Origin: Sulfurospirillum sp.
GTDB lineage: Bacteria; Campylobacterota; Campylobacteria; Campylobacterales; Sulfurospirillaceae
Length of the DNA stretch: 64,000 bases
Direction of reading: 5' to 3'
Assembly: GCA_045047115.1 (NCBI GenBank)
Contig: JASFYR010000009.1
Span: 32,001-96,000, forward strand
The notes beneath the pieces were generated by a model. The model had not been told where the DNA came from, searched no databases, and saw only the letters and a list, made by a program, of their open reading frames with translations. Both the position numbers and the translations under genes were made by a program. Below, piece after piece: positions 1 through 64,000 of the stretch. The number at the start of each line of letters is the position of its first letter. Within the stretch, counting starts at the first letter, position 1.

Positions 1-1170
1 ATCTTTTGCATTGTTTATAATGTTTACAAAAGCCTGTACGATTTCGTTTGGGAATCCGATTAAGTTGAAATTTTCCCCCATATTGATTGTTAGTTTGATT
101 TTATTTTTATCTAATGTTGCACTTAAGAGTTGTTCTGTTAGAGATATGACCTCTTTGATTGTATACTCCTCTTTTGGCTTCCCGGATGAAAAAAAGTTTC
201 TAAAATCATCAATAGTATTTGACATAAAGGAAATCTGTGTATTTGCTTCGTTAATTTTTTCTTCTAGTTTGTTTCCTGTCAATTTACCTCTGTTTGAGTT
301 TAATTCGATATTTACGAGTATGATAGAAAGTTGCGCTAGAGGTTGTTTCCATTGGTGGGCTATGTTGCCAATCATCTCGCCCATAGATGCTAGTTTGTTT
401 TGGTTTAATAAAAGAAGATCTTGCCTGGCTTGAAGTTTTTGGTTCTTTTTATAGATAATGTATAGAAATATGTAAAAGATTATAAAAACAATCAAAGCTA
501 TGGAAATCGTAATCAAAAAGTCCTTTATGTGTGTCGAAACTATGTGCGAGAGTGGAATCTTTAGTGAAATAATAGCTCTTAAATCTCCTGTTTTTTCGTA
601 AAATCCTGCCTTGTCTCCATACATCTGTATCAACTCTTTTGGTGCAATATTCGGTGTGCTGTGACATTTCATGCATGATTTTTTATTTCTTTCGATTGGA
701 ACAGCAACATAGAAGTAATTTTTACCGTTTTCTTTTAAGATTGTCGAAAATTCTTTAATTTTTTTTTTTCTAAATTTTTCCAAGATTCTTTTTTCAAAAT
801 CATTTGCTCTATTTATTGGATTTCTAGGGTTTGTTGCTGCTAGTTTGAATTTGTAAGGGATTTTATTTTTTAATTTTTGTGAATTAGTATACATGTGGTG
901 AATAGTGTTTACTATATATGTTGATGACATAATTCTTGAATCAAAGAAATCCTTATACAACTTTCCTTTCTTTTTAAGATTATAAATAACAGGTTTTTGG
1001 ATATTTTCTATATAGCTTCTTATTGTTTTTGTGGTATTTAAAATATTTACTACTTCTTGTTTTGCATCTTTTATCACAAGGTGCTGATAGAAGTTATAAA
1101 AAAAACCAACCATAGTAATATAGAGCAAAATTAGAAGAATAGCTGAAATTCTAAGATTTATTTTAAACAT
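1..1170 (-). CDS. Sensor histidine kinase with periplasmic heme-c (DUF3365/Tll0287-like) domain; runs off the window start
   Basis: Hand translation from ATG at 1170 (missing from the ORF track because there is no stop in the window): N-terminal TM, KLAATNPRNPINRANDFE, SCMKCH heme motif, second TM, H-box ASMGEMIGNIAHQWKQPL. Confidence 0.85.
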   Translation of the reverse strand, partial: MFKINLRISAILLILLYITMVGFFYNFYQHLVIKDAKQEVVNILNTTKTIRSYIENIQKPVIYNLKKKGKLYKDFFDSRIMSSTYIVNTIHHMYTNSQKLKNKIPYKFKLAATNPRNPINRANDFEKRILEKFRKKKIKEFSTILKENGKNYFYVAVPIERNKKSCMKCHSTPNIAPKELIQMYGDKAGFYEKTGDLRAIISLKIPLSHIVSTHIKDFLITISIALIVFIIFYIFLYIIYKKNQKLQARQDLLLLNQNKLASMGEMIGNIAHQWKQPLAQLSIILVNIELNSNRGKLTGNKLEEKINEANTQISFMSNTIDDFRNFFSSGKPKEEYTIKEVISLTEQLLSATLDKNKIKLTINMGENFNLIGFPNEIVQAFVNIINNAKD

Positions 1171-1179
1171 ATTATTTAA

Positions 1180-1878
1180 TCATATAGTTTTAAATATATA
1201 GCCAACACCATATATATTTTCTATCATCTCTTTTTCTATCTTTTTTCGCAACTCTTTTATTATAAATTTTATAGCCTCTTTGCTGGGAGTGTCAAGACCC
1301 CAGATATAACCGTAAATACTACTATAAGACACCACTTGGTTTGGGTGTTTTATGAAATACTCCAAGAGTCTGCTTTCATTTGTGGAGAGTTTATTGCTTT
1401 TTTGATTGATATATATAGTCTTTGTGCAGGGATTATATGTGCATTGTTCATGCAATTTTATATTTGTTTTGTTATCTGCTAGTTCTAGGCATACAGCTTC
1501 TAGTGTTTTGATCAGAGTATCTTTATAGCAAGGTTTTGAAAGATATTTTGTAATTTTTAGCTCAATTGCACGCCAGAGATACTCTTGCTCTGTATGAGCA
1601 GAGATGATAACAATAGGAATTTTTTTGTCTGTTTCCCTAATTTTTTTTATGGTTTCAATTCCATCAAGATGTGGCATGAATACATCAAATATAAGCACAT
1701 CATAACTGCTGTTTTCTAACTCTTTTAGTGCCTCTTGTCCATCTGTAACACCAACAACTTTTTGGAAAAAAAATTCTAAAATCTCTATAGTATTTTTTGC
1801 AATTCCTTCATCATCTTCGGCATATAGTACTTTTTTATCTGAAAGAATATCTAGTAAATTAGCTTTTTTTGTTTTCAT
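1180..1878 (-). CDS. OmpR-family response regulator
   Basis: Receiver (YAEDD, DVFMP, KP) plus winged-helix C-terminus ENIYGVGY; directly upstream of the heme-c kinase. Confidence 0.9.
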   Translation of the reverse strand: MKTKKANLLDILSDKKVLYAEDDEGIAKNTIEILEFFFQKVVGVTDGQEALKELENSSYDVLIFDVFMPHLDGIETIKKIRETDKKIPIVIISAHTEQEYLWRAIELKITKYLSKPCYKDTLIKTLEAVCLELADNKTNIKLHEQCTYNPCTKTIYINQKSNKLSTNESRLLEYFIKHPNQVVSYSSIYGYIWGLDTPSKEAIKFIIKELRKKIEKEMIENIYGVGYIFKTI

Positions 1879-2009
1879 AATTATGCTATTTCTCCTTGAT
1901 GCATTATAATATTATAGCATATCTATTTGCTTGGTTGAATAATATGATATAGTGCTAGATAAATATAGTGTTTTTAGATATAATTCAAAACTATATTTAA
2001 AGGATTTTT

Positions 2010-2270
2010 ATGAGAGAGTTAGAATTGAAAAATATACTTAAAGTAGATGATAGAGAGTTTTTGGTTTCTACAATCAGTATGAATGTTCGTCACTCTTGGT
2101 TTGAGGGAGATAGTGAAAAGAAAGTATATGAAACTATGGTTTTTGAGATAGAAAATGAAGAAGTTTTATATGATAACCCTAGGTTTAATGAGAGATACAA
2201 TACGTTGGATGAAGCTGTGGCCGAGCATGGTGCAATCTTGAAAAATCCGAAAGAGTTTTTTATTCTTTAG
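2010..2270 (+). CDS. Hypothetical 86-aa protein
   Basis: AAGGA RBS, upstream TATAAT near 1979, plausible protein composition; convergent on the kinase at 2273. Confidence 0.75.
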   Translation: MRELELKNILKVDDREFLVSTISMNVRHSWFEGDSEKKVYETMVFEIENEEVLYDNPRFNERYNTLDEAVAEHGAILKNPKEFFIL

Positions 2271-2272
2271 GT

Positions 2273-4063
2273 TTAATTATTTATTTCTATAACAAATACA
2301 GCCCCAACTTTGGAGTTTCTTGCATAAAGTTTTCCGTTAAAGTTTTCTTCTATTATTGTTTTTGACATATAGAGTCCGATACCGGTTCCGGTTTTTTGCT
2401 TGCTTGTAACATAGGCATCAAAAATTCTGTTTATAATTTTTTCATCTATGCCACCTGCATTATCTTTAATCTCTATAAATTTTTTTCCACTTTTTTCATA
2501 TACTTCTATATCTATATATGAATTTTTTATATTTTTTTCCTCTAGTGCATCTTTTGCATTTTGTATGATATTTAGAATTACTTGAGAGAATTGGTTCGCA
2601 AAGCCTAAAACTTTAAATTTATTTTTTATTTGTAAAGAGAGTTCTATTCCTTCGTGTTTTATGGAGGCATTTACAATTTTATATGCATTTCCAATAGCAA
2701 TAGACGGGTCAAAAAATGATTTTTCACTGTCTTCTTTATAAAAATTACGAAAATCCTCTATGGTTTCGGACATATAATCAATTTGTTCAAGTGAATTTTT
2801 GTAATACCTGTTAAACATCTCTTTTGTGAGTTTTTTACCGTCATACATTGATTTTAGGTTTTGCATTATAAGGGAGAGTCTCGTGATCGGATGTCTCCAT
2901 TGGTGAGCGATATTGCCTATCATTTCACCGAGGGCTGCGAGTTTTGCCTGATTTTCCAAAAGCCTGTCTTTTGCCCTGTTTTTTTCTATCTCGACTTGAA
3001 CTCTTATTTCAAGATTATTTGCCTGTTTTGCAATGCTTTCCGCCTCTTCTTCTAATGAATCATATAGCTTTGAGATAGGAAAAGATACAAGGTATGCAAA
3101 TGGAAAAGATATAAAGACGGCAAACAGAACAGTTGTCAGGACTCTTTGTCGTATCAGTTGGCTTGTTAACTTTTTCTGTTTTAGATTTTCAAAGTATATC
3201 AATTTTAGATTATTGTAGCCGCTTATTTTAAGGGTCTTTATATAATATCTATGTTCTTTTGAGAAAAAATTCTCTTTTGAAAAATTCTCTTTTTTGATAT
3301 TAAATTCATCTAAGGCATTAATCTTTTTGCCCTGGTATTTTGACCAATTGTTTTTCGGATTTTTACTGATAATAAAATTTCCACTTAAATCGCATAAATA
3401 AAGATCATATATAGAAGACTCTGTTAAATCATTTAGATAATGTTTCATAAAAACATTTAATATTAAAAAACCAAGATATCTGTTTTTGTCAAAAACAGGA
3501 ATAGAGACCCTGATGACAGGCTTGATTGGCTGTTCAATTTTTCCGTGTTCAACATTTAGATCAATATTTGAAAACCATACTTCTTTATCTTTTAGACTTG
3601 CACATTTTTTGCAGTAATATCTTTTGGATTTATTTTGTAAATTTTTTTGTTTGAAAACTTCTGTGCCTATATCTTTTCTGTCAAATCTTATTATTTCATC
3701 ACCATTTGAATTTATATATCTAAGCTGCATGTAGCTCTTGTCTGTTTTTATCATAGAGTAGAGTAGATCTTCAACAATTTTTTTGTCTTTGCCTGTTTTT
3801 ACAAATGATATAAATTCGTTATTTGATAAAATTGCTTTTATAAGATTGGAGCTTCTGCTTAAAAAATTATCTATATATCTCTGTTTTTGTGTAGAGTTTC
3901 GGATTGTATTATTTAGAAAATGCTTTAAAGACTCTTGTGCCGAAATTCTAACATGTAACATATAGATAGAAAAAAGTATAAGGGTTGCAAAAGTTATATA
4001 AGAGATAACCAGAATTTTCCTGAAACGTTTTTTCTGCTTTTTGATCTTTTCTATATTTGTCAT
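2273..4063 (-). CDS. Cache-domain sensor histidine kinase
   Basis: Two TMs flanking a Cache-like domain (RYINSNGDEIIR, LQNKSKRYY); H-box AHQWRHP, N box NAKDA, DNAGG, GTGIGL. Confidence 0.9.
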   Translation of the reverse strand: MTNIEKIKKQKKRFRKILVISYITFATLILFSIYMLHVRISAQESLKHFLNNTIRNSTQKQRYIDNFLSRSSNLIKAILSNNEFISFVKTGKDKKIVEDLLYSMIKTDKSYMQLRYINSNGDEIIRFDRKDIGTEVFKQKNLQNKSKRYYCKKCASLKDKEVWFSNIDLNVEHGKIEQPIKPVIRVSIPVFDKNRYLGFLILNVFMKHYLNDLTESSIYDLYLCDLSGNFIISKNPKNNWSKYQGKKINALDEFNIKKENFSKENFFSKEHRYYIKTLKISGYNNLKLIYFENLKQKKLTSQLIRQRVLTTVLFAVFISFPFAYLVSFPISKLYDSLEEEAESIAKQANNLEIRVQVEIEKNRAKDRLLENQAKLAALGEMIGNIAHQWRHPITRLSLIMQNLKSMYDGKKLTKEMFNRYYKNSLEQIDYMSETIEDFRNFYKEDSEKSFFDPSIAIGNAYKIVNASIKHEGIELSLQIKNKFKVLGFANQFSQVILNIIQNAKDALEEKNIKNSYIDIEVYEKSGKKFIEIKDNAGGIDEKIINRIFDAYVTSKQKTGTGIGLYMSKTIIEENFNGKLYARNSKVGAVFVIEINN

Positions 4064-4072
4064 ATATTGTAT

Positions 4073-4729
4073 TTAATTTGCATAATTTTCTATTTTATAG
4101 CCACTTCCTCTGATATTTTTGATGAAGTCATAGCTGATTTTTGAGCGCAGTTTTTTTATCAAAGTCCTGAGCGTATTGTCGGATACTATTTTATCTTGCC
4201 AAATATAATCGATTATAACACCGGAGCTTAATATATGATTTATATTTTTAATGAGAAAAAAAAGTAGATTTCTTTCGTTTTCACTTAATTCAATAATTTT
4301 TTCGTTATCTGTTAGTTCTCTTCTTGCAAGGTCAAAAAATTGTTTCTCCCCAATCTGAATTTTTGATAAATCATCATTGAAGAGTATCTTGTTGATTCTG
4401 ATTTCTAGTTCTTCAAAGTGAAAAGGTTTTCTTATGTAATCACTGCACCCGGCATCAAATCCGGATTTAATATAGTCAATATCAGACATAGAAGTAAGAA
4501 AAACTGCAGGAGTTTTTATCTCCATACTTCTAATCTCCTCAAGAGTATCTATGCCATTTTTGACAGGAGTGTTTATATCTAGTATAAATATGTCTGTTGT
4601 AAATATATTGGGACTGTCTAAAAGTTCTTCACCATTTGCAAAGATCTCTACTTGATGATCTTTCATCTCAAAATAGATTTTGATCTCTTGTGCGATAAAA
4701 GAGTCATCTTCAAGTAGAGTAATTCTCAT
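4073..4729 (-). CDS. OmpR-family response regulator
   Basis: LLEDD, LDIN, KPF; C-terminal NIRGSGY. Confidence 0.9.
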   Translation of the reverse strand: MRITLLEDDSFIAQEIKIYFEMKDHQVEIFANGEELLDSPNIFTTDIFILDINTPVKNGIDTLEEIRSMEIKTPAVFLTSMSDIDYIKSGFDAGCSDYIRKPFHFEELEIRINKILFNDDLSKIQIGEKQFFDLARRELTDNEKIIELSENERNLLFFLIKNINHILSSGVIIDYIWQDKIVSDNTLRTLIKKLRSKISYDFIKNIRGSGYKIENYAN

Positions 4730-4753
4730 AAAAAGTTTACCATGCCAAAACTG

Positions 4754-5260
4754 CTAATTTATAAGCCTGGTCTCTTTTAAGTACTTGTTTAAATCTTCTT
4801 TCTTATATATACCCTTGGCTACATAATTAACAAAGATTTTCATCATACTTGGATCGGCGTATCCCGGGAGTTGGATTATTTTATTCCAATTTTTATCAAA
4901 CATGATTATCTGTGGAGTTGCTTTGACTGTAAAACCCATCTTTAAAGATGTTGTATTTGTCTTTTTTGGTGGATTTTTATCTCCCATAACATAATTATGA
5001 TACTCATCAAGAGGGATAGAATAGACATGGAAATTATCTTTTAAAAGTTTATGCAAAACTTTGTCTTTTTCTATATCTTTTTTAAATACTTTACAGTATG
5101 CGCAGCTTTTTGTTTCAAATAGCAGCAAAACATTTTTTCCATTTGCTACAAGCCTGTCTGTATGCAGAAGTAAGCTGTCGCTTGCCTCTGCACTAACAAA
5201 GGAAAATCCTAAAAACAGTAAGAAAATTACTAATTTTTTTATCATTATATCTCCAGTCAC
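4754..5260 (-). CDS. Exported thioredoxin-fold protein (SoxW-like)
   Basis: Signal peptide, CAYC, cis-Pro ATP motif, PGY; true start may be one of the Met codons a few codons downstream. Confidence 0.85.
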   Translation of the reverse strand: MTGDIMIKKLVIFLLFLGFSFVSAEASDSLLLHTDRLVANGKNVLLLFETKSCAYCKVFKKDIEKDKVLHKLLKDNFHVYSIPLDEYHNYVMGDKNPPKKTNTTSLKMGFTVKATPQIIMFDKNWNKIIQLPGYADPSMMKIFVNYVAKGIYKKEDLNKYLKETRLIN

Positions 5261-5928
5261 TTTTTCTTTTTGATTATGTTTGCTAAGCCATGATCAATGT
5301 AGTAGTTTTTAAGAGCCTTATAGACATCACCATTTTTCCTATCTAGTCCTAGCCATTTTTGATCTTTTACAAAATCAAGTGTGATTAAAAACTGTTTTGC
5401 CGGTATGTAGCCGGGAACAACAAAGATACTTTTGCCTTTTTCATCTGTAAAAATCAGAGTTGGAGTTGCTCTCACACTATAGATATCTATCAAAGTCTTT
5501 GTGTCTACATCCAAATCTTTTCCTTCATGTTGAAGTTTATGAATTTTATTGTTTTTTATATTTAAAAGATATGTGGTAAAATCATTTTTAAGTTCATCTT
5601 TTAATTTTTTATTATCATGAATATCATTTTTCATTTTAGTGCAATACGGACATTCATCGCTACCAAAAATAATTATCATATATTTGCCCTTTGGAGCAAT
5701 TCTCGCACTGTCCTTAAAAACATCACCCAAATCAAAATCTTTTTTAACAACACTAGTTGCTTTTTTTGCTGCATGTGTTTCAATTTTAACTGTTTTTGGT
5801 GTTTCAGTTTTTTTGATAACAGTCGGTTTTTCAATGGTGGTTACTGTCGTTTTTTCATTACCACAACCAATTAATAAAAATAGAGTTATTGCTAACAATC
5901 CTATGGTTTTTAAAAAAGATTTTGTCAT
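5257..5928 (-). CDS. Thioredoxin-fold lipoprotein (SoxW-like)
   Basis: Lipobox LIGC, T/K-rich linker, CPYC, RATP, PGY. Confidence 0.85.
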   Translation of the reverse strand: MTKSFLKTIGLLAITLFLLIGCGNEKTTVTTIEKPTVIKKTETPKTVKIETHAAKKATSVVKKDFDLGDVFKDSARIAPKGKYMIIIFGSDECPYCTKMKNDIHDNKKLKDELKNDFTTYLLNIKNNKIHKLQHEGKDLDVDTKTLIDIYSVRATPTLIFTDEKGKSIFVVPGYIPAKQFLITLDFVKDQKWLGLDRKNGDVYKALKNYYIDHGLANIIKKKK

Positions 5929-5956
5929 ATTTCTGCCTTGTTATTGAAAATTTTGT

Positions 5957-5982
5957 GTGCGACACGGATATTCGTGTCGCAC
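5957..5982. terminator. GC-rich stem-loop between the multiheme cytochrome and thioredoxin genes
   Basis: gtgcgacacg/cgtgtcgcac perfect 10-bp stem; no U-tract on the minus strand, so more likely an mRNA stabiliser or partial terminator. Confidence 0.6.
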
Positions 5983-6007
5983 TTTGTTAAAGAAATCTAG
6001 CGATCTC

Positions 6008-8311
6008 TTATTTAACTGATTTATGCAGTATACTATTAACTTTGTTAATATGTTCTTTATCAGTTAAGATTCCAGGGTTAGTGTTGACTTTTTTCCACAA
6101 CTCTTTGTTTGTCATATTTTGATGACAGCCCATACAGACTCCACTTCTCTCCATCTTAACTCTCATGTCTTGGTCGAGAGGGCGAGATGCAGGCCAGTGT
6201 GAACCGACATTTGTAAGTTGTTTTCCATCTCTAGTAACAACTTGAGACCAGCCAAAATTCATACCAGGAATTGCTTCCATTTGAACTGTCGTATGAGAAG
6301 AAACAAACTTGCCGGTTGCAAGATCTTGCAAGTCGATCTTGACATTTTTGTCTTGATCTATCAGAGAGTTTTTCTTTCCATATCCAAGTGCTTTTTGGCT
6401 TGAATGACAGCTTTCACAAGTTCTGGCATGCAGTGTTGTTGTATGCGGTTGAACCGGAGACATGTCTATGGCGTCAACCATGTTACCGTTATCATGCACT
6501 CTTGCTTGCTTGTTTAGAATAAGAGTCTTGCCATTTGGACCAATAACTGTATAAGTTACTTGACAGCCAGGTATGATTGGAGTTACAAGGCCTTCACCGT
6601 TGATACCAAGAATTGGATTTTCCCATTCGGTATAACTTCTTGTTTCACTTGCTTTACCTATCTGTTTTTTGCCTTTTGTTCCAAGTACAGATTCACTGGT
6701 TTCACCGTTTTTGAAGTGTGTAGAACCACTTGCGATCCAGTCAATTTTGCTTTTGCCTTTTCTGTAATCAACCTTGACATGACAACCATAACATTGAGGT
6801 GCCCAGCTTGAGTGACAAGAGTAGCACTCCAGTTTATCCATGTGAGCTTTAACAGCATACATGGCAACTTGACCATCTTGGGTTAGTTGTTTTTTGATTT
6901 CTAGTGATTTAAGAACAGGTACAACCAAATCTTTACCACTTGCTAGATGAGCTATTACTCTGTTGCTTCCTTTTTCTTTAACAACATTTCCTAAAGGATT
7001 TCCTCTTGTACTTAGTAGATAACCGCCTTTTGGATTATAAACCATACCTTTTTGCATATAGCCGGGAAGTGTTTTTGCTAATCCTCTTGCTTTATTTGAA
7101 GCTTTTACGGCAAGATTTTTTTCACCATAACCAACTTTTAACTCCCATGGGAATTTTGTAGTTGTACCATGACAATCAGAACACTCTATCTCAACTTGAC
7201 CTAGAGTTGTACCAAATAGTGTGCCATCACCATGCATGTCTATTGATGTATGACAATCTTGACAAGTCATACCTGCTCTAAAGTGTATATCTGATTTTAA
7301 GTGTTGGTATCTTTTACCATGAGTTTTGGTCTGAGCTTTACCGCCTGGCATAAGAGGTGAACCATAAGGCTGTTCCATCATACCCATGTACGAAACACCA
7401 ATTCTTTTACCTCTGTTGTGGCAAGAGTTACAAGTTTCAGGATGAATACCACTAAATGTCACACCGGTTGAGGGGACATGTACTTTGGCATCTCTGGTAG
7501 CTTGCATTTCATGAACCAAAAGATGACCATGCTCTTTTTTATTGATAGTTGGATCATTTCCTTCATATATACCCTCATTTCCATAAGGAATATGACAGGA
7601 ACTACAGCCCATACCTCTCCAGTCACCTCTGCCTTTTCTGCCTCTTACACCGATGTGACATCTTTGACAATCACTTCTTTGATAAGATATAGATGCAGCA
7701 TAACCTAGTTCTTTTTCATTCATTGCAGAAATATCTTTGCTGCTTTGTGGTGGCAATGGAAGTTGTTTTAGCTCTGTTGGGAATTGATCAGGATATTTGT
7801 CCATCATAGCAACCATATACTTTTTATAAGTTTTAGTTCCCCAAGCAGGAGTTTTTCCATCAGTATCTTTTATGGCGTAATCACCAAATTTTACCTTTTG
7901 AGTATCTTCACTACCGAATGTGTGTAAATTTCCTTGTATCTTACCGGCTTCTGTAGCCATAAGAGCCTTTTTCATGTTTGCTACAGTGTCGGCATGACAA
8001 AGTCCACATGTTTTGTCCATGATCCAGTAACTACCGGGATCTCTAACAAATGCCTCTAACCCGCCTGGATGATTTGGTGCACCTTTGTGTGCCATCTCTT
8101 TAGTGGTGGCCTTTACATTACCTCCGTGGCAGATAGTACATCCCGCAGGATCGCCAACGCCGGCTCCTATGGCCTTAATTTGTTGCATCATGCCTGAATC
8201 TTGATGTCTTATATCCTCTATACCTTTGTGACACGACATACAGTCAGCAAATGCCCACGAAGATATAAGAGCTACAAGAAACAGAGCTTTTGTAAAGCTA
8301 GATTTCAACAT
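6008..8311 (-). CDS. Periplasmic dodecaheme c-type cytochrome
   Basis: Sec signal (AFA/D); 12 CxxCH motifs: CMSCH, CTICH, CGLCH, CQRCH, CSSCH, CNSCH, CQDCH, CSDCH, CYSCH, CYGCH, CESCH, CMGCH; AGGAG RBS. Confidence 0.92.
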   Translation of the reverse strand: MLKSSFTKALFLVALISSWAFADCMSCHKGIEDIRHQDSGMMQQIKAIGAGVGDPAGCTICHGGNVKATTKEMAHKGAPNHPGGLEAFVRDPGSYWIMDKTCGLCHADTVANMKKALMATEAGKIQGNLHTFGSEDTQKVKFGDYAIKDTDGKTPAWGTKTYKKYMVAMMDKYPDQFPTELKQLPLPPQSSKDISAMNEKELGYAASISYQRSDCQRCHIGVRGRKGRGDWRGMGCSSCHIPYGNEGIYEGNDPTINKKEHGHLLVHEMQATRDAKVHVPSTGVTFSGIHPETCNSCHNRGKRIGVSYMGMMEQPYGSPLMPGGKAQTKTHGKRYQHLKSDIHFRAGMTCQDCHTSIDMHGDGTLFGTTLGQVEIECSDCHGTTTKFPWELKVGYGEKNLAVKASNKARGLAKTLPGYMQKGMVYNPKGGYLLSTRGNPLGNVVKEKGSNRVIAHLASGKDLVVPVLKSLEIKKQLTQDGQVAMYAVKAHMDKLECYSCHSSWAPQCYGCHVKVDYRKGKSKIDWIASGSTHFKNGETSESVLGTKGKKQIGKASETRSYTEWENPILGINGEGLVTPIIPGCQVTYTVIGPNGKTLILNKQARVHDNGNMVDAIDMSPVQPHTTTLHARTCESCHSSQKALGYGKKNSLIDQDKNVKIDLQDLATGKFVSSHTTVQMEAIPGMNFGWSQVVTRDGKQLTNVGSHWPASRPLDQDMRVKMERSGVCMGCHQNMTNKELWKKVNTNPGILTDKEHINKVNSILHKSVK

Positions 8312-8354
8312 ATTCTCTCCTTTTTAGAATTTGTCAAATTAATGACTTATTGCA

Positions 8355-8387
8355 ATTATAAGTTATGAAAGTGCTTAATAAGTGCTT
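8355..8387 (-). promoter_or_regulatory. Promoter of the multiheme operon with an OmpR-type tandem box
   Basis: Minus-strand TATAAT (8355-8360); direct repeat aagtgctt at 8369-8376 and 8380-8387 (11-bp period). Confidence 0.55.
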
Positions 8388-8471
8388 TTGGGTAAAAATG
8401 TAAATAAATAGTTTTTTATGTTTCTTTTAAGGTTTCAAAATGTAACATTATGAGAATTTTAGGAGGTTTAT

Positions 8472-8957
8472 GTGAAAAAATTATCTGTTCTAATAGTTTT
8501 TATTATCTTTTCAAATTTTGCTTTTGGGGCAAATGATATAGTGGATGGTTGGGAGACAGATTTAGAGCAGGCAAAAGAGGATGCAAATCGTCTAAAAAAG
8601 CCAATAATGCTTTTTTTGCACTCTGTGAGTTGTTTTTATTGCCCTAAAGTTATAGAGCAAGTATTGCCAAATCCGGACTTGGCAAAATATTTAAAGAATA
8701 ATTTTGTGAGATTGGAGCTTGATACCAGTACCGGTTCTGATTCTATAGAATCAGATGTTACAGATCAGGCGCCTCCCAGGTTTATAGTCAGCATCACACC
8801 GGCATATATATTTATGGGACCAAATGAAGAAAAGTTGGCAAGAAATGGTAAAAAACATATGATAGTATATGGTTTCTGGGATGTCAATGACACTAAAAAA
8901 TGGGCGCAGGAAGCCTTGAAGAGATTTAAAACATTATATGGAGACAAGTATAAATGA
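8472..8957 (+). CDS. Exported thioredoxin-fold protein
   Basis: GTG start after AGGAGG; signal peptide; KKPIMLFLHSVSCFYC; ITP cis-Pro. Confidence 0.85.
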   Translation: MKKLSVLIVFIIFSNFAFGANDIVDGWETDLEQAKEDANRLKKPIMLFLHSVSCFYCPKVIEQVLPNPDLAKYLKNNFVRLELDTSTGSDSIESDVTDQAPPRFIVSITPAYIFMGPNEEKLARNGKKHMIVYGFWDVNDTKKWAQEALKRFKTLYGDKYK

Positions 8958-9271
8958 GATTTTTAGTTTTACTATTGGTTAGCACGGTTTTTGTTTTTGG
9001 AGCTCATGAAAAAAGAGGACAAAAATATTATTTGCAAAGATGTTCTTCCTGTCATGGAACAGGTAAGATGTGGGGAAATGTTGCTACTCAGGAAGAGTGG
9101 AAAGATTTTTTGACGAAAAATATTAAGGAATTAAAAAGTTTTCATACTAAAAATCCAAAGGTTTTGAACTATCTTGATTCTAAAGATTTTAAGAAAGAGA
9201 AAAATAGAATGATGAGATTTTTACAAGAATTTGCAAGTGATTCAGACTCAATACCAAGCTGTAATAATTAA
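8954..9271 (+). CDS. Monoheme cytochrome c
   Basis: Signal peptide, CSSCH, EFASDSDSIPSC C-terminus with an extra Cys; ATGA overlap with the upstream gene. Confidence 0.85.
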   Translation: MRFLVLLLVSTVFVFGAHEKRGQKYYLQRCSSCHGTGKMWGNVATQEEWKDFLTKNIKELKSFHTKNPKVLNYLDSKDFKKEKNRMMRFLQEFASDSDSIPSCNN

Positions 9272-11462
9272 ACAGATATTTCTGCTTGTTTTTTTGGCAT
9301 CGGGACTCTTTGCACTTAGTAACACTAAAAATATACTCTTGGTCCACTCATATCATAGAGGTTATAAATGGAGTGATGATATCTCAAAAGTTTTGGAAAA
9401 AAAGTATGAAAATAACTCTGGAACTTCTCTGACTACCGTTTATATGGACACAAAAAAGGTAGCAACTCCAACATATTTTGACAGATTGTTTTCTCTGTAT
9501 GATGAGCAGTTTAAAGGTAGGCATTTTGATTTGGTGATTGCTGCAGATAACAATGCTTTAGAGTTTGTTATAAGATATCACGAGCATTTGTTTAAAGATT
9601 TGCCCGTTGTATTTTTAGGTATAAATAATTTTGATGAATCTATGATTTATGAAAATAACATGAGGCAATACACAACAGGAGTTGCAGAAAATGTGGATAT
9701 TGCCAAAAATATAGATTTAATTTTAAAAATCCATAAAAATTGTAAAAAGATAGTGATTATAAATGACAGATCAAAAACTGGATATGCCATAAGAAGAGAT
9801 ATTTCCAAAGTTTTACCAAGATATAAAAACAGAGTAAAGTTTGAGTATGTTGATGATATTTCTTTACAGAACTTAAAAACTAAAATATCAAATTTACCCA
9901 AAGATACAGTCATGTTGTGGGTTTTGCTTTTTAAAGATAAAACAGGGAGAAAATTTACATACAAAGAGAGTTTGAGGCAAGTTAGGTCTATCTCGAATAT
10001 CCCAATATACGGCTTGTGGGATTTTTATCTTGGAAAGGGAATAGTAGGGGGATTGCTTACAAGTGCCACATCTCAAGCAATTGCTGCCTCAAAGATGGTT
10101 GATGAGATTATCAAGGGCATAAAACCAAGAAATATACCAATCTTGCAAAAGAGCCCAAATGAGTATATATTTGATTATAACGAATTGAAAAAATACAGGA
10201 TAAAGATACCTGAAAATATAAAAAAGTATGTGGTAGTAAACCAGCCTTTTTCATTTTATAAGCACTATAAAAAGCTAGTCTGGATAACACTGTCTGTATT
10301 TTTTATCTTTACACTGATTTTAATTTTGCTTATATTTAATGTTGCCAAGCGAAGAAAGAGTGAAAAAGAGCTGAAAAATCAACTACAATTTATAAGAGTT
10401 TTAATGGATACCATCCCAAATCCGATGAATTACAAGGACATTAATGGAATATATCTAGGTTGTAATAAGGCGTTTGCTGATTTATTCAATTGCAAAAGGG
10501 AGGATATCATAGGCAAAAGTGTGTATGATTTTTTTGAAGAAGACTGGGCACATGAGCAGAGTCAAAAAGATGAGGAGCTACTGTATAAAAAAGGAACAGA
10601 TAACTTTGAAAAGACTCTGCACTTCCCAGATGGAAGAGCAAGAATGGTGAGTTATAGTAAAACAGCATATGAAAACATAGATGGAAATTTAGGTGGAATT
10701 GTTAGTATAATGGATGATATAACACAAAGAAACCAACAAAAAGAGTTCATAATCCAACAATCAAAACTTGCCGAGATGGGAGAAATGATAGCAGCAATTG
10801 CCCATCAGTGGAATGAACCATTAGTAGAGCTTTCGGCTATATTGCAAGATATGGAGTTTTCTTACAGACAAAATGAACTTAATGAAAAAAATATGAATGA
10901 TTTCGTAAAAGACTCAATGGTGCAAATCCAGTATATGTCTAAAACCTTGAGCGATTTTAGAAATTTTTTGAAACCATCGACAAAAAAAGCACTGTTTTGT
11001 GCAAAAAAAGCACTTGATGAAGTGCTTGAGATTATAGGAAAGCAGATATTTTATTCGCATATAAATCTTAAGGTTATTTGCAGAGATGAAAAAGTTCCTA
11101 TATATGGTTATGAAAATGAATTTAAGCAGGTTTTGTTAAATATTATAAATAATGCAAAAAACAAATTAATCAAGACGCAAAAAGGTAAAAGTATAGAGAT
11201 TTTTGTTGAGGCACATTATGATAGTGTTAAAATTAGAATTATTGATGATGGAGAGTTGATTCCAAAAGAAATTTTGGATTTGATTTTTGATCCCTATTTT
11301 AGCACTAATAAAAACGGTACAGGGCTGGGTCTATATATGGCAAAAGTAATAATAGAGGATAAAATGGAGGGAAAAATAAGTGCATACAATTATGTAGATA
11401 AAGTAATTTTCAATATAATAGTCCCAAGTATTCAAAAACAGAACACAAGGGTAACAGTATGA
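9231..11462 (+). CDS. Sensor histidine kinase (ABC substrate-binding-like periplasmic domain, PAS, kinase core)
   Basis: LLVHSYHRGYKWS N-domain, TM, PAS (YLGCNKAF), H-box AHQWNEPL, GTGLGL; start codon uncertain. Confidence 0.88.
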   Translation: MQVIQTQYQAVIIKQIFLLVFLASGLFALSNTKNILLVHSYHRGYKWSDDISKVLEKKYENNSGTSLTTVYMDTKKVATPTYFDRLFSLYDEQFKGRHFDLVIAADNNALEFVIRYHEHLFKDLPVVFLGINNFDESMIYENNMRQYTTGVAENVDIAKNIDLILKIHKNCKKIVIINDRSKTGYAIRRDISKVLPRYKNRVKFEYVDDISLQNLKTKISNLPKDTVMLWVLLFKDKTGRKFTYKESLRQVRSISNIPIYGLWDFYLGKGIVGGLLTSATSQAIAASKMVDEIIKGIKPRNIPILQKSPNEYIFDYNELKKYRIKIPENIKKYVVVNQPFSFYKHYKKLVWITLSVFFIFTLILILLIFNVAKRRKSEKELKNQLQFIRVLMDTIPNPMNYKDINGIYLGCNKAFADLFNCKREDIIGKSVYDFFEEDWAHEQSQKDEELLYKKGTDNFEKTLHFPDGRARMVSYSKTAYENIDGNLGGIVSIMDDITQRNQQKEFIIQQSKLAEMGEMIAAIAHQWNEPLVELSAILQDMEFSYRQNELNEKNMNDFVKDSMVQIQYMSKTLSDFRNFLKPSTKKALFCAKKALDEVLEIIGKQIFYSHINLKVICRDEKVPIYGYENEFKQVLLNIINNAKNKLIKTQKGKSIEIFVEAHYDSVKIRIIDDGELIPKEILDLIFDPYFSTNKNGTGLGLYMAKVIIEDKMEGKISAYNYVDKVIFNIIVPSIQKQNTRVTV

Positions 11463-12109
11463 AAATTCTTTTGCTTGAAGATAATAAGAGACTAAATGAG
11501 ACGATAACAAGAAGATTAAAGGCAAAAGGGTATGAAGTTTTTAGTTTTTTAGATGGCCTAAAGGCTTATAATGCTATTGATGATGGATATATATGTTTTG
11601 TACTGGATATTAATGTACCTACGATTGATGGTACCGAAATACTAAAGAGAATAAGAGAGTTCAATAAAAATACACCTGTTATCATAATAAGCTCGACTGT
11701 AGAGCTTGACATCATAAAAGATTCATACAAACATGGTTGCAATGACTATCTAAAAAAACCTTTTTTTATAGATGAGCTTGAGATAAAGATAGAGAAACTG
11801 TGTAATTTTGATAATGATGTTATAGATATTTATAAAGGTTGTAAATTTTTCTTTAAAGAGAGTGCTTTGGAGATAGATGGAGTCAGGGAGCATTTGTCAA
11901 AAAAAGAGAGACTTTTTTTAAATCTGTTGCTTTCAAAAAAAGGAAGCGTTGTACCTTTTGATTCTATTCAAGATGTTGTGTGGGAGGGAGGCTTTACGAG
12001 TATAGACTCTATTCGCTCTTTGATGCGTAGAATTAGAAAAAAATTTCCTATCGATTGTATAGAAACTGTCGTAGATGTGGGGTATCTCTTTAAAAAATGT
12101 TTCGATTAG
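11459..12109 (+). CDS. OmpR-family response regulator
   Basis: LLEDN, LDINVP, KPF, winged-helix ETVVDVGY. Confidence 0.9.
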   Translation: MKILLLEDNKRLNETITRRLKAKGYEVFSFLDGLKAYNAIDDGYICFVLDINVPTIDGTEILKRIREFNKNTPVIIISSTVELDIIKDSYKHGCNDYLKKPFFIDELEIKIEKLCNFDNDVIDIYKGCKFFFKESALEIDGVREHLSKKERLFLNLLLSKKGSVVPFDSIQDVVWEGGFTSIDSIRSLMRRIRKKFPIDCIETVVDVGYLFKKCFD

Positions 12110-12155
12110 TAACGAATTTTAGAATAAATTTTGCATTAAGACAATAAATGCAAAA

Positions 12156-12175
12156 TGTCATATACTTGTCATATA
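12156..12175 (+). promoter_or_regulatory. OmpR/PhoB-type tandem binding site upstream of the TRAP operon
   Basis: TGTCATATA at 12156-12164 and 12167-12175 (11-bp period). Confidence 0.55.
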
Positions 12176-12238
12176 TTGGAGTTAAAATGCCATTATACGT
12201 GAATGACATGTAATAAAAATTCAATTTAAGGAGAAAAT

Positions 12239-13303
12239 ATGAAGTTAGGAAAGGTTCTTGGAACTTTGGGTTTGGCAGCGGTATTGGCTGTAACTGCAAG
12301 TGCTGCAGATAAGAGAGTTAAGTGGAAGTTGGCTATGACATGGCCTACTAGCTTATCACCATTTACTGATGCTGTACATGAGATGGCCAATTTGGTAAAA
12401 GAGATGAGTGACGGTAAATTTACTATCAGAATAGATTCTAAAAACAAACATAAATCTCCATTTGGCATATTGGATATGGTTAAATTGGGTCAGTATGATA
12501 TGGGACACTCTGCATCATATTACTGGAAAGGTAAAGATTTAGCAACTCTTCCTTTTACTACTATGCCTTTTGGTATGATTGCTCCTGAGCAATATGCATG
12601 GTTCTACTACGGTGGTGGAATGGCACTTATGCAAAAAGTTTATGCTAAACACAAAGTTTACTCTTTTCCTGGTGGAAATACAGGAAACCAAATGGGTGGG
12701 TGGTTTAGAAAAGAGATTAAAACTGTTAATGACCTAAAAGGTCTTAAGATGAGAATTCCTGGCTTTGCCGGTGAGATTATGTCAGAGCTTGGTGTTACAG
12801 TTACAAACATAGCTCCGGGCGAACTCTATACTTCACTTGAGCGTGGTACAATTGATGCACTGGAGTGGGTTGGACCGGGAATGGATATAAGAATGGGATT
12901 TCATAAAGTAGCACCTTACTACTATACAGGATGGCATGAGCCCGGTACAGAGTTGCAGTTTTTAGTAAATATCAAAAAGTTTAAAAAACTATCTCCAAAG
13001 TACCAAACTATTCTAAAAACCGCAATGAAATTGGCTGCATATGATATGTACATAGAGAACTATTATATGAGTGCAGTTGCTTGGGCTAAAATTAAAACTG
13101 ATTATCCAAATATCAAAATCAAATCTTTTCCGCCGGCAGTTATAGCAGCGATGAAAAAAGCAAATACAAAATTACTCAAAAGAGATGAAGCAAAAAATGC
13201 TGAATTTAAAGAGGTTATAGAGTCTCAGCAAGCTTTTATGAAGAAAGTTAGAGAATGGACAAGAATGTCTGATTATCTATCACTTAAATACAACAATGTC
13301 TAA
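12239..13303 (+). CDS. dctP: TRAP transporter substrate-binding protein (monocarboxylate/keto-acid, TakP-like)
   Basis: WKLAMTWP, SASYYWKGK, GNTGNQMGGWF, LKMRIPG, EWVGP, GWHEP. Confidence 0.92.
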   Translation: MKLGKVLGTLGLAAVLAVTASAADKRVKWKLAMTWPTSLSPFTDAVHEMANLVKEMSDGKFTIRIDSKNKHKSPFGILDMVKLGQYDMGHSASYYWKGKDLATLPFTTMPFGMIAPEQYAWFYYGGGMALMQKVYAKHKVYSFPGGNTGNQMGGWFRKEIKTVNDLKGLKMRIPGFAGEIMSELGVTVTNIAPGELYTSLERGTIDALEWVGPGMDIRMGFHKVAPYYYTGWHEPGTELQFLVNIKKFKKLSPKYQTILKTAMKLAAYDMYIENYYMSAVAWAKIKTDYPNIKIKSFPPAVIAAMKKANTKLLKRDEAKNAEFKEVIESQQAFMKKVREWTRMSDYLSLKYNNV

Positions 13304-13322
13304 ATAGTTTGTAAAACTGAAG

Positions 13323-13349
13323 TTTGCCACCAAATCTCTTGGTGGCAAA
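13323..13349 (+). terminator. Stem-loop after dctP
   Basis: tttgccaccaa/ttggtggcaaa 11-bp stem followed by T-run. Confidence 0.7.
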
Positions 13350-13439
13350 TTTTTATAAAAACCGGCAATATTTTTACAGATTTTTATAAAAATTTAAAAT
13401 AATTCTGATTTTAAAATAATTATCAAAAAAAGGACTTTA

Positions 13440-13985
13440 ATGCTAGATAAGATAGAGATGTTTTATAAAAAAATCACTAAAGCTTTAGGAATTTTTTTAT
13501 TTATTGTAATGCTGCTTATGACTTTTAATGTCGCTTATGACGCGATAGCCAGGTATGCTTTTAATACAGGATCAATCGCTATGCAGGAGATGGAATGGCA
13601 TCTGTTTTCAGTGCTGATTTTAATTGGAATGTCTTATGCGCTTATGGAAGAGGGGCATGTGAGAGTTGATCTTTTGTATGATACTTGGTCGGTGCAAAAA
13701 AAGGCCAAGATAAATATGATGGGTGCGGTCGTGTTTATTTTGCCTTTGGCTCTGCTTATCGCAACTAACTCAGTAGATTTTATGATGGAGTCTTATACAT
13801 CACATGAAATTAGCGGAGACCCGGGTGGTCTTACCCATAGATGGATTATAAAAGCTTTGATCCCAGCATCTTTTTGGTTGCTGATATTTATGGATTTTGG
13901 TTATTTTATACAAAATTTAAATATTTACAAAAAAGACAAGGCAGCAAAGATGGATGTAAATTATAAAGAAGGAGAGGCGCTATGA
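13440..13985 (+). CDS. dctQ: TRAP small permease
   Basis: Four TMs, QEMEWHL, GHVRVD, DPGGL. Confidence 0.9.
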   Translation: MLDKIEMFYKKITKALGIFLFIVMLLMTFNVAYDAIARYAFNTGSIAMQEMEWHLFSVLILIGMSYALMEEGHVRVDLLYDTWSVQKKAKINMMGAVVFILPLALLIATNSVDFMMESYTSHEISGDPGGLTHRWIIKALIPASFWLLIFMDFGYFIQNLNIYKKDKAAKMDVNYKEGEAL

Positions 13986-15337
13986 CTGGTATTGTAATGT
14001 TCGGGGCAGGACTTGTGATGCTACTGATAGGTTTCCCTGTAGCTTTTACTTTTGGTACGGTTGCTGTTATTTTTGGACTTTCATTTGGTGTGGTTGATGC
14101 ACTTCAAAATTCTCTTCCTATATGGGAAACCTTTGTGGATACCGGCGTTGATATGTTTGGTTTTATGCCTTTTAGGATATATGCTATCATGCAAAATACC
14201 ATTTTGATGGCGGTTCCTCTTTTTATATTTATGGGTATTATACTTCAGAAATCCAAATTGGCAGAAAAGTTGCTAGAGGCAATGGGTACGCTCTTTGGTG
14301 AAGTTAGAGGTGGTGTAGCTATCAGCACGGTGCTTGTTGGTGCTCTTTTGGCAGCTTCTACCGGTGTGGTAGGGGCGAGTGTTGTTGCTATGGGTGTCAT
14401 ATCACTTCCTGTTATGCTTAAATACAACTACAGCAAGAAACTGGCAACCGGAACAATTTGTGCATCTGGAACACTTGGCCAAATCATTCCTCCATCAATT
14501 GTTTTGATTATTTTGGGTGATGTTTTTCAGGTTCCTGTCGGCGATCTTTTTAAAGCAGCTGTAGTTCCGGGATTGTCCCTGGTTGGTGCATATGTTTTGT
14601 ATATAATCATTGTTGCGTTTAGAGACAAAGATGCTGCACCTGCAATTCCCCCGACTGATTTAGATGAGACTAAGTTTCAGCAAATTATCAGAGCTTTAAA
14701 AGCTATACTTCCACCACTACTACTTATCATAGTAGTTCTGGGTTCTATTTTTGCCGGAGTTGCAACTCCTACAGAATCAGCTGCAGTCGGATCGGTCGGT
14801 GCTATGATTTTGGCGATTGCGTATAGGCAATTTTCTCTGGTGATGCTAAAAGATTCAGCACTGGAAACCGCAAAAGTTACAGCTATGGTTTTTGCGATAC
14901 TTATAGGTGCGACAGCCTTTTCCATGGTGTTTACCTACTCTGGTGGAGATACTATAGTTGAAAACTTTATGATGAGTCTGCCAGGTGAAAAGTGGGGATT
15001 TATCTTAACTTCTATGCTTGCAATTATGTTTTTAGGATTTTTTATTGATTTTGTTGAAATATCATATATTATAGTTCCTATTTTAGTACCAATAGCAGAA
15101 AATTTGGGAATCAACCCTGTATGGTATGCTATATTGATAGCGATGAACTTGCAGACTTCATTTTTGACCCCTCCTTTTGGTTTCAGTCTCTTTTATCTGC
15201 GTGGAGTTGCGCCGAACAGCGTAAGAACGATAGATATATATAAGGGCGTGATGCCTTTTATCGTGATACAAGTTTTGATTTTAGCCATTTTGGTTATAGA
15301 ACCAGGTTGGTTTGGAATATCAGCACTCCTTAAATAG
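13982..15337 (+). CDS. dctM: TRAP large permease
   Basis: AVPLFIFMG, GTLGQIIPPS, TPTE, TPPFG. Confidence 0.92.
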   Translation: MTGIVMFGAGLVMLLIGFPVAFTFGTVAVIFGLSFGVVDALQNSLPIWETFVDTGVDMFGFMPFRIYAIMQNTILMAVPLFIFMGIILQKSKLAEKLLEAMGTLFGEVRGGVAISTVLVGALLAASTGVVGASVVAMGVISLPVMLKYNYSKKLATGTICASGTLGQIIPPSIVLIILGDVFQVPVGDLFKAAVVPGLSLVGAYVLYIIIVAFRDKDAAPAIPPTDLDETKFQQIIRALKAILPPLLLIIVVLGSIFAGVATPTESAAVGSVGAMILAIAYRQFSLVMLKDSALETAKVTAMVFAILIGATAFSMVFTYSGGDTIVENFMMSLPGEKWGFILTSMLAIMFLGFFIDFVEISYIIVPILVPIAENLGINPVWYAILIAMNLQTSFLTPPFGFSLFYLRGVAPNSVRTIDIYKGVMPFIVIQVLILAILVIEPGWFGISALLK

Positions 15338-15344
15338 GCTACCT

Positions 15345-15384
15345 TAAACTTGCGCAAATATTAATTTGTGCAAGTTTATTTTCT
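15345..15384 (+). terminator. Intrinsic terminator of the TRAP operon
   Basis: taaacttgcgcaaat/atttgtgcaagttta stem then tttt. Confidence 0.75.
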
Positions 15385-15425
15385 TTCTCGCTTTTTAGTG
15401 TTATAATTTTATTGAGGAGTTATAT

Positions 15426-18251
15426 ATGAAATTAAGTGGTGCTTATTTAAAATTTTACGAAGAAATTATCGAGGTTATTTCCAACAAGAGGGTTTTTACG
15501 GATTCTCTGCATACTTTGGTTTATGGTACAGATGCCTCTTTTTACAGGCTTATTCCAAAAATTGTTATATGGGTCAATAATTCTAATGAGGTATCAAAGA
15601 TATTAAGACTATCTTCATCACTCTCTTTACCAATCGTTTTTAGGGCTGCTGGGACTAGTCTTAGTGGTCAGGCTATTACTGATTCTATTCTTGTGGTTAC
15701 TTCAAGAGATTGGCGAGGTAAAAAGATAAGCGAAGATCACTCTTTGGTCACACTTGAGCCCTCAGTTGTTGGAGTTGATGCAAATGATTTTTTACTCCCT
15801 TATGGTAAAAAAATTGGACCCGATCCTGCCAGTATAAGTTGTGCTATGATTGGGGGAATTGCTGCAAATAATGCCAGTGGTATGTGTTGCGGTGTAGCCG
15901 ATAACTCCTATAAAACTCTACACTCTATGAAGGTGATTTTTTATGACGGAAGCGAGCTTGATACCAATGATAAAAAGAGTAGAGAAAATTTCTTAAATAC
16001 TCACGGTATGATGGTTGAGAGCATCAATCAACTACATCTAAAAATCAAAAAAAATAGAGCTTTGCATGATAAAATAGTAAGAAAATTTAAGATAAAAAAT
16101 ACTTGCGGTTACTCGCTGAATGCTTTGGTGGATTTTGAAGATCCTATAGATATAATCTCTCATCTTATGATAGGAAGTGAAGGAACTTTGGGTTTTATAA
16201 AAGATATTACCTATAGAACTGTTCCCGAATATAGTGATAAAGCAAGTGCATTGATGATTTTTAAAGATATAAAAGATGCATGTGATGCTGTGATAACCAT
16301 GAAACTTCATTGCAGACAGAGTGTGAATGCTGCTGAAATTATGGATAGAGCTGCCCTAAGATGCGTCCAGGATAAAGAGGGAATGCCTAAATTTCTAAAA
16401 ACATTAGAAGAGAGTGCTACTGCTGTACTGGTCGAAACAAGAGCTCCGAGCAAAACAGAATTGGAAAACAATATTAACATTATATTGGATAAACTAAAGG
16501 ATTTTAACCCTGTTTATCCATTGGAATTTACTGATATTCCAAGTGAATACAATCTCTATTGGGATATTAGAAAAGGTCTGTTCCCGGCTGTTGGAGCAGT
16601 AAGAAAGACAGGTACGACTGTTATCATAGAAGATGTTGCATACCCGATAGAAGATTTAGCAGAGGCAACGCTTGAATTGCAAGACATATTTAAAAAATAT
16701 GGATATGACGAAGCGATTATATTTGGTCATACACTTGAGGGAAACCTTCATTTTGTTTTTACACAAGCTTTTGATGATGAAAATGAGATAAAAAGATATG
16801 AGCAGTTTATTGCAGAAGTGGCAAACCAGGTGGCTTTAAAATACAAAGGAAGTCTAAAAGCAGAGCATGGAACAGGCAGGAATATGGCGCCTTTTGTAGA
16901 ATTGGAATGGGGAGAAGATGCTTATAATCTCATGAAAGAGATAAAGCGTATATTTGATCCAAAAGGATTGATAAACCCAGGTGTTATACTTAATGTTGAT
17001 AAAAAAATACATCTCAAAAACTTTAAAGCTATGCCAAAAACAGATGAACTGATTGATACATGCATAGAGTGCGGATATTGTGAGCCCAAATGTCCATCTA
17101 ATTTTCTCACTCTTACACCAAGACAAAGGATTGTTTCAAACAGGTACATGTCAATACTGAAAAACAGCGGTAAATTTGAAGAGCTTATAGAATTTGAAAA
17201 ATTATATCAGTATGATGGTATTGAAACTTGCGCTACATGTCAGCTTTGTTCTATCTCTTGCCCTATAGATATAGATACAGGAAATTTAACAAAAAAATTA
17301 AGAGCCAAGCAGATAGGAAAACTAGGACATAAAATCGCATGGAGCGTAGCAAATAATTATGGAACAGTTTTAAGTGTGGGTAGATTTGCATTGAGCGTTG
17401 TAAAAGGAGTGAATGCTATCATACCAAATAGTACTATGGAAAGCATAAGCAGAGGTTTGAGAACTATAACAAATAACGCTATGCCTCTTTGGAGCTCATC
17501 TTTGCCAAAAGGTGAAAAATTTAAGATAAACAGAACAATTTTTGACGCAAAGCAGAAGGTTGTCTATTTTTCATCTTGCATAAACAGGACCATGGCAAAT
17601 CCAAGAGGGAAAAAAAGTGAGCCAAGTATCAGTGAAGTAGTTGTGATTTTACTTGAGCGTGCTGGATATGAGGTGATAATTCCAAAAGATATAGATAATC
17701 TGTGTTGCGGTATGCCTTTTGGTTCAAAAGGCTATAAAGAAGAAGCCAAAAGCAAGTCTGATGAGCTTGAAACTTCATTAAGAGATGCAAGCCAAAATGG
17801 CAAATATCCAATTCTTTGTGATATGAGCCCTTGCAGTAAAACTATAGAGCAAAATTTTCCTGCTAATCTGAAAGTTTACGATACAGTAGATTTTATAGCA
17901 GAATTTTTAGCAAAAAAACTAAAATTTAAACAGGTTGATGATCCGATTGTTATACACACAACCTGCAGTACAAGAAAGAGCGGATTGACAGGTAAGTTTG
18001 AAAAAGTGGCTCGTATGTGCAGTTCAAATGTAACGATACCAAAAAGTGTTAGTTGTTGCGGTTTTGCAGGTGATAGAGGTTTTACGTTTCCAAAGCTTAA
18101 TGCTTCGGCTCTAAGGCATCTAAAAGAAGAGATTCCAAAAGATGTAAAATATGCCTTTTCAACAAGTAAAACTTGTGAAATAGGCTTAAGTGAACATAGT
18201 GACTTGGACTATAAATCTATTTTTTATTTAGTGGAACGCTGTACGAGATAA
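15426..18251 (+). CDS. FAD/Fe-S D-lactate dehydrogenase (Dld-II type)
   Basis: FRAAGTSLSGQA, GPDPAS, GSEGTLG, KAEHGTGRN, CIECGYCEPKC, CCG domains. Confidence 0.85.
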   Translation: MKLSGAYLKFYEEIIEVISNKRVFTDSLHTLVYGTDASFYRLIPKIVIWVNNSNEVSKILRLSSSLSLPIVFRAAGTSLSGQAITDSILVVTSRDWRGKKISEDHSLVTLEPSVVGVDANDFLLPYGKKIGPDPASISCAMIGGIAANNASGMCCGVADNSYKTLHSMKVIFYDGSELDTNDKKSRENFLNTHGMMVESINQLHLKIKKNRALHDKIVRKFKIKNTCGYSLNALVDFEDPIDIISHLMIGSEGTLGFIKDITYRTVPEYSDKASALMIFKDIKDACDAVITMKLHCRQSVNAAEIMDRAALRCVQDKEGMPKFLKTLEESATAVLVETRAPSKTELENNINIILDKLKDFNPVYPLEFTDIPSEYNLYWDIRKGLFPAVGAVRKTGTTVIIEDVAYPIEDLAEATLELQDIFKKYGYDEAIIFGHTLEGNLHFVFTQAFDDENEIKRYEQFIAEVANQVALKYKGSLKAEHGTGRNMAPFVELEWGEDAYNLMKEIKRIFDPKGLINPGVILNVDKKIHLKNFKAMPKTDELIDTCIECGYCEPKCPSNFLTLTPRQRIVSNRYMSILKNSGKFEELIEFEKLYQYDGIETCATCQLCSISCPIDIDTGNLTKKLRAKQIGKLGHKIAWSVANNYGTVLSVGRFALSVVKGVNAIIPNSTMESISRGLRTITNNAMPLWSSSLPKGEKFKINRTIFDAKQKVVYFSSCINRTMANPRGKKSEPSISEVVVILLERAGYEVIIPKDIDNLCCGMPFGSKGYKEEAKSKSDELETSLRDASQNGKYPILCDMSPCSKTIEQNFPANLKVYDTVDFIAEFLAKKLKFKQVDDPIVIHTTCSTRKSGLTGKFEKVARMCSSNVTIPKSVSCCGFAGDRGFTFPKLNASALRHLKEEIPKDVKYAFSTSKTCEIGLSEHSDLDYKSIFYLVERCTR

Positions 18252-18317
18252 TTTTATTAAATTATAGTTACTTTATTGGTTTTATTTAATAAAAGAAATG
18301 ATAAAATACCTCAAACT

Positions 18318-18362
18318 AAGTACCTAACCAAGAGTAACAAAGTTACTCTTGGTTAGGTACTT
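18318..18362. repeat. Perfect 21-bp inverted repeat
   Basis: aagtacctaaccaagagtaac-aaa-gttactcttggttaggtactt. Confidence 0.9.
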
Positions 18363-18390
18363 TACTCTGAGTATATAGGGAGGAGACAAC

Positions 18391-18645
18391 ATGGACAATG
18401 TGAATCTTGTTGTAGAGGGTTTGAAGTTTATGGTTTTAGGTATGACTACCGTTTACCTATTTCTGTTATTAATGGTATTTGTGCTCAATATAATATCTAA
18501 AATAGTTAAAAAATACTTTCCGCCAAAAAAATTAACCCCTGCTTATACGAAAAGAGAAGTTCGAACAACGCAAAAAGTTAGCGAAGATGATGCTGTAGTG
18601 GCTGCGATTGTAGCCTCAATTCAACAATTCAAAAAACAAAATTAA
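18391..18645 (+). CDS. oadG: Oxaloacetate decarboxylase gamma subunit
   Basis: GLKFMVLGMTTVYLFL TM, VVAAIVASI tail; precedes the alpha and beta subunits. Confidence 0.88.
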   Translation: MDNVNLVVEGLKFMVLGMTTVYLFLLLMVFVLNIISKIVKKYFPPKKLTPAYTKREVRTTQKVSEDDAVVAAIVASIQQFKKQN

Positions 18646-18663
18646 CCCAAATAGGAATGCAAG

Positions 18664-20457
18664 ATGGCAAAAAAATACATTGACATAATGGATACAACCT
18701 TTAGAGATGGTTTTCAGTCGGTTTTTGGTGGACGAGCTCTCATGGATGACTTTATGCCGGCGGTTGCAGTTGCTAGAGAAGCGGGAATTACCCATTTTGA
18801 GTTTGGAGGGGGAGCCAGGTTTCAAGCACTCTTTTTCTATCTAAATGAAAATGCTTTTGATATGATGGATAAATTCCGTGAGGTTGCAGGACCTGAAGCA
18901 AACTTACAAACTCTCGCACGTGGCGTAAATACAGTTATGCTCGATACAGGCAGCAGAGAGCTGATAGATCTGCATGCAAAGATGTTCAAGAAACACGGAA
19001 CTACAACAATTAGAAACTTTGATGCTCTGAATGATGTGGAAAATTTAAAATATAGTGGAGAGAGGATCTCTCATCACGGATTAAAACATGAAGCAGTTGT
19101 TACTATGATGGATCTGCCACCGGGATGCAGTGGTGCTCATGATGTTGCTTTTTATGAAAAAACTCTAAGAGATATACTTGATGCCGGAATTCCATACGAT
19201 AGTATTTGTTTTAAAGATGCAAGTGGAACTTCCAGTCCGCAAAAAGTTTATGAAACTATAAAAATGGCTAAAAAACTTCTTCCGGAGGGTGTGCATGTAA
19301 GGCTTCATACTCACGAGACAGCAGGAGTGAGCGTCGCCTGTTATCTGGCTGCGTTAGAAGCAGGGATAGATGGAATTGATTTAGCTGCAAGTCCTGTAAG
19401 CGGAGGAACTGCTCAGCCGGATATCTTGACGCTTCTGCATGCTACGAAAGGTAAAGATTATGATTTGGGTGGCTTGGAGTTAGAAAAAATCTTAACTTAT
19501 GAAGAAGTTTTGAAAGATTGTTTGAGTGATTATTTTATGCCTCCGGAAGCCACACAGGTTTCGCCATTGATTCCTTTCTCTCCTATGCCAGGAGGTGCAC
19601 TTACAGCAAATACTCAAATGATGAGAGATAACAACATACTAGGAAAGTTTCCTGAAGTTATAAAAGCAATGAGGGAAGTTGTGGAAAAAGGCGGATATGG
19701 AACAAGTGTGACTCCTGTATCTCAATTCTATTTTCAGCAGGCATTCAATAATGTAATGTTTGGACCTTGGAAAAAAATAGCTGAAGGTTATGGAAAGATG
19801 GTGTTGGGCTATTTTGGTCACACGCCTTCAACTCCAGATAGTGAAGTTGTAGCTTTGGCATCCCAGCAGTTAAAACTTGAGCCGACAAGCGAAAATGCAG
19901 TAGATATCGCAGATAAAGATGAAACAAAATCTTTGGCACATGTAAAAGCTATTTTGGAAAAAGAGGGTATAGAGATAAATGATGAAAATGTATTTATAGC
20001 AGCTTCCTGCAAAGAGAAAGGCATAGCTTTCTTAAAAGGGGAAGCAAAAGTAAATGTAAGAAAAATAGATAAAAATGAAACAAAAAAAGAGGGGAATAAA
20101 AAAGTGGCAACAACAGGTAGTGGAGAATACACAGTAGTAGTCAATGGCCAAAAATATAATGTTCAAGTAAGCGAAGGACTTGATGCAAGTGTTGAGGTAA
20201 AATCCATCGCGTCTGCACCTCAATCCGGAGCACCTCAGAGTTCAAGTGGTTTTGAGGTCAAAGCTACACTCCCGGGTGTAGTTTTTAAAGTAGTGAGCAG
20301 TACTGGACAAAGTGTCAAAAAAGGGGATGTTCTGCTTGTTTTGGAGGCTATGAAGATGGAGATAGAGATAGTTTCTCCAAGGGATGGCGTGGTGAGTTCT
20401 ATCTTGGTTAAACAAGGTGACAATGTAGAAGATGGCCAAGCATTAGTTATATTGTAG
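18664..20457 (+). CDS. oadA: Oxaloacetate decarboxylase alpha / pyruvate carboxylase subunit B (carboxyltransferase + biotinyl domain)
   Basis: DTTFRDGFQS, HTHET, MPGG, VTPVSQ, EAMKM biotinylation motif. Confidence 0.9.
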   Translation: MAKKYIDIMDTTFRDGFQSVFGGRALMDDFMPAVAVAREAGITHFEFGGGARFQALFFYLNENAFDMMDKFREVAGPEANLQTLARGVNTVMLDTGSRELIDLHAKMFKKHGTTTIRNFDALNDVENLKYSGERISHHGLKHEAVVTMMDLPPGCSGAHDVAFYEKTLRDILDAGIPYDSICFKDASGTSSPQKVYETIKMAKKLLPEGVHVRLHTHETAGVSVACYLAALEAGIDGIDLAASPVSGGTAQPDILTLLHATKGKDYDLGGLELEKILTYEEVLKDCLSDYFMPPEATQVSPLIPFSPMPGGALTANTQMMRDNNILGKFPEVIKAMREVVEKGGYGTSVTPVSQFYFQQAFNNVMFGPWKKIAEGYGKMVLGYFGHTPSTPDSEVVALASQQLKLEPTSENAVDIADKDETKSLAHVKAILEKEGIEINDENVFIAASCKEKGIAFLKGEAKVNVRKIDKNETKKEGNKKVATTGSGEYTVVVNGQKYNVQVSEGLDASVEVKSIASAPQSGAPQSSSGFEVKATLPGVVFKVVSSTGQSVKKGDVLLVLEAMKMEIEIVSPRDGVVSSILVKQGDNVEDGQALVIL

Positions 20458-20465
20458 GAATTAAA

Positions 20466-20543
20466 ATGAAATTACAGAGCAAAGCTCGTGCTTCAGTCGC
20501 GAGGAATTTAAGAGGGGTTTTACTCCTCTTAAGGGGGCAGTAG
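20466..20543 (+). repeat. REP-like intergenic element (also reads as a 25-codon mini-ORF)
   Basis: gagcaaagctc hairpin, gcttcagtcgcgaggaattt core, ttaagagg...cctcttaa hairpin; similar to the copies at 36559 and 36635. Confidence 0.5.
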
Positions 20544-20544
20544 A

Positions 20545-21876
20545 ATGAAAAATCTAATTTTTGTGTTTCTGACATTTTTTGCTATCAGCTTTTTGGCAAA
20601 TCCACTTTATGCAAGTAGCAGTGAAAATGCTGTCCAAACTCACAAAGTTGTTCAGCAAAAAGAGCATGTGGCAAAGAGTATATCAGCTATGTTTAGCAAC
20701 TTTTATAAAACTACCGGAATTTATGCTTTTTTAAATCCAAGAGATGGAGCTACAAATGCCTTGGGTGAGCCACTGAGTAAATTTGCTCAAAGTTGGGGCA
20801 GAGTGATTATGATTTTGATAACATTTTTACTCTTTTATTTAGCTATTGCCAAAAACTTTGAACCTTTATTGTTACTTCCTATTGCTTTTGGTGGTTTATT
20901 GGCAAATATACCGCTTGCAGATATCATCGGGCACCATGGTTTTATAGGTACTCTTTTTGACGCAGGTATTAAGAATGAACTTTTTCCATTGATTATTTTT
21001 ATGGGTGTTGGGGCCATGACTGACTTTGGTCCGCTCATTGCCAATCCTAAAACAGCACTTCTTGGAGCTGCCGCCCAATTTGGAATCTTTGGTTCGCTCG
21101 TTGGTGCAGTTGCGCTTTCCCAATACACTTCACTTTTTGATTTTACACTAAAGCAGGCTTCTGCTATTTCAATAATTGGTGGAGCAGATGGTCCGACATC
21201 TATATTTGTCGCTTCAAAACTTTCACCCGATCTTATGGGTGCTATTGCAGTCGCAGCTTACTCTTACATGGCTCTAGTGCCGATAATTCAACCTCCGATA
21301 ATGAGACTTTTTACTACCGAGGAGGAGAGAAAGATTAAAATGGTACAGTTGAGAGATGTTGGAAAGATTGAAAAACTTATGTTTCCACTTACTGTCTTGA
21401 TGCTCTCTATATTGATTTTGCCTGAATCTACTCCTCTTATCGGAGCACTTACTTTTGGTAACTTTGCAAGAGTTTCAGGTGTTGTTGACAGGCTTTCAGG
21501 CACAATGCAAAATGCACTTATAAACATAGTTACTATATTTTTGGGATTGGGAGTTGGCTCAAAATTGGCTGCAGAAAAGTTCTTGGTCGCAGATACTTTA
21601 GGGATTTTGGCTCTTGGACTTGTTGCGTTTGCGATAGGAACGGCAGCGGGAGTTTTGATGGCAAAAGTTATGAATAAATTTTCAAAAGATCCGATAAATC
21701 CACTGATAGGCTCAGCTGGAGTAAGTGCAGTTCCTATGGCAGCCCGTGTTTCAAATAAGGTTGGAATGGAAGAAGATCCTGCAAATATGTTGCTCATGCA
21801 TGCTATGGGTCCAAATGTTGCCGGTGTTATAGGCTCAGCCGTAGCAGCAGGCGTACTGTTATCAATATTTAAATAA
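20545..21876 (+). CDS. oadB: Na+-translocating decarboxylase beta subunit
   Basis: [41 protein letters not shown]. Confidence 0.93.
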
Positions 21877-21886
21877 GAAGGAAATT

Positions 21887-23464
21887 ATGTTGAAGGTTAA
21901 TGGAATAGAAGATTTAGGTTTAAAAAATTTAGGCAAGATTTATCACAATTTGAGCTACGAAGAGCTTTTTGAGCATGAAGTTGCAAACAAAGAGGGAAGA
22001 GTTTCAAGTAGTGGTGCATTTATGGTGGATACGGGGGTATTTACAGGAAGAAGTCCCAAAGACAAATATTTTGTAAAACAAGATCCTTCACAAAAGTACA
22101 TCTCTTGGGGAACAATAAATCAACCAACAACAAAAGAAGTGTTTGATGAGCTTTTGGTAGTTGCAAAAGAGCAACTTTCAAACAAAGATTTATATGTTCA
22201 AGATGCTTATGCCGGAGCTAGTTTGGATAGCAGAAAAAGCATAAGAGTTGTATCTGAAGTTGCTTGGCAGGCACATTTTGTCAAAAATATGTTCATCCGT
22301 CCAGATGAAAAAGATTTGGAAAATTTTAAACCGGATTTTACACTTTATGTGGCTTGTAAGACTGTAGACAAGGATTATAAAAAACACGGTCTTAACTCTG
22401 ATGTTTTTGTTATCTTTAATGTAGAAGAAAATATAGCGATAATCGGTGGCACATGGTATGGTGGAGAGATAAAAAAAGGTGTTTTCTCTATGATGAACTA
22501 TTGGCTACCGTTAGAGGGTAAACTATCTATGCACTGCTCGGCAAATGTTGGTGTAGATGGAGACAGTGCCCTGTTTTTTGGTCTTAGCGGTACAGGAAAA
22601 ACAACACTCTCTACCGATCCAAAGAGACAACTCATAGGTGATGATGAACATGGCTGGGATGATAACGGTATCTTTAACTTTGAGGGTGGATGTTATGCAA
22701 AGTGCATAAATCTAAAAGAGAAGAGTGAACCTGAGATATTCCATGCTATAAAAAGAGATGCACTTTTAGAGAATGTTGTGGCAGATGAAAATGGCGTTGT
22801 GGATTATGATAATGGCAGCAAGACAGAAAATACAAGAGTCTCTTATCCAATATATTTTATAGAGAATTTTAAGGAAGATTCAAAAGCAGGTCATCCTGGA
22901 AAAATTATATTTTTAAGCGCAGATGCTTTTGGTGTACTTCCTCCTGTTTCAAGACTAACCAAAGAGCAGGCTATGTACTATTTTATGAGTGGATATACTG
23001 CAAAAGTGGCAGGCACAGAGAGAGGAATCACAGAACCGGTTGCTACCTTTAGTTCTTGTTTTGGTGAAGCATTTTTACCACTTCATCCAACAGTATATGC
23101 CAAGCTTTTGGGTGACAAGATAGACAAACACGGAGTTGAAGTCTATCTTGTAAATACCGGCTGGAGTGGCGGTGCTTATGGTGTTGGTAGCAGAATGAGT
23201 ATCAAAGCTACAAGGGCATGTATAAACGCTATACTCGACGGCAGTATCAATAATAGTGAGTTTGAGAAACTGCCTATTTTTGATTTAAGTGTGCCAAAAA
23301 CGCTTGACGGTGTTGAGGCAAATATTTTATATCCAAGAAACAGTTGGGCAGACAAAGAAGAGTATGATAAAACAAGTCAAAAACTTGCAAATATGTTTAT
23401 AAAAAACTTCAAAAAATATATCACAGAAGATTCTGACTTTTCAGAGTTTGGACCAAGACTTTAA
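21887..23464 (+). CDS. pckA: Phosphoenolpyruvate carboxykinase (ATP)
   Basis: [39 protein letters not shown]. Confidence 0.96.
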
Positions 23465-23482
23465 AACTTAAAAAATACTATT

Positions 23483-23505
23483 ATAAGGAGAGAGGCTCTC
23501 CTTAT
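23483..23505 (+). terminator. Stem-loop after pckA
   Basis: ataaggagag-agg-ctctccttat. Confidence 0.55.
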
Positions 23506-23528
23506 GCCTTTACATGCAAGGAGTTAAA

Positions 23529-24914
23529 ATGCATAAAGTTGCCTCAGGTAAAATAAAAAAATCAAGCGCGAAGATATTGGATGAGTTTAATGCCTCTATA
23601 ATGTTTGACAAAGAGTTATACCTGGAAGATATAGAGGGATCTATTGCTCATGTAAAGATGCTTTCGAAGCAAGGAATTATAGATAAAATTGCCAAAGAAA
23701 ATATCATAAACGGTTTGAAAACTATAAAAAAAGAGATACAAGAGGGTGATTATTTTTTTGATATAAAAGATGAAGATATACACATGTCTATAGAGAACAG
23801 ATTAACTGCTCTTATCGGTGTTGATGCAAAAAAGATGCATACGGCCAGGAGCAGAAATGATCAGGTTGCTTTGGATTTTAGACTCTTTGTGTTGAAAAAA
23901 AACAAGCAGATTGTAAATCTATTGATTGGGTTGGAAAAGGTATTGTTGGAGATAGAGAAAAAACATACAGATACACTTTTGCCCGGTATGACACATCTGC
24001 AACATGCCCAGCCTATAAATTTTGCTTATCATCTACTTGCTTACAGTTCTATGTTTAAAAGAGATATATCAAGATTTGAGGACTCTTATGTCAGAGCAAA
24101 TGTTTCTCCTATTGGATGCGCAGCACTTGCAGGAACTCCATACAGAACTGATAGAGAGTATGAAGCTGAACTTTTGGGGTTTGACAGTGTGAGTGTGAAT
24201 TGCCTGGATACAGTAAGCGATAGAGATTTTGCGCTTGAAATTTTATTTAATATTTCTACGGTGATGATGCATATATCCAGGCTATCTGAAGAGGTTATTC
24301 TTTGGAGTAGCAGTGAGTTTGGATTTGTTGAGCTTAGTGATGAGTATAGCACAAGCAGCTCCATAATGCCTCAAAAGAAAAATCCTGATGTCCCAGAACT
24401 CCTAAGAGGAAAAACAGGCAGGGTATATGGAAATCTTATCTCTTTGCTAACAGTCATGAAGGGTTTGCCGCTTGCTTACAATAAAGATACACAAGAAGAT
24501 AAAGAGGGTGTTTTTGACAGTATTAAAACAGCTCTTATCTCTATAGAAATTCTCACAAAAGCACTAAAGAGTATGAGTGTCAATAAAGAAGCTATGGCAA
24601 AAGCCACCAAAAAAGGACATTTGAGTGCTACTGATTTAGCTGATTATCTGACAAGTGAGTGTGGATATGCTTTTAGGGACGCTTATAAATTAACAGGCAA
24701 TATAGTCGGTTATGCTGATGATATTGGCAAAGATATGAGCGAGCTAGAGTTGCCTGAGCTGCAAAAATTTGAACCAAATATCAAAGAAGACATTATTGAG
24801 ATACTTAAACTCTATAACTCTATGAATGCTAGAAATTCACAAGGTGGAACTTCGATCAAAAGCACAAGAGAGCAGATAGAGTATTTTGAAAAATGGTTAG
24901 ACAAGAGAGATTAA
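23529..24914 (+). CDS. argH: Argininosuccinate lyase
   Basis: [28 protein letters not shown]; start placed at ATG 23529 after AAGGAG (ORF track starts at 23514). Confidence 0.95.
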
Positions 24915-24926
24915 TCTCTCTTGTCT
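24899..24926. terminator. 28-bp perfect palindrome at the convergent argH/HIT junction (bidirectional terminator)
   Basis: agacaagagagatt/aatctctcttgtct. Confidence 0.65.
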
Positions 24927-24927
24927 T

Positions 24928-25284
24928 CTACAAAAAGTTCTTAGTATCGCTATCGGCCATATGTCCCCAGGATAATTTTGCTCCTCCAAGCAGATGAAAG
25001 TGTAGGTGCATAACCTCTTGTCCGCCATTATGGCCGTTGTTGGTTATGAGCCTGTATCCATTTTTGTCAAGTCCGAGTAGAGTGGCAACTTCTTGTATAA
25101 AAGATGTCATGCCAGCCATAATCTCAGGCGTTACTTGCTGGAAATTTTCTATTTCCGCTTTAGGAACGATAAGTATGTGAATTGGTGCTTTTGGATTGAT
25201 GTCATGAAAAGCCAAAAAATCATCACTCTCTAACACTTTATTACAAGGAATTTCACCTTTTATTATTTTACTAAATATAGTCAT
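24928..25284 (-). CDS. HIT-family nucleotide-binding protein (HinT-like)
   Basis: IFSKII, AFHDINP, GQEVMHLHFH. Confidence 0.93.
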   Translation of the reverse strand: MTIFSKIIKGEIPCNKVLESDDFLAFHDINPKAPIHILIVPKAEIENFQQVTPEIMAGMTSFIQEVATLLGLDKNGYRLITNNGHNGGQEVMHLHFHLLGGAKLSWGHMADSDTKNFL

Positions 25285-25434
25285 CTGTTATATCCTTTAT
25301 CTTCGGTTTATAACTAGTATTATACTGTTTTTTGTTTAAAATTTACTACGATTTCTTTCCGGTATTGATCTTGCTTAACTCTTTTTAATCAATATTTTTA
25401 TATAATAAAAGAAAATTATTTAAGGCAGTAAAAA

Positions 25435-26427
25435 TTGTATGATATAAAACAATCTATTAAGACTTGCAAGAGTCTAAAAGATTTGGAAGAGTTAAGACTA
25501 TCTTTGTTTGGAAAAAAGGGGTTTTTTGCGACACAATTTGCAAAAATGAAAACTTTGCCAAACAGTGAAAAAAAAGATTTTGCACAAAAGTTAAATGCTG
25601 ATAAAGAGTTATTTTTAAATCTTTTAAGTGATAAAAAAATGATTTTAGAATCCAAAGAGATCGAGCATGAGATGAAAGAGCAAAGTGTAGATGTAACACT
25701 TTTAAATTCTACGCCTACTTCAGGAGCTTTGCATCCTGTGATGGAGACTATGGATAAGATTATAGAGTATTTTGTGAGTATGAATTTTTCTATCCAAGAG
25801 GGTCCTTTGGTTGAAGACGACTTTCATAATTTTGAAGCTTTAAATCTTCCAAAATACCACCCCGCAAGAGATATGCAAGATACTTTTTATTTTAGAGACT
25901 CTATGCTCTTAAGGACTCATACAAGCCCTGTTCAGATAAGAACCATGTTGAAAGAGAAGCCGCCCATTCGTATAATATCTCCAGGAGCAGTCTTTAGAAG
26001 AGATTACGATTTGACTCACACGCCTATGTTTCACCAAGTTGAAGGTTTGGTGGTAGATAAAGAGGGCGCAGTTTCATTTGCAAATCTAAAGTATATACTG
26101 GAAGATTTTTTAAAGTATATATTTGGTGATGTTGATGTTAGATTTCGTCCATCTTTTTTCCCTTTTACGGAACCTAGTGCAGAGGTTGATATAAGTTGTA
26201 TATTTTGCAAGGGTAAAGGATGTCGTGTCTGTTCTCATACGGGATGGCTTGAGATTTTGGGAAGCGGAGTGGTTGATCCAAATGTTTTTAAGGCTGTTGG
26301 CTATGAAGATGTGAGCGGATATGCTTTTGGTCTGGGTGTTGAGAGAGTCGCTATGTTATCTCATAAGATACCAGATTTAAGATCACTGTTTGAGGGAGAT
26401 TTGAGATTATTGGAGCAGTTTAGATGA
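25435..26427 (+). CDS. pheS: Phenylalanyl-tRNA synthetase alpha subunit
   Basis: [38 protein letters not shown] start. Confidence 0.97.
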
Positions 26428-28757
26428 TTATTACAAAAGAGTGGCTGGAAGAGTGGATCGACATAAAAGATATAGAGACGGATACTATAGCCAAAGAGCT
26501 TAACTCTATAGGGCTTGAGGTTGACAGTGTAACTAAAATAAGGATGCCAAAAGATGTTGTTGTGGGGCTTGTAGTCTCTTGTGAAAAACATCCAAATGCA
26601 GATAAATTAAATGTATGCAGAGTTGATATAGGCGATAAGATCGAGCAGATAGTTTGTGGAGCTAAAAATGTAGCAAGCGGACAGATGGTTGCTGTTGCAA
26701 AAGTGGGGTCGATACTACCAGGAGATTTTAAGATTAAGCCTGCAAAACTAAGAGACATAGATTCAAATGGCATGATTTGCTCCTCAACAGAGTTGGGACT
26801 TCCGAAGATTAATGATGGCATTATGGTGCTAGATGAGAGTATTGGAAAATTGGAAGTCGGTAAACAATTAAGTGAACTTCCTTTGCTTAATGATGATGTG
26901 ATAGAACTGGAATTGACAGCTAACAGGGGAGATTGTTTGAGTGTTCGTGGTGTAGCTAGAGACCTATGTGTGCCGTTTAATTTAGATATAAAGTCTATAG
27001 AGGTGAGAGAAGAGGAAGATAACCAGCTTGGAATCGGGCGAGTTTTGAATATAACAGTTGGTGATAAAATTGAGTCATCTTTTATATTTAAAGCACTTGA
27101 CAATAAAGAGATAAAATCAAATCTTTTGATAGATTTAAGACTTGCTTTAGTAAATGAGAGCGATGATGACCCACTTCAGAGATTACTTGCTTATGCAACA
27201 TATTGTACAGGTGTTTTACTTAGAGCTTATGATTATGAAGCATTTGGGCATAAAGAAGAAAAAGCACTTTTGAGTCTAAAAAAACAGGATAATGATCTTG
27301 ACGCCGTTATAGGTAAAAAAATAGTCTCATTTGTTGGTATTTCTCAAGAAGATGAGAGTAGAGCAAATTCTCAAATGAGCAGAATTATTATCGAAGCAAA
27401 TTACTCAAACCCAAATATAATTTCTGAAAATACATACAATAAAAAAATAAATTCAGACAGGCACCTGTATAGATCCAGCAGGGGCAGTGAGCCTAATTTG
27501 GATTTTGGTATGAATTATTTGATTAATACTTTTCAAAGCAGTAGCGATATAATGATATATGCGGGAAGTCAACAGGTGATTCAGGATTTTGATGAAGTTA
27601 TAATCAGTCTCCATCTTGATGATTTAAACAAGATGATTGGTGAAGAGATTCCAAAAAACAGAGTAGTTGATATATTAAAAAAATTAGACTTTGGTGTGAT
27701 TTTTAATCACGAACAAGAGACTTTGAAGATAGTAGTACCTGCCTTTAGGCATGATATAGTAAACAAACAGGACATTTGCGAAGAGATTGTCAGAATGGTT
27801 GGAATTGACAATATCACATCCAAGCCATTGCTGTTTTTCCAAAGTGCCAAACATAACGAATCATATAAAAATTTCAAAAAAAGGCAGGCATACAGATGTA
27901 AAGCTTCTGCAAATGGTTTTTTTGAATCTTTGCATTTTATTTTTGACAATAAAGAGAGAAATGTTAAGTATGGATTAAAAAGAGTTTTAGATGAATTGGA
28001 TGTTCTAAATCCGATAACAAGTGAACTTAATTCTCTTAGAACTTCACTGATTCCAAACATGCTGGATTCTGTAAATAAAAATATCAAATATGGTAAAAAA
28101 AGCATCCCTCTTTTTGAAATTGGAACTGTTTTTAACCAAAATAGAGATGAAAGCATAAAGTTAGCTTTTGTATTTAGTGGTGAAGAGAATTATGCAGATA
28201 TATCAAATCATGCAAAACCATTGCAGATAGATTTTTACTCGTTTGCGAGGAAAATTTCAAATGTAATTGGAAAGTTTGATTTGATTAAAGGCGTTGCGGA
28301 TACAAAATTATCAAATCCTTATGAGTTTGCAATTATCATAAAAAACGGTGTTGAGTTGGGATATATATCAAGACTTCACTCCAGTGTTCAGAATGATTTT
28401 GATCTCTATAAGACATATATTTGTGAGCTTGATTTTGATAAGTTGTCATTTGGAAAGAAAATAGTAGAACCATACTCTAGTTTTCAGGCGATTTCTAGAG
28501 ATTTGAGCCTTTTGGTACCATTAGATATGCCATACCACAAGATAAACAGTTTTATAAAAAAATTAAAAATTAAAAATTTAGTAGATTTTAACGCTGTTGA
28601 TTTATATAAGAGTAAAGAATTGGGAGAGCATGTAAGTCTTACTATTAAATTTAATTTCCAGGCAAATGACAGGACTCTCAAAGATGAAGACATAAAGAGT
28701 TCAATAGATATGATTTTGAATGAACTCAAAAAAGAGTTTGGTATTACTATAAGATGA
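26424..28757 (+). CDS. pheT: Phenylalanyl-tRNA synthetase beta subunit
   Basis: [32 protein letters not shown]-terminal anticodon-binding domain. Confidence 0.96.
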
Positions 28758-30046
28758 GTTTGCTTAGTGTTTCTCCTCTGGGGAGTTTTAATAAGGAGAT
28801 AGCAAATATAGCCAGTGACAAATCTATCTCTCACAGATGTGCTATTTTTGCTTTACTGAGCGATAAAAGTTCTGTTGTGAAAAATTATCTTCGAGCAGAA
28901 GATACGATGTGCACACTAAATATAGTTAAAATTCTAGGTGCCAAAATAGAAGATGACGGAAAAGATATAATCATAACTCCACCAAAGACGCTTAGTGAGC
29001 CAGCTTGTGTATTGAATTGTGGAAATTCGGGTACTGCTATCAGATTACTTATGGGCTTTTTATCTACATATAGAGGTTTTTTTGTGCTGAGTGGTGATAA
29101 ATATCTAAATACCAGACCAATGAGAAGAGTTGCAGATCCTCTTAGAGACATAGGTGCAAACATAGATGGGAGAAGCGATGGAGAGTTTGCTCCACTGGCC
29201 ATAAGAGGAGATGAGAATCTCAACTCTTTTGATTATGCAAGTAAAATAGCTTCGGCTCAAGTTAAAACAGCTTTGATACTTGCAGCTCTTAGAGCAAAAG
29301 ACAGTTCTACCTATACAGAACCAGTGCTCAGTAGAGATCATAGTGAAAAGATGCTAAAAGCTATGGGAGCGCAGATAGTTACTGCCCAGACATCAATAAC
29401 TATAGAGCCACTTAAATCACCATTAAAGCCATTGGATATTGAAGTTCCAAATGATCCCTCAAGTGGTTTTTTCTTCGCGGTTGCTGCTGCAATTACAAAA
29501 GGCTCAAAAATCAGACTTAAAAATATGCTCTTAAACAAAACAAGAGTAGAGGCATATAGAGTATTGGCTCGCATGGGGGCAAAAGTAGAGTTTATAAAAA
29601 CAGATTCAAAATATGAAGATGTGGGTGATATCGTAGTTGAATATGCACCCTTGAATGGTGTGGAGGTGAGTGAAAATGTAGCATGGTTAATTGATGAGTT
29701 ACCGGCTCTTTCTATCGCTTTTAGTGTAGCAAGCGGTAAAAGTATAGTAAAAAATGCAAAAGAGTTGAGAGTAAAAGAGAGTGACAGGATACATACAGTA
29801 GCTCAGAATTTGAAAAAGTGTGGCATTGAAGTAAAAGAGTTTGAAGACGGGTATGAGATAGAGGGTGGAGATTTTAAGAGTGCCAAAGTTCAAAGTTATG
29901 GAGACCACAGAATTGCTATGAGTTTTGCCATAGCTGGAGTATTAAAACCGATGATTATAGATGATGTTGAGTCTATAAAAACATCTTTTCCTAATTTTAT
30001 AGATATTTTATCAGAAATAGCAGAAACAGAAATAAAAAAGAGGTAG
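28754..30046 (+). CDS. aroA: EPSP synthase
   Basis: [34 protein letters not shown]. Confidence 0.97.
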
Positions 30047-30048
30047 AT

Positions 30049-30873
30049 ATGAAAGTTGTATTGGCAAAGCATTATGGATTTTGCTTCGGAGTAAAAAGAG
30101 CTATAGAGATAGCTGAAAACTCGAGAAATGCTTCAACGATAGGACCATTAATCCATAATAATGAAGAAATTATGAGATTGCAAAGAGACTTTAATGTTGA
30201 GACTCTAAATGATATGCAGGATGTTGATTGTGTGCAAAAAGCTATCATTAGAACGCATGGTATAGCAAAAGAAAACCTGAGATTTCTTAAGGAAAAAAAG
30301 ATAGATATAGTTGATGCTACTTGTCCATTTGTGACAAAACCACAGCAAATATGTGAGCAAATGAGCAATGATGGCTATGATATAGTGATATTTGGTGATA
30401 AAAATCATCCAGAGGTTCAAGGTGTCAAAAGCTATGCTAAAAGCAGTGTTTATGTTGTCTTGACTCCCCAAGAGCTGGAAGATAAATTTTTGTCGAACAA
30501 GATAGCTGTTGTTGCACAAACAACAAGAAAAGTTGATGAATTTATAAAGATTGTTAATTACTTGATAAAGAATCATAAAGAAATTAGAGTTTTTAACACT
30601 ATCTGCAATGCAACTTTTGAGAATCAAGATGCTGCAAAAGAGTTGGCAAAAAAATCTGATATTATGGTCGTAATCGGTGGCAAAAATTCATCAAATACAA
30701 AGCAGTTACATAGTATCTCAAAAGAGTTTTGTAAAGATAGCTATCTGATAGAGAGTGAAAATGAACTAAAGCATGAGTGGTTTGAAAATAAAAAAAGATG
30801 CGGTGTAACCGCCGGCGCATCAACTCCTGACTGGATTATTGAAAAGGTTATTGGAAAAATAAAGAAAATTTAA
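30049..30873 (+). CDS. ispH: HMBPP reductase
   Basis: [33 protein letters not shown]. Confidence 0.97.
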   Translation: MKVVLAKHYGFCFGVKRAIEIAENSRNASTIGPLIHNNEEIMRLQRDFNVETLNDMQDVDCVQKAIIRTHGIAKENLRFLKEKKIDIVDATCPFVTKPQQICEQMSNDGYDIVIFGDKNHPEVQGVKSYAKSSVYVVLTPQELEDKFLSNKIAVVAQTTRKVDEFIKIVNYLIKNHKEIRVFNTICNATFENQDAAKELAKKSDIMVVIGGKNSSNTKQLHSISKEFCKDSYLIESENELKHEWFENKKRCGVTAGASTPDWIIEKVIGKIKKI

Positions 30874-30931
30874 GTATAATATCAAACTTCATGCTTCCAA
30901 GCATGTAAAAATTTTAAAATAAGGGAAAGAA

Positions 30932-32584
30932 ATGGTGAATGAGGCGAACGAAACAGTTCAATCACACGGCGCAAATGAACAAGAGGAGATGGATTTTGCG
31001 ACTATGTTAGAAGAGTCTTTTAAAGATACAGAAAAAGATGCACTAATAAATGGTGTTATTGTAGAGATCAAGGATGATGTTATATTGGTTGATGTTGGTA
31101 AAAAATCAGAAGGCAGACTATATACTTCTGAAGTGACTGACAAAGATGGAAATATTACATGTAAAGTTGGAGATACAATTGCTGTTGTGATATCCGGTTT
31201 TAGAAATGAACGACCTATCGTTTCTCATAAAAAAGCCATTAAAAAAGTAAAAGTAAAAGAGTTTATATCTTCCTTTAAAGAAGATGAAGAAAAAGTTTTA
31301 GATGTTAAAGTGATTAATAAAAACAGAGGTGGCTTCATAGTTGAAAATGAAGATGGTATAGAGTTTTTTCTTCCCCGCTCACAAGCTGCCGTAAAAGATA
31401 TCAACTCTTTAATGGGAAAAATAATTAAAGTTAAAATTATAAAAATTGATGCACAAAATGAGTCAATTATAGTCTCTAGAAAGAAATTTTTAGATGATGA
31501 GAGAAGAAAAAGAAAAGAGATTGTTCAAGAATTAATCGAAAAAGATGAAATTGTCGAGGGTGTTATCAAAAAGATTACAACTTACGGTATGTTTGTAGAT
31601 GTAGGTGGAGTTGACGGTCTAGTTCACTATAGTGAGATAAGCTATAAGGGACCTGTAAATCCAAATTCTCTATATAGTGAAGGTGAAGTCGTTCCTGTAA
31701 AAGCTATCAAGTACGACAAAGAGAAGAGACATTTGTCACTCTCTATAAAGGCTGCTATGCCAGATCCTTGGGATGAGATAAAAGGCGAATTGGAAACAGG
31801 TGATACAATATCTGTTACAGTGAGCAATATAGAGCCTTATGGTGCATTTGTTGATTTGGGAAATGATATAGAAGGCTTTTTGCATATTTCAGAAGTATCT
31901 TGGGATAAAAATATAAAACATCCAAAAGATTATATAAAAGAGGATGAAGAGATAGATGTAGAGGTTATTGAAATTGATGCAAATGAAAGAAGGCTTAGAG
32001 TTTCATTAAAAAATGTTTTGCCAAAGCCTTTTGATGAATTTTTGAAAAAATACAATACAGGCGATATTGTAACCGGCAAAGTAACTACGATTACAAATTT
32101 TGGTGCATTTATAAGAATAGACGGTGTTGAAGGATTGTTGCACAATGAAGATGCTTCTTGGGATAGAAATAACAAATGTAAAGATTTATTTAACAGTGAT
32201 GATGAGGTTGAAGTTAAAATTGTCAAAATAGATGATATAAATGAAAAAATTTCATTGAGTAAAAAAGCTTTAGAAGACAGTCCAATACAAAAATATGCAA
32301 AGATACACTCAAACGGTGATATTGTAAAAGGTATGATCAGAGATATAAAAGATTTTGGTGTTTTTGTTGAACTTGAAAACAGTGTAGATGCACTTATCAG
32401 AAAAGAGGATTTAGGTCCTGTTGGAGAAGATGAGTTAAAAGTTGGAGACGAGATAGAAGCAGCTATTGCCTTTATTGATGATAAGAAAAACAGAATAAGA
32501 TTATCCGTAAGAAGTTTATCTAAATTAAAAGAAAGAGAAGCTCTAAAAGAGATAAATAAAGAAGACAAGATGACTTTAAGGTGA
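30932..32584 (+). CDS. rpsA: 30S ribosomal protein S1 (C-terminus frameshifted; the shifted frame ends at 32609)
   Basis: Six S1 repeats (YGMFVD, YGAFVD, FGAFI, FGVFVE). Confidence 0.96.
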   Translation: MVNEANETVQSHGANEQEEMDFATMLEESFKDTEKDALINGVIVEIKDDVILVDVGKKSEGRLYTSEVTDKDGNITCKVGDTIAVVISGFRNERPIVSHKKAIKKVKVKEFISSFKEDEEKVLDVKVINKNRGGFIVENEDGIEFFLPRSQAAVKDINSLMGKIIKVKIIKIDAQNESIIVSRKKFLDDERRKRKEIVQELIEKDEIVEGVIKKITTYGMFVDVGGVDGLVHYSEISYKGPVNPNSLYSEGEVVPVKAIKYDKEKRHLSLSIKAAMPDPWDEIKGELETGDTISVTVSNIEPYGAFVDLGNDIEGFLHISEVSWDKNIKHPKDYIKEDEEIDVEVIEIDANERRLRVSLKNVLPKPFDEFLKKYNTGDIVTGKVTTITNFGAFIRIDGVEGLLHNEDASWDRNNKCKDLFNSDDEVEVKIVKIDDINEKISLSKKALEDSPIQKYAKIHSNGDIVKGMIRDIKDFGVFVELENSVDALIRKEDLGPVGEDELKVGDEIEAAIAFIDDKKNRIRLSVRSLSKLKEREALKEINKEDKMTLR

Positions 32585-32618
32585 TATTTTGAAAGATCAA
32601 TTAAAGTAGTCAGGATTT

Positions 32619-33098
32619 ATGCAAAGAAAGATACTTGGTGTTTTTTTTACAGTCTTGTTTTTAGGTGTGGTAGCTGTACTTTATAGCTTTTTTAACTACA
32701 CCAACAACGAGATTGTAGAGACTAAAGAGTATCTTTCTCCTATCGATAAAGAAGAAAAAACACAAAACTTGAGCAGAAGCTGGATTGACAGCCTGGTTAA
32801 AAACAGTAATAGTAGTTACTTGTATCCCGTCAATGAACTATATATGCATATTGATTTGCGAAAACAGATCGCACCAAAAGTTAAATCATATAAATTGATA
32901 GTGCAAGATATAGACAGGTATTCATTGTTTTGTGTTATGCAAACTCTTCAAGGGTTTAATTTACCATTTGTTATCACAAAACAAAAAAAAGCTCCCTCCA
33001 TATATATGGGGAGTGATAATAAAAAGAGACTCAAAGAGATTGAAAAAAAATTGAAAAAATACGGTATAAAGTCAAAAATTGTTGAAGAGTGGATATAG
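32619..33098 (+). CDS. Membrane-anchored periplasmic protein typical of the rpsA-serA interval in Campylobacterota
   Basis: N-terminal TM, YLYPVNEL, DRYSLFC motifs; syntenic position. Confidence 0.8.
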   Translation: MQRKILGVFFTVLFLGVVAVLYSFFNYTNNEIVETKEYLSPIDKEEKTQNLSRSWIDSLVKNSNSSYLYPVNELYMHIDLRKQIAPKVKSYKLIVQDIDRYSLFCVMQTLQGFNLPFVITKQKKAPSIYMGSDNKKRLKEIEKKLKKYGIKSKIVEEWI

Positions 33099-33286
33099 AC
33101 TAGGCATATATATAGTCTTGTTATAATTGTATTCGTCAGCAGTTTTACAGCTTTAGTAAAAAACAAAATAGTAACTTTTCGCCAAAGGTGTAGCTTTGGT
33201 TGCGAGAAATTTCACAGGAGCTTTCAAGGAAGCATCGCTAACGCGACCGAATTTGCTTGCTTTGCTCATAAAAAAAAGGACATAAA

Positions 33287-34867
33287 ATGAAAAAAATAAT
33301 TATATGTGATGCGATACATCAAAAAGGTTTTGAGCTTTTAAGGGCAGAAAATGATGTAGAGGTGATAGATGCAGCCTCTTTGTCTAAAGATGAACTGTTA
33401 AATGTAATCGGTGATGCCGATGTGGCAATCACGAGAAGCCCGACAGCAATAGATGAAAAATTTTTAAAAAGTGCTGCTAATTTAAAAGCGGTTGTAAGAG
33501 CAGGAGTAGGAGTTGATAATGTTGATTTGGATGGTTGTAGCAAAAGAGGCATAATCACTATGAATGTACCTACAGCAAATACGATAGCTGCAGTTGAGAT
33601 GACTATGGCTCATATGCTTAGCTGTGCCAGGAGTTTTGTAAATGCAAATAACAATCTAAAGATTGAGAGAGTTTGGAAAAGAGAAAAATGGTATGGAATT
33701 GAGTTAAGTGGAAAAAAACTGGGTATTATCGGTTTTGGAAATATAGGAAGCAGAGTGGGCATAAGAGCTAAAGCATTTGATATGGATGTTGTTGCTTACG
33801 ATCCTTATATAGAGCCTTCAAAAGCTACAGATTTAGGAGTGACCTATACATCAAATTTTGATGATATATTAGCGTGTGATTTTATTACGATCCATACACC
33901 AAAAAACAAAGAGACTATAGATATAATTTCATTTGATGAGATAGAAAAAATGAAAGATGGTGTTAGACTTATAAATTGTGCGAGGGGAAGCCTTTTTAAT
34001 GAAAAAGCCCTATATGAAGGCATAAAGAGTGGTAAAATTGCATTTGCCGGTATCGATGCTTTTTCTTCTGAGCCTGCAACTGAACATTTTTTATTGGATT
34101 TGGAAAATATTTGCGTCACTCCGCATATTGGTGCAAATACACATGAGTCTCAAGAAAAAATAGCAACTCAAGCTGCAGAAAGTGCACTTTTAGCAGCTAG
34201 AGGAATAAGTTATCCAAATGCATTAAATCTGCCTATCAGGGCTGAAGATTTGCCTCAACTTATTGTTCCATATCTAGAATTGACTCAAAAAATGTCATAT
34301 TTTGCAGCACAGATAAATAGGGCACAAATTAAATCTATAAGAATTAAAGCTGAAGGAAAGATAAGTGAATATGCAAAATCTCTCCTGACATTTAGTGTCG
34401 TAGGAGTACTTAAAGAATCAGTTGGCGATAATGTAAATTATGTTAATGCTAGCTATGTTGCACAAGACAAAGGCATAGAAACATCTTTTGAGGAGAGTCC
34501 AAAATCTTCAGGTTATCACAATAAGATAACAGTAACATTGACAACCACAAAAGGCGTTACGAGCATAACAGGAACTGTTTTTGAAGATATTGAACAAAGA
34601 ATAGTAAATATAAATGGCTTTGGTTTTGATTTTAAGCCAAAGGGTAAAATGATAGTATTTAAAAATAGAGATGTCCCTGGAGTTATCGCAAATATTGCTA
34701 CTTTATTGTCTCAAAATGGTATAAATATATCTGATTTTAGACTAGGTCGTGGCAAAGATGATTATGCAATGGCAGTGATTTTAGTCGATGAATCAATAGA
34801 CAAAGAGATGCTTGGCAAATTAAACTCTATAGATGCATGTTTGTGGGCTCAATACGCAATTTTATAA
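33287..34867 (+). CDS. serA: D-3-phosphoglycerate dehydrogenase
   Basis: RAGVGVDN, GIIGFGNIG, INCARG, TPHIGA, ACT domain NRDVPG. Confidence 0.96.
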   Translation: MKKIIICDAIHQKGFELLRAENDVEVIDAASLSKDELLNVIGDADVAITRSPTAIDEKFLKSAANLKAVVRAGVGVDNVDLDGCSKRGIITMNVPTANTIAAVEMTMAHMLSCARSFVNANNNLKIERVWKREKWYGIELSGKKLGIIGFGNIGSRVGIRAKAFDMDVVAYDPYIEPSKATDLGVTYTSNFDDILACDFITIHTPKNKETIDIISFDEIEKMKDGVRLINCARGSLFNEKALYEGIKSGKIAFAGIDAFSSEPATEHFLLDLENICVTPHIGANTHESQEKIATQAAESALLAARGISYPNALNLPIRAEDLPQLIVPYLELTQKMSYFAAQINRAQIKSIRIKAEGKISEYAKSLLTFSVVGVLKESVGDNVNYVNASYVAQDKGIETSFEESPKSSGYHNKITVTLTTTKGVTSITGTVFEDIEQRIVNINGFGFDFKPKGKMIVFKNRDVPGVIANIATLLSQNGINISDFRLGRGKDDYAMAVILVDESIDKEMLGKLNSIDACLWAQYAIL

Positions 34868-34889
34868 ATAAAAACTATAAAATTAAAAT

Positions 34890-34929
34890 ATAATAAGGAA
34901 TTATTAATATATATATAATTCCTTATTAT
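34890..34929 (+). terminator. 15-bp inverted repeat after serA
   Basis: ataataaggaattat/ataattccttattat. Confidence 0.55.
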
Positions 34930-35096
34930 CTTCAGAACTATTATCAAATATATTTATAAATAACTGCAACTTTTTTACACATTTTTATAAAAATTTCTAA
35001 TAATTAATGATTTTATCTTAACTTTAAATCTATTATATGTTATAATAGAAAAACTTAAGGTAATAAAGATAATAAAGCATAACAAGGAGATTAAAT

Positions 35097-36560
35097 ATGG
35101 CAAGAGTTGTAATTTTAGGTGGAGGAGTATCAGGTCATACTGCTGCTACATTTTTGGCAAAGTGGCTTGGACGAGACCATGAAGTTGTTGTAGTTACACC
35201 AAATTCAAAATGGAACTGGATTCCATCAAATATCTGGGTTGGTGTCGGTGGAATGAGCAAAGAGGAAGTTGTCTTTGATCTTGCGCCTGTATATGAAAAA
35301 GCCGGAATAGATTATAGACAGGCAAAAGCTGTCTCTATACATCCAGAAGGCGGAGCAGATGTTGAAAAGCAGTATGTGACGATAGAGTATACAGGGCAGA
35401 ATAAAGAGGGAAACAATGAAAAGTTGACTTATGACTACCTAATCAATGCAACAGGGCCTAAATTAAACTTTGGTGCCACAGAGGGATTGGGCCCGGACAA
35501 TGGATATAGTGTATCTGTTTGTACGGCTGACCATGCTTTACATGCCAGTGAAAAATTAGATGAATTGATAGCTCAAATGAAAAGCGGTGAAGAGAAGAAG
35601 ATATTGATTGGAACCGGACATGGCATGTGTACATGTCAAGGCGCTGCATTTGAGTATACATTTAATGTTGATCACAAACTTAGAGAAGAGGGCGTAAGAG
35701 ATAAAGCCACATTGACATATATTTCAAACGAATATGAACTTGGTGATTTTGGTGTGGGCGGTATGCATATAAAACTGGGTGGTTATGTGACCAGCGGTAA
35801 GGTTTTTGCAGAATCACTCTATACGGAAAGAAATGTTAATTGGATAAAAAGAGCACATGTAAATAAAGTAGAAAAAGACAGAGTTCATTATGAGACACTT
35901 GATGGCTCAAATTATGAAGAAGAGTTCGATTTTTCTATGTTGATTCCTCCATTTGCCGGGGTTGGTATGAAGGCTTATGATAAGGCTGGTGAGGATATAA
36001 CTTCTAAGATTTTTAATCCTGGTGGATTTATGTTTGTTGATGCTGATTATTCAAAAGGTGCTAAGCCCTTTGAAGAGTGGGATGCAGCTGATTGGCCAAG
36101 TTATCTACAGAACCCAACATATAAAAATATGTATGCCATAGGCATTGCTTTTGCACCTCCTCATCTGATTTCAAAACCGATGAAAAGTCCAAATGGAACC
36201 CCCATCAACCCAACTCCTCCAAGAACTGGCATGCCAAGTGCTATGATGGGTAAAGCGGTTGCGGAGAGTTTAAAAGATATCATATTAAACAATGCTACAG
36301 AACCAACCCATACAGCAAATATGAGTGAAATGGGTGCTGCTTGTGTTGCAAGTGCCGGAAAAGGCTTTTTTAGTGGTAGTGCGGTTGCCATGACCATGTA
36401 TCCGGTAATTCCAAACTTTAAAAAATATGAATACGGAAGAGATTTAAACGGAACTTTTGGAGAGATTGGATTGGCCGGTCACTGGGTCAAGCACTTCTTG
36501 CATTTTGCATTCTTGTGGAAAGCAAAACTAAAACCATTTTGGACAATAATTCCAGAATAA
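35097..36560 (+). CDS. sqr: Sulfide:quinone oxidoreductase, type IV (SqrD-like)
   Basis: GGGVSG FAD loop, WIPSNIWVGVG, SVCT, CTCQGAAFEY, PPRTGMPS, AACVASAG, FWTIIPE end; TGTTATAAT promoter at 35038. Confidence 0.9.
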   Translation: MARVVILGGGVSGHTAATFLAKWLGRDHEVVVVTPNSKWNWIPSNIWVGVGGMSKEEVVFDLAPVYEKAGIDYRQAKAVSIHPEGGADVEKQYVTIEYTGQNKEGNNEKLTYDYLINATGPKLNFGATEGLGPDNGYSVSVCTADHALHASEKLDELIAQMKSGEEKKILIGTGHGMCTCQGAAFEYTFNVDHKLREEGVRDKATLTYISNEYELGDFGVGGMHIKLGGYVTSGKVFAESLYTERNVNWIKRAHVNKVEKDRVHYETLDGSNYEEEFDFSMLIPPFAGVGMKAYDKAGEDITSKIFNPGGFMFVDADYSKGAKPFEEWDAADWPSYLQNPTYKNMYAIGIAFAPPHLISKPMKSPNGTPINPTPPRTGMPSAMMGKAVAESLKDIILNNATEPTHTANMSEMGAACVASAGKGFFSGSAVAMTMYPVIPNFKKYEYGRDLNGTFGEIGLAGHWVKHFLHFAFLWKAKLKPFWTIIPE

Positions 36561-36678
36561 GCTTTAGTGAGGGGAATTTTTGATGGGCTTTGCCCAAGGC
36601 AATTAGAGATAAAGAGAGACTCTTTGCAAAGCAAAAGCTTTAGTGAGAGGAATTTTTTCGAGGCTCTGCCTCAAAAAA
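36559..36678 (+). repeat. Two tandem REP-like repeats with small hairpins
   Basis: aagctttagtgagRggaattttt at 36559-36581 and 36635-36657 (22/23 identical), each followed by a hairpin (gggctttgccc; gaggctctgcctc). Confidence 0.75.
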
Positions 36679-36690
36679 AGGAGAAATAAA

Positions 36691-36840
36691 ATGAAAATAA
36701 AACCATATAGTCAAAATGCTTATACACCAGTACCGTCTGCTTTTACAAAATTTAGAAGAAATTGTGTTATTTGGCAGTTTGTTAGATTTATTGTTATTAA
36801 TATTAAAATGACAGTTTTAATCCTAAAATCACATCATTAA
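36691..36840 (+). CDS. Small 49-aa SQR-associated protein
   Basis: AAGGAG RBS before ATG 36691; amphipathic WQFVRFIVINIKM...KSHH; the ORF-track 5' extension comes from the repeat. Confidence 0.7.
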   Translation: MKIKPYSQNAYTPVPSAFTKFRRNCVIWQFVRFIVINIKMTVLILKSHH

Positions 36841-36860
36841 ATTTATTTTATAGAAAACTT

Positions 36861-36883
36861 TGCTATAATAATAATCATTATTA
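36861..36883 (+). promoter_or_regulatory. Extended -10 promoter overlapped by a Fur-family box
   Basis: TGCTATAAT (36861-36869) followed by a perfect TAATAAT-C-ATTATTA (36869-36883). Confidence 0.65.
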
Positions 36884-36931
36884 TCTAGAGTTATTGAGAG
36901 ATAACTCTAGATATAACTAAAAAATACGGAG

Positions 36932-38305
36932 TTGGTAATGAAGATAATATTATGGCTTATCTTTGTAACTCTGCCTATTTTTGCCCAAACACAAATTTAT
37001 ACACATCTTGATCTGAACAGAGCTATTAAAATTTTAAAGAGAGACTCTTTAGAGATAAATATAGCAAAATTCAATGAAGATATAAAATCCTTTGAGCACA
37101 AGATAGCAAACGGTTACAATTATGGAAAATTGGATTTAATTCAGCTGGCAATGCGTTCAAATGACGCTGGTAATGTATTTGGCTTTAAACTGCAAAGCAG
37201 AGAAGCAACATTTGGAGATTTTGGTTTCTATGATTTTTTGCATCCACCTCAAGGCACAACTAACATTCTAGATGTTCAACCAAAGGATTTAAACTATCCA
37301 GGCTCAAGGAATCACTTTCAAACAAAACTACACTATGAAGTCCCTCTTTATACGGGTGGCAAGTTAGAGCAGTATAGTAAAATTACAGCCGCTCTGACAA
37401 AACTTAGCAAACTTGATACAAAAAAAATTATAAACGAAAAGATTTATCAACTCAAAAAGAGTTATTACAATATCTACCTTCTTGATTCATATCTTAAAAA
37501 TTTAAGTATTATAAAAAGAAACATGTTGAAACTTGAAGATATGGCAAGGGCTATGATCCAAGAAGGATATGCAAAAAAAGTTGATCTATTGGAAGTGCAA
37601 TCAAAAAAAGCAAATGTTGTTAGAATGATAAATACGGCAAAAGCAAATAAGAAGCTTGTTTTGCATTTTATATCATTTCTCTTGAATTCTAAAGTCAAAT
37701 CCATCAGTGGTGTTTATACAAAAGTGATGCCTGAAACTTTGGATTTAAATGAGATATTGCGTAGAAATATCGATATACAAAAAGCAAAACAGGGTTTAAA
37801 GATAACACAGATGAATATCAGGCTAAAAGAGTCTGCAAATTTGCCGGAAATTGGTGCATTTGCTGAAGTTTCAAGTGCTGATAATAAATTTTTAAATGAT
37901 TTTACCAAACACGATGCTTATACAATTGGTATGCAATTTAAATGGAATATCTTTCACGGAAATATAGATAAAAACAGTATTCAAAAAGCAAGAATAGAAA
38001 ATATGAAAGTAAAAGCTCAAGTAGAGTTGGCGAAAAAAGGTATCACCCTAAAGGTTGCAAAGATCAAAACTGAAATTGAGAGTATGGATTTTGATATAGA
38101 TAGCTTAAATACCGAATTAGAGCTTGCAAGAACGATATATAAAAATTATCTTGGTCGTTATCAAGAAAAATTAGTATCAATAAATGATGTTATCATTAAA
38201 CAATCTTTAGAAATAGAAAAAGTTTTGAAACTAAAAGAGGTTCAAAACAAAAGAACAAGTAAAATACTTGAGTTAGAAAATATAGCAAATGGAGAAGGAA
38301 TATGA
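36932..38305 (+). CDS. TolC-family outer membrane efflux channel
   Basis: Signal peptide, VPLYTGG, LPEIG, KWNIFHG, helical repeats; start 36932 (TTG) or ATG 36938. Confidence 0.88.
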   Translation: MVMKIILWLIFVTLPIFAQTQIYTHLDLNRAIKILKRDSLEINIAKFNEDIKSFEHKIANGYNYGKLDLIQLAMRSNDAGNVFGFKLQSREATFGDFGFYDFLHPPQGTTNILDVQPKDLNYPGSRNHFQTKLHYEVPLYTGGKLEQYSKITAALTKLSKLDTKKIINEKIYQLKKSYYNIYLLDSYLKNLSIIKRNMLKLEDMARAMIQEGYAKKVDLLEVQSKKANVVRMINTAKANKKLVLHFISFLLNSKVKSISGVYTKVMPETLDLNEILRRNIDIQKAKQGLKITQMNIRLKESANLPEIGAFAEVSSADNKFLNDFTKHDAYTIGMQFKWNIFHGNIDKNSIQKARIENMKVKAQVELAKKGITLKVAKIKTEIESMDFDIDSLNTELELARTIYKNYLGRYQEKLVSINDVIIKQSLEIEKVLKLKEVQNKRTSKILELENIANGEGI

Positions 38306-39102
38306 AAAATTTTTTTGGTGGGATGACGCTGGTTTTTATGCTAGCGATGCAACTTTTTGCAGGAAATCTGAATTTAACAGGAAGTGTCATATCTGACAAT
38401 CAAAAAATGATGACTAGCAGATATATGGGCTTTGTCATAAAAATTGGTGTTGATGAGGGTGATAGAGTAAAAAAAGGTCAACTTCTGTATGAGATTGATT
38501 CAAAAGAGGTTGATAGTGCAAAAACTCAAGTTGAATTGGCTATATCTCAAGCAAAACTTGCATCACAAATGTATGAAAACCAATATCAAAATGTAGAGTT
38601 GAACCTTCAAAGATATAGAAGACTTTTGAAAAAAGATATGGTCTCAAAATATGATGTGGAAAATTTGGAGTTAGCAGAAAAAAATCTAAAAGCTATGGTT
38701 AAAATATCCAAAGAGCAGATAAAGCAGGCAAAAGCAAAGCTGCAAGAGGTTTTAAACCAGTATAAATATCTTAGAATAACAGCGCCAAATGATGGTGTAG
38801 TTATAGCAAAAAATATAAAAGTCGGAGAAATGGCAATGCCTGGTATGCCGGCAATCATACTCTCTGACCTTAGTGATTTGAAAATTTCAACGGAGATTTC
38901 TGAGAGTAATTTAAAAGATATAAGATTGGGCGAAAAGGTTAGGGTGGAAATTCCTTCTATTGGCTTAAATTCTGGGGGAGTGATTGCTTCTATTATTCCT
39001 AGTTCAAATCCAATGACTCATACATTTAGATTGAAAGTAAAATTTGATCAAATGGGCAAGACAGTATATCCTGGAATGTATGCTGTAGTAAATATAAAAT
39101 AG
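38302..39102 (+). CDS. RND periplasmic adaptor (membrane fusion protein)
   Basis: VDEGDRVKKGQLL lipoyl half, coiled-coil hairpin, ITAPNDGVV, YPGMYA. Confidence 0.9.
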   Translation: MKNFFGGMTLVFMLAMQLFAGNLNLTGSVISDNQKMMTSRYMGFVIKIGVDEGDRVKKGQLLYEIDSKEVDSAKTQVELAISQAKLASQMYENQYQNVELNLQRYRRLLKKDMVSKYDVENLELAEKNLKAMVKISKEQIKQAKAKLQEVLNQYKYLRITAPNDGVVIAKNIKVGEMAMPGMPAIILSDLSDLKISTEISESNLKDIRLGEKVRVEIPSIGLNSGGVIASIIPSSNPMTHTFRLKVKFDQMGKTVYPGMYAVVNIK

Positions 39103-39110
39103 GTCAAAAA

Positions 39111-40736
39111 ATGCAAAAAAGTTATAATCCAAAAGATGTGGCAGGAAAACTGGCCAAAGGGTTTTTACATAATCCACTCACCTCTTTACTTGGTGTGTTT
39201 CTGCTTTTAGTCGGCTACATAGCACTTGAAGTTACACCTAGAGAAGAAGATCCACAGATTGAGATAAGTGGCGGAGCTGTTATGGTTGTATTGCCAGGAG
39301 CCACTCCTAAGCAGATAGACAATATCATAGTCAAGCCTCTTGAGAGGCGAATCAAAGAGATAAAAGGTGTTGAGTATATTTATGGTATTGCGGCTAAAAA
39401 TGTTGGTATCGTAAATGTGGTTTATTATATAGGTGAAAACAGAGAATCATCAAATCTAAAATTATATGATAAAGTTATGCAAAATATGGACAAACTTCCA
39501 AAAGGTACGATGCAACCGATTGTAAAACCTTTTGATATCGATATCGATATTCCTATTGTGACAGTTGCTTTTTATCCAAAGAATGGCTCGAACATCTCGC
39601 AAATTGCTCTATACAAAAAAGTAAAGTATATACAAAACGAACTAAATCGCATAGAAAATGTTGCAAAAACAACTCTAAAAGGTGAAAAAAAAGAGCAATA
39701 CAATATACAAGTTGATCTGAAAAAACTCTCAGGTTTCCATCTTTCAATGGGGCAAATAGTAAATTCGCTAAAATCGTTGGCGGCAGATGTTCCTGATGTA
39801 AAAGACCGTACAAAAGATGGCAAATTGGTTCTTTTTGGTGTAAAAAATGCGATAGAGAGCATAAAAGATGTGCAAAATCTTATAATAGCACAATACATGG
39901 GCTCTCCAATCTATCTGAAAGATGTTGCAAGTGTGCAAATAGGTGAAAATATCCAAGATTTTAGAAGTGCAGAGATTCTATACAAAAAGGATGGAAAATT
40001 TGTTAAGAGCAAAAAACAGATTACGCTTACTCTCTCAAAACTAAAGGGTACAAATGCTGTTGTGATTGCAGATAAGATTCAAGAGAGATTAAATGAACTG
40101 AAGCCAGAGCTTTTAAAAAATGGTATAGCATTTAAAATTACAAGAAATTATGGTGTCAGAGCTGATGAAGCTGTAAATGAATTGGTATTTCACCTGCTTA
40201 TATCTATCGTTATCATAGCGCTTCTTTTAGTATTTGTTTTGGGATGGAAAGAGTCTTTAATAGTTACATTTACAGTTCCGGCTATTTTAGCCGTTACCAT
40301 ATTTGTGGCATTTATGACAGGACAGACGATAAACAGAATTACACTTTTTGCATTTTTATTAAGTTTGGGACTGCTGGTTGATGCTGCTATTATAGTGATT
40401 GAAAACATACACAGACATTTGCATGATCATAGCTCAGTAGATAAAGATATGGATGAGATTCTTGTAGAAGCCACAGATGAGATAGGGGCTCCGACAAATA
40501 TTGCCACTTTGGCAATAATTCTTACGATGGTGCCGATGGCATTTGTCGGTCAGATGATGGGGCAGTTTATGAAGCCGATACCTCAAAATGTACCAGTTGC
40601 ACTTTTTGCATCACTAGTTGTGGCATATATATTTACTCCGTATCTTTCAAGAAAACTGTTGAAAAAACCAAAATTACACCATCACCATCACCATTTTCAA
40701 AAAGATGAAATTGAATCAAAAGGAGATATTAAATGA
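39111..40736 (+). CDS. RND permease, N-terminal half
   Basis: TPREEDPQI, GLLVDAAIIVIEN, six TMs, His6 near the C-terminus. Confidence 0.9.
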   Translation: MQKSYNPKDVAGKLAKGFLHNPLTSLLGVFLLLVGYIALEVTPREEDPQIEISGGAVMVVLPGATPKQIDNIIVKPLERRIKEIKGVEYIYGIAAKNVGIVNVVYYIGENRESSNLKLYDKVMQNMDKLPKGTMQPIVKPFDIDIDIPIVTVAFYPKNGSNISQIALYKKVKYIQNELNRIENVAKTTLKGEKKEQYNIQVDLKKLSGFHLSMGQIVNSLKSLAADVPDVKDRTKDGKLVLFGVKNAIESIKDVQNLIIAQYMGSPIYLKDVASVQIGENIQDFRSAEILYKKDGKFVKSKKQITLTLSKLKGTNAVVIADKIQERLNELKPELLKNGIAFKITRNYGVRADEAVNELVFHLLISIVIIALLLVFVLGWKESLIVTFTVPAILAVTIFVAFMTGQTINRITLFAFLLSLGLLVDAAIIVIENIHRHLHDHSSVDKDMDEILVEATDEIGAPTNIATLAIILTMVPMAFVGQMMGQFMKPIPQNVPVALFASLVVAYIFTPYLSRKLLKKPKLHHHHHHFQKDEIESKGDIK

Positions 40737-42388
40737 AAATATTTGAAAAGATAATATACTCCATTTTAAATTCAAAGTTTAAGAAATTTTTAGTTTTATT
40801 GATAACACTTTTGGCTTTTATCGGTTCAATCATGATGTTGCCTGCCAAGTTGGTTCTGGCAAAAATGTTACCTGGAAAAAGTGCAAATACATACTCCGTT
40901 TATATTGATACTCCAACAGGAAGCTCAATAGAGCAGACTAAAAAAGTTACTATTTGTGTAAATAAGATATTGAAAAAAGAGAAAGAAGTAAAGGACATAG
41001 AGACATATCTAGGTCTTGGTTCGCCTCTTGATTATGCCGGATTGGTTAAAGGATCCGGTTTTAAAAGAAGTGAAAATGTTGCAGAGATAGTGGTAAATCT
41101 AACCGATAAACATACAAGAGATGAAAAGTCCTTTATGATGGTACACAGGCTCAGACCTGTTATCCAAAAGAGTTGTGAGCCGCTTGTAAAAGGTACAAAT
41201 ATCAAGATGATAGAACAGCCTGCCGGCCCACCAACACTTGCTTCAATAGTTGTTGAACTTTATGGTGAAAACAGCAAGCAAATCCGTAAAATCGCAGGTG
41301 AAATTGCAACTATACTCAAAAATACAAAGGGTTTGGTTGATGTTGATGTGATGCAAGATGAAATATTTAAAAAGTTTGAATTACAAGTTAATAAAGAGAA
41401 GGTGATAAGATCCGGACTTTCAATAGAGCAGGTTAATCAGATACTTTATCTTGCTTTTGAGGGTATGAGTGTAGCTGTCAAAAACAGTGCAAATTCTCCT
41501 GAGCAGATACCGCTGTTTTTGGTTTTGAGTAAAAAAACAAAAGAGCTATCAAAATTCTCAAAGCATGATTTGATTGACAAACTCTCATCTCTAAAATTGA
41601 TGAACAAAAAAGGTATGATGATACCGGTAAATGAGATAGTAACAGTAAATGAAGTAAATTCTTCACCTACTATTATGTCCAAAAATCTGAAAAAAATGGT
41701 AAATATTACTGCTGAGACTGATTTGGTTTCGCAAGTTTATCCACTTCTAAAGGCAAGAGATAAGATAAAGAAGTTTTTTAGCAAAGATTATGAGGTGACA
41801 AATACTCATCTTTTCAATTTAAAATTGAAAAACAAGAAGAGTGGTGAAGTATTTAATCTGAATTGGGATGGAGAGATGAAGGTTACCATGGATACTTTTA
41901 GAGATCTCGGAGGTGCTTTTATAGCGGCCCTTATCTTGATATTTTTACTTATGGTAGTTTACTACAAGAGTTTTGCCATCAGTGGAATCATACTTCTTGG
42001 CAGTTTCTTGTCTATTATAGGTGTTATTGTCGGTCACTGGGTGATGGATGTCTTTACAGTTGATACATTCTTTTTGACAGCAACTTCTCTGATAGGTTTT
42101 ATTGCGCTTATGGGAATTAGCTCAAGAAACTCATTGTTGTTAATAGATTTTACTATTGGTTTGATAGGTAAAGGGATGGAGAAGAAAAGAGCGATAGCGG
42201 TGGCAACTGCTACAAGAGCAAAACCTATCTTTCTAACGGCTGCGGCAATTATACTTGCAAGTACACTGCTCGCAAGAGATCCAATCTTCGGGGGTCTTGG
42301 TGTGGCATTGATATTTGGTACAATTGCCGCGGTTGCAGTATCTCTAATTTTTGTACCAGTGCTTATGGATAATACAAAATCCATATAA
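40733..42388 (+). CDS. RND permease, C-terminal half
   Basis: Own AAGGAG RBS and ATGA overlap; PAGPP, WDGEM, GISSRNSLLL, TRAKPIFLT. Confidence 0.9.
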   Translation: MKIFEKIIYSILNSKFKKFLVLLITLLAFIGSIMMLPAKLVLAKMLPGKSANTYSVYIDTPTGSSIEQTKKVTICVNKILKKEKEVKDIETYLGLGSPLDYAGLVKGSGFKRSENVAEIVVNLTDKHTRDEKSFMMVHRLRPVIQKSCEPLVKGTNIKMIEQPAGPPTLASIVVELYGENSKQIRKIAGEIATILKNTKGLVDVDVMQDEIFKKFELQVNKEKVIRSGLSIEQVNQILYLAFEGMSVAVKNSANSPEQIPLFLVLSKKTKELSKFSKHDLIDKLSSLKLMNKKGMMIPVNEIVTVNEVNSSPTIMSKNLKKMVNITAETDLVSQVYPLLKARDKIKKFFSKDYEVTNTHLFNLKLKNKKSGEVFNLNWDGEMKVTMDTFRDLGGAFIAALILIFLLMVVYYKSFAISGIILLGSFLSIIGVIVGHWVMDVFTVDTFFLTATSLIGFIALMGISSRNSLLLIDFTIGLIGKGMEKKRAIAVATATRAKPIFLTAAAIILASTLLARDPIFGGLGVALIFGTIAAVAVSLIFVPVLMDNTKSI

Positions 42389-42405
42389 TAAATCGAAATG
42401 ATACT

Positions 42406-42448
42406 TAGTGGACGATAGTTTATTCGTCCACTATCCTCTCTTTTCTTT
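42406..42448 (+). terminator. Intrinsic terminator of the efflux operon
   Basis: tagtggacga/tcgtccacta stem followed by a pyrimidine/T-rich tract. Confidence 0.7.
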
Positions 42449-42932
42449 CCCCATAAATATATAAATAATTCTATAAACATTACCCAGTAGAGATTCGAGT
42501 TTATTGCTTATCAATAAACAATTATGCACTTCATTTAAATCATTTTTTTCTTTTACAGTTAAATTAATCACAAAAATTTCCTTGTTTTTTAATTCAAATA
42601 GTATAACTAAAAACATATAAAATATACATAAAATACCATTATATATAGTAATTATAGTATAATATGCATATAGACTATGGTAAAATATAGTATTAAAACT
42701 ATAAAAACTATAAAATATTTATAATACATACGGTAAAATGTATAAAATATAAATTAAATTAGGCGATGATTATTTTGATTATTTTATTGATTTTTAGATT
42801 GCTGATTTGTTGCAATATTAAATTGTCAACTTTCTTTATGATTGGTGCTTACACGGATTGTGCTCTGATGGGTAAATTCTTTAATTTTAATATATTTTTG
42901 ATATAATCACTTAAAATAATACAGGAGAAAGT

Positions 42933-43496
42933 ATGGCAACATATTCTATGGGTGATTTGAAAAAAGGTTTAAAGATAGAGCTAAACGGAGTTCCATATAA
43001 AATTGTAGAATACCAACATGTAAAACCAGGCAAGGGGGCAGCCTTTGTCAGAGTAAAAATGAAATCTTATGCGAATGCTAAAGTTATAGAGAAGACTTTT
43101 CATGCAGGGGATAAGTGCGAAGCTCCTGATCTAGAAGATAAAACTATGCAGTATCTCTACGATGACGGAGAGTTTATGCAGTTTATGGACGGTGTTACTT
43201 ATGATCAGATTGGTTTAACAAGAGATCAGGTTGGAGATGCAGCAAATTGGATCGTAGATGGTATGAATGTCGATATACTTTTTCATAATGGCAAGCCAAT
43301 AGGTGTAGATGCTCCGGCGGTTGTGGAACTGAAAATTATCGAAACACCGCCAAATTTCAAAGGTGATTCGCAAGGCGGAAAAAAACCTGCAACATTAGAA
43401 AGCGGTGCGGTTGTTCAGATACCATATCATGTCCTAGAGGGCGATACCATAAGAGTAGATACAGCCAAAGGCGAGTACCTAGAAAAGGTTAAATAG
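42933..43496 (+). CDS. efp: Translation elongation factor P
   Basis: [34 protein letters not shown] promoter at 42899. Confidence 0.97.
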
Positions 43497-43663
43497 AAAA
43501 ATCCGGCCGATAGACTTAGCTTTAGCAGTATATGAATTAATCAGGAATTCATTAGAGAGTAAAAATTAAGGCAATGCCACCGTCAGGTTGTGCTTCAATA
43601 GCGTGTGAGAATTGACCGGTAATTTACTTTCTGGTCCAGATGACAGTAAAATAGGAGGATGTA

Positions 43664-44206
43664 ATGTTAAAAGTTTTAGTGCCATTAGCAAATGGTTTTG
43701 AAGAGATTGAAGCTATGAGTGTAATAGATATTTTACGCAGAGCAGATATTGATGTGATCATAGCCGGGTTGGGTAAAAAACAGGTCGTTGGTGCACATGG
43801 TGTAAAAGTTCAAGCAGATGGGCATATAGAAGATATGAAAAGTGATGATTTTGATATGATTGTATTGCCCGGTGGACTTCCCGGAGCTACAAATCTTCAA
43901 AAAGATAAAACAGTCCAAAAACTTTTGAGAGATTTTGATAAAGATAAAAAATTTATCGGTGCTATATGTGCTGCTCCTATCGCTTTGCAAAGTGCCGGAG
44001 TGCTAAAAGAGAATTATACATGCTATCCGTCATTTGAGACAAATATAAGAGAAGAGGGATATGCCCCGAATAAAAATGTGGTAAGTGATGAAAATATATT
44101 AACCTCAAGAGGTCCGGCTACCGCAATGGAGTTTGCTTTGGCTATAGTTGCGAAACTCTCGGGTGATGAAAAATCGGCTGAAATTAAGGGTCAATTACTT
44201 TTATAA
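43664..44206 (+). CDS. DJ-1/YajL (ThiJ) family glyoxalase/deglycase
   Basis: GFEEIEA, LPGG, AICAAP, TSRGP. Confidence 0.93.
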   Translation: MLKVLVPLANGFEEIEAMSVIDILRRADIDVIIAGLGKKQVVGAHGVKVQADGHIEDMKSDDFDMIVLPGGLPGATNLQKDKTVQKLLRDFDKDKKFIGAICAAPIALQSAGVLKENYTCYPSFETNIREEGYAPNKNVVSDENILTSRGPATAMEFALAIVAKLSGDEKSAEIKGQLLL

Positions 44207-44215
44207 GGATATGCC

Positions 44216-44911
44216 ATGAAATTACTATTGTCTGTTTTGGTTTTGTTTCTTTTTTATGGATGCTCGGATCAATCAAAAAAAGATACAAAAAAGGCGAACT
44301 CTGTAGAAAAAAAGGTTGTGGTGGTTAAAAAAGAGGTTGTAAAACCAAAAAAAGAAGAAGTAAAAAAAGTTCTCAAGAAAGAGCAGCCAAAAAGAGCTGA
44401 AGTTCAAAAAGTAATCACTAAAACAAAAGAGAAAGTCAAAGAGATTGCAAAAACAGTTGTAAGTGTTACTCAAAATAAAGAGGTTGAGAAAGTTACTCAA
44501 AAGATAACAAAAGCTTTAGACAGTATCTCTTTGTCAGCAACCCAGTCTCCAACAGTTAAAGCTACACAAAAAGAAGCAAGCAGCAATCAAGCGAATGATA
44601 TTCAAAATGTAGCAACTGACTTGATGGCAGGTTTTGGTTCTTCAGCCACGAAGCCAAAGAAAAACTCTATTGATGGTGTTGCGCTTTTTAAGTCAAAATG
44701 TTCATCTTGTCATGGTGTTAAAGCTGGAAAAAAAGCACTGGGAAAATCAGAAATTATAGCCAAGTGGGACAGCAAAAAGATTTTAGATGCACTCCATGGC
44801 TATAAAAATGGAACATTTGGTGGCAGTATGAAAGCAATCATGCAAGGTCAGGCAAAAGGACTTAGTGATGATCAGATATCTGTATTGGCAAATATTATAT
44901 CAAAATTTTAA
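44216..44911 (+). CDS. Lipoprotein cytochrome c553-like with a long low-complexity tether
   Basis: Lipobox FYGC, K/E/V/T-rich linker, CSSCH, Met ligand region GSMKAIM. Confidence 0.85.
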   Translation: MKLLLSVLVLFLFYGCSDQSKKDTKKANSVEKKVVVVKKEVVKPKKEEVKKVLKKEQPKRAEVQKVITKTKEKVKEIAKTVVSVTQNKEVEKVTQKITKALDSISLSATQSPTVKATQKEASSNQANDIQNVATDLMAGFGSSATKPKKNSIDGVALFKSKCSSCHGVKAGKKALGKSEIIAKWDSKKILDALHGYKNGTFGGSMKAIMQGQAKGLSDDQISVLANIISKF

Positions 44912-44917
44912 ATCTTC

Positions 44918-44940
44918 AAGGAGGGCGAGTCCCTCCTTTA
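44918..44940 (+). terminator. Stem-loop terminator
   Basis: aaggaggg/ccctcctt. Confidence 0.6.
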
Positions 44941-44964
44941 TCTAAATTATGCTAAAATTCCTCT

Positions 44965-45807
44965 ATGAATAAAAATATACAAATAGGTCAGCTCAACACT
45001 CTTGAGATTGATAGGATTACCGACCATGGACTCTTTTTGACTAGTAGCGATGGTGAAGATGTGCTTTTGCCAAATGCTTATGTGAGCGATGATATGAAAC
45101 TCTTGGATGAAATAGAAGTTTTCATATATACCGATTCAGAAGACAGGCTAATAGCTACAACTCTTAGACCAAAAGCTATGCTTGATGAGTTTGCATATAT
45201 GGAGGTGGTGGACGTTGCACCGTTTGGGGCATTTGTAGATTGGGGCTTGCCAAAAGATCTCTTTGTCCCAAAAGCTCTACAAAAAATTCCACTAAAAGTT
45301 GGTATGAAGTTTGTCTTTAGAGTCTGCTTGGATGAAGAGACAAATCGCTTGGTAGGTGCTCATAAATTTAAAAAATTTATAAGAGATGATGTGGAAGAAC
45401 TTGAGGTAAACCAACAAGTGCATATTATTATAAGAGAAAAGACACCACTTGGTTTTAAAGTCATCGTCAACAACCTGTATGAAGCTATGATTTTTCATAA
45501 TGAAATTTTTGAGGATATCTGGGTAGGACAGAAAAAAATAGCCTATGTCAAAAAGATAAGGGCGGATAGAAAACTCGATATATCACTTCAACCCATCGGC
45601 AAAACAAATACTGATACAGCAAGCCACAGAGTAGAAAAGATACTGAGAGAAAATGACGGGAGATTGGAATTTAACTACAAAAGCTCGCCTGAGGAGATAA
45701 AAGAGAGATTTGGACTTAGTAAGAAAAATTATAAAAGAGCGCTGACAACTCTGCTTGATGAGAAGAAAATCACTCTCGATGAGGATGGGATTTGCCTAAA
45801 TCATTAG
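44965..45807 (+). CDS. cvfB: CvfB-family S1 RNA-binding protein
   Basis: VFIYTDSEDR, GAFVDWGLPKDL, SKKNYKRA winged helix. Confidence 0.9.
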   Translation: MNKNIQIGQLNTLEIDRITDHGLFLTSSDGEDVLLPNAYVSDDMKLLDEIEVFIYTDSEDRLIATTLRPKAMLDEFAYMEVVDVAPFGAFVDWGLPKDLFVPKALQKIPLKVGMKFVFRVCLDEETNRLVGAHKFKKFIRDDVEELEVNQQVHIIIREKTPLGFKVIVNNLYEAMIFHNEIFEDIWVGQKKIAYVKKIRADRKLDISLQPIGKTNTDTASHRVEKILRENDGRLEFNYKSSPEEIKERFGLSKKNYKRALTTLLDEKKITLDEDGICLNH

Positions 45808-47006
45808 CAATCGTAGGGGCTGGAGCTAGTAGTCTTGTCGCGGCAATTGTCGCGGCACGGACTGGAGCAAAAGTAACGATTTTTGAAAAAAATAACAAAG
45901 TGGGCAAAAAGATACTTGCTACCGGAAACGGTAGGTGCAATATCACAAACAAAACAATCAAAACAACTTCTTATCACGGTTCAAATCCAAGATTTGTCAA
46001 TATGGCAGTAGATAGATTTAACACCTCTGTATGTAGAGATTTTTTTGAAAAGATTGGTATAGATATGGTTGAGGGGCAAAAAGGCAGACTTTACCCTAAA
46101 AGTCTGCAATCTTCAAGTGTAGTTAATCTTTTGGTTTATGAGTGCGAGAGGCAGGGTGCTGAGATACTACTTAATCAAGAGGTTACAGATATAGTAAAAG
46201 AGGGTGAAAAGTTTGCTCTACATGTAGAGGATAAAAAGTATTATAGCGATTTTGTTTTGATAGCAACAGGTGGATTAGCGATGCCGAGTCTTGGGGCTAG
46301 CGAAAGTGGATATAGATTTGCCAAAAAGTTTGGGCATACTATTATCCCGACCTTTGCTTCTTTGGTGCAGCTGGAGACAAAAGAGGACTTTAAAAGTATA
46401 AGTGGCGTGAAAATACAAGGTGCCATCGAAGTGTTGCAAGGCAGAGAGAGGTTGACTTTTGCAAGTGGAGATATACTCTTCACAAACTACGGTATATCAG
46501 GCTCAGCTATTTTGGATATCAGCAGAGTGGTAAACAAGCTTTTACAGTACAACGACAAAGTCTCAGTAAATATTGATTTGATGAACGAATACTCAAAAGA
46601 ACAGCTAAAAAATATCTTGATTAAAAGAGCTAAAAATTCAAATGGCAAAACTATATCTTTATGGCTGAATGGTTTTGTAAACTCTAAGTTAACACTCTTT
46701 TTGTCAAAAAATATGAGAGTAAAAAATGCAGATAATTTAAATACAAAAGATATAACAAATCTAGTTTATTTGCTAAAAAATTTTAAAGCCACAATCATCG
46801 GCTCAAGAGGTTTTAAAAGTGCCGAAGTAACGGCAGGAGGAGTAAGCACAGATGAGATAAGTCCAAGAACCTTTGAGTCTAAACTTCAAAAAAGACTCTA
46901 TTTTAGCGGAGAGGTTTTAGACATAGATGCAGACTGCGGGGGTTATAATCTACACTGGGCATGGGCTAGTGGATATAGTGCAGGTTTGGCAATTGGCCAT
47001 GAGTAA
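45792..47006 (+). CDS. HI0933/YhiN/BaiN-family flavoprotein
   Basis: GKKILATGNGRCNITN, ATGG, VTAGGV, GEVLD, GGYNLHWAW. Confidence 0.92.
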   Translation: MPKSLAIVGAGASSLVAAIVAARTGAKVTIFEKNNKVGKKILATGNGRCNITNKTIKTTSYHGSNPRFVNMAVDRFNTSVCRDFFEKIGIDMVEGQKGRLYPKSLQSSSVVNLLVYECERQGAEILLNQEVTDIVKEGEKFALHVEDKKYYSDFVLIATGGLAMPSLGASESGYRFAKKFGHTIIPTFASLVQLETKEDFKSISGVKIQGAIEVLQGRERLTFASGDILFTNYGISGSAILDISRVVNKLLQYNDKVSVNIDLMNEYSKEQLKNILIKRAKNSNGKTISLWLNGFVNSKLTLFLSKNMRVKNADNLNTKDITNLVYLLKNFKATIIGSRGFKSAEVTAGGVSTDEISPRTFESKLQKRLYFSGEVLDIDADCGGYNLHWAWASGYSAGLAIGHE

Positions 47007-47038
47007 AACCTATATAGAAAAATTAATATAAAAATTGC

Positions 47039-47779
47039 CTATGAGTCTATCCACTCCTTTGCCGCTTTTAGCTGATTGTAGTCAAAATTTTTAACTTGGG
47101 CACTTACAAAATGACTTCCGACTTTTTCGCCTAAATCTCCGACAAAAGAGTCAGTGACAAAGGCTAGTTTTTTGATGTGCCTGTGGTGCTCTTTTATAAA
47201 TTCCATATGAGATATAAATGCTCCAAATGATTTCCATCCGGGAAAATCTTTTGTGTAGATGATGAAGCCATTTAATTTTCCGTTTTCTTCTATAAGCGGA
47301 TCTATGAGCTCTTTGGCTTCTATGAAGTCATCTTTGCTTAGAGCTTTAAGTGGTTCAAGAATCACGGTTTTTGTTTTGATATCAAATAAAATTTTTAAAT
47401 TTGGATGTAATATATCTTTTTCCAAAAGCCAAACCTTAGCTTTTTCTATATCTTCGTTGCTAAAAGTTTTTATGTCACCAGGAATTGTAAAAGAAAAGGC
47501 TTTTACAGCATCTATAATCCAGCTTATATCGCTAACAACAGCTATCTTTTCCCAAGCTGAGTAAAACATAAAACCGGCCTTGGCATCATCTATCATGGCT
47601 GAAAAGTCATAAGAATCAAAATCTTTACCCACTTGATACAACACTTTGAGCCTGCTACCTTCTTTTAGTTTTGACCGCAATGCTGGAATAAGTACTTTTT
47701 CATAATCCTCACCAACAACCTTACCACTAAGTTCAAAACCTATCACATTGTCTCCAATATCATTAAGTATCTTGATCAT
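47039..47779 (-). CDS. Tandem SpoIIAA-like (STAS/SEC14) domain protein
   Basis: Two repeats ending KIAVVSD...AKVWL and KLAFVTD...AKEWI; ATG 47779 preceded by AGGAG (ORF track starts at 47809). Confidence 0.85.
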   Translation of the reverse strand: MIKILNDIGDNVIGFELSGKVVGEDYEKVLIPALRSKLKEGSRLKVLYQVGKDFDSYDFSAMIDDAKAGFMFYSAWEKIAVVSDISWIIDAVKAFSFTIPGDIKTFSNEDIEKAKVWLLEKDILHPNLKILFDIKTKTVILEPLKALSKDDFIEAKELIDPLIEENGKLNGFIIYTKDFPGWKSFGAFISHMEFIKEHHRHIKKLAFVTDSFVGDLGEKVGSHFVSAQVKNFDYNQLKAAKEWIDS

Positions 47780-47890
47780 CTTACTTCTCCTTTCGTGTTT
47801 GATTTGCACATATCATAGCACAAAAACAGTATAATGTCTGTAATATATTGAAAATTTTACAGTATAATTTCACAAAGCTCTACATGTGGA

Positions 47891-47951
47891 GGTGATGGGG
47901 TTCGCCGTGTGATCGTTCTTCTGAACTTATAATTCCTGTAAAATAGGGGGT
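47891..47951 (+). ncRNA. Fluoride riboswitch (crcB motif)
   Basis: GGUGAUGGGGUUCGCC core; P1 GGUGA/UCGCC, P2 GUUC/GAAC, pseudoknot GGGGUU/AAUUCC (47931-47936); TATAAT at 47863 upstream. Confidence 0.8.
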
Positions 47952-47954
47952 AAT

Positions 47955-49484
47955 ATGCAGTTTTTTAGTATTCTTTTTAGGCAAAATACAAAAGTCGAAG
48001 AGCTCTCGTCTTCACTTGATTTTTATGCAGATTTAAACCTTGACCAAATCATAGAAACTGTAATTTCTTACAAAAAAAAGTTTGATATAAAGAAGTTTTT
48101 TTATATGCCACTTACCGACAAGGAGAGTATCGTATATAGGCAAGAGATTGTAAAAGATCTACAAAATAAGAAGTTTTATCTAAGGGTTGATGAGTTTTCA
48201 CATAAATTGTTAGATATAAAGAACTACCGTGATATGATAAAAGATTTGGAGTTTAAGGAGTACAAAAACGGTTGGTTTTTGCAGATGGCTATGCTCTACT
48301 GTGAGGCGTTGATGAGTTTTTATGAAATTTTAAAATCAACTGATTTACACTCACAGGGTTTACTCGCATTTTATAAATATCTACATGACTATTTGCGCAG
48401 CGATGTTTTCACCTCTTTACAAAAAAAGATGATGCAAATTAGAGAGAAATTAGACTCTATAATGTACGATGTAACGATTGATGGACTGACATTTAAAGTT
48501 AAAAAGTATGAAAAGGAGGATGATTATACTAAAGAGATAGGAGAAGTTTTTTCAAAATTTAAATATGGTATTACAAAAGCTCAAGATTGTCAGTTTGACA
48601 AAAACAGAGGCATAAATCATGTCAATGCAAAGATTTTGGAATTTGTAGGCAAACTCTTTCCTGAGATCTTCTTTGAGCTTCATGAGTTTTGTCAAAAATA
48701 TAGGGATTTTATCGATGAGACTTTTTTGACATTTTCCAACGAGATTGAGTTTTATATCTCATATCTTGAGTATATCCAAGGTTTGGAAGAGCAGGGTGTC
48801 TCATTTTGTTTTCCGCAAATAAACGAAGACAGCAAAGATATACTGATAGAAGAGGGATTTGATTTAGAACTTGCATATAGTTTGTCATTTGAGAAAAAAA
48901 GAATTGTGCCAAATGACTATTTGCTTCAAAATAGAGAGAGGATCATGGTTGTCACTGGAGCAAATCAGGGTGGAAAATCTACTTTTTCAAGAGCATTCGG
49001 ACAGATAAATTATCTAGCCAAGCTGGGTTTGCTTGTTCCTTCCAGTAGTGCAAAACTCTTTTTGGTTGATATGATATTTACTCACTTTGAAAAAGAGGAA
49101 GATATAAATACATTAAGTAGTAAATTGCAAGAAGATTTATTGAGAATTCATGCTGTTTTTGAAAAAACTACCACAAAAAGCTTGGTGATATTAAACGAGA
49201 TATTCTCTTCAACCTCTTTGCAGGACTCTTTGTATCTTAGTAAAAGAATCATGGAAAAGATAGATAAGTTGGATCTGCTTTGTATATGGGTGACTTTTAT
49301 ATACAGATTAAGCGGGATGAGTGAAAAAGCAATCAGTATGACAAGTGTAATAAATGAAAAAAATATAGAAAACCGAACCTATAAAATTATAAAAAAAGAA
49401 TCTGATGGCAGAGCGTATGCCAAATCTCTGGCCCAAAAATATCACCTAAGTTTTGAGCAAATCATAAAGAGGATAGGGATATGA
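47955..49484 (+). CDS. MutS domain-V ATPase A (MutS4-like, no mismatch-binding domain)
   Basis: DLNLDQI start, YRQEI, Walker A GANQGGKST, THFEKEED, LNEIFSST. Confidence 0.88.
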   Translation: MQFFSILFRQNTKVEELSSSLDFYADLNLDQIIETVISYKKKFDIKKFFYMPLTDKESIVYRQEIVKDLQNKKFYLRVDEFSHKLLDIKNYRDMIKDLEFKEYKNGWFLQMAMLYCEALMSFYEILKSTDLHSQGLLAFYKYLHDYLRSDVFTSLQKKMMQIREKLDSIMYDVTIDGLTFKVKKYEKEDDYTKEIGEVFSKFKYGITKAQDCQFDKNRGINHVNAKILEFVGKLFPEIFFELHEFCQKYRDFIDETFLTFSNEIEFYISYLEYIQGLEEQGVSFCFPQINEDSKDILIEEGFDLELAYSLSFEKKRIVPNDYLLQNRERIMVVTGANQGGKSTFSRAFGQINYLAKLGLLVPSSSAKLFLVDMIFTHFEKEEDINTLSSKLQEDLLRIHAVFEKTTTKSLVILNEIFSSTSLQDSLYLSKRIMEKIDKLDLLCIWVTFIYRLSGMSEKAISMTSVINEKNIENRTYKIIKKESDGRAYAKSLAQKYHLSFEQIIKRIGI

Positions 49485-50965
49485 GAGTCTTCTTGATGTA
49501 TGAAAACAAAGATTTTGTGGTTGATGAAAATTTACCAAAAAATGCTGATACGCTTATGAGTGATTTAGAGTTGAAGCCTCTGTTGGACTGTATGTCAAAA
49601 GAGGATGAATTCTTGTATGCTGTTTCAAAAAAAGCTCTGCTTTGCAGTCTGAAATCAAGAAGAAAAATCAGCTATCGCCAAGAGATATTAAAAGACTGTA
49701 TGAAAAATCCAGCTGTTACAAAAGAGCTGTATAAACTCACGATAAAATCGCTTGCAAAGAAACAGGAGAGTTGGCTTGGAGTTTTTGGCAGATACCCGGG
49801 ATCACTGCTTAGCAGTAGTGTCTCTTTGCTTGATATGTACTTTGAGCTCCTTGAAGAGTTGAGAAAAATCACAGATGAAAATATGCAAAATTTTAACTCA
49901 AGCGGATTCCAAAGATTTTTTAAGATGATTCAAAAAGAGTTGGATAATGAGTATCTTTTGCTTGTCAAAAAACATCTAAAAGAGTTGAAATTTAAAAAGG
50001 GAGTACTGCTTAGTGCAAAGCTCGGCGTGGCAAATGAGGGTGTGGACTATAGATTAAGAAGGAATAAATTAGCAACAAAAAGTTGGCTGGGAAAAATCTT
50101 GACTCCAAAGTCAAAAGAGTACTCTTTTTCACTGCATCCAAGGGACGATGCCGGGGCAAAGATACTTAGAAATCTCAGAGATGAGGGCTTAAACAAGATA
50201 GCAAATTTGCTTAGTTGTTCAGCTACCCATATAGATAATTTTTTCACTTCACTAAGAAAAGAGTTGGCTTTTTATGTAGGTTGTATGAATTTGCAGAAAA
50301 AATTGCAAGAGTTAAATTGTAACTTTGTATTTCCTGGTGTTAGATCTTTGGAGGATAAGGTTTTTTTCTCAAAAGAATTATATGATATCTCGCTTGCACT
50401 CATTAAAAATGCAAAAATCGTGGGAAATGATATAAAAGCCGATGCCAAACTGTTTTTTATAACAGGTGCAAATCAAGGGGGAAAATCAACATTTTTAAGA
50501 AGTGTAGGTCAAGCTCAACTGATGCTGCAATGCGGTATGTTTACATCAGCCCTTAGTTTTGAGGCTACTCTATGCAGCGGAGTCTTTACTCACTTTAAAA
50601 AAGAGGAAGATAGAGCTATGAAGAGTGGAAAATTCGACGAAGAGTTGGCAAGGATGAACGACATAGTGGAGTCCATCAAATCAAATGCCTTAATTTTATT
50701 TAATGAATCCTTCGCTTCAACAAATGAGATAGAGGGTTCATTGATAGCTTCGCAAATCATAGAAGCATTGGTAGAAAAAAATATCAAAGTTTTTTTTGTA
50801 ACCCACATGTATTTCCTTGCAGAAAATTTTTACAAAAAAAAGATGAAAAGTACACTCTTCCTAAGAGCAAATCGAGGCAAAGAGGGTAAAAGAAACTTCA
50901 AAATCACTCCTGCTTCACCACTCACAACAAGTTTTGCCAAAGATATATATGACTCTATCTTTTAA
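49481..50965 (+). CDS. MutS domain-V ATPase B (MutS4-like partner)
   Basis: ATGA overlap; YRQEI, GANQGGKST, THFKKEED, SGKFDEEL, FNESFASTNE, FVTH. Confidence 0.88.
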   Translation: MRVFLMYENKDFVVDENLPKNADTLMSDLELKPLLDCMSKEDEFLYAVSKKALLCSLKSRRKISYRQEILKDCMKNPAVTKELYKLTIKSLAKKQESWLGVFGRYPGSLLSSSVSLLDMYFELLEELRKITDENMQNFNSSGFQRFFKMIQKELDNEYLLLVKKHLKELKFKKGVLLSAKLGVANEGVDYRLRRNKLATKSWLGKILTPKSKEYSFSLHPRDDAGAKILRNLRDEGLNKIANLLSCSATHIDNFFTSLRKELAFYVGCMNLQKKLQELNCNFVFPGVRSLEDKVFFSKELYDISLALIKNAKIVGNDIKADAKLFFITGANQGGKSTFLRSVGQAQLMLQCGMFTSALSFEATLCSGVFTHFKKEEDRAMKSGKFDEELARMNDIVESIKSNALILFNESFASTNEIEGSLIASQIIEALVEKNIKVFFVTHMYFLAENFYKKKMKSTLFLRANRGKEGKRNFKITPASPLTTSFAKDIYDSIF

Positions 50966-51005
50966 GCACGATTTTTGTAGAATAAAAATAAAAAAAAGAT
51001 AACTT

Positions 51006-54000
51006 ATGGAATTTACACATTTACATTTACATACTGAATATTCATTGCTTGACGGTGCTAATAAGATAGAAAAATTAGCCGATGAATTAAAGGCTCAAGG
51101 TGTCAAATCAGTTGCTATCACGGATCACGGCAATATGTTTGGGGCAATTGATTTTTATAAGACTATGCGAAGTGTTGGTATAAAGCCAATAATTGGTATG
51201 GAAGCCTATATACACAATCAAGATGATATAGCCGATAAGACAACTAAACAAAGGTTTCATTTAACACTTTTGGCAAAAAATGAAACAGGCTATAAAAATT
51301 TGATGTATCTATCAAGCCAGAGCTATATACATGGTTTTTACTACTATCCCCGTATAAATAAAAAGATGTTAAGGGAACACAGTGAGGGACTTATCTGTTC
51401 ATCTGCTTGTTTACAAGGTGAGGTAAATTGGCACTTAAATACAAACAATCCAAAAAATGTTCAATTTGGTGCAAAAGGGTTTGAGAGAGCAAAAGAGGTT
51501 GCGCTTGAGTATAAAGAGATATTTGGAGATGATTTTTATCTTGAATTGATGAGACATGGTATAAATGACCAGCTTTTCATTGATAACAGTACACTCAGAA
51601 TTTCAAAAGAGACTGATATAAAAATTATAGCAACCAACGATACGCACTACCTAAAATCAGACAATGCAGAAGCACATGAGGCTTTTATGTGTATAGCTAT
51701 GAATAAAGAGTTTGATGACCCAAATCGTCTGCGTCACTCAGTACATGAGTTTTATCTAAAATCGCCACAAGAGATAAGCGAACTTTATGTCGATATACCT
51801 GAAGCCATAGAGAATACTCAAGAGATAGTCCAAAAGTGTAACTTAGAGATAAAGTTAGGAGATCCAACTCCACCAAAATTTAAATTTACAAAAGAGTATG
51901 CAAAAGCCGAGGGGTTGGATATAGATAATGATGATGAATTTTTTAGATACCAGTGTGAAGAAGGTTTAAAAGATAGGCTAGAGCTCGTAGATGAAAGTTT
52001 GCACGAAGAGTATAAAAAAAGACTTAAAAGAGAGATGGATGTAATTTGCGGCATGAAATTTCCAGGCTATATGCTGATAGTTTGGGATTTTATACGAGAG
52101 GCGAAGAAAAGAGCAGTACCTGTGGGACCAGGCAGAGGAAGTGCAGCTGGGAGTTTGGTAGCATATTCACTCAAGATTACTGATATTGATCCAATGAAGT
52201 ATGATTTGCTTTTTGAGAGATTTTTAAACCCTGAGAGAGTGAGTATGCCGGATATCGATATTGATTTTTGTCAGAGTAGAAGAGGGGAGATTATCGATTA
52301 TGTGGTGCAAAAGTATGGCAGATACAATGTTGCCCAAGTCATCACTTTTGGTAAGCTTTTAGCAAAGGGAGTCATCAGGGATGTTGCCAGAGTTTTGGGT
52401 GTAGAGTATGCAAAGGCCGATAAGATGGCAAAACTTATACCCGATGAGCTTGGCATCACACTAAACGGCAAGATGAAAAATGGAAAAAAAGTTGACGGTG
52501 CTTTTCAAAAAGAGGAGAAGTTAAGAAAATGGATAGAGGAAGATCCTCAAATAGCCAGAGTTTGGAAGTTTGCCCTTGCTCTTGAGGGTTTGAATCGTAA
52601 CTCAGGTATGCATGCAGCGGGAGTTGTCATAAGCGATGAGGAACTTTGGCACAAAACTCCACTATATAAGCCCTCAGGTGAAGACCAGCAACTCGTTACT
52701 CAATACTCACTAAACTATCTTGAAGATGTGGATTTGATAAAATTTGACTTTTTGGGCTTGAAAACTCTTACTGTTATAGACAATGCACTTAAACTCATAA
52801 AAAGAAGATATGATAAAGATATAGATTTTAATACCCTTGATGTAAATGACCCTGAAATCTATAAGCTGATTCAAAGCGGTCACACTATAGGACTGTTTCA
52901 AATAGAATCCAGTGGAATGCAATCTTTAAATGAGAGACTAAAGCCGACAGCATTTGAAGATTTGGTAGCGGTTTTGGCTCTGTATCGTCCGGGTCCGATG
53001 GAATCAGGTATGCTAGATGATTTTATAGATAGAAAGCACGGAGTAAAAGAGATAGACTACTTTTATGATGAGTTTACAGAGCCGCTTGAGCCGATACTAA
53101 AGCCAACTTACGGAGTTATCGTCTATCAAGAACAGGTTATGCAGATAGTGCAGACCATAGGCGGCTTTAGTCTTGGTAAAGCAGATATTGTTAGAAGGGC
53201 CATGGGTAAGAAAAAGTTTGACTTGATGAAAAAGTATAAGGAGGAATTTGCAAACGGAGCAAAAGAGCAGGGCTACAAATACGAGCATGCTATGGAGCTT
53301 TTTGAGTTAATAGAGAAGTTTGCAGGATACGGTTTTAATAAATCCCACTCGGCAGCTTATGCGATGATCACTTTTCAGACCGCTTATCTGAAGTGCTACT
53401 ATCCGCAAGAGTTTATGGCAGCACTCTTGACAAGTGAACAGGACAATACAGACAAAATAGTAAAATATATAGATGAGGTCAAACGACTTGGCATAAAACT
53501 CTCCCCCCCAAATGTTAGAAAGAGTATGATTGAATTTACGGCTATAAAAGATGATGAGGGCGAAGAAACTATACTTTTTGGTTTAGGAGCATTAAAGGGT
53601 ATGGGCTCTTCTGCTATCACAAAAATTCTTGAAGCTAGAGAAGATGGCGGATTTGAAGATTTGGATGATTTTCTTTCTAAAATAGATACTTCAAAAGTAA
53701 ACAAAAGAGTTATAGAATCACTGATAAAATCAGGTAGTTTCGATGGTTTCTCTTATACCAGGAGGGCTTTGTTAGATAATATAGAGAAGATTGTAGATAC
53801 TGCGGGCGAATGTGCGAGAGCCAAAAAGATGGCAGAAAATTCACTTTTCGGTGATGATAAAGAGCTAATAGCTCTACATGTAGAGATAGATAATATTGCT
53901 GAATTTGACATGAAAAAAGTACTTGAGTTTGAGAAAGAGACTATGGGATTTTATGTCTCCGGTCATCCGCTAGATGAGTTTAGAGCAGAGATTGACGAGA

Positions 54001-54539
54001 TAGATTATACGCTATCGAGTGAAGTTGAAAATCTGGGTGACGGTAGTACGGCACTGTTTATCGGCAAAGTGGAAGAGATAGTAGAAAAAATCAGCAAAAA
54101 AGGAAATAAATTTGCGATTTTAAATCTTATGGACTTTCATGGCAATATTGAGATAACACTATTTTCAAAACATTTAGATAAGATACAAAACATGAACAAA
54201 GAAGAGCCAATATGTCTAAAAGTTGCAGTTTCAAGAGATGATAGAGGCATAAACAAAAGAGTCCTTAAAATTTTGGATTTAAAAGATGCCAAAAAAGAGA
54301 AGACGGACACAAAAACCATAGAAATTCCATCAGAACCAAAGACTCTCATTATAGACTTTAGTAAAGATAGCAGGATTTTGGACGATGTTTATAGGCTAGT
54401 AAGAGAAAATCCGGGAAACAGACCATTAAAACTTGTGATTTCCTCAAAACTCCAAGATGTAGTCATAGAGACATTTTTAAAAGTTTCAGACGAGATAGAT
54501 GATAAGATAAAAGAGATAGAAGAGGTAAAAGTAGCCTAA
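51006..54539 (+). CDS. dnaE: DNA polymerase III alpha subunit
   Basis: HLHTEYSLLDG PHP domain, GRGSAAGS, MPDIDIDF, KFDFLGL, GFNKSH. Confidence 0.98.
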   Translation: MEFTHLHLHTEYSLLDGANKIEKLADELKAQGVKSVAITDHGNMFGAIDFYKTMRSVGIKPIIGMEAYIHNQDDIADKTTKQRFHLTLLAKNETGYKNLMYLSSQSYIHGFYYYPRINKKMLREHSEGLICSSACLQGEVNWHLNTNNPKNVQFGAKGFERAKEVALEYKEIFGDDFYLELMRHGINDQLFIDNSTLRISKETDIKIIATNDTHYLKSDNAEAHEAFMCIAMNKEFDDPNRLRHSVHEFYLKSPQEISELYVDIPEAIENTQEIVQKCNLEIKLGDPTPPKFKFTKEYAKAEGLDIDNDDEFFRYQCEEGLKDRLELVDESLHEEYKKRLKREMDVICGMKFPGYMLIVWDFIREAKKRAVPVGPGRGSAAGSLVAYSLKITDIDPMKYDLLFERFLNPERVSMPDIDIDFCQSRRGEIIDYVVQKYGRYNVAQVITFGKLLAKGVIRDVARVLGVEYAKADKMAKLIPDELGITLNGKMKNGKKVDGAFQKEEKLRKWIEEDPQIARVWKFALALEGLNRNSGMHAAGVVISDEELWHKTPLYKPSGEDQQLVTQYSLNYLEDVDLIKFDFLGLKTLTVIDNALKLIKRRYDKDIDFNTLDVNDPEIYKLIQSGHTIGLFQIESSGMQSLNERLKPTAFEDLVAVLALYRPGPMESGMLDDFIDRKHGVKEIDYFYDEFTEPLEPILKPTYGVIVYQEQVMQIVQTIGGFSLGKADIVRRAMGKKKFDLMKKYKEEFANGAKEQGYKYEHAMELFELIEKFAGYGFNKSHSAAYAMITFQTAYLKCYYPQEFMAALLTSEQDNTDKIVKYIDEVKRLGIKLSPPNVRKSMIEFTAIKDDEGEETILFGLGALKGMGSSAITKILEAREDGGFEDLDDFLSKIDTSKVNKRVIESLIKSGSFDGFSYTRRALLDNIEKIVDTAGECARAKKMAENSLFGDDKELIALHVEIDNIAEFDMKKVLEFEKETMGFYVSGHPLDEFRAEIDEIDYTLSSEVENLGDGSTALFIGKVEEIVEKISKKGNKFAILNLMDFHGNIEITLFSKHLDKIQNMNKEEPICLKVAVSRDDRGINKRVLKILDLKDAKKEKTDTKTIEIPSEPKTLIIDFSKDSRILDDVYRLVRENPGNRPLKLVISSKLQDVVIETFLKVSDEIDDKIKEIEEVKVA

Positions 54540-55114
54540 AATGATGGCGGCGTGATAGCGCTTATGTATGAGGCTCTTTGGTTACTTCTGTTTTCTATTT
54601 TATGTGGAACTTCTGGGTTAAATCTTATGCTGTCTCCCTCGTTTAAAGTGTAATTGAGTCCACCGATCTGGATCTCTATGGTACCGCTGAGTACAAAATC
54701 GCACTCCTCCCCGCCTTTTGTGTGTGGGAGTGCATCGTCTGTGACTCTGCCGGCTTCGAGTTCAACCAATACAAACTCAATATCTCCTTGAAGATCCGGT
54801 GTTAGCATTTCGCATTTGTACAATGGGTCAGGAAAGGAGATTTTTCTTCTTTCATTTTTTCTAACTATATGAAAAGATTCATAACTATTTTGTTGTTTCA
54901 AATCTTCTTTGTTTTCAAAAAGAGATGCCAAAGTAGTGTTTAAAACTTTTGCAATTTTTCTAAGAGTTTCGACCGAGCCCTGGGTTGAGCCTCTTTCAAG
55001 TTGAGAAATCATACCTGCGGTTATCTTTGCTTTTTTAGCCAACTCTTTTGTGCTTATACCCTTGGCAACTCTAAGTTTTTTTATTTTCTCTCCGATGTTG
55101 AAGTTCTCTTCCAT
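54536..55114 (-). CDS. XRE-family HTH-cupin transcriptional regulator
   Basis: HTH (ISQLERG...SVETLRKIA) plus cupin (GDSIRF, PHKIEN); divergent from ald. Confidence 0.92.
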   Translation of the reverse strand: MEENFNIGEKIKKLRVAKGISTKELAKKAKITAGMISQLERGSTQGSVETLRKIAKVLNTTLASLFENKEDLKQQNSYESFHIVRKNERRKISFPDPLYKCEMLTPDLQGDIEFVLVELEAGRVTDDALPHTKGGEECDFVLSGTIEIQIGGLNYTLNEGDSIRFNPEVPHKIENRSNQRASYISAITPPSF

Positions 55115-55163
55115 CTTTATATCCTTCTTTTGGTAACATAATTATACCAAAATATATAAATTA

Positions 55164-55238
55164 TTTAATAATATTAAAGTTATATTGTTTTTTATGCAAT
55201 ATTTAGTTAATATTATTAAATAATTTAATAGTATTAAA
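55164..55238. promoter_or_regulatory. Three 15-bp palindromic operators TTTAATAnTATTAAA
   Basis: 55164-55178 (perfect), 55206-55220 (1 mismatch), 55224-55238 (perfect). Confidence 0.65.
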
Positions 55239-55247
55239 GGATTTGTT

Positions 55248-56354
55248 ATGAAAATAGGTCTTATCAAAGAGATAAAGGTTCATGAGTACAGAGTTGGTCT
55301 TACACCTGATTGTGTTGCTTCGTACACTAGTGCTGGCCACACCGTATATGTAGAAAAAGGAGCAGGTGAAGGGGCGGGTTTTGGCGACGAAGAGTATGTC
55401 GATAAAGGCGGGATTATTGTAGATGAAAAGAAAAAAATCTTTGATGACTCAAATATGATTGTTAAGGTCAAAGAGCCTCTTCCACAGGAATATGATTTTT
55501 TCACAGAGGGGCAAATTCTCTATACATACCTACACCTTGCAGCTGATCCGAAACAGGCAAAAGCACTGATGGACAAAAAGGTAAAAGCAGTTGCCTATGA
55601 GACTATCACAGACAGTAACGGTCACTTACCATGTCTGACTCCGATGAGCGAGATAGCAGGGAGACTTGCCACTCAAGAGGGCGCAAAATATCTCGAAAAG
55701 CCTTTTGGTGGAAGAGGAGTTTTGCTAGGTGGAGTTCCGGGAGTTAAAAGAGGCAATGTTGTAATTATTGGTGGCGGTATAGTAGGTATGAATGCCTGTA
55801 AGATGGCTGTTGGACTTGGCGCAAATGTTACTATATTGGATATTGCAGCCGATAGATTAGCGTATTATGATGATATTTTTGGTTCGCAGGTCACTACACT
55901 CTACTCAAACAGGACAAATATACTAAATGCTATAAAAGAAGCAGATTTGGTTATAGGTGCTGTTTTGATTCCAGGAGCTGCTGCACCAAAACTTGTCTTG
56001 GAAGATGATCTGAAACTGATGAAAAAAGCCTCCGTTATCGTGGATGTGGCAATTGATCAAGGTGGATGTTTTGAGACTTCGCATGCTACATATCATGATA
56101 ATCCAACATATACAGTAAATGGTGTAGTGCACTATTGCGTAGCAAATATGCCAGGAGCTGTATCTTTGACTTCTACCTTGGCGCTTACCTCAAATACTCT
56201 AAGATATGGATTGGCAATAGCTAGTAAAGGCTTGGAAAAAGCACTCAGTGAAGATAAAAATCTTCTAAATGGTTTAAATGTTTATGAGGGAAAATGCACA
56301 AACAAAGCTGTAGCAAGAAGTTTGGGTATAGAATATGAAGAGATAAAATTCTAA
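55248..56354 (+). CDS. ald: Alanine dehydrogenase
   Basis: [43 protein letters not shown]. Confidence 0.96.
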
Positions 56355-56362
56355 ATATTATG

Positions 56363-56387
56363 GATATGGGCTTATACAGCCCGTATC
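56363..56387. terminator. Stem-loop between convergent ald and CBS genes
   Basis: gatatgggct/agcccgtatc. Confidence 0.6.
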
Positions 56388-56785
56388 TACTCGATATCTT
56401 TTAAATAGTTTTCCATAACATCAGTCATGGTTAGAATTCCCTCTATCTCATTGTTGTCAACAACAAGGAGTCTTTTTACATTGCCTCTGACCATTAGTTG
56501 AACTGCATATTTTACATCTAATTGCTGCGATATTTGATATGCGGGTTTTGTGCAGACATCATAAACTCTAAGCAGGTCAATATCTTCATCATTTGCTATG
56601 ATTGAAAAAAGAATATTTTTATAAGTTAAGATCCCATAAGCATCACTTGGTCTGATTTTATCCACTATGAGTGACTTTACTTTTCTGTCTCTCATTTGCT
56701 TAAGAGCCTCTCTTAGCGGCGCCATTGGTGAGATTATCGCCAAATTTCCTTTGCACATTATATCTTTGACAAGTTTATAGTTCAT
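56387..56785 (-). CDS. Stand-alone CBS-pair protein
   Basis: VKDIM, YGILT, GILTMTD; ATG 56785 after AGGAGG. Confidence 0.88.
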   Translation of the reverse strand: MNYKLVKDIMCKGNLAIISPMAPLREALKQMRDRKVKSLIVDKIRPSDAYGILTYKNILFSIIANDEDIDLLRVYDVCTKPAYQISQQLDVKYAVQLMVRGNVKRLLVVDNNEIEGILTMTDVMENYLKDIE

Positions 56786-57128
56786 CTTCAACCTCCTTTT
56801 CAAAAAGTTCTATCTCGTCTGTGTCGAGTCCAGCTAAGTGAGTTAGGCTAAAAGTAAAAATTATACCGTTTTTATTTTCTTTGCTGTCCAATCTAAGCTC
56901 CTTCTTTAGCATTTTAAATATAGAGATAGATATCTTTTTAGGCAAAATAAATAGAAGAATTGAGACATTCTCTTCTAAAGTCAGTCCAAAAAAGACCTTC
57001 TTCTCTTCTAATCCTATATTTTTTCCATGCAGTATCGTTACGCTTCCCGCTCCTGCCTTTTTTGCTAGTTCTATAACTTTTTCTTCCTGTGCATCCGGGA
57101 TTATCGCACATAGAGTGATAAATTGCAT
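56775..57128 (-). CDS. P-II-like regulatory protein
   Basis: AKKAGAGSVTILHGKNIG, GIIFT; start placed at MQFITL (57128) after AGGAG. Confidence 0.8.
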   Translation of the reverse strand: MQFITLCAIIPDAQEEKVIELAKKAGAGSVTILHGKNIGLEEKKVFFGLTLEENVSILLFILPKKISISIFKMLKKELRLDSKENKNGIIFTFSLTHLAGLDTDEIELFEKEVEDEL

Positions 57129-57129
57129 A

Positions 57130-58626
57130 CTATTTTCTCCTTTTTGATATTTGTGTTGCCAGGATTCCATATCCCATAACTGTGATCATAGGAAACAGCG
57201 AAGCAAAGGCTATCAAGCCAAAGCCATCTATAAGTGGACTTCTACCTTCTATATTTTGTGCCAGCCCCAGACCAAGAGCTGCAACAAGTGGAACTGTGAC
57301 GGTTGAAGTCGTAACCCCACCGCTATCGTATGCTATGGGGATGATGTATTTTGGCGCAAAGTATGTCATAATGATAACTAAAACATATCCTGTAATGATA
57401 TAGTACATGATAGAATCTCCCTGTACTATCCTGTAGGCTCCCAAAGATATACCGATTGCCACACCAATTGCAACAGATACTCTTAGTGTCGTACTGTTTA
57501 TATTTCCCTCGCTTATCTCATATGCTTTTGTAGCTATGGCAATTAGAGCCGGTTCTGCCATAGTGGTTGAAAAACCTATAAGAAATCCAAATAGATATAT
57601 AAGTAGATTGTTTCCCATACCTGTCAGTGAGAGTGCTAAATTCTCACCTATCGGAAAGAGCCCTAGTTCGAGTCCAAGTATAAAAGCATAGAGTCCGATA
57701 GCAACCAAAAAGATACCGCTGCTGACCTTTGGTAAATGCGGAATCGGTTTTTTGATGATGAGATACTGGAAAAAGCCTATAACTAACAGTATAGGTAAAA
57801 TATCTTTGGCGACATATAGAAAATCTATAAGAATCTTATAAAAACTGTATCTATTCTCTTGATTTATGATACTATTTACATCGACTGCTGTTTTGGTTAT
57901 GGTTTGTGCATCTAAAAAATTATATACAACTATGCCATAAATTTGCACAAAAATCATGGGCATTAACGATGCAAAAGCTATAAGTCCAAAGCCATCAATT
58001 GCAGGATTTCTACCCTTGATGCTTGATGCCAGCCCGATGCCCAAAGCGGCTACGAGGGGCACTGTTACGGTTGAAGTCGTAACTCCACCGCTATCATATG
58101 CAAGTCCAATGATTTGAGATGGGGCAAACAGTGTTGTGATGACGACTATAACATAACCAACGATTATATAGTAGTGCACAGGATGACCCAGAAGTATCCT
58201 GAAAACTCCTAGTGATATAGCAAAACCAACTGAAAATGCGACAGTTAATCGCAAAAAAAGAGCATCTATTCTTCCATCACTTATGAGAGATGCTTTATCT
58301 GCTATAGCTATCAAAGCAGGTTCGGCTATGGTTGTGGAAAAACCGATAAAAAATGCAAAAAGCAGAAGCCAAAAGAGTGATCCTTTTTTGGCAAAGTCGT
58401 TGGCTAAATTTTCTCCGACAGGAAATATGCCTATCTCTAAACCTCTTATAAATATAGCTAATCCAACTATAATAATCATAACACCTATGACGATTGAGAG
58501 TAGATTTTGAGGTATTTTAGCAATTATAAAGGTTTGAAAAAATGCTACTACTATAATAATTGGAATCATATCTTTGAAAGAGTTTTTTAGATCAGATAAA
58601 AAGATATGAATTTCGTTTTCAAACAA
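57130..58626 (-). CDS. Fused double-DUF1538 membrane protein
   Basis: Two copies of GIFPVGE/GLFPIGE, AEPAL, AYDSGGVTTSTVTVP, DGFGLIAFASL. Confidence 0.88.
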   Translation of the reverse strand: MFENEIHIFLSDLKNSFKDMIPIIIVVAFFQTFIIAKIPQNLLSIVIGVMIIIVGLAIFIRGLEIGIFPVGENLANDFAKKGSLFWLLLFAFFIGFSTTIAEPALIAIADKASLISDGRIDALFLRLTVAFSVGFAISLGVFRILLGHPVHYYIIVGYVIVVITTLFAPSQIIGLAYDSGGVTTSTVTVPLVAALGIGLASSIKGRNPAIDGFGLIAFASLMPMIFVQIYGIVVYNFLDAQTITKTAVDVNSIINQENRYSFYKILIDFLYVAKDILPILLVIGFFQYLIIKKPIPHLPKVSSGIFLVAIGLYAFILGLELGLFPIGENLALSLTGMGNNLLIYLFGFLIGFSTTMAEPALIAIATKAYEISEGNINSTTLRVSVAIGVAIGISLGAYRIVQGDSIMYYIITGYVLVIIMTYFAPKYIIPIAYDSGGVTTSTVTVPLVAALGLGLAQNIEGRSPLIDGFGLIAFASLFPMITVMGYGILATQISKRRK

Positions 58627-58627
58627 G

Positions 58628-59647
58628 TTATTTTCCCAGTTTTATATGGAACTCTTTGGGATTCTCTTTTATCTCTATGATTCCGTTATGAGCTTTTACA
58701 ATTTGCCAGGCAAGTGCTAATCCCAATCCGTTTCCTTTTGTTTTTGTAGTCTTAAACGGTTCAAAAAGTATGTCTGTATCTTCTATCTCTTTTCCACTGT
58801 CAAATATAGAAAAGATATGGTAATTTTTCTCTTTTTTATACTCTATTTTTATTTTACCATTTCCATTTTCACTCTCTTCTATGGCATCTATGGCATTAAA
58901 TACAAAGTTTTGAAAAACAAGACTTAAGAGTTCAAAATCACCCTCAATTTTGTCATTTGGCAAGTTGTATATAAACTCAATATCTTTGGAATAAGTATAA
59001 AAGGAGACCGATTGTTCAATCTCCTGAACTAAATCGTCCAAACAGAAGAGGTTTTTTTCTACATGTAAACCTTTGGTGAAAAGGAGTGTCGCTTTTATGA
59101 TTCTCTCAACTCTCCATATAGATTTTCTCATCTCAAGTACGATAGGTTTGGTTTTTATATCTACTTTTTTAAAAAGAGTAGATGCTAAAAGAGAGACTGA
59201 GCCTATGGGATTTCTTATTTCGTGAGAGAGATGAGCAGCTATTTGCCCCATGGATATGAGCCTTTCTTGTCTTTTTTCCTCAGTTATGTCAGTAGCACTT
59301 ATAATTGTTTTTTTTGCCTGTTTGACAATCTTGATAATAAAGTATAAATCTTTGTATTTTATCTCTTTTGAGTCTCTGTTTTTCAGTATAATCTTTAAGA
59401 GTCCATCTATTTTTTTTGCTTCCGAGTTTTGCAAAAAGAGATCACCATTCTCATCTATAACCCATAGAGCGTTTGGCTGAACTTCAATAATCTGCTCTAT
59501 GAAGTTTTGTAAAGAAGAGTATGAGGCGTTAAGTTTTTTGTACTCGCTCTCTATAACATAGGTTTGATTTATCAGATCATCGAGACCTTTCTTAAAGGCC
59601 TCTTTTTCACCGCTATTTAGAGAGTTAAGTAAGTTTTCATTTATCAT
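58628..59647 (-). CDS. flgS: Cytoplasmic flagellar sensor kinase
   Basis: No TM; QTYVIESEYKKLN, AHLSHEIRNPIGS, TKGNGLGL. Confidence 0.85.
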   Translation of the reverse strand: MINENLLNSLNSGEKEAFKKGLDDLINQTYVIESEYKKLNASYSSLQNFIEQIIEVQPNALWVIDENGDLFLQNSEAKKIDGLLKIILKNRDSKEIKYKDLYFIIKIVKQAKKTIISATDITEEKRQERLISMGQIAAHLSHEIRNPIGSVSLLASTLFKKVDIKTKPIVLEMRKSIWRVERIIKATLLFTKGLHVEKNLFCLDDLVQEIEQSVSFYTYSKDIEFIYNLPNDKIEGDFELLSLVFQNFVFNAIDAIEESENGNGKIKIEYKKEKNYHIFSIFDSGKEIEDTDILFEPFKTTKTKGNGLGLALAWQIVKAHNGIIEIKENPKEFHIKLGK

Positions 59648-59687
59648 GAGGGCATATCTTTTTTAGCCCCATTATACTAAATTTTTT

Positions 59688-60569
59688 CTATTTTACAAAG
59701 TCAACTTTTGCTAAATTATGTTTTATGCCTAGTTTATCAGGGCTTATGCCTAACGCTAGTCCTACCATCTGAGGCATATGAAGTATAGGGATAGATACAT
59801 CTTGACCCATCTCTTTACTTATGCTTTTTTGTTGGACATCAAGTCTTAAGTGGCATAGTGGGCAAGGTGTTACCATTGTATCTGCATTGTTTTGGATAGC
59901 ATCAAGCATAGCATTTCCTGAGATTTTGTTTGCTGTTTTTGGTGCTTGAAGTTCTACATGAAAACCGCAACACTTATTTTTGTGTCCATACTCTACACTA
60001 TGACCACCAAGTGCTACGATGAGTCTGTCCAGTGATGTTGGTTTGTATGGATCTTCATTTCCATTTGATGCACCATGTACTTCGTGCGGTCTTATGTTGT
60101 GACAACCATAAAAAGGTGCGATATAGAGATCTTTGAGTGGATTTTTTACTCTTGAAGCTATAGTATCTATGCCAAAATCATCTATAAGAGCATATAAAAA
60201 GTGTTTTATAGGAGATGTTCCTTTGTATTCTAGTCCTACCTCTTTAAGTTTTTCATTTACTCTTTTTTTAAGTTTTTCATCATTGTCTAGTCTATGCTTT
60301 GCAGTCGCTAGGTTTAGTTGACAAGTGTTGCAGACTGTAACTATGGTAAGTCCTCTTTTTTCTGCATAGCATATATTTCTTGCATTTAGTACAAGAGAGA
60401 GAAAATCATCATAATCTTGCATATGAGATGCCCCGCAACATGTAGCCTCTACAAGTTCAACAAGCTCTATATCAAATGCTTCGGCAATCGCCAGGGTTGA
60501 TTGCATAAGTTCTGGTGTGCTCTGTTTTGGTGTGCAACCTACAAAAAATGCGTATTTTAAATTTTCCAT
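59688..60569 (-). CDS. sdhE: CCG-domain (HdrB-like) anchor subunit of type-E succinate dehydrogenase
   Basis: TCCGAS, CNTC, FYGCH, KCCGFH, PCPLC. Confidence 0.85.
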   Translation of the reverse strand: MENLKYAFFVGCTPKQSTPELMQSTLAIAEAFDIELVELVEATCCGASHMQDYDDFLSLVLNARNICYAEKRGLTIVTVCNTCQLNLATAKHRLDNDEKLKKRVNEKLKEVGLEYKGTSPIKHFLYALIDDFGIDTIASRVKNPLKDLYIAPFYGCHNIRPHEVHGASNGNEDPYKPTSLDRLIVALGGHSVEYGHKNKCCGFHVELQAPKTANKISGNAMLDAIQNNADTMVTPCPLCHLRLDVQQKSISKEMGQDVSIPILHMPQMVGLALGISPDKLGIKHNLAKVDFVK

Positions 60570-60578
60570 AAAGCTTCC

Positions 60579-61559
60579 TTACTTAAATTTTACTGTTGAT
60601 GAACTTTTGATGAGTTTTTCAACTTCATCAAGTTTTTGTGATTTTGGCATTTGCCAAGGCATAATGAGCTTTCCGTTTTTAAACATATGCAAGGCTTCAG
60701 GCACATGCTTTAAGACTCCTATATTTCCCTCTGAGTATCTGACAAGTTCCCCCTCATCCAGGAAGCCATGTTTGGCTATAGAGTCTTTAAATCCTACAGC
60801 ATGTCTTGTTGCAACATTGTCTGTTGCCATATTTTCTTCAAATATTTGATTATGTAGTTTAGTTATTTTATCTATTGGTGAGAGTTCTTTTGGGCATGCT
60901 TCTGCACATTCATAGCATTTTACGCAGTCCCAAACGCCTTTGCTTTCTTGATTTACAATATCCAATCTGTCTCTTTTTGCATCATCTCGTACATCAGTAT
61001 TAAATCTAAAAGCTTTTAAAAGTGCAGCCGGTCCTATATAATCACCATTAACCTGAACAGAAGGGCAGGCATAAAAGCAGTTACCGCACTGGATACAGTA
61101 GTCTGCTTCATCAAGTTTATTTGCTTCGCTTTCATTTATGATGTATTCTGATTTTGGATGAGCATCTATTTGAGCTACAAGAAATGGCTTTACGCTATTG
61201 TATTTTTGCCAAAATCTCTCTTTATCTACAACCATATCTTTGATTGCCTGCTTTATATTTTGTGGCTCAAAGACTAATTCATAGCCAAATATCTCTATCA
61301 GGTCAAAAACTCTCTCTTTACAGGAGAGAACAGGTTTATTGTTCACTTTGATGGCACAACTTCCGCAAATTCCATGTCTGCAGCTTCTTCTGTAGCTAAA
61401 AGAGCCGTCTTTTCCCCATTTTATCTTATTGAGTATATCAAGCACGACTTCATCTTGAGCAACATCAAATGAGTAGTTTTCATAATACGGAAGTCTATCG
61501 ATCTCTTTGTTGTATCTGAAAACTTTAAAATTTACCCTTTTTATATCATAATTTTTCAT
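60579..61559 (-). CDS. sdhB: Succinate dehydrogenase/fumarate reductase Fe-S subunit
   Basis: SCRHGICGSC, CIQCGNCFYAC, CVKCYECAEAC. Confidence 0.92.
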   Translation of the reverse strand: MKNYDIKRVNFKVFRYNKEIDRLPYYENYSFDVAQDEVVLDILNKIKWGKDGSFSYRRSCRHGICGSCAIKVNNKPVLSCKERVFDLIEIFGYELVFEPQNIKQAIKDMVVDKERFWQKYNSVKPFLVAQIDAHPKSEYIINESEANKLDEADYCIQCGNCFYACPSVQVNGDYIGPAALLKAFRFNTDVRDDAKRDRLDIVNQESKGVWDCVKCYECAEACPKELSPIDKITKLHNQIFEENMATDNVATRHAVGFKDSIAKHGFLDEGELVRYSEGNIGVLKHVPEALHMFKNGKLIMPWQMPKSQKLDEVEKLIKSSSTVKFK

Positions 61560-61568
61560 TTTTTCATC

Positions 61569-63299
61569 CTAATATGTTCGTTCTGTTGGCTTGTATTTGC
61601 CAATCGTTACAGGTTTGTAGTCAATTTTTATACTTCCGTCTTCATTTAGATAGCAATAAGTGTGATTTAAAAAGTTTTCGTCGTCTCTTTTTGGAAAGTC
61701 ATCTCTAAAGTGTGAGCCTCTACTCTCTTTTCTAAGGATTGCTCCCTCAACTATAAAGGCTGAAAAATCAAGCATATGGCCTAACTCTATCGCCTCTTGA
61801 AGATCAGTGTTAAAGACTTTTGATCTATCATCAATTCCTACATTTTTATATCTTCGTTTTAACTCTTTAATGATCTCTTTTTGTTTTAGAAGTTTCTCTT
61901 CCGTCCTAAATACTCCAGCATTTTCAGTCATACTCTTTTGTAGTTCGCTTCTTAATTCGGGAACTCTCTCGCTCCCGCAAGATGATATGAGATCGTCTAT
62001 CTCGTTTATCATGATTGTAGCATCATTTATGTCTGGTTCTTTATGCGTTAAAAACTTATCTTCCTCAAGATCTGCGATGATAGTCTGTCCTACATGGCGA
62101 CCATAAAATACAGCTTCAAGCAATGAATTTGCCCCAAGTCTATTTGCGCCGTGAACACTTACACAAGCGCACTCTCCAGCGGCATAGAAGCTTTTAACAT
62201 TGTGTTCTATATCATATCTTACTCTACCGTGAACATCGGTAGGAATTCCTCCCATGGAGTAGTGAGCAGTTGGTGCTATTAAAATAGGCTCTTTTATCAT
62301 GTCCAACCCCAGGAAAGTAAGGGCCAAATCTCTAAGTTCAGGAAGTTTTGACATAATCTTCTCTTTTCCAAGATGAGTCAAATCAAGATAGACCGCATCT
62401 TTATCTTTACCTACTCCTTTGCCTGCCAAAATCTCTCTCGTGATAGATCTGCTTACCAAATCTCTTGGTCCCAATTCTAATTTTTCAGGTGCGTATTTTT
62501 CCATAAACCTTTCACCTTCGGAGTTAAAGAGTCTTCCGCCTTCTCCTCTTGCGGCTTCGCTTATGAGTATGCCTGTGCCTGCAAGTCCTGTCGGATGAAA
62601 CTGTACAAACTCCATATCTTTAAGAGGAATCCCTCTTCTCGCAACTATAGAGAGCCCGTCACCTGTGTTTGCGTGTGCATTGGAATTTACCGCATAACTT
62701 CGGGCATATCCACCTGTTGCAAACAGAACAGCCTTTGCATAAAATATGCCTTTTTGTCCTGTTTTTATATTGTAAGCTACAACACCACTTACAATCTTTT
62801 CTTTGTTTCCACTATATATGATGTCAGCAACATACCATTCATCCCAAAATTCTACACCATCTCTGTGTGCCTGCTCAAAAAGTGTTTGAAGAAGGGTTAA
62901 ACCTGTTCTGTCCTTTGCATAACAAGCCCTGGGAAAGGATTGTCCTCCAAAAGGTCTTTGGGCTATCGTGCCATCTTCCTCTCTGCTAAATGCAGCCCCC
63001 ATATGCTCAACCCACCTTATAGTTTCAGGTGCACTGCTGCACATAAGCTCAACTGCTTCTTGATTTGCCAGGTAGTCACTACCTTTTATAGTGTCAAATA
63101 TGTGTGACTGTGTACTGTCATCTTCTTTTAAAGCAGCATTTATTCCGCCTTGTGCAGCTCCGGAGTGACTTCTTAGAGGATGGAGTTTTGTCAAAACACA
63201 TACATGTTTACCGTGACTCTCTAGCTCTCTAGCTGCCGCAAGACCAGCAAGACCGGCACCAACTATTACAGCATCATAACGATGAATTGAAATACCCAT
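61569..63299 (-). CDS. sdhA: Succinate dehydrogenase/fumarate reductase flavoprotein
   Basis: [40 protein letters not shown]. Confidence 0.95.
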
Positions 63300-63396
63300 G
63301 TGGATTTCCTTAAATTGATATTTTTGAATATAGCTTTATTATATAATTTAATATATAAAAATAAGATTTAATTAAAATAAAAAAGTAAAATTTTTT

Positions 63397-63999
63397 CTAA
63401 ATTAGCAATTTTTCAAAATCTTCCAAATCATAAAGTGTAACATTTCTCGCTTTTTTTAACTCAAGCTCTTTAGAAAAACCACTCTTAGAGAACAGAATGT
63501 ATCTGTCTATCTCTAAATTTGCCTTTTTGCATTTGTTTTGCAATGAGTTGAGAACATTTTTGCAGATTTTGCTGTTTTTCCATTTTGCTTCCCCTGCAAT
63601 TTTGAGATTTGATGTTTGTATATATAAATCTATCTCTACATTCTTATCCCAATAGCTTCCAGATGAGATTATCTCTTTATAGTCTTTAGCTACAAGCTGA
63701 TTTGAAAGTTTTTCAAACTCCAGGCTTATAAACTTTTCCAAATATTGATTGATTGATTTTAGAGTTATTTTATTGTATTTTTTTAATTCCGGCGATATAA
63801 AAGTAAACCAAAATCTTGTAAAATTATTTTTTAGATGTATTTTATCTTGAATTTTATATCTTCTTAAATATTTTTTTAGTGGTTGGTTTTTGGAATTGCG
63901 AAGAGGTTTTTCTCTGCTTACTTCTTTTTGAATTTCTCCAATCTCAAAAAGGTGTTTAAAGAGTTCCCTGCCTTTTATCTGCGGTATGTTTTCCTTTAT
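63397..63999 (-). CDS. DUF234 / archaeal-ATPase-associated nuclease-fold protein, C-terminal part (5' end outside the window)
   Basis: Frame is open to the window edge (SREKPL, NNFTRFWFTF, FEKLS, YWDKNVEID, GEAKWK, LFSKSGF). Confidence 0.8.
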   Translation of the reverse strand: MKENIPQIKGRELFKHLFEIGEIQKEVSREKPLRNSKNQPLKKYLRRYKIQDKIHLKNNFTRFWFTFISPELKKYNKITLKSINQYLEKFISLEFEKLSNQLVAKDYKEIISSGSYWDKNVEIDLYIQTSNLKIAGEAKWKNSKICKNVLNSLQNKCKKANLEIDRYILFSKSGFSKELELKKARNVTLYDLEDFEKLLI

Positions 64000-64000
64000 G

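Follow-up and report, generated by a model that had tools for sequence, protein, structure and literature searches.

MutS4A and MutS4B were defined as adjacent genes encoding MutS ATPase domains, the stop codon of A overlapping the start of B (Lin, Nei, Ma 2007, PMC2190696), and the family has been without an assigned function since 2007. A mutS gene was also reported downstream of crcB RNAs (Weinberg 2010, PMC2864571), and its place in the fluoride regulon has stood unexplained since 2010. In the accessible sections of the two MutS4 papers (PMC2190696, PMC5742357) a role in DNA metabolism is assumed in both and no link between MutS4 and fluoride is drawn; the MutS4 list of Kim et al. 2017 (PMC5742357) is without Campylobacterota. 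A literature search that covered few subscription papers found no work in which MutS4 had been studied under fluoride. The counts reported here say that the two puzzles are one.

Identity of the gene pair

We analysed a stretch of 64,000 nt from Sulfurospirillum sp. (the window), whose relevant features are collected in Table 1. On sequence grounds the gene pair is MutS4A/MutS4B, with which it shares adjacency, the stop/start overlap (ATGA at 49481-49484) and a patchy distribution. An earlier note had taken the pair for an uncharacterised fluoride-stress system; the family was already named, and the mutS-crcB link was in print.

Table 1. Features of the MutS4 locus (window coordinates)
Feature	Position	Strand	Description
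Divergent gene	47039..47809	-	two SpoIIAA-like domains (Pfam); in same block as pair
Candidate -10 box (inferred), TATAAT	47863..47868	+	seen in sequence; same hexamer at corresponding place in L008
Degenerate fluoride riboswitch aptamer, RF01734	47882..47945, core 47891-47938	+	sub-cut-off Rfam match
Predicted anti-SD hairpin	47932..47951	+	AUUCCU (3' pseudoknot strand) 47932-47937 with SD-region GGGGGU 47946-47951
mutS4A, 509 aa	47955..49484	+	predicted MutS2-like core/lever/clamp arm and ABC ATPase; Walker-B Asn; His-to-Phe switch loop
mutS4B, 494 aa	49481..50965	+	predicted fold as mutS4A; Walker-B Asn; His retained

Both proteins carry the Walker A motif GANQGGKST. Walker B reads LVILNEIF in A and LILFNESF in B, and the switch loop is WVTFI in A and FVTHM in B. 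The earlier note had read the overlapping genes, the Asn in both Walker B motifs and the missing His of the first protein correctly, but these motif changes are family-wide and not peculiar to this pair: Walker-B Asn is a trait of MutS4 pairs (64/64, 120/121), and 64/64 A subunits have likewise lost the His. Both subunits have a rebuilt and invariant nucleotide site, an invariant His replacing the Arg of MutS1 and Gly-Lys replacing the Ser-Thr/Ser of MutS1, MutS2 and KamC. In E. coli MutS the D693N change was reported to leave the metal pocket empty and Mg binding weak with steady-state ATPase undiminished (PMC2857095), so ATPase activity need not be lost when the Walker-B Asp becomes Asn.

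MutS_V was the sole Pfam domain found in A and in B; the search returned neither MutS_I/II nor Smr, as the earlier note had said. Both proteins fall below the NCBIfam cut-offs for MutS1 (93.5 and 66.7 bits against 480; mismatch-binding and connector domains are absent) and MutS2 (60.8 and 68.5 against 400; both proteins stop after the ATPase region), and far below that for KamC (63.6 and 79.5 against 300). KamC, a stripped MutS-like ATPase named a reactivase by NCBIfam (NF052383), resembles the pair in its length of about 500 aa and in having no DNA-recognition or Smr domains. It differs in gene context and in keeping the Walker-B Asp and the His in 12/12 aligned copies. An ESM Atlas search gave nothing beyond unnamed clusters and MutS-type rows.

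In a quick tree, on which all our statements about MutS phylogeny rest, A and B form a joint clade (SH-aLRT 99) apart from MutS1 and MutS2, and KamC groups with MutS2 and is not sister to MutS4. Window A lies in a 25-row clade (SH-aLRT 99) with the upstream genes of L014 and L017, and window B in another of 25 rows (SH-aLRT 97) with the second genes of the same loci. The accessions of these second genes, WP_064074690.1 and WP_051590080.1, appear in the MutS4B column of Kim et al. 2017 (PMC5742357). Two ABC-transporter sequences that the Walker-A pattern had picked up were excluded beforehand, and row L130_2 is an A subunit, though labelled B by the motif pattern.

The fluoride riboswitch before the pair

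The Rfam search of the 64 kb gave no riboswitch match at the gathering score. Below it, the fluoride model matches the mutS4A leader with 24.5 bits (gathering cut-off 34; E 5.4e-5 when 221 nt were searched), the best of three matches genome-wide (E 1.2e-4 against 0.107 and 0.205), and our own model, R1, run on 815 kb, gave 29.5 bits (E 5.6e-6). Two close orthologous loci, L008 and L009, have canonical aptamers (43.8 bits) at the same place. P1, P2, the linchpin letters (A47929/U47937) and all six pseudoknot pairs, two of them as G-U, can still form in the window copy; U48 of the linchpin pair was shown to be necessary in B. cereus (PMC8752731). Among 18 related aptamers, the window copy not included, 9/13 pairs showed double changes (0/500 shuffles). 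Folding of the whole aptamer did not outdo shuffled sequences (z -0.05 to -0.45), as expected since the pseudoknot is beyond the folder's reach. The fluoride-riboswitch origin of the leader, which the earlier note had read from a crcB-type aptamer, is supported.

The same note had proposed that an alternative pairing hides the Shine-Dalgarno (SD) sequence. Such a hairpin is clear in L008 (-9.1 kcal/mol, z -3.41) and L009 (-8.2, z -2.52), better than chance in each, but in the window it is weak (-4.7 kcal/mol, z -0.95; 38/200 shuffles equally good), and its best fold has a register slightly different from the one proposed in the note. Scanning 47700-48100 by consensus gave no plus-strand promoter and no terminator, so no transcriptional platform is seen. 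A translational ON design in this lineage is supported. Fluoride would lock the pseudoknot and free the SD, and both coupled genes would then be translated, as suggested by the orthologues and the known switch; we think this very probable for the family and somewhat probable for the window copy.

The locus shares with the RF01734 regulon its aptamer architecture, its ON logic and mutS as a downstream gene, and MutS4 loci share the reported neighbour set of crcB, eno, ppaC, gpmA-like, USP, antiporter and hydrogenase-like genes (PMC2864571; PMC11139923; PMC5533749). It differs in that the window copy is sub-cut-off, precedes the MutS4 pair alone and looks translational, with the linchpin U about 17 nt from the start codon.

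Whatever the proteins do, the window riboswitch may be dead or leaky, leaving the pair expressed without fluoride control; this is a serious possibility, though we put it clearly below an even chance. The copy looks degraded by its score and beside the canonical aptamers and stronger hairpins of L008 and L009. It has rare letters at three near-invariant positions, G47911 and U47928 being found in 0/99 distinct related aptamers (by column count 68 G and 31 A at the latter) and U47933 in 1/99, counts that are biased because the model that chose the 99 had itself been built from canonical aptamers. U47933 weakens the pseudoknot and the anti-SD hairpin alike. Three of six Campylobacterota loci (L007, L012, G136) have no riboswitch before the pair, which, like the degeneracy of the window copy, also counts against the best explanation given below. 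Against a dead switch stand the helices and pseudoknot pairs that can still form, and the retained linchpin U, the residue necessary in B. cereus (PMC8752731).

Riboswitch linkage across genomes

Among metagenomic loci whose upstream sequence extended for 400 nt or more, a same-strand riboswitch lay within 500 nt of mutS4A in 41/65. After removal of near-duplicates the figure was 38/61, rising to 48/61 within 4 kb, against 0.038 per such interval predicted by the riboswitch density of the loci themselves. A 401-genome sample held 15 genes, of which 11 had a riboswitch within 500 nt upstream, three more within 3.1 kb and one none, while none of the 28 mutS1 and mutS2 genes of the same 14 genomes had one nearby. 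Over-cut-off riboswitches were present in 14/14 pair-bearing genomes and in 21/80 without the pair, the latter counted under stricter filters. Plasmid loci had the riboswitch in 6/6, with neighbours of fluoride type: crcB, eno, a DHHA2 pyrophosphatase-like gene, USP, a cation:proton antiporter and CLC. Riboswitch linkage of the pair is shown across phyla. This linkage and the neighbours support what the earlier note had inferred, a connection with fluoride stress and not with mismatch repair. Mismatch repair is also opposed by the absence of a mismatch domain and by the MutS1- and MutS2-sized genes that 14/14 genomes carry beside the pair. The locus in the window is an ordinary, slightly decayed example of a fluoride-switched MutS4 pair.

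By the filter used, B follows A in 66/68 loci, the two exceptions holding a frameshifted and a partial B. Two apparent A-B fusions (P0124, P0177) have lost A's C-terminal motifs, look like frameshifted gene calls and were excluded as evidence. MFS genes recur nearby in 30/107 loci, USP genes in 22 and genes for dynamin-like GTPases in at least 13; a 24-locus "dynamin" cluster had been chained from dynamin-like and DUF6062 proteins, and 28/32 members were rescanned. Another cluster, L022:5127-6587 (14 loci), proved to be a shadow frame on the strand opposite enolase genes.

These neighbours, and the rebuilt, invariant nucleotide site of both subunits, would suit a sensor or sink that closes on ADP-metal-fluoride, or another nucleotide raised by fluoride, and then activates or powers a neighbouring protein such as the MFS transporter, USP or dynamin-like GTPase. 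We consider this improbable. No neighbour is obligatory, the pair standing without any of the three in the window genome and in L007/L008, and spending about 115 kDa of protein on each ion, as a stoichiometric sink would, seems implausible.

Predicted fold and heterodimer

The predicted models match the MutS2 core 9kce (A: Z 27.5, rmsd 4.2, 386 aligned; B: Z 28.1, rmsd 5.8, 390 aligned) and the disome-bound B. subtilis MutS2 chain (Z 26.4 for A, 23.7 for B). MSH6 comes close behind, with Z scores differing from those of MutS2 by about 1.5 at most, so that the fold does not point to MutS2 alone, and Foldseek, unlike the wide aligner, placed MSH2/MSH3/MutS1 chains first. Both proteins are predicted to keep a whole MutS2-like core, clamp and ATPase fold, and the description of them as stripped down to domain V fails, as the models match the MutS2 core across 386-416 residues. 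Like MutS2/RqcU (PDB 9kce, 7vuf, 7qv3), they would combine core/lever, clamp and ABC ATPase with no mismatch/connector domain. MutS4 differs from MutS2/RqcU in its separate clade, its predicted heterodimer, the lack of a coiled-coil/KOW/SMR tail, the Walker-B Asn and Gly-Lys for the Ser-Thr signature.

For the A+B complex the prediction gave ipSAE 0.61, against 0.01 for the best of three controls; the ipSAE mark is reached by 116/157 solved pairs and 2/215 mismatched pairs. Contact agreement between runs was at least 89% and partner pLDDT at least 80. A and B are predicted to form an asymmetric heterodimer joined at the clamp tips, in support of the earlier proposal, although the score may reflect likeness to MutS dimers already solved. 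In the arm, conserved Lys/Arg number 6 in A and 15 in MutS2 at similar divergence; B has 12 in a matched set, close to MutS2. A's arm is slightly acidic, net arm charge differing little, and the conserved basic residues of the MutS2 clamp are without clear counterpart in A's clamp, which has conserved acids.

The top structural matches raise the possibility of a fluoride-induced ribosome splitter, a MutS2-like core lacking the collision sensors (KOW/SMR) and freeing ribosomes that stall when metal-fluoride traps their GTPases. EF-G is inhibited by fluoroaluminate, which fits such a role. In MutS2 the ATPase was reported to split disomes while KOW/SMR recruit (Park 2024, PMC10897456), and here these recruiting domains are absent by Pfam. 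MutS2-sized genes already accompany the pair in 14/14 genomes, and translation or ribosomal genes were not among the recurrent neighbours scanned. Together with the clamp residues, this makes the splitter unlikely.

A clamp on DNA junctions, like MutS2 or MSH4-MSH5, would instead place the pair in recombination or damage secondary to fluoride stress, which we judge quite unlikely. The MutS2 core/clamp was reported to bind junctions (PMC12292046), Weinberg 2010 (PMC2864571) read the gene as DNA repair, and a MutS4 operon in M. smegmatis gave 55 against 22 putative recombinants, with longer tracts (Kim 2017, PMC5742357). The last is the sole published experiment on a MutS4 operon and counts against the function proposed below. 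However, the assay was small and heterologous, the word "fluoride" is absent from the paper, and its source island, as described, holds an enolase and a hydrogenase-like complex, as the fluoride loci do here. A's slightly acidic arm argues against DNA, and DNA-repair genes did not recur among the neighbours scanned.

Enolase association

An enolase gene adjoins the pair in 23/107 loci. Two enolases were found in 3/4 pair-bearing Campylobacterota genomes against 0/11 same-family genomes without the pair, and, in the G301 phylum, in 6/14 pair-bearing against 5/80 pair-less genomes. The second enolase of the window genome, unlinked to the pair, groups with MutS4 fluoride-island enolases (SH-aLRT 98) and not with the housekeeping copy. 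A second enolase of fluoride-island type tracks the pair, also in the window genome, where the two are unlinked, which is new. Co-acquisition of one regulon explains this link equally well. Against the explanation given below, too, 8/14 pair-bearing genomes have a single enolase, and the island enolases do not form a single clade (8 changes on the tree).

Proposed function

The explanation that we consider best, and hold tentatively at a little under an even chance, is that MutS4AB is a heterodimeric ATP-driven clamp reactivating proteins locked by magnesium-fluoride-phosphate, with enolase as a possible client. A shared beta-sheet would connect A and B at the clamp tips, and both ATPase heads would stay free to open and close. 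The rebuilt nucleotide site (Walker-B Asn, His, Gly-Lys) would bind Mg weakly and so could resist being trapped by ADP-metal-fluoride; if the sites are arranged in trans, as is usual in MutS proteins, the one using B's His is probably the stronger hydrolytic site. KamC reportedly acts on a poisoned enzyme. By analogy with this MutS-like reactivase the substrate may be a poisoned protein, the weakest step of the scheme, and action on a jammed protein is weakly favoured over action on a free ion complex. The low number of conserved Lys/Arg in A's arm speaks for the reactivase, B's number near that of MutS2 and the similar net charge against it. The analogy is weakened by the tree, where MutS4 and KamC are not sisters, and by scores far below the KamC cut-off. 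Also against the reactivase, E. cloacae FRM has high fluoride resistance and its operon's listed genes are without MutS.

A stronger form makes MutS4AB a dedicated fluoride reactivase with nucleotide sites immune to metal-fluoride trapping, stripping magnesium-fluoride-phosphate from poisoned enzymes such as enolase, spread horizontally among bacteria and archaea and wrongly labelled as a mismatch-repair protein in annotations; we find it doubtful. Repair of fluoride-poisoned enzymes would be a new kind of fluoride defence, a third arm (target repair) beside export and overproduction. It would bear on organofluorine bioremediation and on the reading of plasmid fluoride islands, and would recast the published recombination role of MutS4. 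The minimal two-gene locus makes a clean construct for testing.

Genomic setting of the locus

The window belongs to contig C9, while the genome's CrcB match lies on contig C32 and its two CLC matches on C15 and C30; the window therefore holds none of them, as the earlier note had observed. No riboswitch was detected at the crcB locus, where crcB has a DUF190 neighbour. As crcB is present elsewhere in the genome, the pair does not have to stand in for an exporter. In two genomes of the same genus (G075, G165) the HI0933-like gene and dnaE are about 250 nt apart or less and the block with the pair is missing. A copy of the SpoIIAA-like gene with 66% identity flanks the pair in L007.

Assignment of the gene pair to MutS4A and MutS4B

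The ATGA-overlapped genes described in the earlier note were found as two ORFs, the stop of the first overlapping the start of the second, and the motifs claimed for their products, A and B, were present. MutS_V was the sole Pfam match in each protein. Neither scored anywhere near the NCBIfam cut-off for MutS1, MutS2 or KamC. In an alignment of 202 residues at the ATPase region, A and B were 31% identical. MutS4A and MutS4B were defined in 2007 by Lin et al. as adjacent genes with a stop/start overlap and unstudied function (PMC2190696). Two proteins listed as MutS4B in the supplement of Kim et al. 2017 (WP_064074690.1 and WP_051590080.1; PMC5742357) are second genes of pairs that we retrieved by searching with A. 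In a quick ATPase-domain tree (96 rows, including 14 MutS1, 14 MutS2 and 12 KamC), B grouped with these two (SH-aLRT 97), A grouped with the partner genes of the Kim-listed MutS4B (99), and A and B formed one clade (99) separate from the MutS1, MutS2 and KamC rows. By sequence, we assign the window genes to MutS4A/MutS4B; the supposedly uncharacterised system falls in a named family.

The pair is patchily distributed, occurring in 2/301 genomes of the host class, 14/401 genomes of the phylum of G301 (a genome labelled Bacillota) and on 45/72,556 plasmids at E 1e-30. In two genomes of the same genus (G075 and G165) the flanking HI0933-like gene adjoins dnaE, indicating that a 4-kb block present here is absent there. 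In two loci from Campylobacterota the pair is accompanied by a tandem SpoIIAA-like gene, which was not found in the other loci compared.

Features of the window and of compared loci (L numbers; C numbers are contigs of the host genome)
Feature	Location	Strand	Remarks
mutS4A (ORF A)	window 47955-49484	+	509 aa
mutS4B (ORF B)	window 49481-50965	+	494 aa
Tandem SpoIIAA-like (STAS/SEC14) gene	window 47039-47809		upstream-divergent of pair
Tandem SpoIIAA-like (STAS/SEC14) gene	L007:7810-8550		downstream-convergent to pair
Frameshifted mutS4A	L014:6255-7890		Rubrobacter plasmid; annotated as two pieces
Frameshifted mutS4B	L020:2513-3954		split over two frames
crcB, next after a DUF190 gene	L004:1465-2188 (C32)		behind acyltransferase-like gene
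Fluoride aptamer ahead of mutS4A	L065:7792-7897		short tandem repeat in P2 region, several ~15-nt copies
tmRNA gene	L010:10202-10788		overlapped by group I intron-like match (48.4 vs Rfam cut-off 50 bits); second fluoride riboswitch nearby
Second enolase	L184:4344-5684 (C8)		stand-alone; unlinked to pair

Linkage of MutS4 to fluoride

We searched loci with a riboswitch model built from 18 aptamers passing Rfam. The metagenomic set comprised 80 loci, the top of a list of 706 matches; the search patterns themselves contained the Walker-B Asn. Among loci with at least 400 nt upstream, a same-strand riboswitch lay within 500 nt of mutS4A in 41/65 and anywhere in the locus in 55/65; with near-duplicates collapsed, the counts were 38/61 within 500 nt, 48/61 within 4 kb and 52/61 anywhere. 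Among sampled genomes, 11 of 15 mutS4A genes had a riboswitch within 500 nt (one just under the cut-off), three had one at 1.6-3.1 kb and one had none. At mutS1- or mutS2-sized genes of the 14 pair-bearing genomes, the count for a nearby riboswitch was 0/28. An over-cut-off riboswitch was present in 14/14 pair-bearing genomes vs 21 of the first 80 pair-less genomes, a comparison in which filters differ between the sets and kin are not independent.

The recurrent neighbours of the pair match the fluoride regulon as described in PMC11139923 and PMC5533749. Across 107 loci of unequal length, with each cluster labelled by one representative, these were MFS (30), enolase (23), USP (22), cation:proton antiporter (17), crcB (11), histidine phosphatase (10), DUF190 (10), P-type ATPase (9) and an Mrp/hydrogenase-like membrane subunit (8). 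Dynamin-like GTPase genes were found in at least 13 (L023, L032, L035, L038, L060, L066, L072, L074, L084, L119, L120, L123 and L125); DUF6062 genes often accompany them in fluoride loci and look fused in L023. A cluster that recurs close to the pair in 10 loci (L028, L031, L039, L050, L066, L072, L073, L119, L125 and L129) consists of small proteins, ~105-290 aa long; zinc-ribbon and HEAT matches were found in some of them.

The MutS4 pair and the riboswitch are each known already. A published link between them exists at the level of 'mutS', which Weinberg 2010 named among genes behind crcB RNAs (PMC2864571). The source island of the MutS4 of Kim et al. (M. yongonense OEM_51290-51410) holds an enolase and a hydrogenase-like complex, gene content like that of fluoride islands. 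It is not recognised as one in the text consulted, and the paper makes no mention of fluoride (PMC5742357). Our literature search, mostly of papers outside subscription, found none tying MutS4 by name to fluoride or testing it.

The leader RNA

At gathering score, Rfam gave no match anywhere in the 64-kb window. In an E-value search the fluoride riboswitch model matched 47882-47945, which ranked first among the three matches genome-wide (2.14 Mb); the aptamer of the earlier note was recovered, but at 24.5 bits, under the cut-off of 34. The two closest named orthologous loci (L008 and L009, Campylobacteraceae MAGs with A proteins 72-73% identical) carry aptamers of canonical form at the corresponding site (43.8 bits), showing that the window element descends from a real riboswitch. 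Its letters at 47911, 47928 and 47933 occur 0, 0 and 1 times in 99 distinct aptamers near homologues, a set leaning toward canonical copies. All six pseudoknot pairs are still possible, as are the A and U of the linchpin (A47929/U47937), the importance of which is known from PMC8752731.

Pairing is possible between the 3' strand of the pseudoknot and the Shine-Dalgarno region. This predicted hairpin is strong in L008 (z -3.41) and L009 (z -2.52) but weak in the window (z -0.95), so the claimed translational ON switch appears to be the ancestral design of this lineage, and the window copy may be weakened. No riboswitch was found ahead of the pair in L007, L012 or G136 (all Campylobacterota). 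As claimed, no crcB or CLC gene lies in the window, but crcB is on another contig and the genome has two CLC genes; searches at this crcB and at the second enolase found no riboswitch. The locus is a real, minimal, partly decayed example of the riboswitch-mutS4 arrangement.

Predicted heterodimer and nucleotide site

AlphaFold2 models of A and B (pLDDT 86.9 and 93.8) aligned best with the MutS2 core (Z 27.5, rmsd 4.2, 386 residues for A; Z 28.1, rmsd 5.8, 390 residues for B). MSH6 and MutS1 aligned nearly as well, and Foldseek put MSH proteins on top instead. The heterodimer claim gained support from complex prediction (ipSAE 0.61 vs 0.01 for the best control; the mark for this score is reached by 116/157 solved and 2/215 mismatched pairs), to which likeness may contribute because MutS dimers are solved. 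Runs shared at least 89% of contacts, with partner pLDDT at least 80. All confident predicted contacts were in the arm and clamp region, chiefly A 166-234 and B 173-257, including a shared sheet (A171-175/B175-180), and none joined the ATPase heads. The models support binding of A to B.

The nucleotide site is rebuilt across the whole MutS4 family. Walker-B Asn-Glu was found in 64/64 A and 120/121 B homologues, whereas MutS1, MutS2 and KamC had the Walker-B Asp and switch His in 40/40 rows. The switch His is Phe in 64/64 A homologues and retained in 119/121 B homologues. A His at A377/B371 is invariant, and Lys occupies A390 (64/64) and B384 (117/121), a position held by Thr in MutS1 and MutS2. 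The D693N change in E. coli MutS leaves the metal pocket empty and makes ATP binding weaker, with steady-state ATPase unchanged or higher (PMC2857095); by analogy, A and B are plausibly active ATPases of low Mg affinity. Such affinity may shield them from metal-fluoride trapping.

Possible substrates

A second enolase tracks the pair. Two enolases were found in the host genome, G136 and G304, and one in the pair-bearing G303; a second was present in 0/11 same-family genomes without the pair, and in the phylum of G301 in 6/14 pair-bearing vs 5/80 pair-less genomes. The second enolase of this genome groups with MutS4 fluoride-island enolases (98, quick tree). The pattern fits co-acquisition of one regulon and a client relationship alike.

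Conserved basic residues in the arm number 6 in A, 12 in B and 15 in MutS2; with fewer in A and nearly as many in B, this is weak evidence against nucleic-acid binding. The handling of DNA junctions, which one small heterologous assay favours (PMC5742357), we rank third, as improbable. KamC is a stripped ATPase of MutS type and, by its NCBIfam name, has an inactivated enzyme as its target. Given the arm residues, the enolase tracking and this precedent, we tentatively rank first that the pair remodels fluoride-jammed proteins. Ribosome splitting, ranked second, seems unlikely, and a role as sensor or sink, ranked last, least likely of all. MutS1 and MutS2 genes coexist with the pair in the same genomes, so it replaces neither.
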